This document shows positions 1 to 64,000 of a stretch of DNA of 64,000 bases, piece by piece. This stretch comes from Octopus vulgaris. Taxonomy: Eukaryota. Numbering within the stretch: the stretch's first letter is position 1; each line of letters opens with the position of its first letter. Made by a program: the position numbers and the translations under genes. The notes below the pieces were generated by a model. The model made no database searches, was not told the DNA's origin, and saw nothing but the letters and a program-made list of their open reading frames with translations. The stretch covers positions 71,052,001-71,116,000 of the forward strand of contig OX597831.1 in NCBI GenBank assembly GCA_951406725.2. Direction: 5' to 3'.

Positions 1-841
1 ATTATCTGATAGCTTTGAGAATTTGATGAAATAACTGTTAATTTTTAGAATGGTATTGTAGGTTTGAACATAAAACAGGTAGAATATTTTGGCAGGATAT
101 GGTTGGTTTAAATGCTAAAGGATCAAAATGTATGTAACCCATCATATGATCAGCAACTTTGGAAGTATACATTTGCCATTGTGGGTACTATCAGGAAATA
201 TAGCATACATGCAATAACTGTAACTTAACTTTTATTGCATTTCTAGGTGTTTATACAAAATAGTAAAAATGAATACTAATTTTCAAAAGAAAAATATTTA
301 TTCCTCGTAACAAAATTGAATAAAATAAATTTCTCATTTGTATATTTGCAATAAATTATGCTGTTTTCCAAAATTTTCTCAACATAATCTCAATCTACTT
401 CATAGAAAACCTATCGCTGCAAAATTTCATTAAAAAAATATATATTTCTGAAAAAGCTGTACAACACTCATCCTACACCTCTTATGCTAACTCTGTATCT
501 CTTTTACATACTTTCCCCCTCTCTGTATCTCTTTTACATACTTTCCCCCTCTCTGTATATGATGTAAAACACGATTGCAAAAATCAACCAACGCTTATAT
601 CTGCAATTATTAAACAGAGATCATAACTATGAAATATGAGTGTATGTGTACTTCAATGTGTGTTTGTACATATATAATGCAGAAGCATAGCTCTGTGGTG
701 AGAAGCTTGCTTTTCAACCATATAATTCCTGATTCAGTTCCACTGTGTGGCACCTTAGGCAAGTGTCTTCTACTATAGCCTTAGGCCTACCAAAAGCCTT
801 GTAAGTGGATTTGGCAGAAGAAAACTGAAAGAACCCTATTG

Positions 842-1848
<1,007 letters not shown>

Positions 1849-1883
1849 CAAAACGTATATATTTGGTAGAATATATATATTCT

Positions 1884-2113
1884 AGGTGGCGAGCTGGCAG
1901 AACCGTTAGCATGCCAGGCGAAATGCATAGCTGTATTTCGTCTGCCGTTACGTTCTGAGTTCAAATTCCGCCGAGGTCGACTTTGCTTTTCATTCTTTCA
2001 AGGTCGATAAATTAAGTACCAGTTACGCACTGGGGTCGATGTAATCAACTTAATTCATTTGTCTGTCCTTGTTTGTCGCCTCTATATTTAGCCCCTTGTG
2101 GGTAATAAAGAAT
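1884..2113 (+). mobile_element. SINE family B (tRNA-derived, Deu/Nin-like central domain)
   Basis: Head GGCGAGCTGGCAGAA..GAGTTCAAATTC. Central block of the TTTGCCTTTCATCCTTTCGGGGTCGATAAATTAAGTACCAG type. Repeated throughout the window. Confidence 0.85.
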
Positions 2114-2807
2114 ATATATGTGTGTGTGTGTATGTATGTATGTATCTTTATGTGTGTGTTTGTGTGTATTGTATCTTTGTGTCTGTGTTTCAACCACCAC
2201 TGCTTGATAACTGGCGTTGGTGTGTTTACATATCCATAACTTAGCAGTTCAGCAAAAGGGACTGACAGAATAAGTACCAGGCTTTAACAAAAAGCGGAAG
2301 CACTGGGGTTGATTCATTTGACTAAAATTCTTCAAAGTGCTGCCCCAGCATGGCCACAGTCTAGTGACTGGAACAGGTAAAAGATAAAAGATAAAAGAAT
2401 TGTGGGTGTGTAGATATGTGAAGGCTAATGGTACACCACTTATGTTCTACTTCTGTCCTAACATTTGTTTATTGGAACAGACATAATTGTGTAGTTAAGA
2501 CAACATAGCTTCAGGTTCATTTCTTCGGCATGGCACTATGAATCAGCATCAGTTTGCCCAATACCTTGTCAGGGAAATTTGGTAAACAGAAACTGCTAAG
2601 AAGCCATCATAAACATAACTAAAATCCTTTATTTGTTTTATATTTGCTTTTCTATGCTAGTTTGGGTGAGAAGGATATCATTATTGAAGCATTGTTTTAC
2701 AACCAGGTGCCTTTCTTTGAAGGTGAAAATGAGTGGAAAATATGTTGACAGGAGGACAGGAGAAGTAACAACTCTGTTTGTAGCAAGTAGATGTAAACAA
2801 ACACACT

Positions 2808-2845
<38 letters not shown>

Positions 2846-2892
2846 CACACACACACACACACACACACACACTAGCACACACACACACACAC

Positions 2893-3047
2893 AACTACAA
2901 AACAGGCTTCTTTCAGTTTCCATCAACTGGTTCTACTCACAAGGCTTTGATCAGCCCCAAAATATAAAAGTCACTCTCCCAAGATGCCATGTAGTGAGAC
3001 TGAACCTGAAACCACATAGTTTAGAAGCAAATTTCTTAACCGGACAA
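2893..3047 (-). mobile_element. Diverged SINE A 5' half
   Basis: Reverse-complement similarity to the SINE A head and CORE-like block. Confidence 0.7.
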
Positions 3048-3391
3048 CCTTACATATCTAAATATCTTTATGTTTGTTTGTGAGCATGAATTTGTGCCCG
3101 TGTGTGTCTGCGTGCATGTATGCATGTGTGTGTTTATATTTGTGTGTCGACACTGTTTACGTTTGCTGAAAAAACGTGTCCTGCCATTAAGCAAGTTTAC
3201 ATTAATAAGACCAAGGCAATTTATTTTATAAAAGAGAAGCAGATCTCTATCTGTCTGTCCGTCACAACATCTATCAGAGGGAGGGAAAGAAGGGGAGGAA
3301 TCACAACATTTGTCACAATATAATTTTAGAAGAAGCGGAACAGAAAAAGTTATTGAGAGAGAAATTCAGTGAGAGAGAAAGTGTGTGTGAA

Positions 3392-3420
3392 AGACAGACA
3401 GACAGATAGATAGATAGATG

Positions 3421-3480
<60 letters not shown>
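3392..3480. repeat. (GACA)/(GATA)n microsatellite
   Basis: Direct reading. Confidence 0.95.
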
Positions 3481-3481
<1 letters not shown>

Positions 3482-3614
3482 TATTGTCACCATAGTTACT
3501 AACAAGTTTTGATTAAAAACATAATAATTTTAGAGCAAGTCTTAATGTTTAAGTGCAATACAACATAGACTTCAAAAAAACAGGATACATATATATATAT
3601 ATATTGTGGGGGTA

Positions 3615-3665
<51 letters not shown>

Positions 3666-4289
3666 CTTTCAACATATAGACAGTGCAACACACTTTAAAA
3701 ACAGATTTTCGCATTGAGCAATTTCTGAAAGTATATACATGATTAACATATATTTTTACCAGCAACGGGCAACAACCTAGTAATACCTTATTTGGAAGCA
3801 AGAGTTGGTAAGAGAAAGGGCATCTGGTTATATAAAATCTATCTTAATAAGTCTCACTTAAACCAGGCTAGCATGGAAAAAGCAGATACTTACAACAATG
3901 ATGATAAAAATAATTTATTATTATGTTTGTGTTTGCTTGAGAGTATATGTGCGCGCACACGTGAGTGTGTGTGTGTATTCATACATTATATATGAGTATA
4001 GCATGTGTGTATCTAACTGCCATATCTAATGAATAGGTATTACAGCGTTTCCAATTTGTGTATTTTATACCTTTATCTACCCATGTATTTGCTTGCGTGA
4101 ACAAGTGTGTGTGGTTTTGTGGAAGCAAATGTACGAGTAAGTGTGTGCCTACACAGAAACATCAGTAAACGTGCATACAGTCTATATTTGTATGGTGCAA
4201 GCATGCGTGTATGTGTATATGTATGTCTGATATCTACACATATGTACGTACACACACACACATACACAGATATTTTTATACATGCATAT

Positions 4290-4555
4290 ACGTTTGTATG
4301 TATGTATGTATGTATGTATCTATTTATCTATGTGTGTATGTATGTATGTATGTATGTATGTATTATGTATGTATGTATGTATGTAGTTATGTATGTATGT
4401 ATGTATGTAGTTATGTATGTATGTATGTATGTATCTATTTATCTATGTGTGTGTGTATGTATGTATGTATGTATGTATGCAGTTATGTTTGTATGTATGT
4501 AGTTATGTATGTATGTATGTAGTTATGTATGTATGTATGTATGTATGTATGTAGT

Positions 4556-4587
<32 letters not shown>

Positions 4588-4740
4588 TGTATCTATTTAT
4601 CTATGTGTGTGTGTATGTATGTATGTATGTATGCAGTTATGTTTGTATGTATGTAGTTATGTATGCATGTATGTATGTATGTATGTATGTATGTATGTTT
4701 GTATGTATGTATGTATGTATCTATTTATCTATGTGTGTAT
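4290..4740. repeat. Compound (TATG)n satellite with recurring GTAGTT and CTATTTATCT interruptions
   Basis: Direct reading. Explains the MYVC ORFs. Confidence 0.95.
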
Positions 4741-5088
4741 GCATGCATCTGCATGCATCTATGTACATATAATGGTTATTCATGTAAGATTGTACACATG
4801 AGAGACAAACAGGCAGATTTCCACGACAAATTCCTATATAATGAAAAAGCAAAATTTCCAACAATAAATGAATTGTTGTTTGTAGAGACTTAAAGAAAAA
4901 CAGATAAAACATCAAAAGAATAGAAAAACAGTAAACCCCAAAATAAACACGAGAAAGCTAGTATGTAAATATATATGTATATATATATGTATTATGTATG
5001 TATGCATGCATGTGTATGAATATATATATACATGAATATTGTAGTTGTATGTTTTTGTATATGTATATAGACATATAAATTTGTAATG

Positions 5089-5135
<47 letters not shown>

Positions 5136-5152
5136 TATGTATATATATATAT

Positions 5153-5209
<57 letters not shown>

Positions 5210-6515
5210 CATACTTATGCACACACATATATATGTATGTATGTATGTATTTTTTAGAATTTTTTAATCCCCAAATACTTTATTTTTCATTCTTTTTTCC
5301 AATTCTTCAAACAAACTTGATATTTCTAAAGAGTGATTTCTAAAGTGTTACTTCTATTAATGTGCAGTTAGTGCTAACACTTATTTCCTGCTGTGCCACC
5401 ACCTCCACCCAAACTCTACCAAAGAGGATATATCCTTTTCTTTTTTCCTTTTTAATCAAGTCAGGCTTTAGTGAAGATAATACAAAGAAAGTCAGCATCA
5501 ACTGAAATTCAATCAAGTAGAAAGATAGACAGATAGAAAAGTGAGAATCATCAGAGAGAAAGAGAGGGAGGAGGGAAAGTGAAAGAGGGTGAAATGATAA
5601 ACATATAAAGGAAGCATTCTGAGAAAGACATTGGCAAAATTGTTAGAGTCTCAGATCGAATGTCTAGCAATATTTATTCCGGCTCTCTGTACTGTGTGTT
5701 CAAATGATATCAAGGTCAGCTCTAGATAGATGAATAAAGTGACTGTCCTGGGGGCCGGCTCTCCTTTCTCTCTCTTTCTCTTTCCTTCTCTCTCTCTCTT
5801 TCTCTTTCCCCCTCTCTCTCCCCCTCTCTCTCTTTCTCTCCTCCCTCTCTCTCTCTTTCTCTCTCAGTGAATTTTACCTATAATTCAAACATCCCATCTT
5901 ATAGCATCATATCATTAGGGTACATACGTTTCTGAAATATATAAATTCTTGCTCTCCCAAGTTGGTGGAATGGTGGAATAACCAAATGATCAATGTGGAT
6001 ACTATTGAAGAATCTGGTATTCATAAAAAAAACATTATAACTCTTCTGAATTAGAAACAGAAATATGGTGTGGTACACTACATAAGGTAAAGGGTCAAAA
6101 GAAAATAAAAAAACAGAAGAACTTTGTTCATAAACTGAAGCAGTTTTTACCATAGGAAATTCAAGAGAAGGCACAGCAAATTCAAGTTGGGATGTGCACA
6201 GAGTGAAGGAGAGTAACTGGTGCTCTCCTGCTGATACTCCCAGGGTGTTGCCAACTTGGGCATTCATTACTTGAAACACTGTTCATCACCTGAGACGCTT
6301 TATGCTTGAAAAATTGTTCATAAACTAACTTATTGATGATGAGAGGAATTTTGTAAACAGAGGATCCACAGTATATCAGATTTACCTACCCACCCCCCTT
6401 TTCTGTGAATCTATCCCCATACTTTCTTTATATTCACCTTAAACCTTGAAGGTACAACCTCACAATCTCTCCCACCCAGCTAAGGCCATGTATTTATTTC
6501 TTCAACAAGATGTTG

Positions 6516-7133
6516 GTGAAGCCCGACCTTCGCTCTTTAGGTCTCACCGAGGAAATGACCAAAGACCGAAACCTTTGGAAGTATGCTGTGCGTGAGAAGA
6601 CCCGGCAGGACAAGTGAGGCCATAACCCGTGGCCTCTACCTTGGATGTAGTCAGTCCACCTGTGCATACCTTCCTTCTTGGGACACAAAACTCTACTTGT
6701 GAAGACCTGTTGAGGCAAGTGAAAATCAAAATCGAAATCGATCAACATCAATGGAATTTGTAGTTGTGATACCAGTGCCGGTGGCACGTAACAGGACCAA
6801 TTCCGCATCACCTGGTCTCGGTGCTGGTGGCACGTAACAAACACCATCTGATTGTGGCCGTTGCCAGCCTCGCCTGGCCTCTGTGCCCGTGGCACGTAAA
6901 AAGCACCATCCGAGCGTGGCCACTTGCCAGCCTCATCTGGCACCTGTGTCAGTGGCACGTAAAAAGCACCCACTACAATCACGGAGTGGCTGGTGTTAGG
7001 AAGGGCATCCAGCTGTAGAAACACTGCCAGATCTGACTGGGCCTGGTGCAGCCTTCAGGCTTCCCAGACCCCAGTTGAACCGTCCAACCCATGCTAGCAT
7101 GGAAAGTGGACGTTAAACGATGATGATGATGAT
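6516..7133 (+). mobile_element. 5'-truncated RTE LINE (family RTE-1): ORF2 C-terminus, 3' UTR and (GAT)n tail
   Basis: 6516-6617 translates VKPDLRSLGLTEEMTKDRNLWKYAVREKTRQDK*, the RTE DLxxxGL..DR..W motif. The UTR has GGTGGCACGTAAAAAGCACC repeats and a GAT tail. Confidence 0.85.
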
Positions 7134-7189
7134 ACCAGCTCCTACCCACTTATATTTTCATATTCCTCAATATATTACACTCTGTTGAT

Positions 7190-7470
7190 GGGCCTTATGT
7201 TGCAAGTATTTGGTGACCTCACCAGTGCTGGTGCCATGGAAAAAGCACTCAGTAGATCTTGTGAAGTGATGTTAGGAAAGACATCCAGCCATAGAAACCA
7301 TACCAAAGCAGACATAGCAGTTCAGTGCAATCCTCTGGCACTTCAGTTCATATAAAACCATCCAACTCATGCCAACAAATGAAAAAAGGGATGATGATAA
7401 TAATGGTGATGATGATGATGACGATGACGACAACGATGATGATGACAATGATGACAATGATAATAATAAA
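7190..7470 (+). mobile_element. Older, diverged RTE 3' UTR with GAT tail
   Basis: Similar to the preceding UTR (AAAAAGCAC..GTTAGGAAAGACATCCAGCCATAGAAAC), followed by (GAT/GAC)n. Confidence 0.65.
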
Positions 7471-8544
7471 TTGTTAGAAATTATTGACAATGTAAAATAG
7501 AAAAAATTATAAATGAATTTTTTAATAATTAAATATAAAAATAGAAATAGTGGAAAAGTAATTAAAGAATATCTAATTTTTTTAAAAATAATTCAAGGTG
7601 AATTCATGAAGACAAAATAAATATTTGCTTCTGAAAAAGAAATTAATTCTAAACATTTTAGAGTGAAGAGGAGAACAAAGGTTGCAGCACTTACGTATCT
7701 TTCAATTCATTTAATTTACTTTTTTTCCCTCAGTGGGAGTAATTGATGAGAAATTATTTTATCCCATAAATTGAAACTGGGCTACAGCTTTTGTTAATTG
7801 GGAACTTGAAGCTATTCTGTGATATTCATAACTATAGCAATAACATTGCTCTATTGTATAAATACATTCCTTGGGGAGAGAGAGACAAGATTGTAGTTAA
7901 CTCCAAATACTAGCTGGTAGCTATTTATATGAGGTGATGGAGGGATGAAAGATAAAGTCTATCCTTGTGCGGACGTGAGTTTGTGTGAATGTGAAGGCAA
8001 ATATGAGTGTCTATCTGATATCTGCATCTGTACACCTCTGTTAAAATCTATAGGATTTTAATGTAGAATGAAAAGAGCCACGATTGAAGATAACATGGCA
8101 ATTTTGACCAATCTTCAACTGATTTTGCCATGCAATCATCATCATCATTTTACATCTGGTTTTCTGCACTAGCATCCTGTCGATCATTCCAGTTCTTCGA
8201 CGTCTGGCACACACAGCAACAAAGAAAAGCTTGTCTGTTCTAGTGCATATGCTGTATCCAAGTACCTTTTCTATCTTCAACCATTCTACAAAGTGTAATC
8301 AGTGCAATTTTCATGCTACCAGCACTAACATGATTGTCCCTGACAGGATTAAATACTATCCTCAACTCTGCAACACTTTTAGACATTTTAGTTATTTATT
8401 TATATATTTATCTATTATTAAACCTAGGTTTGCAACTGGATGAATCTCCTCTCACCAACCATTTCTCTGAACGTTGATTATAAAAATGGTCACAAAATAA
8501 TGATCAAAGGAGGTACAGTTGCATAAATGAGTTCCATTTGTTGA

Positions 8545-9737
8545 CCCACTTATTCTTATTCTTATTCTTATGTCTTCAGGAAGATGAAAGGAAAAATCAG
8601 CTTTGACTGCTTTTAACACAGGATGTAACTAAATATTGTGGGACATTTTGTACGGGCATAACCAATCCTTTCTACCATAGGCACATGGCCTGAAGCTTTG
8701 TGGTGGGGGGGGGCTAGTAGATTACATCAACCTCAGTGCTTGACCACTACTTATTTAATTGATTCTGAAAAGAGGTAAGGCAAAGGCAGCCCCAGCATAA
8801 TTTGAACTTAGAACCAAAAGGCAAATAAAATGGTACTAAGCATTTTGTCTGGCATGCTGAAGATTGTACTAGCTTAATTCTATATAATAATACTTCTAAG
8901 TTTTGGCACAAAGCCAGTAATTTGTAGGGAGGAATAGGTTGATTATGTCAAGCCTAGTGCTCAAGTGGTCCTTATTTTATCAACCCCAAAAGGATGAAAG
9001 GTAAAGTTGACCTTCAGCGGAATTTGAATTCAGAAAATAAAGATGGAGGAAAAGCTGCAAAGCATTTTTGCCTGGATTGCTTACGATTCTGCCTCAGTCC
9101 CACTTGATAACAAAAATCGTTTCTTGCAGAAGCACAAGGCCTGAAACTTTGTAGTAGAGTATGTCTGACTTTTACTTTATATAATCAACTCTGGAGAGAT
9201 GAAGGGCAAAGATTGACCTTGAAAAGAGAGGAAAGAACACATAAGGAATTTTGTCTAATGCTCTAATGATTCTGCCATTTCACCACCATTTAATAATTGC
9301 TTCTAATTTAGACACAAGGCTAGCAATTTTGGGGAAGAGGGAATTCATAGATGCCATCAACACCTTTAATTGACTGACACTTTATTTTATCAACTTTGGA
9401 GGGATTAAAGGTAAGGTGGACCTTGACAATTTTTGAACCCAAATATAAAGAACTGGAACAAATATGCAAAGCATTTCCTCCAGTGTTTTAATGATTATTC
9501 CATCCAATACAATTAAAATTTCTAAGATAAACACAAGACAACAAATTTTGGTGATGGGTTAGGTTAGTCAATCAAATTGATCCCAATACATGCAAGGCAC
9601 TTTATTTCAGCAACCCCAGAAGGATGAAAGGCAAAGCTGGTCATGACTGGATTTGAATTCAGAATGTAAAATGATTTAACTATAAATTACAAAGCATTTT
9701 GTCTTTCTTGAATTTGATTCTGCCACTCACCAGCCTT
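8545..9737 (-). mobile_element. Head-to-tail array of ~6 diverged family-B-type SINEs
   Basis: GGATGAAAGGCAAAG..TTTGAA(C/T)TCAGAA..AAGCATTTTG recurs roughly every 200-230 bp. Confidence 0.75.
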
Positions 9738-9754
9738 AATGATAATATTTATCT

Positions 9755-9953
9755 GACAGAATCATCAGCACACTTGACGAAATGCTTAGCAGTACTTTGC
9801 CTGTCACTACATTCTGAGTTCAAATTGAGTTGAAGTCAACTTTGCCTTTCATTTTTTTGGGGTTGATAAAATAAATACCAGTTGAACACTGGGGTCAATG
9901 TAACTGACTCATCCCCACCTCCCCTAAGCTGAACTTGTGTGAAAAATTTGAAA
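9755..9953 (+). mobile_element. Family-B-type SINE
   Basis: TTCTGAGTTCAAAT..AAGTCAACTTTGCCTTTCAT..GGGTTGATAAAATAAATACCAG. Confidence 0.75.
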
Positions 9954-9967
9954 TTATTATTATTATC

Positions 9968-10011
<44 letters not shown>

Positions 10012-10067
10012 CATTATTATTATTATTATCATTATTATTATTATTATCATTATTATTATTATTATTA

Positions 10068-10129
<62 letters not shown>
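9953..10129. repeat. (ATT)n microsatellite, shared tail region of the two flanking retroelements
   Basis: Direct reading. Confidence 0.95.
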
Positions 10130-10650
10130 GAGTGAGAGAACAGTGCACACCATCAAAGTGACTTTTGGGTACAAATATATAAATCCCAGTACACCCACCA
10201 TGACTACCCATCTGATAAGGGTACACCATGCACATGCATCACAGCTACATGCGTACAACATGGCAACCTCATATCAAGATAAACAGCACATGATCTTGCA
10301 GGTGGGGACCAGTTAGAATTTTCTTCATGTCAATTAGTCCATCCTGCTTAAAAGTCCCTTAATAAGGATTATTTAAGGATGATAAGCGAAATACCTATGT
10401 TTTCAGAGGTGGATTATTCAAACTCCAAAGAATTCCTCTCAACACATGGCTATGATGCTTCCTCACTATTCTTGTGCATGATCACAGATGCACATATCGT
10501 CAGCCACAAAGGATATACTCAGTTGGTTAAGATCAAGCAAGTGAAAAGCAAATCTGCAGTATTGGGCAGAATATTTGTTGTAGCCCACTTTTTACACCAT
10601 GAAAAAACATGTTTACACTTTCAATCAGTTAAAATGAGAAACCATGAGAC
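10130..10650 (-). mobile_element. Unclassified retroelement 3' portion (family E) with (AAT)n tail
   Basis: The same sequence recurs at 63578-63750, and inverted at ~61270-61432. It ends in a trinucleotide tail. Confidence 0.7.
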
Positions 10651-10910
10651 CTACTGCTGGCAAGCTGGCAGAAGCTTTGGCACACCAGACGAAATGCTTA
10701 ATGGCATTTCTTCAGGTTTTATGTTCTGAGTTCAAATGCTCCCGAGGTCACTTTGACTTTCATTGTCTAAGGGCTGATAAAATAAGAATAAGCACTAGTT
10801 GAGCACTAGGGTCGACAAAATCAATTAAACTACTCTCTTAGGATTTTATGTCTTTAAATCTTGATATCATCCATCATCATGTTATATTATCCTTATATAT
10901 ATATATATAT

Positions 10911-11532
10911 CCGTGACCGTGACTGTGACTGACCAGTCTATCAGATGTTGCTACACATCGCTGGTCACAATGTGCTTCACATTGTTTTAGCCCTTAAATG
11001 ACACCACCCCGCTGGCTAAGCGAGCAGGCCAACAGAGGAAAGAGTGAGAGAAAGTTGTGGTGAAAGAGTACAGCAAGGTTCACCACCACCCCCTGCAGGA
11101 TCCTTGTGGAGCTTTAGGTGTTTTCGCTCAATAAACACTCACAACGCCCGGTTTGGGAATCAAAACCACGATCCTACGACCGCGAGTCCGCTGCCCTAAC
11201 CACTGGGCCATTTGCCTCCACATATATATATCACTGTGATCACCGTGACCGACCAGGCTATCAGATGTTGCTACACATCACTAGTCACAATGCGCTTCGC
11301 ATTGTTTTAGCCTTTAAATGACGCCACCCCGTTGGCTAAGCGAGCAGACCATCAGAAGAAAGAGTGAGAGAAAGTTGTGGCAAAAGAGTACTGCAGGGAT
11401 CGCCACCACCCCCTGCCGAAGCTTTAGGTGTTTTCGCTCAATAAACACTCACAACGCCCGGTCTGGGAATCAAAACCGCGATCCTACGACTGCAAGTCCG
11501 CTGCCCTAGCCACTGGGACATTGCGCCTCCAC
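10911..11532 (-). mobile_element. Two tandem copies of tRNA-SINE family D (~10911-11220 and ~11231-11532)
   Basis: Head GGAGGCGCAATGGCCCAGTGGTTAGGGCAGCGGACTCGCGG..GGTTT(C/T)GATTCC with A and B boxes. Matches 40638-40937. Confidence 0.88.
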
Positions 11533-11552
11533 ATATAAATATATATATATAT

Positions 11553-11603
<51 letters not shown>

Positions 11604-12136
11604 GGGAGGGAGAAAGAGTGAGAGTCTTGGAAGAATGAATATATATATGTATGCTGTAAAATCCCCATGTGATTTATGCATTTTTTCTCACAAAAATGAA
11701 AATAAAATTTAGGGGTGTGTGAATTACATGAATTTGTTTTAGAAACTTTTTTGTTGGGAAAAGACATACAAAACATAAACATTTGTACTGGAAGTTGACT
11801 CATTTAATGTCAGAAAAGGTTTTTATGGGAAAAATAATGGCTTAAATATAATAACGTTGACTTTTATTTATGCTGGGCGGTATAATGCTTGCTTTTTCTG
11901 TATAAATTTACTAAAACCATTAAATGGTTCGCTACTTTTTGAAGTCTAATGTTCATGCTGGTAAACATGGTCTGGGCCATATTTTACATTGCTTGGAGTT
12001 TCTACCTATCGCAATGGAGTACCATTGACATACATAATGATATGGATAATCTTGATTGTATGGTTTTATTTTTGTCTGTTTTCCTTTTTTTTGTTATGAG
12101 ATCACCAAAATTGTTGAGGATGGTAAGGAAAAGGAT

Positions 12137-12524
12137 GTGGCTGTGTGGTAAGTAGCTTGCTTACCAACCACATGGTTCCGGGTTCAGTCCCACTGCATGG
12201 CATCTTGGGCAAGTGTCTTCTGGTATAGCCCCGGGCCGACCAAAGCCTTGTGAGTGGATTTGGTAGACGGAAACTGAAAGAAGCCTGTCGTATAAATGAA
12301 TATATACATATGTGTGTGTGTATGTGTTTGTCCCCCTAGCATTGCTTGACAACCGATGCTGGTGTGTTTACGTCCCCATCACTTAGCGGTTCGGCAAAAG
12401 AGACCGATAGAATAAGTACTGGGCTTACAGAGAATAAGTCCTGGGGTCGATTTGCTTGACTAAAGGCAGTGCTCCAGCATGGCCGCAGTCAAATGGCTGA
12501 AACAAGTAAAGAGTAAAGAGTAAA
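12137..12524 (+). mobile_element. SINE A
   Basis: Near full-length match with (GAGTAAA) tail. Confidence 0.92.
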
Positions 12525-12641
12525 TGTTTAGGATTTACATCCTGGCTGCTACCATTCTTGATATTGCTGTGGGCTGCCAACTACCAGGAGCAATGTGCAG
12601 CTGCTCAGTCACAATCATGTCTAAAATAACATTTTCTGGAA

Positions 12642-13346
12642 CATCATCATCATCATCATCATCATCATTTAGCGTCCGTTTTCCATGCTAGCATGGGTTG
12701 GACGGTTCTACTGGGGTCTGTGAAGCCAGAAGGCTTCATCAGGCCCAGTCAAATCTGGCAGTGTTTCTACGGCTGGATGCCCTTCCTAACGCCAACCACT
12801 CCGTGAGTGTAGTGGGTGCTTTTTACGTGCCACCCGCACTGGTGCCAGACAGAGCTGGCAAACGGCCACGAACGGATAGTGCTTTTTATGTGCCACCGGC
12901 ACGAGGGCCAGGCGAGGCTGGCAACGGACATGAAACGGGGCGGTGCTGGCAACGGTCGCGAAACGGAAAGTTCTCTTACATGCCACCGGCACTGGTAACA
13001 CATCTGCAATTTCCATTGATCGATTTCCATTGATCGATTTCGATTCTGATCCTCACTTGCCTCAACGGGTCTTCACAAGCAGAGTTTTGACATGCCACCG
13101 GCACTGGTAGCACATCCGCAATTTCCATTGATCGATTTCGATTCTGATCCTCACTTGCCTCAACACGTCTTCACAAGTAGAGTTTTGTGTCCCAAGAAGG
13201 GAAGGTATGCATACGTAGGCCGGCTCCATCCCATGTAGAAGGCCACGGGTTATGGACTCACTTGTCCTGCCGGGTCTTCTCGCGCACAGCACACTTCCAG
13301 AGGTCTCGGTCTCTAGTCATTTCCTCAGTGAGACCTAAAGTTCGAA
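12642..13346 (-). mobile_element. 5'-truncated RTE-1 LINE with an internal ~100-bp direct duplication
   Basis: Minus strand reads RTLGLTEEMTRDRDLWKCAVREKTRQDK*. Same UTR as 6516-7133. 12978-13068 is repeated at 13070-13187. Confidence 0.85.
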
Positions 13347-13377
13347 AACTTAACTAAAACAATAAACAATTTTAAAA

Positions 13378-13802
13378 CAGGAGTGGCTGTGTGGCATAGG
13401 CATAGGAGTGGCTGTGTGGTAAGTAGCTTGCTTACGAACCACATGACTCTGGGCTCAGTCCCACTACGTGGCACTTTGGGTAAGTGTCTTCTACCATACC
13501 CTCAGGCCGACCAAAGCCTTGTGAGTGGATTTGGTAGATGGAAACTGAAAGAAGCCCGTCGTATATATGTATATATATGTGTGTGTGTATGTTTGTGTGT
13601 CTGTGTTTGTCCTCCCAACATCGCTTGACAACCGATGCTGGTGTGTCACGTCCCCATAACTTAGTGGTTCGGCAAAAAAGACTGATAGAATAAGTACTAG
13701 GCTTACAAAGAATAAGTCCCGGGGTCGATTTGCTTGACTAAAAGGTGGTGCTCTAGCATGGCCACAGTCAAATGTCTGAAACAAATAAAAGAATAAAAGA
13801 GT
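13378..13802 (+). mobile_element. SINE A with duplicated 5' end
   Basis: AGGAGTGGCTGTGTGG occurs twice, followed by the full body. Confidence 0.92.
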
Positions 13803-14140
13803 ACTATATGAAAATGTACAGGAAATGTGTAACAAATATTATTATAAAGAAATGGATAATATTTTATTAAACAGTTTGTATTTCAATCTCATTGGGGATT
13901 GGGAGCAAAGGAGGTATTTACTGTTTGCTTCTTAAAGTCAGTCCTGTTTATCAAATCCAAAGAACTCATCCTCAACATCCGACATAAAAAAATGCCTCTG
14001 CATCAAAGTCAATAGCTACCTTGTCATGATAATATACATCCATTGCATCATCTTTATCCTCAGCTTGATCATCATATGTTGCAAGTTCAGATTGCCACAA
14101 AACATCGTCCTGCATACCATCAAGGTGGTTGGAGATGCTG

Positions 14141-14350
14141 ACTGATTGACTGACTTGACAGCATTCACCCGGGGTGGATTGAGCTGGCTTCATTCATCCT
14201 CAATGTTGCATCTCTCACAAATGCCGACCAGGCCTGGCGATTTGAGGCTAACGACCGCGTGATCTCCAACCATTCCTTATTCCAGCGGTGAACGCCATAG
14301 ATATGGGGGCCTAGGTTGGGTTCCAGATTAGCCTTGACTGTCATCAGCCA
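14141..14350 (-). mobile_element. 5'-truncated RTE LINE (family RTE-2) with 14-bp TSD
   Basis: Reads WLMTVKANLEPNLGPHIYGVHRWNKEWLEITRSLASNRQAWSAFVRDA..PG*, then an (AGTC)n tail. Flanked by GGTTG(G/A)AGATGCTG at 14127-14140 and 14351-14364. Confidence 0.85.
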
Positions 14351-15206
14351 GGTTGAAGATGCTGTACTTAAATGATTTCACAATTATCTCGGGATTAAGT
14401 TCATTCCATACCTCAAGAATCCATTGGCATATCTCATCTAATTCGGGCTTTTTCATACAGTCACCAAGAATGTTTATCACCACCAATCCAGTTGTTCCAT
14501 TTTTGGTGCAAGGCACATTTCCTGGGTTTATCTACAATGACATCTAACGACTGCAAAATTGAAGTCATTACACCAGGAATGGTGGCAAGTTCACAGTTGT
14601 CACTTAATACATCTTTCACATAGTCTGACTTATAGCATCTAAAACTATCCAAAACTAATAAACTATGTTCATGGGTATTGGGACATCATCCCCACAAAAG
14701 TCTTAGCCATCCAGCCATTTTTGTGGACTCTGATGATTATGCTTTTTGAAAAGTTTAATTTTATCAATGTCTTTTTTTTTTTTTGAAGATAACATATTTT
14801 GGCAATTTTGTTACATCTCCCAAGCATGCTAGCATCACAGTAAATTTATTCTTCTCCTTTCCAGTTGTTCTTATTTTAACTGATTTTTCGTTAACATGTG
14901 TCACTGTTGTGTCATATGGCAAATCAAATGTTAACAGGGTTTGGTCTGCGTTTCTAATGCATGATGGTTCAATATTATATTTTCTTCTAACTTTGATAAT
15001 CTAGCTCTGAAAGTTTGTCAACTTTTCTTCATAATCTTCATGAAGTCTTTGTACAATCGTTGTTCTACATTGTACACTAAAAGTCATGACGGTTCATAAA
15101 ATGATAGCACCAGTATCAGTACTATATTTAGTCTTAAATTACTGACTAACACATAATCTTATCTTGGTGGTGCTTACACCAAAATGTTTATCACATTTGT
15201 CACATA

Positions 15207-15551
15207 TCCACTACGTGGTGCCTTGGGCAAGTGTCTTCTACTATGGCCTCGGGCCGACCAAAGCCTTGTGAGTGGATTTGGTAGATGGAAACTGAAAGAA
15301 GCCCGTCGTATATATGTATATATATATATATGTATGTGTGTGTATGTGTTTGTGTGTCTATGTTTGTCCTCCCAACATCGCTTGACAACCGATGCTGGTG
15401 TGTTTATGTCCCCGTAACTTAGCGGTTCGGCAAAAGAGACCGATAGAATAAGTACTAGGCTTACAAAGAATAAGTCCTGGGGTCAATTTGCTCGACTAAA
15501 GGTGGTGCTCCAGCATGGCCTCAGTCAAATGACTGAAACAAGTAAAAGAGT
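15207..15551 (+). mobile_element. SINE A, 5'-truncated
   Basis: Match to the family. Confidence 0.9.
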
Positions 15552-16464
15552 ATCCAGGGGAATTTTGCAGATTTACCCCTATCAGCACGTTTATTACTAA
15601 GCATATTTTAAAATTTGTCTGCTATTTACACCAATTTCAAACATTATATTCACTAACATTAAAATACCTTCCAGCATCTCTATTGCCACGTTCAAATGTA
15701 TATTCAACAATATTTAATTTCTCCAGTGAATTATTCATAAGTTCTTCTCATACTGACAAAAATGGTAATGACAAATTTTTAAGTTTGCTTGACATTTTAT
15801 AAGTGTGAAAGGGATTAAAATTTCGATACTCCGTATCAAAGGTTCCTACAAGAACAGGCAGAAAATCAGAGATTGAGACAAGACACTTTCGACCAATCAG
15901 AATTCTGTTTACATAATCAGTTTGATTGGTCAGCTTCCTCTGTCGATTGAGTAAGATGTCATCCAAGCTGATGTTTATTGGTAATTAAACTTTGCAACAC
16001 CTGTGCATGTTTATCAGCTTTGTTTTTGTTGATAATTCTTATCAACAACTTTTCCTGTGATGGTGATTTGAGAAGACATACAGCAATATGCTAAAGATCC
16101 GACATAATCACTTGAGGGCAAGAAATGTAAAATAAAGTTTATTATAAATGGCATAAACACTTTGTGATTTAATAGCTTTCAATGTGATACCTGTTAAACA
16201 GAAATTTTCTTTATTTAATGAAAATTTAATAAAATCTAATCATAAGTAAGTGAAATTATGCTAAATGCAACTAAATTGAAAACTGTTTTCCCCTGGCCAT
16301 TGGCAATTCTGAAAACTTTTGGTTATAAATTATACATGAATTGAAGCTTTCTCTAACAAATTTTATCCTGAAAATCACCTGCATAAATTATACAGGTGCG
16401 AAAATTACATGGGTTTTTATGTCATAATCATATATACATATATATATATATATATAAATACATA

Positions 16465-16495
<31 letters not shown>

Positions 16496-16671
16496 GAATA
16501 CAGACATGTAGAATGAGGTGACGATCATGCACCTAGAAACCTATCTTAAAGGTGTGTTGCGGGCCATCTCCTACCTCACCCTATTTCCTCAGTATACATA
16601 TGTATACATATCACTATATACATAACAAATATTCTGCCTCCCATCGCATCGCATTCTATTGTCTACCTGTC

Positions 16672-16727
<56 letters not shown>

Positions 16728-17015
16728 TATATCTAATATTATATTTTATTTTTGTTTTTGTTTTTGTTTTTACTGTTTCATTCCTATAGTGGTTTTATCT
16801 CTAATTTAATTTCTATACACCGAATGAAATATCAAAATGGAAAAGGGTCTACAATTATCATCGCCACAACTTATGTATGTCTTCCTCACTACTCACTCTT
16901 TTTCCATGATAATTATCATCGCCACCACCAACACAAATCTGGGCAATCTTCTATAACAAATCATGTTTACATTGCAACGACGTCTGTCACCTCCGCTCTC
17001 TATTTATTCTGCAAA

Positions 17016-17257
17016 TGACCAGAACTCGAAACTTAGTTTAGTGTTCTATGGTCTATGAGAACCAATGTTGGTGTTCTATGTCTATGACCAGAACTGGAAA
17101 CTTGCTTGACTGTTCTAGTCATGACCAGAAATCGGGAAATTGGTTGAGGTTCATGTATGACCAGAACGAAACTGCTTGACTGTTCTATGGTCTATGACCA
17201 GAAATGGAATTGTTGAGTGTTCTATGGTCTATGACCAGAACTTGGGAAACTTGGTTG
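17016..17257. repeat. Indel-rich ~35-40-bp minisatellite, ~7 units
   Basis: Unit approximately TGACCAGAACTGGAAACTTGGTTGAGTGTTCTATGGTCTA. Confidence 0.85.
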
Positions 17258-17770
17258 TGTCCTCATCTTATAAAATGTCAGTAGACCCAAATTAAATCGG
17301 GTATATTAACCAAAAGGTGAAAAGGGGTATAAATGGGCTGAAGGATTAAAATTTAAAGGAGCGGTGTAGCAATACATCAAGCTATACATACATACATACA
17401 TACAGCCTTGATATATATATATATATACCAAATTCTATCCCTTCAAACTTTGGTTCAATATTTTATTATTTTACTCAGCTCAAGTTCGTCTGTCCTTTTA
17501 AATGGCATATATGTATACATATATACATATATATACACATATATATAAAAGAAATATGTGTGTATATATATATATATGTTTTGACATATATATATACACA
17601 CATATATATACATATATATATGTGTGTGTGTGTACAAAATATGGGGGTTTAGTTCTCAGGAGATCTAAATGACTAGGTACACTGGGTAAGTGCTGTAACA
17701 GATTACCAGGGCTCCAAGCTTATAGCCGAGATGGGAATTATAGAAGCATTGAAAATTTCTGATATAGCAG

Positions 17771-17939
17771 ATATATATTTGTTAAAGAGGACAACAGACG
17801 CTAAGGTGAGACAAACATCTCAGGTCATATATGTTTTTATTATAAAAAGTTGAAAAATTTTTAGAAATATTTTTTTAATAATAATGTATATGACCTGAAA
17901 TGTTTGTCTTGCCTTAGCGTTTATTGTCTTCTTTAACAA

Positions 17940-17950
<11 letters not shown>
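17771..17950. repeat. Fold-back (MITE-like) palindrome, ~65-bp arms, TA-flanked
   Basis: TTTGTTAAAGAGGACAACAGACGCTAAGG..CAGGTCATAT is inverted at ATATGACCTG..CCTTAGCGTTTATTGTCTTCTTTAACAAA. Confidence 0.88.
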
Positions 17951-17973
<23 letters not shown>

Positions 17974-17980
17974 ATGTATA

Positions 17981-18413
17981 TAGGTGCTGGAGTGGCTGTG
18001 TGGTAAGAAACTTACTTCCCAATCACGTGGTTCCAGATTCAGTCCCAATGCATGGCACCATGAGAAATGTCTTCTACTATAACCTCGGGCCAACCAAAGC
18101 ATTGTGAGTGAATATGGTAGATGGATACTGAAAGAAGCCCGTCATATATATATATATATATTTTTATAAACATATATATATATGTATGTAGGTATGTATT
18201 TGTGTCTGTGTTTGTTCCCCCCCCCCACACCATCGTTTGACAACCGATGTTGATGTGTTTGCATCCCCATAACTTAGTGGTTTGGCAAAAGAGACCAATA
18301 GAGTAAGTACTAGGCTTACAAAGTATAAGTCCTGGGGGTTTGATTTGTTTGACTAAAGGCGGTGCTCTAGCATAGCTGCATTCACATGACTGAAATAAGT
18401 AAAAGAATAAAAG
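17981..18413 (+). mobile_element. SINE A, moderately diverged
   Basis: Match to the family. Confidence 0.9.
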
Positions 18414-19256
18414 GATACATATGCACGTATGTGTGTGTGTGTGTGTGTATTGTAATGAATACTGCTAATTATGATACATATTGTTGTTTGCATCTTCTTT
18501 TAAATTGCCAATGCTGTTTGAATAGCAGTCTTGCAGACATCCACTGAGAAACAGATCCAGAAAGTAATACAAATAATATATGATTTCTATGAATATTCAA
18601 AGAAAACTATTAAGAATAATTAAGAAAAATCTTTAAAAATTAATAAAACTCTCAAAAAAATTAAAATATTGATATAACTTAAGATGTATTTTGGATTCGC
18701 AAATATAACACCACACACTTTTTTTCTCTTTTTTTTCCAGGAATTAGATTAGTTAAGAGGTTATTTCTGTTTTGCAATCAAGAAATAAATCTTATTTTTA
18801 TAAAATGAATACTTCTACTTCAACCTTCTTAAGTTTTACTCTTGCTGTTTAATTTCTGCAATTTTCAATGAAATATTTTTGTAAAAATCAACAATCAATA
18901 ACATGCTAGAAAATATTTTAGTATCAATTTTCTTTAATATCCAAGTTTTATATTACAAAAAAATGAAAACAAAAAAATGAAAACAAAAAAATGATTGCAT
19001 TTAAAAATAAGAGCTCTTTCAGTTCATAAAATGTGAAGAAAAAAAAATGAAAATGATATTTGGCTAGGATACAATTCTAAATTAATTCCTAGTTAAAGTG
19101 ATACAGTTCCTTCCGAAATCTATTTCCAAAGCTTCGAAAATAGAATCTTGCTTCTTCAAACATTTGGTGTCCAGATTATATTGATTGGCATAAGGCAGTT
19201 AGTGGCATTTCAGTTTAATAAAATATGGCATTTATTATAAATTTTATGAATTTCCA

Positions 19257-19293
<37 letters not shown>

Positions 19294-20164
19294 GCTGTTG
19301 TTAAAATTATTGCTGTTGTTAAAATATTCTTTATTTTTATTAATAATAAAGCATATTACAGAACTCTTTTTATAATGAATAAAATACTCTTTATTAAATG
19401 TTGTTTATTATTATTTTTAACAACAACAATAATGATAATGATGATGATGATGTTTATGATGATAGTAGTAATTGTTATCATTATTATCATTATTATTATA
19501 CAGATACTTTTTATGAAATTTAAAATTGTTATTAAAATACACTCAATCAAATAAAAGTGACATTCTCTTTTCTTCATATTTTAATTCTATTTTTATTTTG
19601 GAGTGGGGTATGAATGGGTGAACTTGGTGTGCTTGTGTAGGAGAAGAACATGGCCTATGGAGAGTGAAACTGATGTGTCAAGTGGAGGAGCCAATGTGTG
19701 TGTTTGTGTGTGTGTATGCACCCCTGTACATGTATGGTTATTGGTTATCCTGTCATTGATAATTAATCCTAGTTCTTGATCACTGTTTGATCACAGATCA
19801 CAGCAATCAAACTGCTCATTACATTATTAATTATGTCTATGAGAAATGCATCATTGTCACTTAATACACACAATATCATTTACATTGATCTGTAAATTTC
19901 TCCAGTCTTATTCCTACCTACCTACCTACCTACCTGAAAACCTATCTACCTGTATTCCTAACTACTTGTGTATCTACTTATAGGCTGTCTACCTACCTTC
20001 CTTTGAACTTACCTATGTACCCTTCTTGTCTGTTAGCCTCCCTACCTATGTACCTACCTAGGCATTTATCAGCTTATGTGCCTACCTACCTGTGTATCTA
20101 TCAATCCACACGTATATCTACCTATCTACTTAATACTCAGTCTACCTGTGTATGAATCCAACAA

Positions 20165-20385
20165 ATAATTGTTTCAAATTATGGCACAGGGCCAGCAATT
20201 TGGGGGGAGAGGATAAGTTTATTACATCAGCTACAGTGTTCAAGTGGTCGGTAGTTATTTTATCAATCCCAAAAGAAAGTCACACTCAACTTCGGCAAAA
20301 TTTGAACTCAGAGCGTAAAGATGGATGAAATGCCGCTAAGCATTTTTACCCAGGATGCTGATGATTCTGCCAGCTCCCCGCCTTA
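20165..20385 (-). mobile_element. Family-B-type SINE
   Basis: Reverse complement of the head and Deu/Nin-like block. Confidence 0.75.
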
Positions 20386-20934
20386 ACAATCCAAGAAATA
20401 ATAAGATTAGAAGTAAGCTTAAAAAAAGATGGCTCTTGAAGAAAGGTTTGTGTTTTACTCAATTCTTAATGCAGCCATTTTATTATACTTATGATGCTGA
20501 CATAGATATTATGTTGTCATTGCATTCATTTTTTGCTTCTCACTCTATTTGTTCTACTTTCTATTCCTTTCCTTGATCCTGCTTTTCTGAATTTTTTGTT
20601 TCTCTTTTCCTCTTTTTTTTCTTCATCTTCTTCATTTTCAAAATTGATAAAGATCTCAAATGTAGGTGTAAGGTTTCATAAACTTTGAAGGTACGTTATA
20701 ATTCTCTGTATCAATCTCAGTACATGTAAGCTGCTTGTTTTATCAACTCTAGAAAGATGAGGGACAAGAGTTGACCTCAGCAGGTTTTGAATTCTCTGTC
20801 TGAAGAAATTTAACTAAATATCTCAAGATATTTTCCAATTTCACCATATTTTATAGACAGGCACTGAGCTAGCAGAAACCTTAGCACGCCGGGCAAAATG
20901 CTTAACGCTATTTTGTCTGTCTTTACATTTTTAT

Positions 20935-21469
<535 letters not shown>

Positions 21470-21927
21470 ATGCATGCAAATGGAAATAGAGGGCAATGTC
21501 CTGTACACATATAGTTAAGGATGTGGAATGTTAAGTTGTAGGAGTACCACCCAGCTTTGACGCAGCTGTTCTGAAGTGCTTGTCTCCCTACTGATGGTTT
21601 ACTCAAAATTTCTATTGCTTTAGAAATTTATGTTTGTGCATTGGGTGGTCATTCTCCTCCAGTGTTCTCAGTCGAATTTGATATTTTCCCAGTTTCTGTG
21701 TACAGATCATAATACATTCATGGAAGCACAACTGTCATCTTTAGAATTCCGCATTTGAAACTAGCTTCTAAGTTTTCATCATTGCACAGAACTTGAAACA
21801 GTATTTTATTCTGAATTCATTTTTACTCATTAAAATCTGCACCCGCACAGCCCTGCATTAGAAACCAAGAATGGGGTTTTAATATAACAGGAATATGATT
21901 TTCAAATAAATCAAACAGTCACATATA

Positions 21928-22137
21928 TCTATTTCTTTATTACCCACAAGGGGCTAAACACAGAGAGGACAAGCAAGGACAGACAAACGGATTAAGTCGA
22001 TTATATCGACCCCAGTGCGTAACTGGTACTTACTTTATCGACCCCGAAAGGATGAAAGGCAAAGTCGACCTCGGCGGAATTTGAACTCAGGACGCAGCGG
22101 CAGACGAAATATGGCTACGCATTTCGCCCGGCGTGCT
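21928..22137 (-). mobile_element. SINE B, young (CpG-rich) copy
   Basis: Close reverse-complement match to 1884-2113. Confidence 0.9.
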
Positions 22138-22532
22138 AGAGTTAAAAGATGACCGTAACACATTTTTGACTCAGCTTCTCTTTACCTTACATATTTATCT
22201 TTCTATCTGAGAATTGGATTGAAGAATTGGAGAGATTCTTTCAACAAAGACTTGTCATATTTTATATAGTTTTCTCATATATTTCTTCAATTTTGAAATC
22301 AAGTCTACAAACTGTCAAATATGTCAATTAAGTTTTATAATCGACTGCCTTGAAATTTTAGTTCAAATTGCTTTTCTTTTCCTTCGTATCTATTTTTTTA
22401 AATAAAACACAACAAAGTATGATAGTACGTATGACATAAATATAATAAGTTTCTCTCTTTCTCTCTCTCTTTCTCTCTCTCACCCACTCACTCTCTCTTC
22501 CTCTTTCTCTCTCTCTCACTCTTTCTCTCTCA

Positions 22533-22563
<31 letters not shown>

Positions 22564-23879
22564 ACTCTCTCTCTTGGTTACTATACATTCAGAGTATAAG
22601 ATGTTTGGCACAAACGACCTTTGTACTTTACTGAATGTTCTGGGTGCAGTTTATTGTGGCACCATCTCCAGAGAAATTGCCATGTACTTGAAAAGTTAAA
22701 GGGCTCTCTTGACCTCCCAGTCTCAACGTGCCAACCACTCTACATAATTCCTACTTGAATGAATTTACAGTGGTGCTAACAACAGTGAAATCCCCTAGTA
22801 TCCCAAAGACTAGAGTTTCCTCACCACTCTATAAAGAGATTGTTTACTCTGGGGTATTGTTGTTTGGGAAGTAAATAGAAAATACAACAACGACTATAGA
22901 AGAACCAGGTGAGGGGGGAACGAGGCCGTGATGATAGAAAGTGATAGAATAGGTGAGATAGTGATGACTAGTAATAAAAGTGGATAAATAGAAGATCGAA
23001 TAATGGATGTCAATTGCAAGTAGCTTAGCAACGAGCATAGTAAGGGCGTGTTCATCAACAATTTAACAGTGTTTATTGGGTGCATTATATTGTAGCACCT
23101 GTACAAGTGGGGTTACCTTGTTCCCCAAAATAGCCAAAAGTTCACTGTACACTAGACAGCTACATATGCTCAAGGCAGCATGACCAAGGAAGTGTCAAGA
23201 CAGAGATTGAAAACCAGAAAAGAACCAGTATGGATGAGTGAAAACAAATGAGTGATGGCAGAGACTGGGCCACTAGGAAAAGAAGAAGTGATGACTGGCA
23301 GTAGTGAAAGGCTTGGCGTCTGTTTGGTATAATGGGCCCAATGCAATCTCTTATACATAGACCTCATAATGAGATAGAGAAATAAAGAAGATAGTGCTAT
23401 GGGGATAAATGTGGATGGGCCCCATATCATTTATCATGGCATGAGTAATTAATGATAAAGATAAGGGTGATAGGGAAATGAGTGACCTCACTAGTGCTGG
23501 TGCCATGAAAAAGTGCCCAGAGAGGTCAAGGGAGAATCATCTTAAAATCCAAAGGATCTATGATGATTTTTGAAGTGTGTGTGCTGGGGAGGAGGCCAGA
23601 AATTCAACAGTTCTTCTTTGTCTCTCCACACTACAGATCAATGAACCAGCCAAACTTCCTTCTTATTGGCTCTACCTGGGGTCGATTAAAAACTTTCTGT
23701 AAAGTAAAACATTATACATTGAGTTCCTGTTACCTTCTTCAAATATTAAGTTAATTAAGCTCAGTGCAGTAAATTCACAAATCTTCCTGCTGCTTACTGT
23801 AATAAGCTATACAACATTGACATGTCTATTTACAGTGATTTAGAATATTTTCAAAGGCATAAACATTAGACAGCCTCAT

Positions 23880-24300
23880 AGGCACAGGAGTGGCTGTGTG
23901 GTAAGTAGCTTGTTTACCAACCTCATGGTCCCGGGTTCAGTCCCACTGCGTGACACCTTGGGCAAGTGTCTTCTACTATAGCCTCGGGCCGACCAAAGCC
24001 TTGTGAGTGGATTTGGTAGACGGAAACTGAAAGAAGCCCGTCGTATATATGTATATATATATGTATATATATGCGTGTGTGTGTTTGTGTGTCTGTGTTT
24101 GTCCCCCTAGCATTGCTTGACAACCGATGCTGGTGTGTTTATGTTTCCGTTACTTAGCGGTTCGGCAAAAGAGACCGATAGAATAAGTAATGGGCTTCTA
24201 AAGAATAAGTCCCGGGGTCGAGTTGCTCGATTAAAGGCAGTGCTCCAGCATGGCCGCAGTCAGATGACTGAAACAAGTAAAAGAGTAAAAGAGTAAGAGT
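23880..24300 (+). mobile_element. SINE A
   Basis: Full-length match. Confidence 0.92.
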
Positions 24301-24614
24301 ATAGACTTCCAGTATAATATACGTTGTCGATTTGTTTTGGTAATATAACAATTAGCTGAGACAGTTGTCACCTCTCATTTGATATGTGGCCATGTTTACA
24401 TATCAAAATGAGTTTTGCTTCTATGAAACAAAACTGCAATTAAAAGAATGCCCAGAAGGAAATTAACAGATAACAATGCCAAGTGAAATTAAAGACCCAG
24501 TTTTCAGTGCTGCTATTAATATTAATAGGAAAGGAGTATTGAATATTTGTTATAAAGTGTATTCATTTGAGGCTAATGATAGCAACAACACATGTATGTG
24601 TGTGTATATATAGA

Positions 24615-24782
24615 TATCATCATCATCATCATCGTTGTCGTTTAACATCCGCTTTCCATGCTGTCATGGATTGGATGGTTTGACTGAGGTGTGGCAAGCC
24701 CGAAGGCTGCACCAGGCTCCAATATGATCTGGCAAAGTTTCCACAGCTGGTGTAGAAACGAGAGTGTAGTGGGTGTTTTTAC
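24615..24782 (-). mobile_element. RTE-1 3' end fragment
   Basis: (CAT)n followed by TTTAACATCCGCTTTCCATGC. Confidence 0.75.
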
Positions 24783-24794
24783 ATACCTAAATAC

Positions 24795-25057
24795 TCACAT
24801 ACATATATACATAAATACATGCATACGTACATACATACATGCATATGCATACACACATACTTACATGCACACATACATATACATACATACATACACACAT
24901 ACATACATACATACATACATACATACATACATACATACACACACATACACACATACACACACACACACATACATACATACATACATACATACATACATAC
25001 ACACATACACACACACACACATACATACATACATACATACATACATACATACATACA

Positions 25058-25091
<34 letters not shown>

Positions 25092-25095
25092 CATG
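24795..25095. repeat. (CATA)n/(CA)n microsatellite
   Basis: Direct reading. Confidence 0.95.
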
Positions 25096-25385
25096 CATAT
25101 CATGTTACTTTCTCAGATGCAGCACGAAGTTTTGTCAGTGGACTGGTCGCGGTCTCAAAGGGACAAAAATATTTTGACAAATTAAATTTAAATGTTGAAG
25201 TGAATCTAACAGTTTTCTTGTGTGTTTTTTAAATGGCTTATAAACACCTTCCACACTGAATTTGTTTAAATTTCAGCACACGATCTCAGATCAAGTCACT
25301 TGCTATGCAAGTACATCTCCGTAATATATATATATATAGGTATGTTGAGGCAAAAGGTAAAAATTTAACTCAAAATACGAATATA

Positions 25386-25520
25386 TGCATATTTTTATTA
25401 ACATTTAGCAGAGGCAACAGAGTGAGTCACAGTCCAAAAGTTTCATGCATTGGCCTGACATATGAAATTCTCAGATCTTGAATCACTCTGTTCCTTCTGC
25501 TAAATATTAATAAAAATGCA
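25386..25520. repeat. Fold-back palindrome, ~40-60-bp arms
   Basis: TTTTTATTAACATTTAGCAGAGGCAACAGAGTGA versus TCACTCTGTTCCTTCTGCTAAATATTAATAAAAA. Confidence 0.8.
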
Positions 25521-25871
25521 TACACACATATATATGTAGGAGAAAAACACTTGTTTCAGTGATCCAAAGAAAACTCAATACATGGTAAATAAATATTCAA
25601 TGGGTAATTATATCAAGCAGATGTGTTTGTTTTAGCAAAGAAACTATATTTTAATGATATGGTATACTTCATCCTATAACACAGTGAAAGTAAAGTTCCC
25701 TTGCTAAAATATATGAACCTATGAAATATAATATATATTTCTATATATGTATGAGTGTGTGTGTCTAAAGCAGATTAATAAGTCAGAAAAAAGTAAGTGC
25801 ACCCAATACTTACAAGATATACATATATCTATCTATCTGTGTATATATATATATATATATTACAGGGTTTA

Positions 25872-27552
25872 CAGGGTCTTGCAGATAAATTGAGACAATT
25901 TTTATGATGCATAAAAATGGTTATAAATGCTAGAATAATGGTTGTAGACTGATATAATTTTAATGTAGAATTTATTACATAAACATGTCACTCTTTTGGG
26001 CAATTACTGCCCTCCACACGAGAACAAATTTTTTTGGCAGCTGCTGCAACCCCCACCATTTTGATTTTGCATATTGCATGCATGATGCAAGTCTTCCAAC
26101 TGTTGACACTTGAGTGTGGTGAAGCATTGGTCCTTGCTTGAAGTACATTCCATAAAGAGTAATTGAGAAGGTTGAGATCTGGGCTATTACAAGGCCAGAT
26201 GTTGCCCTCACATGAAATGGCACCTTCTCACCAAGGAAGGCCTATGTTGCTTTTGACTCACAGCATGGTGCAGAATCCTGGATAAGCATTACATTGTCAA
26301 ACCCAAACCTCTGCTCCATCCAAGGTAACAGAGAGTCCTTCAGGATGTCCAAATACTCCTTTGTGCCAATCTTCAAGCCAGCCTCAATGAACTGTGGATC
26401 CATGACACTTTCATCACTTGCCACAGCTCCATATACCTATTTCTTTACTGCCCACAAGGGGCTAAACACAGAGGGGACAAACAAGGACAGACAAACAGAT
26501 TAAGTCGATTACATCGACCCCAGTGTGTAACTGGTCCTTAATTTATCGACCCCGAAAGGATAAAAGGCAAAGTCGACCTTGGCGGAATTTGAACTCAGAA
26601 CGTAACGGCAGATGAAATGTCTATTTCTTTATTACCCACAAGGGGCTAAACACAGAGGGGACAAGCAAGGACAGACAAACGGATTAAGTCGATTACATCG
26701 ACCCCAGTGTGTAACTGGTCCTTAATTTATCGACCCCGAAAGGATGAAAGGCAAAGTCGACCTCGGCAGAATTTGAACTCAGAATTTAACGGCAGACGAA
26801 ATACTGCTAAGCATTTTGCCCAGCATGCTAACGTTTCTGCCAGCTCACTGCCTAATACCATCACAGTGGCAGGATTCTAAGTTTCAAATACAGGGGCGGA
26901 TACCAGAAGTGTTGTATGCAATCACCTGAGGATTTCTGCGATTCACCTCAGTGTCCACAGTTAACTTCTTCTCACCCGCAAACATGAGAATTTTCCCTGC
27001 ACTTTGATGCTTGTTGAATGACAGAAGCTTTGGACATCTCTTGGCTCTGGTTGATTTGGCCTTGGCTGTTAGGAGGTGACAACATCATTGAACATAGTTA
27101 GTTATGCCAAGGTTCTTGTTCACAGCTCTGGATATTGTGGAAAGGGACAGGTGTTTCTTTGCAAGAGTTGTCATGGATATGGATGGGTTGGCTTCAGTCA
27201 AGTGTTTGAGACCAGTGAGAAACTTTGGATTCTGTTTGGAATCACTTTGAGTCTTGTGTTTTTCCCTATCAATCTTTCCCTGTTCTTTAAATTGTTTGTA
27301 CACATGATAAATTGTTGCTTTTGTAAGTTTCATCAACATCACAACTTTATTGACAATGTACCCAGCACATGCCAAAATAACAATGGTAGAATGATTCTGT
27401 TGTTCCGTGACTTTCTTCTGTCGAATCAGTTCACTATTTACCTGAAAACTAAAGAGGTAGATAAGATTTTCAAGCAAGGTTTTGTTAAAAAAATTAGTTA
27501 TAAAACCCACTAAGTCTACTGCTTAAATTTGTCTCAATTTATCTGCAAGACC

Positions 27553-27555
<3 letters not shown>
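25872..27555 (-). mobile_element. Full-length but decayed Tc1/mariner (maT/DD37D type) with both TIRs and TA TSD
   Basis: TIRs CAGGGTCTTGCAGATAAATTGAGACAA and TTGTCTCAATTTATCTGCAAGACCATG, each flanked by TA. Remnants: HTH region (ORF 27085-27510), FAGEKKLTVD..NRRN, PATVMVFGAVASD, IQDSAPC and WPCNSPDLNLLNY. Confidence 0.9.
26437..26852 (-). mobile_element. SINE B with tandemly duplicated 3' part, inserted in the maT transposase
   Basis: Two near-identical ~183-bp units (26437-26619 and 26620-26802) plus the head. Confidence 0.9.
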
Positions 27556-27596
<41 letters not shown>

Positions 27597-27599
<3 letters not shown>

Positions 27600-27801
27600 T
27601 AATCCAAACAAGAAAGCACAAAAAAACACAACAACGTGAGGACGTGGAACAAATATAGTATTATTGGACGCTCAGGAAAGAAGGAAAGAAGGAGGGTTTA
27701 ACGTTTCGAGCGGAGCTCTTTGTCGGAAACATAGGAGAAGGAAAGATCCAGAGAAGGGAAGACAGAGGAAAAAAATCGCCAATGGTACACATGAGGTCAC
27801 A
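27597..27801 (-). mobile_element. ~200-bp dispersed repeat carrying a minimal hammerhead-like motif (Penelope pLTR-like)
   Basis: Reverse complement of 61705-61903. Motif at 27696-27730. Confidence 0.75.
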
Positions 27802-27854
27802 TTATACACACACACACACACACACGCACGCACGCACACACACACACATACACA

Positions 27855-28180
27855 CTTGTATATGATGTGTGGTAAATTTATAGAAAGAAATTCCATAAAA
27901 CTCAACAATTTAGTTAAAAGGGAGAAGACGAGTTGTTAAAATATATAAGAGAATTTTAATTCATGCAGACAATCATCTTGTACAGAGATATAAAAATATT
28001 GCAAATTCATGATCGAATTGAATTAAATTAAATTAATTAAATTAATTAATTATATATATCAATGTATTCTTCAGTGAAGTAAGTATAAACAAAATTTACA
28101 ACTTGTCTTCTCAATTTTTAACTAAATTAATGGGTTTTATTGAACTTCTTTCCATAAATTCACCACACATCATATACAAG
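27855..28180. repeat. MITE-like element with ~85-bp imperfect terminal inverted repeats
   Basis: CTTGTATATGATGTGTGGTAAATTTAT.. versus ..ATAAATTCACCACACATCATATACAAG. Confidence 0.88.
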
Positions 28181-28307
28181 TATTACTTTCAGATCTTCAG
28201 AAATATATGCCTGTTAACTACCAGCAAAATCTGAAGAATTGATATTAGAAATCTTTTTTGGAAACCTCCAAAGTAAAGGACAAATCTATATTCAAACTTT
28301 TTATACC

Positions 28308-28502
28308 TATATATGTGTGTATGTATGTATGTGTGTATGTGTGTATGTATGTATGTATGTATGTATGTATGTATGTATGTATGTATGTATGTATGTGTGT
28401 ATGTGTGTATGTATGTATGTATGTATGTATGTATGTGTGTATGTGTGTATGTATGTATATATGTATGTATGTATGTATATATGTGTGTATGTATGTATGT
28501 AC

Positions 28503-28533
<31 letters not shown>

Positions 28534-28643
28534 TGTATGTATGTATGTATGTATGTATGTATGTATGTGTGTATGTGTGTATGTATGTATATATGTATGT
28601 ATGTATGTATATATGTGTGTATGTATGTATGTACATATGTATG

Positions 28644-28677
<34 letters not shown>

Positions 28678-28722
28678 TGTATGTATGTATGTATGTATGT
28701 ATGTATGTATGTGTGTATGTAT
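28308..28722. repeat. (TATG)n satellite with higher-order duplication
   Basis: Direct reading. Confidence 0.95.
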
Positions 28723-28849
28723 AAATTGTCCACATAGCAAGAATTTACAAACTTCAATGACCATGAAATAACTTTTTCTTTGGAATGGTGAAATTTGAAG
28801 CAAAGTAAGCATAAAGCTATAAAGAATAGCATGTAAATATTAGGTTTGA

Positions 28850-29249
28850 AACCCTTTCAGTTGTCCTTCATTTTCTTGGGCCCACTTCTTCCACAATTAC
28901 AAACATGTACTTGTTTATGCAATTGTCCTCATCCATGCACATCACATGACCAAATCAGTGCAGCCTTCTCTCTTATACGCATCCGATGCATCTTATAACC
29001 AATTTTTTTCTTAAAACACACACATTTCGACATGATTACTAACAATGCATATCCAACGAAACATGCTGACCTCATTTGTTTGCATGTCCTCTGAAATCAC
29101 AGTCTATGTTTCACTACCATGTAATGTAGCTATTTGAACACAAGTATCATATAATCTGCCTTTTATTAAGAAAGAAAAGCCCTTTGTTACCAACAAAGAT
29201 AGAAGCTCCTTGAACTTTTCCCAGCCTGTTCTTATTCTAGCAACTGTCA
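28850..29249 (-). mobile_element. Decayed RTE ORF2 fragment (post-RT region)
   Basis: [51 protein letters not shown]. Confidence 0.85.
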
Positions 29250-29290
29250 AAGGCTTTATTCATGTTGACAAAAGCCAGGATATATATCAG

Positions 29291-29826
29291 TGCAGGCATG
29301 TGCATGCGGTAAGAAGTTTGCTTCTGGCCCACATGGTTCCAGGTTCAGTCCCACTGCATAGCTGCATGGCACCTTGGGCAAGTGTCTTTTACTATAGCTC
29401 TAGATCAGCCAAAGCTTTGTGAGTGAAAATAGATAAAAATTATTGTGGTAAGTAGCTTGGTAACAAACCACATGGTTCCGAGTTCAGTCCCACTGCGTGG
29501 CATCTTGGGCAAGTGTCTTCTGCTATAGCCCCGGGCCGACCAATCCCTTGTGAGTGGATTTGGTAGACGGAAACTGAAAGAAGCCTGTCGTATATATGTA
29601 TATATATATATGTGTGTGTTTGTGTGTCTGTATTTGTCCCCCTAGCATTGCTTGACAACCGATGCTGGCGTGTTTACATCCCCGTCACTTAGCGGTTCAG
29701 CAAAAGAGACCGATAGAATAAGTACTGGGCTTACAAAGAATAAGTCCCGGGGTCGATTTGCTCAAATAAAGGCGGTGCTCCAGCATGGCCGCAGTCAAAT
29801 GACTGAAACAAGTAAAAGAGTAAGAG
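29291..29826 (+). mobile_element. Partial older SINE A (29291-29426) followed by a young SINE A (29444-29826)
   Basis: Match to the family. Confidence 0.88.
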
Positions 29827-30152
29827 AAGCCATCACAAGGATTCTACCTGTAATTCAAAGGTACATCTTAGTCTCCTAAACTGTTTTATGTTTATTCTAC
29901 CTGAGAATTATTTTCAGGAGACACTTGTCTGTGAAATGTTCAGTTACTTACCTGCTAATTCAACAAGCAGGTTGGTTATTTATTTAGTCTTTCAACTATA
30001 GTTTGAATGTCAAAACTGATAAAGCATCTATTTGTCAACCCATAATATATACATATACATGCATGTCTGTGTGTATGTGTGTTTGTGTATGTCTGAGTAT
30101 GTATGCATAAATCATGTGTGTGTGTGTGTGTGTGTGTGTATCTATCTATCTA

Positions 30153-30252
<100 letters not shown>

Positions 30253-30271
30253 ACATACATACATACATACA

Positions 30272-30369
<98 letters not shown>

Positions 30370-30390
30370 AAAATAGAATAAAGGTATACA

Positions 30391-30764
30391 AGCAAACAAC
30401 TGGTTATCTGGTCTGATTATGACAGTTGCTAGAATAAGAACAGGCTGGGAAAAGTTCAAGGAGCTTCTATCTTTGTTGGTAACAAAGGGCTTTTCTTTCT
30501 TAATAAAAGACAGATTATATGATACTTGTGTTCAAATAGCTACATTACATGGTAGTGAAACATTGACTGTGATTTCAGAGGACATGCAAACAAATGAGGT
30601 CAGCATGTTTCGTTGGATACAACTTGAGGGCAGAAATGAATGTTTCAGGAGTTTAGATAACACGAGATCGATAAAACCACCTGAAGCATTCATTTCTACC
30701 CTTAAGTTGTATCAACATATAAATATATAAATGTCATAATCTGACCTGATACCAGTTGTTTGCT
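30391..30764. repeat. Fold-back palindrome whose left arm is interrupted by a 200-bp inverted copy of 29050-29249
   Basis: 30391-30424 pairs with 30732-30764, and 30616-30648 pairs with 30680-30713. Confidence 0.85.
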
Positions 30765-31109
30765 GGTCTGTACTTCTAATCTATTATACAGGGACCAGTT
30801 TGATTGAAGCACTGCCTATAACCAATACTCATTTAGGCAGCTGCAACATCTCTGCATTTTTAGTTACAGTTCAAATTGAAATTTAGACAGAACAACAGAT
30901 TGATCACTGGTTGTATATACTTATTATCTTATGTCCTCAGATGTAATTGTACCTGAAATTTATATAATTATCATCATCATTTAGCATCCACTTTCTATGC
31001 TGGCATGGTGTGTGTGTGTGTGTATACACGTGTGAGTCATCTTAGTGACCATAAGTCAGAGAGAAGTGGGTATATTATCCGAAATGTACTGTATTATATA
31101 TCCATCACA

Positions 31110-31200
31110 GCTGATCATACTAATCAGTTTCGTGCAAGGAACACAATGGAGTGTTAGGTAACAATCTGCTCATATAACCTTACGCTCATCAGACTTAGCC
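31110..31200 (-). ncRNA. Type I hammerhead ribozyme-like motif
   Basis: Minus strand: CUGAUGA-GCGUAAGG..CCUUGCAC-GAAA-CUGAUUAG-UA. The core is intact and stem I is imperfect. Confidence 0.7.
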
Positions 31201-31217
31201 ATATACCCTCCCATATT

Positions 31218-31309
31218 GGCTAACTTTGACGAGTGTAAGGTTATATAATCGGATTGTTACCTAACACTCCATTGTGTTCCTTGTGTGAAACCAATTGGTA
31301 AGATCAGCC
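31218..31309 (+). ncRNA. Type I hammerhead ribozyme-like motif (C3>U variant)
   Basis: GGCUAACU-UUGACGA-GUGUAAGG..CCUUGUGU-GAAA-CCAAUUGG-UA-AGAUCAGCC. Confidence 0.65.
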
Positions 31310-31441
31310 ATGATAGATATATAATACTGTACAGTTCAGATAATATATATATATACATATTAATAGTAGAGTAGCCCATCAGATTAATGTAAAACTGTTT
31401 TTATTATAACAATATAAAAACAAACATTAATGCCTAGTTTT

Positions 31442-31603
31442 AGGTGCAGGTGTGCCTGTGTAGTTAGAAGTTTGCTTCCCAACTTCATGTTTCTGGGTTC
31501 AGTCCCATTGCTTGGCACCTCGGGAAAGTGTTTTCTTCTATATCCCCAGGCAGACCAAAGCCTTATGAGTGGATTTGGTAGACAGAAACTGAAAGAAGGC
31601 TGT
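31442..31603 (+). mobile_element. SINE A 5' half, followed by microsatellite, an RTE-1 tail (31746-31838) and a mariner
   Basis: Match to the family head. Confidence 0.8.
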
Positions 31604-31638
31604 CATATATATATATACATACATATATATATACATAC

Positions 31639-31688
<50 letters not shown>

Positions 31689-31704
31689 ATATATTTATAT
31701 ATAT

Positions 31705-31746
<42 letters not shown>

Positions 31747-31861
31747 ACTGGTGCAGCCTTCGGGCTCCCCAGACCCCAGTTGAACCGTCCAGCCCATGTT
31801 AGCATGGAAAGCGGATGTTAAATGATGATGATGATGATATATATATACACATATATATATA

Positions 31862-33219
<1,358 letters not shown>

Positions 33220-33221
33220 CA

Positions 33222-33640
33222 GCTCCAGCTCATATCCGAACATTGTGTTCATCAGTTTCTGTCCAGACTCCTTGGCTAATGTTTGTGCCAAAAGTGACTT
33301 TGGTGTCCAAGCTGGTGGTGAAAGAGTCATGGGCAGAACTTGCACGAGATGGTCAGTGCAGGTTGAAGATACTCCTTTCTTCTCCTGCACTTTACCGCCT
33401 CATCTTCTTGTCTGCTCTGCTTGAAGGAGCTGGCTCCATTGTGGATAGCAGTCCTCCAGGCTGTCCAATCCATGGCAATCTGTTACCACGAGGATGGCTG
33501 GATGTTAGCTTGATCCAAGGTCCCTTTAAGTTGGTCTTTAAAACCGAATTTTGGACCTCCTCTGGGTCCTGTTCTGATTGCAAGTTCTCTGAACTAGTAA
33601 TTCAGAAGACTGCATCAATCCCTGTGGAATAGTTGGCATC
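33222..33640 (-). mobile_element. RTE (BovB-like, family RTE-3) ORF2 C-terminus
   Basis: [71 protein letters not shown], with a terminal C2H2-like motif. Confidence 0.8.
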
Positions 33641-34233
33641 TGAAAGGGTACCTGTTCATATGACACTGTCTTAAAATGTCTCATCTAACCTATGTCACCA
33701 TGGAGGAATGGATGTAAAGCAACAATGAAGACATACAGACACAAGCTTGGCTGTGTTGAGAAGTTTGTTTTACAGTCATGTTGTTCTGTTTCCAATTCTA
33801 CTGCATTGCACTTTGGACTTGTGTATTCTACCACCTTCCACTCAAAATATCACTTAGAGTATTGGTTCATCCAAGTCTATAAACTTGGATTAACCATTAC
33901 TGTGAGTGGAATTTTAAAACACGGATATTGTTCAGAAGCCTGTTGTGGGTGTGTGAGTACATGTGTGAGTGGGATTTTATTCACAGCAAAATCAAATTAA
34001 ATCTGTTCTTAAAAGGGAACATCGATAACATATCTCATCAAGTAAAGCTATTCCAACGTCTAGTCTTGAGAGTCTTACTTTGAAATCTCTGTCATTTAAA
34101 AAATTTTGTATGTGGTAAAAAGTTTGCTTCCTGCCCCAACCACATGGTTCTGGGTTCAATCCCATTGTGTGGCACCTTGGACTCCCATAGCCTTGAGAAT
34201 GGATTTGGTAGATGGAATTTGAAAGATGCCTAT

Positions 34234-34282
<49 letters not shown>

Positions 34283-34349
34283 GTATGTATGTATGTATGC
34301 ATGCATGCATATATAAAACATTGTTTTCTCAGTAAATTTATTGTTATGG

Positions 34350-34760
34350 GTGGTCATAGAGTGACCATTAGTTGTAAGCTTTGCTTGGCAGAGAGAACAA
34401 AAATCCTTAACGCTCACTCAACCCAGAGACCTTCTTCAACTCCAGGAAAGAAATATTTAGTCACTACCCTCATCTAAAATGTTTCTTACTACAAGAATGG
34501 AATTCCCCAATCATTGAATAGGCCCTTGGCTGCTTCTTTGAATATTACCATGACTGGAGCCAATGTAACAGGTAACATCCCACCTACTACATAATGGACA
34601 AACATTTTATTTACAAAACTGACAAACAGTTAGGCATTTCGTCCTCTAATTGCAAAGCGGTTAAGTGCTTTTGGCCATTTGATTCTGATGAGATACCCAT
34701 GTGGTTAAGCATTTTAGAGGTGTGAAACCGCTGGTTATTCTATGACCAGCCCGAACAATT
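34350..34760 (+). mobile_element. Penelope-like element 3' remnant: GIY-YIG C-terminus plus pLTR region
   Basis: CKLCLAERTKIL..(frameshift)..NSRKEIFSHYPHLKCFLL, stop at 34519-34521. Resembles the PLE CxLCLxEKxxI..LLNxRxE..CxH..KFLL motif. A hammerhead motif follows. Confidence 0.72.
34681..34740 (+). ncRNA. Hammerhead ribozyme-like motif
   Basis: GAUU-CUGAUGA-GAUACC..GGUGU-GAAA-CCGCUGG-UU-AUUC. Confidence 0.65.
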
Positions 34761-35323
34761 ATCCTTCTAAAAAAGTATATTACTGCACTAATTTTTTAGA
34801 AAGTACTTCTTTTTCAGATATTTGAACTACTGACTATATATATATGTATATATATGTATAAGAAATTATGATATATTTGTTTATTTGTGTCTATATACAT
34901 TTCACCACTGTGGTTGTTTGGAACTCTCTGCATTGGTTGTCAGATACTTTAGTTCACAATAATATAATAGAATAAAGACTTCACTGATAACCTGTTGGGA
35001 TTAAGTGTCTAATTGCATTTGAAACCACCCATTGCAGATTTCCAGACAGGCACAATGATGGAATGTATGTAGGAACAACTGATATAAACTTGTTTTTATC
35101 ATCATTCCTTCTACATTTGCTCTGTATATCACAACCAGTAATGCAATTAAGTATAGCAGTTGCTTAAACACTATACTGGAAGCACACTTGATGATGATAA
35201 TCTACATGGAGCTCTAAACTCAATAGTAGCATTCAGAAAACTATTTGTAAACACAAGATATACTCTCTCTATATATATATATGTGTGTGTGTTTATTTAT
35301 ACTACTTATATAATATACAATAT

Positions 35324-35606
35324 ACTATTTATATAATAATTGCTTTATTGTTTCTAAATATACAATACTTGCTCTATAATTTCGACACTTGCTTTATTGT
35401 TTTTAATATATAAAAGCAATTAACCATTAATTGAAGGATGTATTTAAGAGTATTAAATGTATTTTTACAAGGAAAAGCTTGAACAACCAATATCTATCTA
35501 TCTATATATATATATATATATATATGATTATTAAACAATGTATTTAAGTAGAGTATTAAATTTATTTTTACAAGGAAAAGCTTGAACAACCGATACATAC
35601 ATACAT

Positions 35607-35672
<66 letters not shown>

Positions 35673-35853
35673 TTATAATTATTAAACATACATATAGTTT
35701 GCACAAGCTTTTCCTTGTATAAATAAATGTAGTACTCTACTTAAATATATTTTGTCATCCTTTACTCAATGCATAATTGCTTTTATATATTTAAAAATAA
35801 TAAAGTGACTATTGCATATTTGAAATCAATAAAGCCATTATTATATAAATAGT
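35324..35853. repeat. AT-rich fold-back palindrome with internal duplication and microsatellite spacer
   Basis: ACTATTTATATAATAAT..TACAAGGAAAAGCTTG (inner part present twice) versus CAAGCTTTTCCTTGTA..ATTATTATATAAATAGT. Confidence 0.8.
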
Positions 35854-35907
35854 TGTATATACATGTATATATACACACACACATTTTTATATCTATATTT
35901 ATCATAT

Positions 35908-36253
35908 TATTACTACAGCTATTTCAGACATGTTTTTTATTGATGGACGGTTGTTACATCATGCAAACAAAAAAAGGAATATTTTCATCAGGTAAATACA
36001 GGTGAGAATTTACAATTAGAACTTCACATAAACAAATACATATCGCTAGATGACTCAGAAGACTCAGATTCGGTTGACCCAGATTCTAACTGAATTTGTG
36101 TTGGCCAAGACATCTGGCATTATATACTTGTTCTTGATAAGTTCTAAGTGTTAATTCTTACTTGTATTCACCTGATGAAAAGGGTTTTTTTTCTTGTGTG
36201 ATGTAACACTTTTGTTCACCAATAAAAAACATATCTGAAACAGCTGTAGTAAA
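35908..36253. repeat. Fold-back element of two inverted hammerhead-bearing arms
   Basis: 35911-36024 is the reverse complement of ~36139-36251. Plus arm: CTGATGA at 36172-36178 and GAAA-CAGCTG-TA at 36237-36248. The minus arm is equivalent. Confidence 0.8.
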
Positions 36254-36942
36254 CCACAATCCATCTGCTGGTATTGTTTATTCTTCACTAACTTGGAGCC
36301 TGCAATTTGTTTGGATTTGGAGTCTATAGACAGCAATGCAAAAGGTGCAGTGAGTGTACTCATGTGTGACCTTGATGACTCATTGTATCAGCTACTTGTG
36401 AATGCATGCATGAGTACATATTTGTCATTATCCATTGTTTGTACTCGATAGTGGTATCACTGACCTATACAGCAATTAAACATCTTTCAATGTATTTAAT
36501 CAGAGTATCACATATTTTTACAAAGAGAAGGTTGACAATGACTTCAAAGTTTTGCATATCATTGACTTTGTCAGACTAAAGTTCTTTTTTTCCTTTTGTT
36601 TTTGGGTTTTTCAAGCTTTTTATATATTTTAGTTGATCTTGTGGGTGAAGCTTAGTGATTGCAGGTGTTGTTTAATAATATACTGTTGTGAGATGAAAAT
36701 AAAAATGTTTATGTTTATGAAAGCTGAATTAAGGAGTTAATATTAATAAGTATATATTAAATATGTTAAACTGAAAGCTGAAACTTTTCACTCAGTGTAC
36801 ATAAGATTGCAAGTTCAAATCAAGAGAAGATTAACAGTCTACTGTTTTTGTAAACTCACAATATTTCTATTTATCATCATCATCATCATCATCATCATCA
36901 CCATCACCACTACCATTAACACCACCACTGCCACCACTACCC

Positions 36943-37318
36943 TCTTTTTTTTTTACTTGTTTCAGTCATTTGACTGCGGCCATGCTAGAGCACTGCCTTT
37001 AGTCGAGCCAATCGACCCCGGGACTCATTCTTTGTAAGCCCAGTACTTATTCTATCGGTCTCTTTTGCCGAACCTCTAAGTGACGAGGACGTAAACACAC
37101 CAGCATCGGTTGTCAAGCAATGCTAGGGGGACAAACACAGACACACAAACACACACATACATATATATATATATATACATATATACGACAGGCTTCTTTC
37201 AGTTTCCGTCTACCAAATCCACTCACAAGGCATTGGTCAGCCCGGGGCTATAGCAGAAGACACTTGCCCAAGATGCCATGCAGTGGGACTGAACCTGGAA
37301 CTATGTGGTTGGTTAGCA
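36943..37318 (-). mobile_element. SINE A
   Basis: Reverse-complement match. Confidence 0.92.
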
Positions 37319-37334
37319 ACTTTATTATTATTAT

Positions 37335-37775
37335 TTAAGTGTTGAGATGAAAGAATTGTCAGTACATTGGACAAAATTCTTAATGGAATTTCCTCTGCTT
37401 CTTTGTGTTCTGAGATGAAATCCCATTAACGTCGACTTTGCCAGTCATCCTTGTGGCAAAATTTGAAACCATGGCTTTATAAAAAAAGTGCCAGTCAAGT
37501 ACTGGGGATTGATGAAATTGTCTATACCCCTCCCAGTAGAAAATATTATCATCATCATCATAAAGACGGCAAACTGGCAGAATCATTAGCATGTCAGGCA
37601 AATGCTTAGCAGCATTTCGATCGTCTTTACATTTGGAGTTCAAATTCTGTGGAGGTCAACTTTGCCTTTCATTCTTTCGGGGTCAATAAAATAAGTATCA
37701 TTTGTGCACTAGGATCAATGTGATTGACTTGCCATTCCCTTAAAATTTCAGGCCTTGTGCTTATAATAAAAAGGA
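37335..37775 (+). mobile_element. Two tandem family-B-type SINEs
   Basis: Head and Deu/Nin-like block occur twice; the second copy (37563-37775) is the clearer one. Confidence 0.72.
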
Positions 37776-37793
37776 TTATTATTATTGCCATCA

Positions 37794-38275
37794 TAATAAT
37801 AATAATAATAATAATAAAACATTGTGTACAGTGCCCAGGTGCACTACAACTCATCTAAAGTGTATGTATAGTACATAGGGTAATGTACAAGCGTCAGGAA
37901 AAGAACAGTGCATGAGTCATGACATACACATATGTGTATGAGTATGGAAGGGGGACAATCAGATGTAGTTTCGGCGGATTTCGGAAAGCATGAGGGCCTT
38001 ATAGGATGCAGTGTCATGGCAGTCAACAACTGATGCCAGCAGTCTGTTCCATGCTTCAGCAACTCTGAGCGTGAAAAAATGTTTCCGAAAGTCATGGGAG
38101 CTGTGCTGTTTTCTGACTTTGTAGGTATGTCCACGTGTCTTGGACACATGGAGATCAAAAAGGTGTTCAGTGTTGTTGTTGGTGAGGTGGTTGATAACTT
38201 TGTGGGTGTTTACCAAGTCCATCGCCAGACGCCGGAGCTTCAGTGAATCCATGCCCAGGGAAACAAGGCACTCAT
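37794..38275 (-). mobile_element. 5'-truncated CR1-clade LINE with (ATT)n tail
   Basis: LGMDSLKLRRLAMDLVNTHKVI..TRGHTYKVRKQ..RKHFFTLRVAEAWNRL, the CR1 ORF2 C-terminal motif. Confidence 0.9.
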
Positions 38276-38994
38276 CATCATGAATGCCTGAAAGCAATTA
38301 TGGCCAATTGCATTTTGAGTTCAAATCCTGTTAGTTTTCACTTTGTCTTTCATCTTTCAAAAGTCAATAAAATGAATACCAGTAAATTACTGATTTGGAT
38401 TTAATCAGTTAAGACTTTCTCCAAAATCTTCAGACTTGTACTTAGTCAGAAATTATCATAATCATCATCGTTATTTGTTATTAATAGCCTTATGTCACTG
38501 GAGACTGAGTCTTTGAATTAATTTGTATCCCAGTTCTGGCAATAGTCTCTGTCAATTTCTTCTATTCATCCAGAAGTAAAACAGAGATTTTGTTTCTCTG
38601 TTCTTCCTTTTTTTTATTTCTTATTTTTTTCTTCTTTTCATTGCTGAAATATGAAGATAATATTGCAAGTGAGAGGTGTATATGCTAACCATCTCTACCA
38701 GCCAGTACTGCAGACACTACAAATAAATATTATCTGTTCAATAAATGACAATGATTTATTCCAAAACAATACAAAACTAAAAGAACTTTTTGAAATAACA
38801 TACTCATAACAAGTTATACTGGTAAAATAATTCCACTCCATTACACCATTGTGAATGCATTTTTTTATGATTTGTTTTCGTTAGTTTTGTTTGTTTTTTT
38901 ACAGTCTACAATCAAATAGTCGCCAGTTAGTTGTTTAATAGTATTTGATCTTTGGATAATTATCTTAGATGAGATGTTTACCAAACTTCAGTCC

Positions 38995-39041
<47 letters not shown>

Positions 39042-39691
39042 CACAATCTCACATCCACACATTAATTTATAAAAAAATCGATGAAATCCTCTGTCAAAGA
39101 ACAAACATTGTTAAATTATAAATAATAACATCAAAACAGTCTGAATGACTTCTATACCCAACCCCAACCCCCATAAATATTCAGGTCCAATTAGAATTTT
39201 CAGAATTTGTTTCTTTTTTATTTAATTGTTATTGTTGTGGAATAGTCATGACGACTCTGCTTAATGAAACCCAGGTTTCCTTTCAGCAAAAAAAAGGTAG
39301 CCTAAGATTTTTTTAGAACAGACTAAAAATGTGTTTTGAAGAAAAAAGGTGGAGTGGGAGCTTCTTAAGAGCATGAGTAGAACTAATAACTATATTACAA
39401 TGATAATGAATTATGTAAATAGGAAGCCTCCATGTGATCATTCAGCCAGTTACGAGTAGCAATCAAATGCTCCATCAGATCATATCTTGTCATCTTAAAA
39501 AGAACACATTAACTTCATAGGTAATGTGATCCTGGGTTTCACTAAGCTTGAACAAGAATGGGATAATCATGGCTAGAACAACTTTCATCATATGTTATTA
39601 TAGTGGACCTGAAGCTAAACAGAGGCAACATCTATTATGTATAGAAGTTTCATTTTAAAGCTACTTGAATCTGAACCATTTAAAAAGTTGA

Positions 39692-40089
39692 TAGGCGCAG
39701 GAGTGGCTGTGGTAAGTAGCTTGCTAACCAACCACATGGTTCCAGGTTCAGTCCCACTGCGTGGCATCTTGGGCAAGTGTCTTTTACTATAGCCCCGGGC
39801 CGACCAATGCCTTGTGAGTGGATTTGGTAGACGGAAACTAGAAGCCTGTCGTATATATGCATATATATATGTGTGTGTGTTTGTGTGTCTGTGTTTGTCC
39901 CCCTAGCATTGCTTGACAACCGATGCTGGTGTGTTTACATCCCCGTCACTTAGCAGTTCGGCAAAAGAGACCGATAGAATAAGTACTGGCTTACAAAGAA
40001 TAAGTCCCGGGGTCGATTTGCTCGACTAAAGGCGGTGCTCCAGCATGGCCGCAGTCAAATGACTGAAACAAGTAAAAGTAAAAGAGTAA
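39692..40089 (+). mobile_element. SINE A
   Basis: Full-length match. Confidence 0.93.
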
Positions 40090-40637
40090 GAAAGAAGGTG
40101 TCTTACATTCCAAACTACCAAAAAATGATGTGCAGTGCATTCTGAATTGATTACAGTCTCAGAATTGTCTCCCTGAAGACGAACTAACAGCCTGAAATGT
40201 TGAATTGCAAAGAAACAGATTATCCAGGATGGAATGCAGTGGAGGATTTTGGCTGTAACTATCACCTACCTAATACCTTTACACACAATATAAAAATTAG
40301 TATGAAGAAGGAGATTTGGTAGCTTTTTCATGCGAATCAAATACTGCACTAAAGTTGTTTTCTTACATGTGATTTCTTTTGTCTTACTTTGAGAATGTTT
40401 CAGAGCAATTTAGCAATTCCACTAAGACAAGAAATCTTTCAATTCCAATTTTAAAATTGTTTTTTTAAATGTCCTTTGAGATTTATGTGGAGAAGAGATC
40501 AATTGTTACTCAGAGGAATCAACTTCCCAGATGAGAATTCTAATCTAAATTAAGATCTTGGTGTATAATGAAAGCTACAACTTTCCATTTAATCACACCA
40601 TTACTATAATGTTTCACACCTTTCTATATAATAATAT

Positions 40638-40937
40638 CATCACGTGACCGACCAGTCCATCAGATGTAGTTACACATCGCTGGTCACAATGCGTTCACAT
40701 TGTTTTAGCTTTCGAATGACGCCACCCCGCTGGCTAAGTGAGCAGGCCAACAGAAGAAAGAGTGGGAGAAATAGTGGTGAAAGAGTACAGCAGGGATCAC
40801 CACCCCCTGCCGGAGCCTCGTGGAGCTTTTAGGTGTTTTCGCTCAATAAACACTCACAACGCCCGGTCTGGGAATCGAAACCGCGATCCTACGACCGCGA
40901 GTCCGCTGCCCTAACCACTAGGCCATTGCGCCTCCAC
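40638..40937 (-). mobile_element. SINE D with 12-bp TSD
   Basis: ATATAATAATAT at 40626-40637 and 40938-40949. Confidence 0.9.
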
Positions 40938-42233
40938 ATATAATAATATATACAGTATTTCATATTCTATGTCATGAAATGTGTGAAGCGTTATATTCAA
41001 AATTAGGCCAGCAATACATGAAATGTAAGTTCATTTCCTCAGAAGGCATTTTCATGTGTGTTGTGTAAAAGAATTATCTGTGGTAGATACATGTAGCCTC
41101 CCTATGGAGAGGTTTCCCTACTTTTTTGTCATTTACTCAGCAGCAATGAAGAGTTATGAGATAAAAGTTGACCTCATAAGCCCTTAGGTTTTCCTAAAAG
41201 GATTAGTTCTGTTAATGTTTATTTAGAAGAAAGATGATGGCTCCATAATAAGACTGCTACAGTTTATACATCAAGGTATTGGGTTCAAGAATTTGTTCCA
41301 ATTTTGTGATTTACCTTCTATGAATAAGTATAATTTTGTAATGTGGCATAGGCCTGAAAATTAAGTTGCTGACAGTTAATCTTACCAATATCTTTGAGCC
41401 TAATTCTGTATTTGTCATCATAATTTTATCTGCAACTTCCATATATCTGTTGTCTGGCTTTAAAAGGTCTCGTTAATGCTGATAATTATCATTTCCCATA
41501 GACATATAGATTTGGAGTAGAGATTATATGAGATTAAAAGCAACATCAGAACAAACCTAGTTTTTATTTTATATACATATTTACTCAAGAGACATTCAGG
41601 CCAAATCAGCTCCATCAAGATTAGATCTCAGAATGCAAAAAGACCAAATCAAATCCCACAAATTACTTAGTAAATAACTTCATTATTTCTGCTGATTCTT
41701 TCTCCTTTCAGCAACAACATCTGTAACAAAAACAACAACACTAATAATCGTACTTTCTAACACTACAAATTTGGGATAGGGGTATTTAAATATACTGATG
41801 CTAGTATATAACCAGTGCTTATTTTATGGGCTCTGAAAGGATGAAAAACAAGATTTTAGCTCACAATGTAGGCATAATCCAATGCTTTGCCATTTCTGCT
41901 ACCCAACAATTTCTCAATAATAATAACAATGACTATTTTATCATAGTCACAAAAGGTTATAACTTGTTATCATTTTACAAATAAAAGTAAAACATCAAGA
42001 GCAAATTTAATTGAAATTTTCGATCTTCATTCAAATTGTCAAGATTTGAATTTATATTGCTTTCTCCCCGAGGTCATTAGAAAAACAAATCTTTAAAGTT
42101 ATACAATTAATATTTTAATTCTAATGAAAAGTAGATAACTTTTTTATTCAAATTATTTTTTTGAAGAGATAATTGTTATTCCATGCTTTTAAACAAGAAA
42201 TTAACATTACAATTAGAATATAGTCCTTTATAA

Positions 42234-42425
42234 AGGTGGCAATCCGAGCGAAATGCTTAACAGTATTTTGTCTGCCTTTATGTTCCGAGTTCAAATTCTA
42301 CCAAGGTCAACTTTGCCTTTCATCTTTTTAGGGTCGATAAATTAAGTACCAGTTGTGAATTGGGGTCGATTTAATCCACTGCCCCCCCCCCCACAAAATT
42401 TCAGGCCTTGTGCCTCAAGTAGAAA
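42234..42425 (+). mobile_element. Family-B-type SINE with up to 19-bp TSD
   Basis: AGAATATAGTCCTTTATAA at 42215-42233 and 42426-42444. Confidence 0.9.
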
Positions 42426-45091
42426 AGAATATAGTCCTTTATAATTTGCTGTTACTTAACTGCCTCCAATTGTTGTTATTGTGTAGTCCCTAAGTCAGTT
42501 TCTGACAGAGCAAATTTAAGGCATAACAATTAACTAGATGAGACCCTCAAACCAGTTGTTTTCTTTGACCCTTTCAATATGTCAAATTATTAATCCTTTA
42601 ACCAGAATTCCAACTGTGACAATCTGCTGATCTTTTCTGCTATAACAGAAACTGCTTTATTCAATATATTCAATATATTCTTCAGTTTTCAAGAGTGGTC
42701 AAATTTGAAGGAAATTTGGTTTTTATTACTCCTAACTATGTGACCATATAGAATCTCCATTACTGACTCATAGTCCTCTTATAATTGTCTCCTGTGTACA
42801 GTATTCTTGTATAGGTTATTTGATAATATTTAACCTGCTAGCAATCATTATGTATGATGGTGAAGAGGATGGGGGCAGAGGTAACAGTGAGGATGATGGT
42901 GGTAGAAGTATCCAAGGATGGTATCCACCTAACTGAGGTTGTCCTATGCCTGATGAGTTTAACATAACACCAGACACAGTCCTGTAATCAGAACCAGAGT
43001 CCAGATCCAATTACAAGATTGATTGAATCTATTAATGATCTTTGCTCTGAAACTGAAAATAGGAATGGCTTCTACAGTTTTATTTGAAAGAGTTGAACTG
43101 AGTATTGCAAGCTAACACAGAATTTGCCAAAATGTAAAGTCTACCATTGTTTATAATTATATGTTCTTCCTATTTTATGGTACCTATTTATGGTTAAGTT
43201 AAACCAAGTCATTTAGATGTTCCTCCTTTCAGTAACAAAACCACCCATGACCACCTCTTCCATAATACAAAACCTTGTTTTAGTGTGTCCATACTCAAAC
43301 TAAAATCTATCATAATTTTGTGTAAGAAACTTTTGTTAACTTGTGTTGGAAATATCAGTTGAGTTAATTTACTATATCATTTCAAATCATTGATTATTTT
43401 CAAAACTAATTAAAACACATAGACACTGTATTTTATTGAAAATAGGGATCACTAAAGGGTTATGTGTGTTACTGACTGATGTAAAGCAGTATCAGTTACA
43501 GGATATTAACAAGAAAATTTTGATATGGTTATTTAGCATCATAATAACTCAGCTATCAGTTATTTCACAAGTAGTTGCAAGCAGCCTCAGAGTTTTGAAA
43601 GCAAAACTGTAATTTTTTCTTTTAATAAAGAAAATTGTTTAGCTTCACTGTCAAAATTAAACAAAATGGTTAATTTGTTGCACTGCAGGATTTATTTCTC
43701 TATAGGCTGAAAAAGATGGGGTTAATTTAACTTGTCTTCTTAGACATTGATCAGAAAAAGCATAGCCAACTTCTGTCCATTAAAAGATCAGTAGTTTAAT
43801 TATCTATAATGCATTTAAACTGCAACTCAACCAAATGGGTTTGTCTAATTTGCCTAACAGTATATGTGCTGACCATGTAGATTAATTCATTAATTTAGTG
43901 AGCAATACACAGATGTTTTGATATTTTTGCAATGATAGCTGTAAGCTAGTAATAATCTCTTCATAGACAAAACTGATTTCTTTCCTTGAGAAATATTTAA
44001 CAAGACTCAAAACTGGTCAAGCCAATTCCATTTCTTTCTATTTAAGAAGTGTTATAACCACACTGTTTAGTTTTTTTGTTTTTTTTTCAGTGAGGTGAAA
44101 AGTTGTATGTTTATAAAAAAGGAAATAAAATTATTAAAAACTGGTTATCTTACTTTTCATATCATCCAAAAATGCTTTATAATATAGGATGAATGAATTA
44201 AAATCTCAGGACCGTCTCCCTAAAGAAAGAATAATTGCATGGAATGTTGGGATGGGATGAAACAATAAATTATCCAGGGTAGAATGCAATAATTAAATAC
44301 TGGGTATCACCATTAGTCATCTACCTTCACTCACACACACTCTCAATTGCTAACTAGTTGTCATGACAACAAAAAGCAAATATCAAGTACTATAGTTGGC
44401 ACTATAAGCTATCAGCTACAATTTGCTGCTATAATATTTTTAACTGTTGTTGATAGTTCACTGTATTTTTTACTTGCTGTTTTTTTTTGTTTTAGCTTTG
44501 CTTTTTTTTTTATAAACTAGCCCGAACTTATCAAAGAACAAAAGAGCCTCAAAGGGGAAATAAATTTAATCTATGTCATGGATGGAATTCATAAAAAGAA
44601 TATTCCATCATTAAAATGCAAGTCACTAACATGGGGAAATTGAAGAAGAGAAAAACTTGAAACAGTTTATATATCATTTTAGTTGCATACAAAGATCTCT
44701 AGTTGTAGTCGACACTTTAATACAGAAATATATAAAAAAAGAACACCCACATATATATATATACATGAAAAATAAGCTAAAATACAAAAAGTATATTACC
44801 ATAATTAGTATTTAAGTCATATTACAACAAAGTTTTTTATTTTACTTTTTTGCTTTTCACCCCACTGTCTCTGTCTTATTAGGAAATTTGAAAAAAGAAA
44901 AAAAAAGTATTTTACAATGTAAGTTCTTGATGGGAAATACATAAAAATCAATATCAATACTGATTCCATTTTTAAGTGTTACATCTTTTGTTTATCTTTT
45001 TTCTTTATCTTTTGTTATATTCTACAAATTTAGAGTAAGTAATAGTATATTTCACTTTATTCTTACAATAACAGCAAAACATTAAAAAAAG

Positions 45092-45282
<191 letters not shown>

Positions 45283-45775
45283 GGTATGCAAATTAATTAT
45301 AGAAAATAGAGTTTGGTGGGGTGGGGTGGGGGAATCAGTTCAATGTTTATTTTCAATATAATATACAAAAGGTATTGATTCCTTTTAGCCAGACATAAAA
45401 CTGATTCTAACAAAGCTGGGGTATAGTAAATTGACTTAGTTGAAATGTGTTACTAGCATCTCTTTCACTGACTCTCACACCTAAAAGGATTTAAAACGAG
45501 TTGGACACCAACTTATTACTGGTACTTGTATCATTGACTGCTGAAAGTTTTCAAGGTGCCCCTAACCTCAGAAAACTGTCAACTTAGAATGCAGATGGAG
45601 GAGAGAGATACAGCAAATCGATGTTACAGCTTGCTAAGTTACTACTAACAGGGGAGATAGTTACAATGTTACAATTATGTAACAATTGACTGTAGGGATT
45701 GTTACGGTCAGTGTTATAGTAACAATTTACATTCAAACGTAACAGTTGTGTTACATTTGATAGTAAAAATTGTAG

Positions 45776-46163
45776 TGGAGGCGCAATGGCCCAGTGGTTA
45801 GGGCAGCGGACTCGCGGTCATAGGATCGCGGTTTCCATTCCCAGACCGGGCGTTGTGAGTGTTTATTGAGCGAAAACACCTAAAAGCTCCACGAGGCTCC
45901 GGCAGGGGATGGTGGTGATCCCTGCTGTACTCTTTCACCACAACTTTCTCTCACTCTTACTTCCTGTTTCTGTTGTACCTGTATTTCAAGGGGCCGGCCT
46001 TGTCACTCTCTGTGTCACGCTGAATATCCCCGAGAACTACGTTAAGGGTGCACGTGTCTGTGGAGTGCTCAGCCACTTACACATTAATTTCACGAGCAGG
46101 CTATTCCGTTGATTCGGATCAACCGGAACCCTCATCGTCGTAACCGATGGAGTGCTTCCACAC
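45776..46163 (+). mobile_element. SINE D head and body with an alternative 3' tail
   Basis: The first ~185 bp match family D. The tail instead matches ~48838-49015. Confidence 0.85.
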
Positions 46164-46389
46164 AATTGATGATAGGACTGCTAATAGTCAGTGTTATAAT
46201 TTTGTTGAAATTATGTTGAAGAATGTTATAGTCAGCATTACAATCACGTTATAATTGTGTTACATTTGTGTTACAATTGATCACAGGGATTATTTCAGCC
46301 AGAGTTACAATTCAGTAAGAATTGATGATGGTGATTGTTAGTCAGAGTTAAATTGCATTACAACTGATGGTAGATTTGTTAAGAGTCAT

Positions 46390-46774
46390 AGAGGTGGCTG
46401 TGTGGTAAGTAGCTTGCTTACCAGCCATATGGTTCCGGGTTCAGTCCCACTGCATGACACCTTGAGCAAGTGTCTTCTACTATAGCCTCGGGTCGACTAA
46501 AGCCTTGTGAGTGGATTTGGTAGACGGAAACTGAAAGAAGCCCATCGTATATATGTATATGTATATATATATGTGTGTGTCTGTGTTTGTCCCCCCAACA
46601 TCGCTTGACAACCAATGCTGGTGTGTTTACGTCCCCTTAACTTAGCGGTTCGGCAAAAGAGACCGATAGAATAAGTACTAGGCTTACAAAGAATAAGTCC
46701 AGGGGGCGATTTGTTCGACTAAAGGCGGTGCTCCAGCATGGCCACAGTCAAATGACTGAAACAAGTAAAAGAGT
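46390..46774 (+). mobile_element. SINE A
   Basis: Match to the family. Confidence 0.92.
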
Positions 46775-47544
46775 CATTGCTACAATCATGTTAAAATTGT
46801 GATAATTATGATACATATATATTAAAATTGTATTATAATTATGATACGATTGTGTTACACTTGATGGTAAAGATTGTTACCATCACTGTTACATAACATT
46901 TGTGTTACAGTTGTTAGCAGGGACTGATTCAGTTTGTGTTACAGCTGTTTTGCAACTGATGGTGAAGAATGTTTGTTATCAGAGCAAACAATCGATTAAA
47001 ACAATATATAAGAAAAGCGATTGAAACTGAGACATTATGTGTAGTTTATGTGCAAGACTTCAACAAGAATGATATCCAAAAATTTAAACTATAAATATCC
47101 ATTTTTACCTCTTTGATAAATATCACATTATGTAAAAAGAAGGTTTATTAATTTATACAAAAATGTACAGCAATAGATTGTATGGCTTCTACCTCTATTC
47201 TTATTCGAATTTAAACAATTGTTTACTATATGATTTCTCACAGTTATCTTAAATATATGCATACGTTTACACATGCTCACACAACACACATACATACAAC
47301 ACAAACACATACAACTCCCACACACATAACAGTTGCAGTATTTTTATGTCTGTTCTATGGGATATTTTGTTTCGACATAGTTTCTACACATATATATATA
47401 TGTACATACATGCATAAGTATGTATGTACACACATATAACATACACACACACATGCACACACACACACATGCACACACACATGCATACAGGATGCATTAA
47501 TGAAGTTGAGGCTTCAAGAAGTTGCGAAAGAGACAGACGCTTCA

Positions 47545-47611
47545 TGTGTGTGTGTGTGTTTGTGTGTTTGTGTGTGTGTTTGTTTGTGTGTGTGTGTTTG
47601 TGCGTGTGTCT

Positions 47612-47652
<41 letters not shown>

Positions 47653-47776
47653 TGTGTGTGTGTCTGTGTGTGTGTTTGTGTGTGTGTGTGTCTGTGTGTG
47701 TGTCTGTGTGTGTGTTTGTGTGTGTGCATGTGTCTGTGTGTGTGTGCGTGTGTGTATGTGTGCGCGTGTGTGTCTG
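47545..47776. repeat. (TG)n compound microsatellite
   Basis: Direct reading. Confidence 0.96.
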
Positions 47777-48442
47777 TCTCATTGATACCCCAACATCAAC
47801 TCTAATGTAACCACACCAAACTATAAAAATAGATGAATAAATAAATAAATAAAAAAGTAAATACATAAACAAATAAACAAATAAATAAATAAATAAATAA
47901 AGCCACTTTGCATTAATGAAACTCATAAACAACAATTTCTGCTATTTATCATACCAAACCTACCTCACCAGATAGTAGCCAAGTGTCTGATATTTTCTCT
48001 ATTTAATTGCATTTTTTGACCAAACAACTTTATGTAGTAATCACCCCAGCCCACTTATATTCATACAAACTCATACGAAAATACTAACTATAACTGGATT
48101 GCCCAACAAGACATACTCACATACACTCACTGATATGCATGCACACATACACACACACATGTACGTGTGTACACTCACACAGACACACACACATGTATGC
48201 ACACACACACACACACATGCATACACACACAATTCCTCTAAGTATACTGCCTCCACTACCCAATTATAGAGAACCTCCACTTTTTTTTATTTTCACTTTC
48301 TGATGATTCCAGATAAGGATAAAACTAATAGTCATTGTGTGACCTTCACCTTCCAATAATCACAATATAGCATATTCTACAGAGGAATTGAATCATCTCT
48401 AACTTAGAGGTACTATTTAGTATACGCTATGTATTATTTGTG

Positions 48443-48701
48443 AGACACATGGCTTAGTGGCTACAATATTTGGCTCACTGGCCTTGACTGGCTTCCATGC
48501 TGGTGGCACGTAAAAAACACCCACTACACTCACAGAGTGGTTGGCGTTAGGAAGGGCATCCAGCTGTAGAATCACTGCCAGATCAGACTGGAGCCTGATG
48601 CAGCCTCCTGGCTTCCCAGACCCTGGTCAAACCATCCAACTAATGCTAGCTTGGAAAACGGACGTTAAACGATGATGATGATGATGACGATCATGACGAT
48701 C

Positions 48702-48736
<35 letters not shown>

Positions 48737-49017
48737 GATTAAGTCATGGGTTTGCTTCCAGGCAGTTCATTGTGTCCTTGAGCAAGACACTTCATTTCAT
48801 ATGCCTCCAGTTCATTTAGCTGGCAAAAATGAATAGCACCTGTATTTCAATGGGGCTAGCCTTTTCACATCCTGTGTCATGCTGAATCTCAACAAGAACT
48901 ACATTAAGGGTATATCCATGCTATACTCAGCCACTTGCATGCTAATTTCATGAGCAGGCTGTCCCATTGATCAGATTAACTGTAACCCTCAGTATCATAA
49001 CTAATAGAGTGCCAGTT
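48443..49017 (+). mobile_element. Old tRNA-SINE (family F) interrupted by an RTE-1 3' end (48481-48735)
   Basis: The head CATGGCTTAGTGG resumes after the GAT tail with TTGTGTCCTTGAGCAAGACACT. A related copy lies at 49822-50030. Confidence 0.72.
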
Positions 49018-49737
49018 GTATTATTATACATGTAAATATGCTCTCATGCCTGCATACATATATGTATGCTTGCATACATACATATACACTTACATACATG
49101 TACACTTACATACATGTACGCTTGTATATACGCATGCATACATGTATAATTTATAATTGAAAGGTTCATTATGACTTGCAAGAAGCTTCAAGAAGATAAC
49201 TACTTTTAGAATAATCAGCATTTAGGATGTGAACTTTAGAAGCAACTTTGATGTCTCCTAGATAAAACATCTTGCGAGTTGTAAGTAATATTTCACATTT
49301 AAAAAACACATTCTGCCTTCAAATACATTGGTATTATTTGATGTTCAGAACCTTACCTATATGAATAAGGGCACCTGCATTACAATATATGGATGAATAA
49401 TATGTGTATATATATATATATATATATTAATCTTAATTAAAATCTTAGGGTAGCAAGAATATTCATAGAAAAATTCTTAGTTACCTGTGGTCTAGCGAGA
49501 AAGAAAAAATTAGTCAATAGATTATATATTATTCAGAGAAGAATACAGTGTACGTTCAAACACAAAAGAGATACCTGAAAAATAGGATATCTGACTCGCT
49601 AGAAAGAGCAGTTAAAACTCCAAGCCACCAATTGTTGTAATTCCGAAAGTGATTGAAAAATAAAGACTTTTACCTTAATCCTAGACCCTGCAAGGTTTCT
49701 GCAAAGTTTCATATATATATATAGATAGATATGTATG

Positions 49738-49777
<40 letters not shown>

Positions 49778-50486
49778 TATATAAATATAAGTAAAGTTAA
49801 TATAAAATATTTATGTATTGGGAAACCTCATGGCTTAGTGGTTAGGGTGTTGCACTCATAATCATAAGATTGTGGTTTCAATTCCTGGACCAGGCAGTGC
49901 ATTGTATCTTGAGCAAAGCATTTTACTCTTTGTTTTTCCAGTTCACTCAGCTGGCAAAGATGAATGGTCTTGCAATAAACTAGCATCCCATCCAGGAGGA
50001 ATATATATGCCACAGAATTGAGGAGATAAACCTCATGAGCTTATGACTCAGGGAAGACCTTTGATGTATGTATGTATCATTAGTCATATAGCTAAGGACT
50101 CTGCAAAACAAAAAGGTACCCAAGGTACTTACTTGAAGGCAGAGTATATTACCATTTTTATATATATATTTATATATGGCAAGAAGAAAATGGAGGGAAT
50201 CCAGAGGTAGTATTCATCAGCTGTTAGACATTATATTATGTTTATTTATTTTAAACAGTTCAGATAATAATATGTACATGTGTAAAGTTTTAATAATATC
50301 TAAAATAGAGAAAGAAGAGCAATTTCTTACAGCTGTTTCAGCCAAGAGGTCACAGTACCCCATATGTTATTTCCTGGATTCACAACCTCTAACTTTCTTT
50401 GAATTATATATATTTATCTGTATATTTACCTTCCCTAAGATGTTACTAATTGATTTGAGAACTTTATATTATTGGAAAACCTATAT

Positions 50487-50580
50487 AAAATTAGCTGAAG
50501 ATTACTCGACATATTATATCTGCTGTAATATTTACAGCTTTTGATAAAATGTTATAGTATGAAACAATTGTACTAAATTA
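50487..50580 (+). ncRNA. Type I hammerhead ribozyme-like motif with long stem II
   Basis: UUAG-CUGAAGA(50495-50501)-stem II-GAAA(50561-50564)-CAAUUG-UA-CUAA. Confidence 0.75.
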
Positions 50581-50910
50581 CCGGATCCATTCTTGTTGCT
50601 TATTTTTTATTATATATATATATGATGGACTCTTCTGTCGAAGACGACATATGAGCATTCAGCTTGCCAAGTGACCTACATAAATGATTTGCTTATAGTG
50701 ATCAAATGTTCATGCCACACATTAGCTCACCTGTCCCTCCATCAAATCAATGTTGTCTAAACAGGTGCACTGTGTACCCTTCATCAGGTGTCGAAGTGAT
50801 AATTAGAGCAATGTGTGATAAAAGTATTTTGCTCAAGAACACAACACACCATCTGGTCTAGGAATTGAAGCCACAATCTTGTAGTGATGAGTACAACACC
50901 CTAGCCACTA

Positions 50911-51129
50911 AAGATTCGAGCGAGGTCATTGCCAGTACCGCCTGACTGGCCCCCGTGCCGGTGGCATGTTAAAGCACCCACTGCACTCTCAGAGTGGTTG
51001 GCGTTAGGAAGGGCTTCCAGCTGTAGAAACTCTGCCAGATCAAGATTGGAGCTTGGTGCAGCCATCTGGTTCGCCAGCCCTCAGTCAAACTGTCAAACCC
51101 ATGCTAGCATGGAAAGCGGACATTAAACA

Positions 51130-51163
<34 letters not shown>
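50911..51163 (+). mobile_element. RTE-1-related 3' end with (GAT)n tail
   Basis: UTR match. Confidence 0.85.
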
Positions 51164-51164
<1 letters not shown>

Positions 51165-51543
51165 ATATATATATATATACTTTAGTATGCATATACAAGT
51201 GTATACACACAGATACACATGTGCAGGTATGGCCGTTCCAGTACTGAGCTTGTTCACAGACAGGACTCAAATGATGTCCTATCTGCATGTGGATGTCTTC
51301 ACATAATACCATCTGCGCAAAATGATAATGTCATATTTCTCTACCTATGTATCTAATACATTCTGTAGCTCAGCATTTTCTATGGCAAAGCAAATCTATC
51401 CCTTAATGAAAAACAAACAATTGACAACAGGTAGAGCATCAATTCATTAAAAAAACTGCCTCAATAAGTCCCCATAAAACTCATACCATCATAGAAAAAT
51501 GGATGTAAAATGAAAAAAACAAATAAACTAACACATGTTAGTT

Positions 51544-51966
51544 AGGCGCAGGAGTGACTGTGTGGTAAGTAGCTTGCTAACCAACCACATGGTTCCGGGT
51601 TCAGTCCCACTGCGTGGCATCTTGGGCAAGTGTCTTCTGCTATAGCCCCGGGTCGACCAATGCCTTGTGAGTGGATTTGCTAGATGGAAACTGAAAGAAG
51701 CCTGTCGTATATATGTATATATATATATATATATATGTATGCGTGTGTATATGTTTGTGTGTCTGTGTTTGTCCCCCTAGCATTGCTTGACAACCAATGC
51801 TGGTGTGTTTACGTCCCCGTCACTTAGCGGTTCGGCAAAAGAGACTGATAGAATAAGTACTGGGCTTACAAAGAATAATTCCCGGCGTCGATCTACTCGA
51901 CTAAAGGCGGTGCTCCAGCATGGCCACAGTCAAATGACTGAAATAAGTAAAAGAGTGAAAGAGAGT
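51544..51966 (+). mobile_element. SINE A
   Basis: Full-length match. Confidence 0.93.
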
Positions 51967-52534
51967 ATGTACATGAAAATCCTTGACATAAAATGCTCCT
52001 CATCTTCACATCATTCTGTCAATTCCTGATTCCAGCACCCAAACACTGATAATGAATTAGTTGCACATAGCTATCAACATATGCAACAAATTTAAAAAGC
52101 TGATTGTTCAAATATCTCCGATAACTTTCACTTTCAAAAGTGCATTCAACCAATGAACAGACCATTGGAGCCAAGTCAAATAGACAGATATACTGTCTGA
52201 GCAACAGAGACAAACTTTTCTGAACTATGATTTTGACATCTTCATTGCTTTTTTTAATCCTTGAATGTATGCAATTAAAAAAAAGATTTTTAAAAATGTG
52301 TTATTCTGAAGTTCCAGATTGTTCTGAATATCCAATTTTTTTTTTTTTTTCAAGAATGAGGTGTGCGTGCATGTATATGTATGTGTGCGTAATATATGTT
52401 TGTATTTGTGTGAGTGTGTGTGTGGAAAGAAGCTATAAAACATAAAGTAAATCAGAGGGACAAGAAAATGTGAATGAAAGAGCAATGGAAAGAATCAAAG
52501 AGAAAAACAAAGTGACAGAGAAGGAGGGAGAGGA

Positions 52535-53095
<561 letters not shown>

Positions 53096-53397
53096 TGGAC
53101 TAACGGATAAGCATTCATCAGATGTACAGATATTTGAGAAACATACTGAAATGGATGAGAATATGAAAGGAAATGAGCATGAAGAGTGAGAAAGAAGTAA
53201 GTAATGAAAGAAGAGCAAAAGCAGAAGATGTGGAGTTTGATGAAGAGTTTGATGAAGAGAGAGAGACGTCAGTGAGAGCATGACTTTTTGTGAACCACAA
53301 GTTTTTGTCATTTTTATTGTAATCATCAGATTAAAGATAATAGATGGATAAATGGCTGGATCAATTGATTAATTGATAAATAGATACATGGTTAAAT

Positions 53398-53477
<80 letters not shown>

Positions 53478-53588
53478 ATAGAGAAAGAGAGTGTGTGCGT
53501 GTGTTAGTGTGTGATAGATAAGGAGATTGATAAACTGATAGGTAGATAGATAGAGAGAGAGAGAGAAAGATCAACAGACAGACAGACT

Positions 53589-53622
<34 letters not shown>

Positions 53623-53715
53623 TAGATAGATAGATAGATTAAGAGAGAGAGAGAGAGAGAGATAGAGAGATAGATTTATAGATAGACAGACAGACAGACA
53701 GACAGCCAGATAGAC

Positions 53716-53788
<73 letters not shown>

Positions 53789-53847
53789 GGCAGGCAGGCA
53801 GGCAGGCAGGCAGACAGACAGACAGGCAGGCAGACAGACAGATAGAG

Positions 53848-53935
<88 letters not shown>

Positions 53936-53936
53936 G
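53398..53936. repeat. (GA)/(GT)/(GACA)/(GATA)n compound microsatellite
   Basis: Direct reading. Confidence 0.95.
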
Positions 53937-54632
53937 CAGTCCGACAGACAGTGAAAGGAAAAGAGCCACGACTGAATATAAAGTATGAAAGACAGAAATA
54001 GCTATATGAATGGACAAAGAGAGAGAGAAAGAGAGAAAGAAAGAGATAACAATATTAATAGGGAGAGAGAGACAGACAGAGAGAGAGAGAGACAGAGAGA
54101 GGGACAGAGAACTGTATGAATAGACAGAGAAAAAGAGAAAGACAAATAGCTATACGAATGAAGAGAGAGAAAGAGAGAGAGAGCGTATGTGTTGTACAGC
54201 TGGTCAGCCAACTGATTTGGACAGCAGTAGATGCTCTGTTGATTTCTTCGGATACATGTACAATGCTGGCTATTGATCTGACAGTAAAACCAACAGCAAA
54301 CCTATTTGTAATCTTGCCATAATAGGATTATCTTCTGTCTAATCTCATTACTTTCATTTGTTTCAATCAGCTTTACTATCAATTACTTACACACTGGTTG
54401 ACTGATTGATAGATAGGCAGACAGACAAACAGAGAGAGAGAGAGGGGGGGATGGACAGAAAGATAGGTATATATATATAGAGAGAGAGAGATTGATAGAG
54501 AGAGGTGAGAATGACATGTGCACGCGTGTGTGTGTGTGTCTGTGTGTCTGTGTGTGTAAAGTAGAAGAAACTAAAGTTCTGCAGCAACATCATGTTGAGA
54601 AGATAGAGAGAGGGAAGAGACAGAGTAGGAGA

Positions 54633-54666
<34 letters not shown>

Positions 54667-54758
54667 AAGAGAGAGAGAGTAGTGAGAGAGAGTAGGAAAT
54701 TGTGAAGGAAATAGTGTGATAAACAGAAGAAACTGAAACTCTGAATCAGCTTAGCAAC

Positions 54759-54803
<45 letters not shown>

Positions 54804-54815
54804 TATATACATATA

Positions 54816-54847
<32 letters not shown>

Positions 54848-54932
54848 CATACATACATACGCATATATATGCAACGTATGTATATATATATATATATGTA
54901 CATATATACATACACATGACATTCATATATAT

Positions 54933-54973
<41 letters not shown>

Positions 54974-55403
54974 CATATGTGCATACATATACACACACAC
55001 ACATGCATACACACACACATATATATGTATGTATGTATGTATGTACATGTGTGTGTGTGTGCTTGTATATAATGTGTTCTGATAGGACAAACACTTTGTG
55101 TAAAGGGTAGAATTTCGGTGTATTTCTAATGCAGCATCCAACACAAGCTCCTGGCTAGCTACCCTCTCTTAAAGGAAAGTTTAACTCCACTGATAAAAGA
55201 CCTCCGGGTACCTCACTGGTAAGACCAGTGTGTAAGTATTTTGAAGAGTAACATAAAGACAAACAAAACACAAAGAAGGAATTCAGAACAACCATCGTAT
55301 CGTATTCATTATAAATGTTTCTAAATCACTCTTGAGTAGTGAAGAAACAATCATGACAAATATTTTACTGTTGCCATAGATTCATTCTTCATCTTCCTAC
55401 TTT

Positions 55404-55674
55404 GGTGCAGGCATGGCTATGTGGTAAGATGCTTGCTTCCCAACCACGTGGTTCTTGGTTCAGTCCCACTGTGTGGCACCTTGAGCAAGTGTCACAAAAA
55501 AGCAACCATTGCACTCTCAGAATGGTTGGCATTAGGAAGGGCATCCAGCCATAGAAAACCATGCCAAGTCAGACTAGATTCTGGTGCAACCTTCCAGTGT
55601 GCCAGCCCAGTTAAACTGTCCAACCCATCCATGCCAGCATGGGCGACAGACGTTAAATGATGATGGTGATGATG

Positions 55675-55706
<32 letters not shown>

Positions 55707-55928
55707 CTTTGTGTTTGTGTTTGTCCCCATCGTCACTTGACAACTAATGTTGATGTGTTTATATCCTCATAACTTAGTGGTTTGGCAAAGGAGACTGATA
55801 GAATAAGTACTAAGCTTAAAAGATAAGTCCTGAGGTATATTTGTTCAACTAAAACCATTCAAGGTGATGCTCCAGCATGGCCACAGTCAAATGGCTGAAA
55901 CAAGTAAAAGAAAAAGGAATAAAAGAAT
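55404..55928 (+). mobile_element. Older SINE A whose middle is replaced by an RTE 3' end (~55495-55676)
   Basis: SINE head, then RTE UTR with GAT tail, then SINE 3' half. Confidence 0.8.
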
Positions 55929-55979
55929 ATATACTTACAGTTGAAAGAGAGAGAGAGAGAAGGACAAAGATATGTATGT

Positions 55980-56030
<51 letters not shown>

Positions 56031-56486
56031 TAAGGCAACCTATTGGCAGAGCCCTTAAAGCACTAAGTAGATTACATAGCAGTAATCAGTTTTGGTCCCT
56101 GCATTCTGAGTTCAAATTGTTCCAAGTTTGACTTGGCCTTTCATCCTTTTGAAGTCTATAATTTCAGTTGCAGTCCACCATTGAGGTTGATCCTCCTCTT
56201 CCTCAGATTCCTTCTTTCTTTTTCTGTTCTGATACTTGTTAAGAATACTTCTATATTAACTTAAGGCCTCACCTGGTTTTATGCTTCTTTCTCTCAATCC
56301 GTTTACATATGTATGATTGTCTGCAGAGCTGCTTGGGTGTGTGCAAGTATGGGCACATCCATTACTGCCTTCCCCACTTCTTCTCTATGCCCACCTTCTT
56401 AACACCATCTTTTTATCTCGCTTTCTGTCACTCTCTATTTTGCTATACAAACTTGTTTATCCATAACATCTATAACTAGGGTATAT

Positions 56487-56670
56487 GGCGCAGGAGTGGC
56501 TGTGTGGTAGGTTGCTTGTTTACCAACCACATGGTTCCGGGTTCAGTCCCACTGTGTGGCACCTTGGGCAAGTGTCTTCTACTATAGCCTCGGGCTGACC
56601 AAAGCCTTGTGAGTGGATTTGGTAGATGGAAACTGAAAGAAGCCCGTCGTATATATGTATATATATATAT
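56487..56670 (+). mobile_element. SINE A 5' half
   Basis: Ends in the internal TA tract. Confidence 0.88.
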
Positions 56671-56916
56671 TTAGATTCTCGACCCAATGTCAAATTTATT
56701 GATTTTTTTCCGAACTGGGGGAACTTGTCAAAATTTTTGCTGCGTTAGTTTTGAATTATGATATTGGGCTATGTGTGTGTGTCAAGTTTCATCAGAATCG
56801 GTTGAAAGCCGTTAAACTGCAGGGCTCAATGAATTTATTTACCCATCTATATGTTTTTGTCATACCTGGAATCTATTTATACATCTATATAGTTGGATAT
56901 ACCTGTAAGTTGAAAT

Positions 56917-57316
56917 AGGCTGTCTGGTAAGTAGCTTGCTAACCAACCACATAGTTCCGGGTTCAGTCCCACTGTGTGGCATCTTGGGCAAGTGTCTTCT
57001 GCTATAGCCCCGGGCCGACCAATGCCTTGTGAGTGGATTTGGTAGACAGAAACTGAAAGAAGCCTGTCGTATATATGTATATATATATGTATGTGTGTGT
57101 GTGTTTCTGTGTCTGTGTTTGTCCCCCTATCATTGCTTGACAACCGATGCTGGTGTGTTTACGTCCCCGTCACTTAGTGGTTCGGCAAAAGAGACCAATA
57201 GAATAAGTACTGGGCTTACAAAAAGAATAAGTCCCGGGGTCGAGTTCCTCGACTAAAGGCGGTGCTCCAGCATGGCCGCAGTCAAATGACTGAAACAAGT
57301 AAAAGAGTGAAAGAGT
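56917..57316 (+). mobile_element. SINE A
   Basis: Match to the family. Confidence 0.93.
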
Positions 57317-57817
57317 ATGGGGAGGTTCTGTAAGAGACTGGGTGTCTCGAGAACATAGTATACGACCTCACGAAACACGTGTAGTCGACAACTTTAAACA
57401 TGAACAGTATGTATTAAATATAGAGACAGTTTATAAGTATTTTGAGGGGGAATAGAAAGAAAGTTAAGACAGAGAAAGATGAAGAAGGGGAGAAGCAAGA
57501 GAAATGAGAAAGAAGAGACAAAACAGTGAGGAAAAAAGACAAGAGAGGGAAAAGGAGAGAAACCAAGATAATCTTGTTTTGTTTTCTCTCTTCTTTCTTT
57601 CTCCTTCTTCTGATGTCATGGTGTTTAAAATACATATTTATTGTTCACCCTATCAAGCTAGTTGAAACTAATCAATTTTCTAATTTGTGTTTGTATATTT
57701 ACCTATTTTCTTAGTTACATATTTAGCCTTAAGTAAAAATTAATAGGATAATTTTAATGCATGTTCATAACTGAAGCTAATGAAACGACTGAACGATTAG
57801 GTTTATACACTACTCAG

Positions 57818-58222
57818 TACTCTTTTACTCTTTTACTTGTTTCAGTCATTTGACTGCGGCCATGCTGGAGCACCGCCTTTAGTCGAGCAAATCGATCCCG
57901 GGACTTATTCTTTGTAAGCCCAGTACTTATTCTATCGGTCTCTTTTGCTGAACTGCTAAGTGACGGGGACGTAAACACACCAGCATCGGTTGTCAAGCAA
58001 TGTTGGGAGGACAAACACAGACACACAAACACGTACACACACACTTATATATATATATACGACGGGCTTCTTTCGGTTTCCGTCTACCAAATCCACTCAC
58101 AAGGCATTGGTCGGCCCGGGGCTATAGCAGAAGACACTTGCCCAAGATGCCACGCAGTGGGACTGAACCCGGAACCATGTGGTTGGTTAGCAAGCTACTT
58201 ACCACACAGCCACTCCCGTGCC
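57818..58222 (-). mobile_element. SINE A
   Basis: Reverse-complement match. Confidence 0.93.
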
Positions 58223-58483
58223 TATACTATATAATATTTCATTTCATTTTTTTATATTCAGCACTCAAATTCTGTCACAGTAGCATTTGTTTTTCTCCCC
58301 TGTAGATGATAAAATAAGAATTCAGTACAAGCCATTTTCCTCACCAAATTCCATTTTACATAACATGGAAATCTTTGAGAAAATAGGCTTCATATTCTGG
58401 ATTACAGCAAGTTTTCAAGGAATGCAGGGCTTCCATAATAATAGAATAATTGGATACCTCTGTACACACACACACACACGTGC

Positions 58484-58522
<39 letters not shown>

Positions 58523-58526
<4 letters not shown>

Positions 58527-58922
58527 CGCAGGAGTGGCTGTGTGGTAAGTAGCTTGCTTACCAACCACATGGTTCCGGGTTCAGTTCCACTGCGTGGCAT
58601 CTTGGGCAAGTGTCTTCTGCTATAGCCCCGGGCCGACCAATGTCTTGTGAGTGGATTTGGTAGACGGAAACTGAAAGAAGCCTGTCGTATATATGTATAT
58701 ATATATATGTATGTGTGTGTGTGTTTCTGTGTCTGTGTTTGTCCCCCTAGCATTGCTTGACAACCGATGCTGGTGTGTTTACATCCCCGTCACTTAGTGG
58801 TTCGGCAAAAGAGACCGATAGAATAAGAACTGGGCTTACAAAGAATAAGTCCCGGGGTAGATTTGCTCGACTAAAGGCGGTGCTCCAGCATGGCCGCAGT
58901 CAAATGACTGAAACAAGTAAAA
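58523..58922 (+). mobile_element. SINE A, full length (reference copy)
   Basis: A box TGGCTGTGTGG, B-box-like GGTTCAGTTCC, CORE-like GTGGCATCTTGGGCAAGTGTCTT and an internal TA/TG tract. Confidence 0.93.
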
Positions 58923-59457
58923 GGCTAAAGACTAAAGACATATATTCACTACTAGACCACATGGGTATTTCCTATGTTTAATTAGATTTTGAAACCAATT
59001 ACACATTTTTCAGAACAGTTAGGTTCAATTTTGTTTAGGAATGATTTCTGAATCAATGCTAAACATTGAAAGTGATCATCAGATAGATAATTTGCTCACA
59101 TCAGTTGGCTTCTTTAGCTGTGGATTCTGGCAAAAACAAAGACCTATGAAAGTTTCTTGGAAGTCTGGGGAGTCTAGTGAGTTCCAAAATGCATTATATT
59201 ATAACGGAAGCTCTAACCACAATCCCTATGATATCACTTCAGTTGTTTTGTAGATTTCCCCAAATTCTCTGTTTGCAATATTTAAAAAGATGAAAATTTG
59301 TTCAAGCAGAGACATTTTTGCTTCCTTTATCAATTAATAAAAGGAGGAAAGTCAGTAACTATAAATTTCATTGCAACCACACAAACTAGTAAGGTTAATG
59401 CCACGGAAGTTGAGACAACTGTCGAAATTCATTGGAAATTCGCTGGAGTGAAATGTG

Positions 59458-60154
59458 TAGTCATGGCCTAAAGTTTGGAACATTATTTTTTTAAAAGTTA
59501 ATATTCTTGTGCCCAAGTACGCCCACACACACACATACATACACACACACACATACAATGTAGAGATATACTTACCTAATAACTGATCCAATGGTTCAAT
59601 ATCTAGAAGAAAAAATAGACAAATTAAAAATATAGGGATCTTTTCGGTTTGAACGGCAGTTTTTTCTAGCGGTGTCATATGAAATTGTCACCCATAATTA
59701 TGACCCTAGTATCGATCTATGGCATTTCAATGTGCTTTTGGGTTAGGGTTAGTTAGGGTTAGGGGTGGGGGGAAGGGTATCTTTTTTTTTTCACAAATGT
59801 AAATAAACCCAATCTGTTTCTTAAATGAGGGACATAGTCATACGGCACAGAATGTTGTCACCTCAATAGACGTCAGTGATTGGTTGAAGTAGCAGAAATT
59901 GAAGAAAAAAACAAGAAATATCTTACAAACTATAGAATTTTCTCAATAAAGCCAAGAGAAAAAGATGTTTTATAAACACATTCTACCAGTATAGGAAGTT
60001 TAGAAATTTTTAGTTACCTAGAAATTATGTTAAAAACTGCCGTTCAAACCGAAAAGATCCAAATATAGCTCTAGACAAAATTGTTTACTTTTAATAAACA
60101 GAAGCTAATACATCATGTATGTGAAAATATGTTCCAAACTTTTGACCATAACTG
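59458..60154. mobile_element. Non-autonomous Tc1-like MITE hosting a nested MITE
   Basis: TAGTCATGGCCTAAAGTTTGGAACAT versus the reverse complement of the right end, CAGTTATGGTCAAAAGTTTGGAACAT (22/26 identical). TA follows the right end. Confidence 0.72.
59636..60060. mobile_element. 425-bp MITE with perfect 29-bp TIRs and 8-bp TSD (Merlin-like)
   Basis: GGATCTTTTCGGTTTGAACGGCAGTTTTT is inverted at the two ends. AAATATAG occurs at 59628-59635 and 60061-60068. Confidence 0.92.
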
Positions 60155-61563
60155 TAGATAGGAGGGAAATTTTAGTGGTTGCATTCTTGGGAAAATGATT
60201 AAGCAGGTGTTTAATCTGAAATTTGGTGGTGGCGGTCATCATCGTGGTTGTGGAGATACAGCAGAGGCATTGGGAGAATGGGAGACAGGTGTGTCACAGA
60301 TACTTGAGTGGAAGTGGTTTATTGTTTGCTAATTCACAGGAAGTATGACATTTGCAGAAGTGGTCGACAAATCCTTGAGAACAAACAGGATACATATGAG
60401 CAAGTGGTTGTAATGCAATGTTAAATGATTTGTTGCCTGTTCAACCAAATACAGCTGCACAAGAAGGTATACTACCTGCCAAACTGTAGTTGGTTCATAT
60501 AACATCAACCAGTATCCTGTTGCATTCATCGGTATGACCGCTTGCGCTGGTATACTACCCTTTTTTCAAATAGAATAGGTACCATGTGCAGATATGGCTT
60601 ACCGCAGCAAGCAGTTGGAGCATTGTATAACGAACGAGTGTTTCATCAACTTGCAGGACCAAGATAGCCCATGAAGAGGTCTTTGACCAACTTCTACCAC
60701 TTTCATCAACAACACAATAAAGTGAGATGCTGGGCAACATCTATTGTTCAACCTGATACCTATTTTTAAAAAATGGAGGGACAGGGTGGAAAGAACAAGG
60801 AGAGTCCCCCCAAAAGGATAGGGAGTGTCATGACTGGAACACATTTGAACTTTAGAGCTGCTTGATCAGTTTTGACTTGAGTTCGACACCACTTCTCTTG
60901 CTCTTCCTTCCTTCCTCTCCCGCGTCCACCGGGGGCTGGCGCCTCCGGCCATCACAGCCGCCTTCTGCAGTTGCGCTCTGTTCAGCTGCCGACGCCTTTT
61001 TTTTAATTTTATAGTAAAATGAATAATGAATAAAAGTCATTAGAAATACTGAACAAACTCTTTCCTCTGTGTCCAGACCCCAGTTAATATTGCAAGAACA
61101 TGAATAACAATACATGCAACAATGAAATATGCTTACTGTCAGCATCAAAATTTCAGTGGTGGCAAGAACAAAAGTTATATTTTTTTAATGTTAATTAGCT
61201 TTTATAGAATGAAACCTGGTAGTTTATATATCTATAAACATGTTGGGTGGAATTCTTTGGGATTTGAATAATTCACCCCTGAAAACATGAGTGTTCCATT
61301 CATCATCCTTAAACAACCCCTTATACAGGGACCTTTTGAGTGGGATGATCTACTCAATCTGAAGAAAATTCTAAATGGACTCCATCAGGTAGGTCATGCC
61401 CTGTTTATCTTGATATGGGGTCACCATGTCATTCATCACATGGATCAGGTGTCGTCATGATGAGAATATTGGACTTCATATATTGTACCCTAGTGTCTCA
61501 CTTTGAATGCATGCACAGCTTTCACATTCAATATTAATAATAGCAATACATGAATGTTATATA

Positions 61564-61643
<80 letters not shown>

Positions 61644-61704
61644 TGCATTATATGTGTGTATACATACATATATATTTAGATATATATACACACATACATA
61701 TACA

Positions 61705-61899
61705 TGTGACCTCGTGTGTACCATTGGCGATTTTGTTTCCTCTGTCTTCCCTTCTCTGGATCTTTCCTTCTCCTATGTTTCCGACGAAGAGCTCCGCGCT
61801 CGAAATGTTAAACCCTCCTTCTTTCCTGAGCATCCAATAATACTATATTTGTTCCACGTCCTCGCGTTGTTGTGTTTTTTGTGCTTTCTTGTTTGGATC

Positions 61900-61903
<4 letters not shown>
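61705..61903 (+). mobile_element. ~200-bp dispersed repeat with minimal hammerhead-like motif (Penelope pLTR-like)
   Basis: GUUU-CCGACGA-A-GAGC-uccgc-GCUC-GAAA-UG-UU-AAAC at 61777-61813. A second copy lies at 27597-27801. Confidence 0.75.
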
Positions 61904-61936
<33 letters not shown>

Positions 61937-61939
<3 letters not shown>

Positions 61940-62054
61940 ATTTCTTTACTACCCACAATGGGCTAAACACAGAAGGGACAAACAAGGACAGACAAATGGA
62001 TTGAACTCAGAACGTAGTGGCAGACGAAATACCTATTTCTTAACTACCCACAAT
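61937..62054 (-). mobile_element. Deleted SINE B multimer fragment
   Basis: Tail, internal deletion, then the GCAGACGAAATACCTATTTC junction and a second tail. Confidence 0.8.
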
Positions 62055-62128
62055 TATATATATATACCTACATTGTAATGGAATAATTATGATCCTCTAT
62101 ACAATATACCTACAGATACATGTAAATA

Positions 62129-62172
<44 letters not shown>

Positions 62173-63139
62173 TTTATATGTGTGTATGTGTCCGTATGTA
62201 TCCATGCATATATTTATGTATGCATATCTGCTTATACACAAAAACCTCTACACAATAAACACTACATGAACAGAGATATATTCTTGAAGAAATCATAACT
62301 TTTTTTTTTTTGGCGTTTCTAGCAATGTCCTCAAATGTTTTCTGCTTTTCTCAAACTTTGCAACATTTTCAGTGTTATCCGAGTGATATTTGAATCAATG
62401 AATATGTGATTCGTGATTTACAAAGTTACATTGTTTGTGCTTAAATGAGGTGCATGCAGCAATAGATAAATATTACCGGAAGAATTTGTATTCGATGGTT
62501 ATTGTTGTTTTTTTGCTGTTTTACATTTGCTACAATTTTAACAAGACACACATGTATGATACGCTATAGAAACTACAAAAGCGAAAAACAAAACGAAACA
62601 CAAAAGCCACATGTTCGTCATCCTTTCATTGATCATGCTCAATGCTAAACAAAAATAAACATTCTCTACCTTCGTCATCCTCATACTCCTCTTTTCCTTC
62701 CTCCTCCTCTTCATTATCATCATCATTTTTGACATTACTGAAACCAATGTCACCCCCCCCCCAACAACAACACACAGACACACAATCATCATTATTATCA
62801 ACATTGTTGTTTCCCTTAACATTTATTCTCAGTTCAGGTTATTGATTGGAGAACAGCAGTTAGGAGAAGGTGATTGCACTTGATGACCAGGGTGATTTTG
62901 CATCAGTAGTGCTCCTTGATTGGCCCCAGTTGGAGAATATTCTGCATCAGGAGAAATGTATTATCCATGTATTCATATATGACGAATAATTTTCATCTCC
63001 TTTTCTTTGTTACCTCCACATCTAATATTAAGTCAACACCCACACAAACTGCAACCTGTTTTTGTAATGACTGCTCAAAACCAATGGCAAATAAAAAAGA
63101 AATAATGATAAAAAAGAAATAATAATAATAATAATAATC

Positions 63140-63496
63140 ATGGCACGTAAAAAGCACCATCCGTTGGTGGCCGTTGCCAGCCTCGCCTGGCCCCCCATGC
63201 CGGTGGCATGTAAAAAGCACCATCCGTTCGTGGCCATTGCCAGCGCCGCCCCGACTGGCCTCCGTGCTGGTGGCACGTGAAAGCACCATCCATTCGTGGC
63301 CGTTTGCCAGCCCCATCTGGCACCTGTGCGGGTGGCACGTAAAAAGCACCCACTACACTCGCGGAGTGGTTGGCATTAGGAAGGGCATCCAGCCGTAGAA
63401 ACACTGCCAGATCAGACTGGGCCTGATGCAGCCTTCTGGCTTCACAGACCCCAGTTGAACCATCCAATCCATGCTAGCATGGAAAGCGGACGCTAA

Positions 63497-63529
<33 letters not shown>

Positions 63530-63540
63530 GTGATGATGAT
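63140..63540 (+). mobile_element. RTE-1 3' UTR with four repeat units and (GAT)n tail
   Basis: Match to 6770-7133. Confidence 0.88.
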
Positions 63541-63577
63541 CATCATCACCATCATCATCATCATCATTATTATTATT

Positions 63578-63750
63578 ACGGAGTGAGGGAGTAGCATATG
63601 CCATCAAAGTAACGCTGGAATACAAATATACGAAGCCCAATGTAGCCATTATGACTACTACCCATCTGATAAGGGTGCACCAAGCACATGCATCACAACT
63701 GTACATGTTCAACACAGTGACTTCATATCAAGATAAAGTGTGCATGACCT
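63578..63750 (-). mobile_element. Family E 3' fragment
   Basis: Match to 10130-10300. Confidence 0.75.
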
Positions 63751-63754
63751 TGAG

Positions 63755-64000
63755 AAATTTGAGAATATTCTGCACAATAAACTTGGCACGGCCCAAATTT
63801 AAGCTAGGTGGGTCCCACGTTTTGACACCTGATCAACTGATCAACAGTGCCCCAGACTGATCTCAAAGGGAAATCTGACACCATCTGAGGCAGATCCAGC
63901 TGGTTTCTTTCAATATCCCTTAATCCAGAATGAGTGTTGGGCTGATCACTTTGAGTCATAGACAAAGAGACAATCCATGCAGTGGGAACAGTCTCCTCAC
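63755..64000 (+). pseudogene. Decayed mariner transposase fragment running off the window
   Basis: ARWVPR..TPDQ..EADPAGFF..QNECWADHFES*TKRQSMQW across frameshifts. Confidence 0.78.

Follow-up and report, generated by a model that had tools for sequence, protein, structure and literature searches.

Two inverted hammerheads in an octopus palindrome: a probable decayed head-to-head insertion of Penelope-like element 3' ends

Opposite-strand hammerhead pairs and inverted pLTRs are already published features of Penelope-like elements (PLEs). For Schistosoma, a 2014 study described dual PLE hammerhead motifs on opposite strands, separated by 100-700 bp (PMC4209133). According to the sections of PMC8557442 available to us, the Hydra clade of PLEs is marked by a CxCX5C linker, no Cys between GIY and YIG, a CxxC before the E and a CxH after the N, and one member of the clade, Hydra-1_Obim, is listed for an octopus. 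A separate octopus study counts 31 recently active Penelope-like families, and its accessible part does not mention ribozymes (PMC13282606). An anole PLE cuts and extends both strands in vitro, starting at two sites that bound the tail; in the same account, as far as it is accessible, it is modelled as a dimer, and cleavage is not needed (PMC11167929).

Here we describe an imperfect palindrome carrying two hammerhead motifs in a 64-kb stretch of Octopus vulgaris DNA (hereafter, the window). We put at roughly nine in ten the probability that it is a decayed head-to-head insertion of two short, hammerhead-bearing 3' ends of a Hydra-clade PLE, one of them tailed, which likely arose in a single event and likely has no ribozyme function today. 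On its own it is an unremarkable stump of a dead retroelement, of value for the statistics that its family provides on PLE insertion.

Layout of the palindrome and its hammerheads

The palindrome with two inverted hammerheads noticed by the first-pass annotation is real. Its arms (31071-31201 and 31217-31347) are 131 nt each, 85% complementary and separated by a 15-nt gap. The full palindrome has a predicted fold of -164.3 kcal/mol (z -18.5), which 0 of 100 shuffles equalled; folded singly, the arms do no better than shuffles (z -0.8 and 0.07). The limits first drawn for the element, 31071..31347, hold for the arms and fall short on the left, where the minus-strand arm continues to about 31030 as a tail of some 40 nt (31030..31070, minus strand). 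This extension, a hallmark of PLEs that was overlooked at first and is confined to the left arm, was recognised from a profile match (31200-31030, to reference end 1040) and from a pairwise alignment with the tail of another copy, L007. The window tail has an internal deletion of about 25 nt, the tail of other copies being about 65-70 nt long.

The tailed arm (31071..31201, minus strand) is a 5'-truncated 3' end (pLTR) of a Hydra-clade PLE. Its tailless partner (31217..31347, plus strand) stops at the family's internal 3' end (reference 976-979). At the junction (31198..31216, plus strand), sequence from upstream of the plus arm passes into the minus arm via a self-complementary ATAT, an arrangement that belongs to a recurrent class. 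Microsatellites of the target type flank the element on both sides: GT/TA on the left (31008..31029), identified from the sequence and from a family-wide flank count, and TA on the right (31348..31360), identified from the sequence. The 64-kb window contains no other copy of this old family and none of its young sister family (see below). Neighbouring frames include one of 301 aa (31984-32889, plus strand) that we take to be a mariner transposase frameshifted close to its end, one of 145 aa (27085-27522, minus strand) that is presumably the DNA-binding part of a Tc1-type transposase, and two (30377-30730 and 37959-38297) that we assume to be C-terminal pieces of LINE reverse transcriptases.

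Read from the centre outward, each arm has the layout of a type I hammerhead, with a loop II of 38 nt. The minus-strand motif (31108..31201) comprises CUGAUGA (31192-31186), GAAA (31131-31128) and the GUA triplet (31120-31118). Its core is perfect, as first annotated; the eight positions then ascribed to stem II form seven pairs and one C-A mismatch, both inner stem I pairs are gone (U-U, G-G), and the motif is predicted to be inactive. In the plus-strand motif (31217..31310), UUGACGA (31226-31232) is followed by GAAA (31287-31290), CCAAUUGG and GUA (31298-31300), and the stem I pairing claimed for this arm was confirmed. Stems I and III are whole, stem II has 8 pairs, 4 of them G-U, and the predicted cut falls after 31300. 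A U3-A8 hammerhead variant is on record (PMC4209133); we rejected it for this arm, in which C3 has become U and G8 is unchanged. A search of Rfam returned no hammerhead match at E<=10, only hairpin miRNA models below their gathering scores. Stumps of this kind resemble both MITEs and miRNA hairpins, and may be wrongly annotated as one or the other.

Compared with the type I pattern (CUGANGA, GAAA, NUH and three stems), each window arm fails in one element. We aligned 141 arms from 94 of 98 non-redundant loci, after excluding 26 duplicate or off-family loci, and the column-majority letters conform to the pattern throughout, with an intact core and all three stems paired, so that the intact ancestral ribozyme proposed earlier holds. 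One stem II pair is G-C in 50 of 119 arms, A-U in 44 and mismatched in few, which suggests a single compensation at the level of subfamilies, not many, and a fold that mattered in the master elements. Among 89 arms not chosen by core or loop patterns, we detected no selection on the hammerhead core after insertion: core sites were kept in 805 of 849 cases and other non-CpG sites in 4610 of 4938 (p=0.11), the corresponding figure over all loci being inflated by pattern-picked loci. Core adenines were slightly better kept than other adenines (415/424 vs 1544/1631), and the complete hammerhead skeleton is retained in 11 of 75 arms.

How would a transcript of the palindrome behave? It follows directly from the head-to-head layout that a read-through transcript of either strand yields the antisense arm first. 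Fold prediction for the whole palindrome assigns negligible probability to the hammerhead helices and a penalty of about 90 kcal/mol to imposing them, in agreement with the earlier suggestion that the long hairpin outcompetes the catalytic fold. A read-through transcript would fold as a hairpin, not as a ribozyme, and both window arms, damaged as they are, would be locked in it. A hairpin of such predicted stability could conceivably have been co-opted as a source of endo-siRNA or as an editing substrate that silences the family, and PLE small RNAs have been reported, in the material available to us, from rotifer and fly. We regard this as very unlikely: the arms have diverged by 15%, like those of other pairs, with no sign of retained pairing. 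In the contigs of two runs that we guess to be RNA, the locus matches only short pieces with 4-7 mismatches, which may belong to other copies and weigh neither for nor against its expression.

Parent family and the head-to-head form

Both window arms represent the pLTR, or 3' end, of an old Penelope-like element of the Hydra clade. Forty scored candidates out of 2139 gave at least 80 matches to the palindrome, 72-91% identical, and a 33-nt motif from upstream of the arm has 37 exact matches in the genome. In two loci (L039, L045) the arm continues 5' via about 550 nt of 3' UTR into the C-terminus of an endonuclease. In an arm-only scan, eight of nine long loci carried RT and EN remnants 5' of the arm and on its strand; in the ninth (L116), the arm linked to RT and EN was matched with a longer reference. 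This adjacency to RT/GIY-YIG remnants elsewhere in the genome bears out the derivation from inverted PLE pLTRs favoured by the first-pass annotation.

Pfam GIY-YIG matches in the family remnants are weak only and below cut-off (E 0.16 and 0.013). The CxCX5C linker is present in L034, L116, L121, L122, L124 and L064. There is no CCHH and there are no cysteines between GIY and YIG, and a CxxC precedes the E and a CxH follows the N (L039, L117, L124). A Neptune/Nematis label, which goes with a CX2-5CxxC linker and a CCHH finger, was dropped for lack of this combination; the Hydra definition fits. Hydra-clade proteins also carry RWK and DKT near the N-terminus; we saw these two motifs only in the sister-family ORF, the old-family copies examined being 5'-truncated before that point. 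No copy recovered from the old family was intact or full-length, the 150 scored protein matches included no intact master, and the mapped loci contained no short direct tandem hammerhead array; a partial tandem of pLTR, ORF and pLTR, seen in the young sister family (L115), was not recovered for the old one. Next to its old-family copy, L121 also contains pieces of another, more distant PLE family (5084-5572 and 1176-1461, both minus strand).

Doubling head to head is the usual insertion form of the old family. Among loci chosen by tail alone, 21 of 30 are head-to-head (first 30 of 83 matches), and two whole hammerheads occur in four of these 21. Loci picked by loop II (29 distinct loci from the first 30 of 160 matches) include 10 head-to-head cases by script, 9 of which were accepted after rejecting L095. 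As most doubled copies lack a second whole hammerhead and opposite-strand pairs had been reported by 2014, the idea of an undescribed ambisense ribozyme element, also put forward at first, had to be abandoned. We assembled 36 tight pairs, found largely with palindromic queries and hence biased towards palindromes, whose arm ends, like all those of old copies, are profile envelopes accurate to about 5-10 nt. One tail is present in 25 of these pairs and two in 3; the remaining 8 do not resolve into a single tail and a cleanly tailless partner. Dinucleotide microsatellites lie at both outer ends of 25 pairs and at one or both ends of 32 (background 177/1200); the outer ends of the palindromes sit in these microsatellites, where target duplications cannot be read.

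Could the palindrome replicate whole, as a MITE-like unit or an ambisense retrozyme that keeps a ribozyme on each strand? Look-alikes of nearly full length number at least 40 in the genome (2139 candidates, 40 of them scored), and the junction class of the window recurs in 7 of the 36 pairs (L001, L003, L006, L011, L012, L014, L023), as replication of a unit would have it. However, this class, centred on the self-complementary ATAT, is shared by three subfamilies and lies either way round with respect to the tail, and junctions otherwise differ among doubled copies. In a tree of 56 arms, the arms cluster by subfamily and not by side, with no separate clades of tailed and tailless arms: the tail label needs 25 changes, against 19.2 in shuffles, and all 500 shuffles need 25 or fewer. 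The absence of side-specific clades, the varied junctions and the recurrence of one class across subfamilies and orientations argue that the palindrome is rebuilt at each insertion.

Other features point the same way. Arm lengths of inverted copies form a continuum from 50 bp to kilobases, the core is kept no better than the sequence around it, and few arms retain the full skeleton. A MITE or other DNA transposon would have symmetric fixed termini and move as a unit, whereas these copies have an asymmetric tail and varied junctions. Arm divergence is 16% within pairs, against 21% between loci, and an arm has its partner as nearest neighbour in just 9 of 62 cases; subfamily sites agree within pairs in 230 of 276 comparisons, against 51% in shuffles (maximum 66%). 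Movement of the palindrome as a unit with a constant loop, which the first-pass annotation had raised as a point to check, is largely refuted, and we give it next to no credence. L106 and L107 (G000:C6:128.859 Mb), palindromes that share a junction and lie about 600 bp from each other, are probably a local duplication.

A protein search revealed the young sister family through many near-identical copies with a 717-aa frame, 39% identical to the old family over the linker-EN stretch. In L115 (G000:C5:53448500-53458400), the ORF (5971-8121, plus strand, 717 aa, with RWK and DKT) lies in a 2.59-kb unit with a tail of about 70 nt, a variant hammerhead core, CCGAAGA (U4 to C), and inverted and partial tandem copies at 99.8-99.96% identity. 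The hammerhead motif of this family has 3,195 exact matches in the genome and its tail 3,019. Judging from these sequences, it is a young, probably active Hydra-clade PLE with about 3,000 near-identical copies. Contigs of four out of four runs cover the ORF, the RNA nature of these runs being a guess. The first 100 of the 3,195 hammerhead matches fall into 67 clusters, of which 25 are head-to-head and none tail-to-tail. Exactly one outer tail, scored by exact match only, is present in 23 of the 25 head-to-head clusters and two tails in none (p=8e-6 vs independent tails); small palindromes with two hammerheads account for 6 of the 25. The young family, whose ORF is intact and whose near-identical copies number in the thousands, makes the PLE insertion mechanism directly testable.

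5' ends and the route of insertion

In both families, 5' ends accumulate just before the hammerhead core. In the old family, 31 of 81 starts fall in the 50-nt bin before the core and 7 in the bin upstream. In the young family, the 41 nt preceding the core contain 19 of 53 listed starts and the next 34 nt upstream none, in a list that includes 2 duplicate rows and 4 starts at one position that probably mark a diverged subfamily. We considered a footprint of ribozyme cleavage and rejected it, since the foot of stem I, rather than the cut site, is where the ends gather: 1 of the 53 young starts lies at the cut site, and 4 of the 81 old starts lie within 5 nt of it, about as an even spread over the stretch predicts. 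The pile-up may reflect an RNA start, a splice-acceptor-like AG or a local hairpin. A short imperfect hairpin lies directly upstream of the core, and the fly Penelope intron has been described as terminating at helix I (PMC4209133). Just 5' of the hammerhead in L039, L032 and L045, near the 5'-end hot spot, CTAAT is followed 17 nt later by AG, an arrangement reminiscent of a branch point with its splice acceptor; at the corresponding position the young family shows a run of pyrimidines and TAG.

How do two truncated 3' ends come to lie head to head? We lean slightly towards two separately primed cDNAs that are joined. The element's enzyme would cut both strands in a TA microsatellite, and each DNA end would prime one cDNA, at the tail end for one and at an internal site about 65 nt upstream for the other. 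Both cDNAs would terminate prematurely, with the foot of hammerhead stem I as the commonest stopping point, and their 3' ends would then be joined, here via the self-complementary ATAT. A more specific proposal, to which we give a little under even odds, is that the template RNA begins discretely at the foot of stem I, the hammerhead marking this beginning instead of a cut, and that a dimeric enzyme primes at both break ends, using the tail end and the internal site. If true, stumps of this kind would be a genomic record of how Penelope-like elements insert.

The same parent might also give rise to the palindrome by self-primed fold-back, in which an antisense template or cDNA would form a hairpin and the endonuclease would trim one arm at an internal TA-like site. 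Self-priming has been proposed for PLEs (PMC3846280), and the tail has been ascribed to endonuclease resolution (PMC8557442), as far as these accounts are accessible. The imperfect hairpin just 5' of the core would suit such an event, as would the observation that the starts of the two arms often differ by no more than about 20 nt in young pairs, even at positions far upstream (2110/2124, 2112/2121, 1015/1035). However, simple snap-back of a target-primed, tailed cDNA needs the tailed arm to be the longer, and in 12 of 21 tail-picked old pairs it is the tailless arm that reaches further 5' (the tailed in 5, equal in 2, with 2 two-tailed calls), as in several young pairs. This counts against simple snap-back and favours two joined cDNAs primed at both break ends. 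Relative to the tail, the ATAT junction is found both ways round, and most single copies are tailless, as internal initiation predicts; both observations also weigh against fold-back, which we regard as possible, if somewhat doubtful. Dual priming and self-priming with trimming give an identical final sequence.

Comparison with described elements

The origin of PLE inverted repeats and tails and the role of the hammerhead are treated as open questions in the available parts of PMC8557442 and PMC11167929, and the present counts constrain the mechanism: copies are never tail-to-tail, nearly always have one tail, often have the longer arm on the tailless side, and have 5' ends at stem I. A search of the PLE literature, made mostly without subscription papers, turned up neither a count of the one-tail rule nor a proposal of dual priming. 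The repeat library of PMC13282606, a source accessible in part, may include both the old and the young family, and the supplements of 10.64898/2026.07.22.740005 may list such families.

The family described here shares with the Hydra clade, including Hydra-1_Obim, the CxCX5C linker, a GIY-YIG without Cys between its halves, the CxxC, the CxH and (TA)n targets, and with Hydra-clade PLEs in general a canonical hammerhead near the 3' end (PMC8557442, in the sections accessible to us). The peptides of Hydra-1_Obim are closely alike by eye (TEAGCSCR). It is nevertheless a different family: the hammerhead here combines a 38-nt loop II with a 3-bp stem III, three motifs of our family have no match in the supplement of PMC8557442, and Hydra-1_Obim is listed, in the available part of that source, without a pLTR, whereas the present family has inverted pLTRs and a 65-70 nt tail.

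With the PLE hammerheads described in the accessible part of PMC4209133, the present motifs share the type I form, an 8-bp stem II, a small palindromic stem III, numerous decayed solo copies and opposite-strand pairs; they differ in their long loop II and in being predicted from sequence. Non-LTR retrozymes, as far as their description is available (10.64898/2026.07.22.740005), are likewise non-coding, PLE-derived and equipped with a type I hammerhead. Retrozymes, however, are direct tandem repeats, and the palindrome is inverted and shows no sign of replicating as a unit.

The closest likeness in form is with inverted pLTR insertions (PMC3846280; PMC8557442), which, in the portions accessible to us, share a head-to-head 5'-truncated copy, a tail at one end, microsatellite targets and palindromic junctions. 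Compared with these published cases, the pLTR here stands alone, and the tail measures 65-70 nt instead of 30-40. The one-tail rule and the asymmetry of arm lengths, both counted here, go beyond the inverted-pLTR descriptions in the same portions of those two sources.
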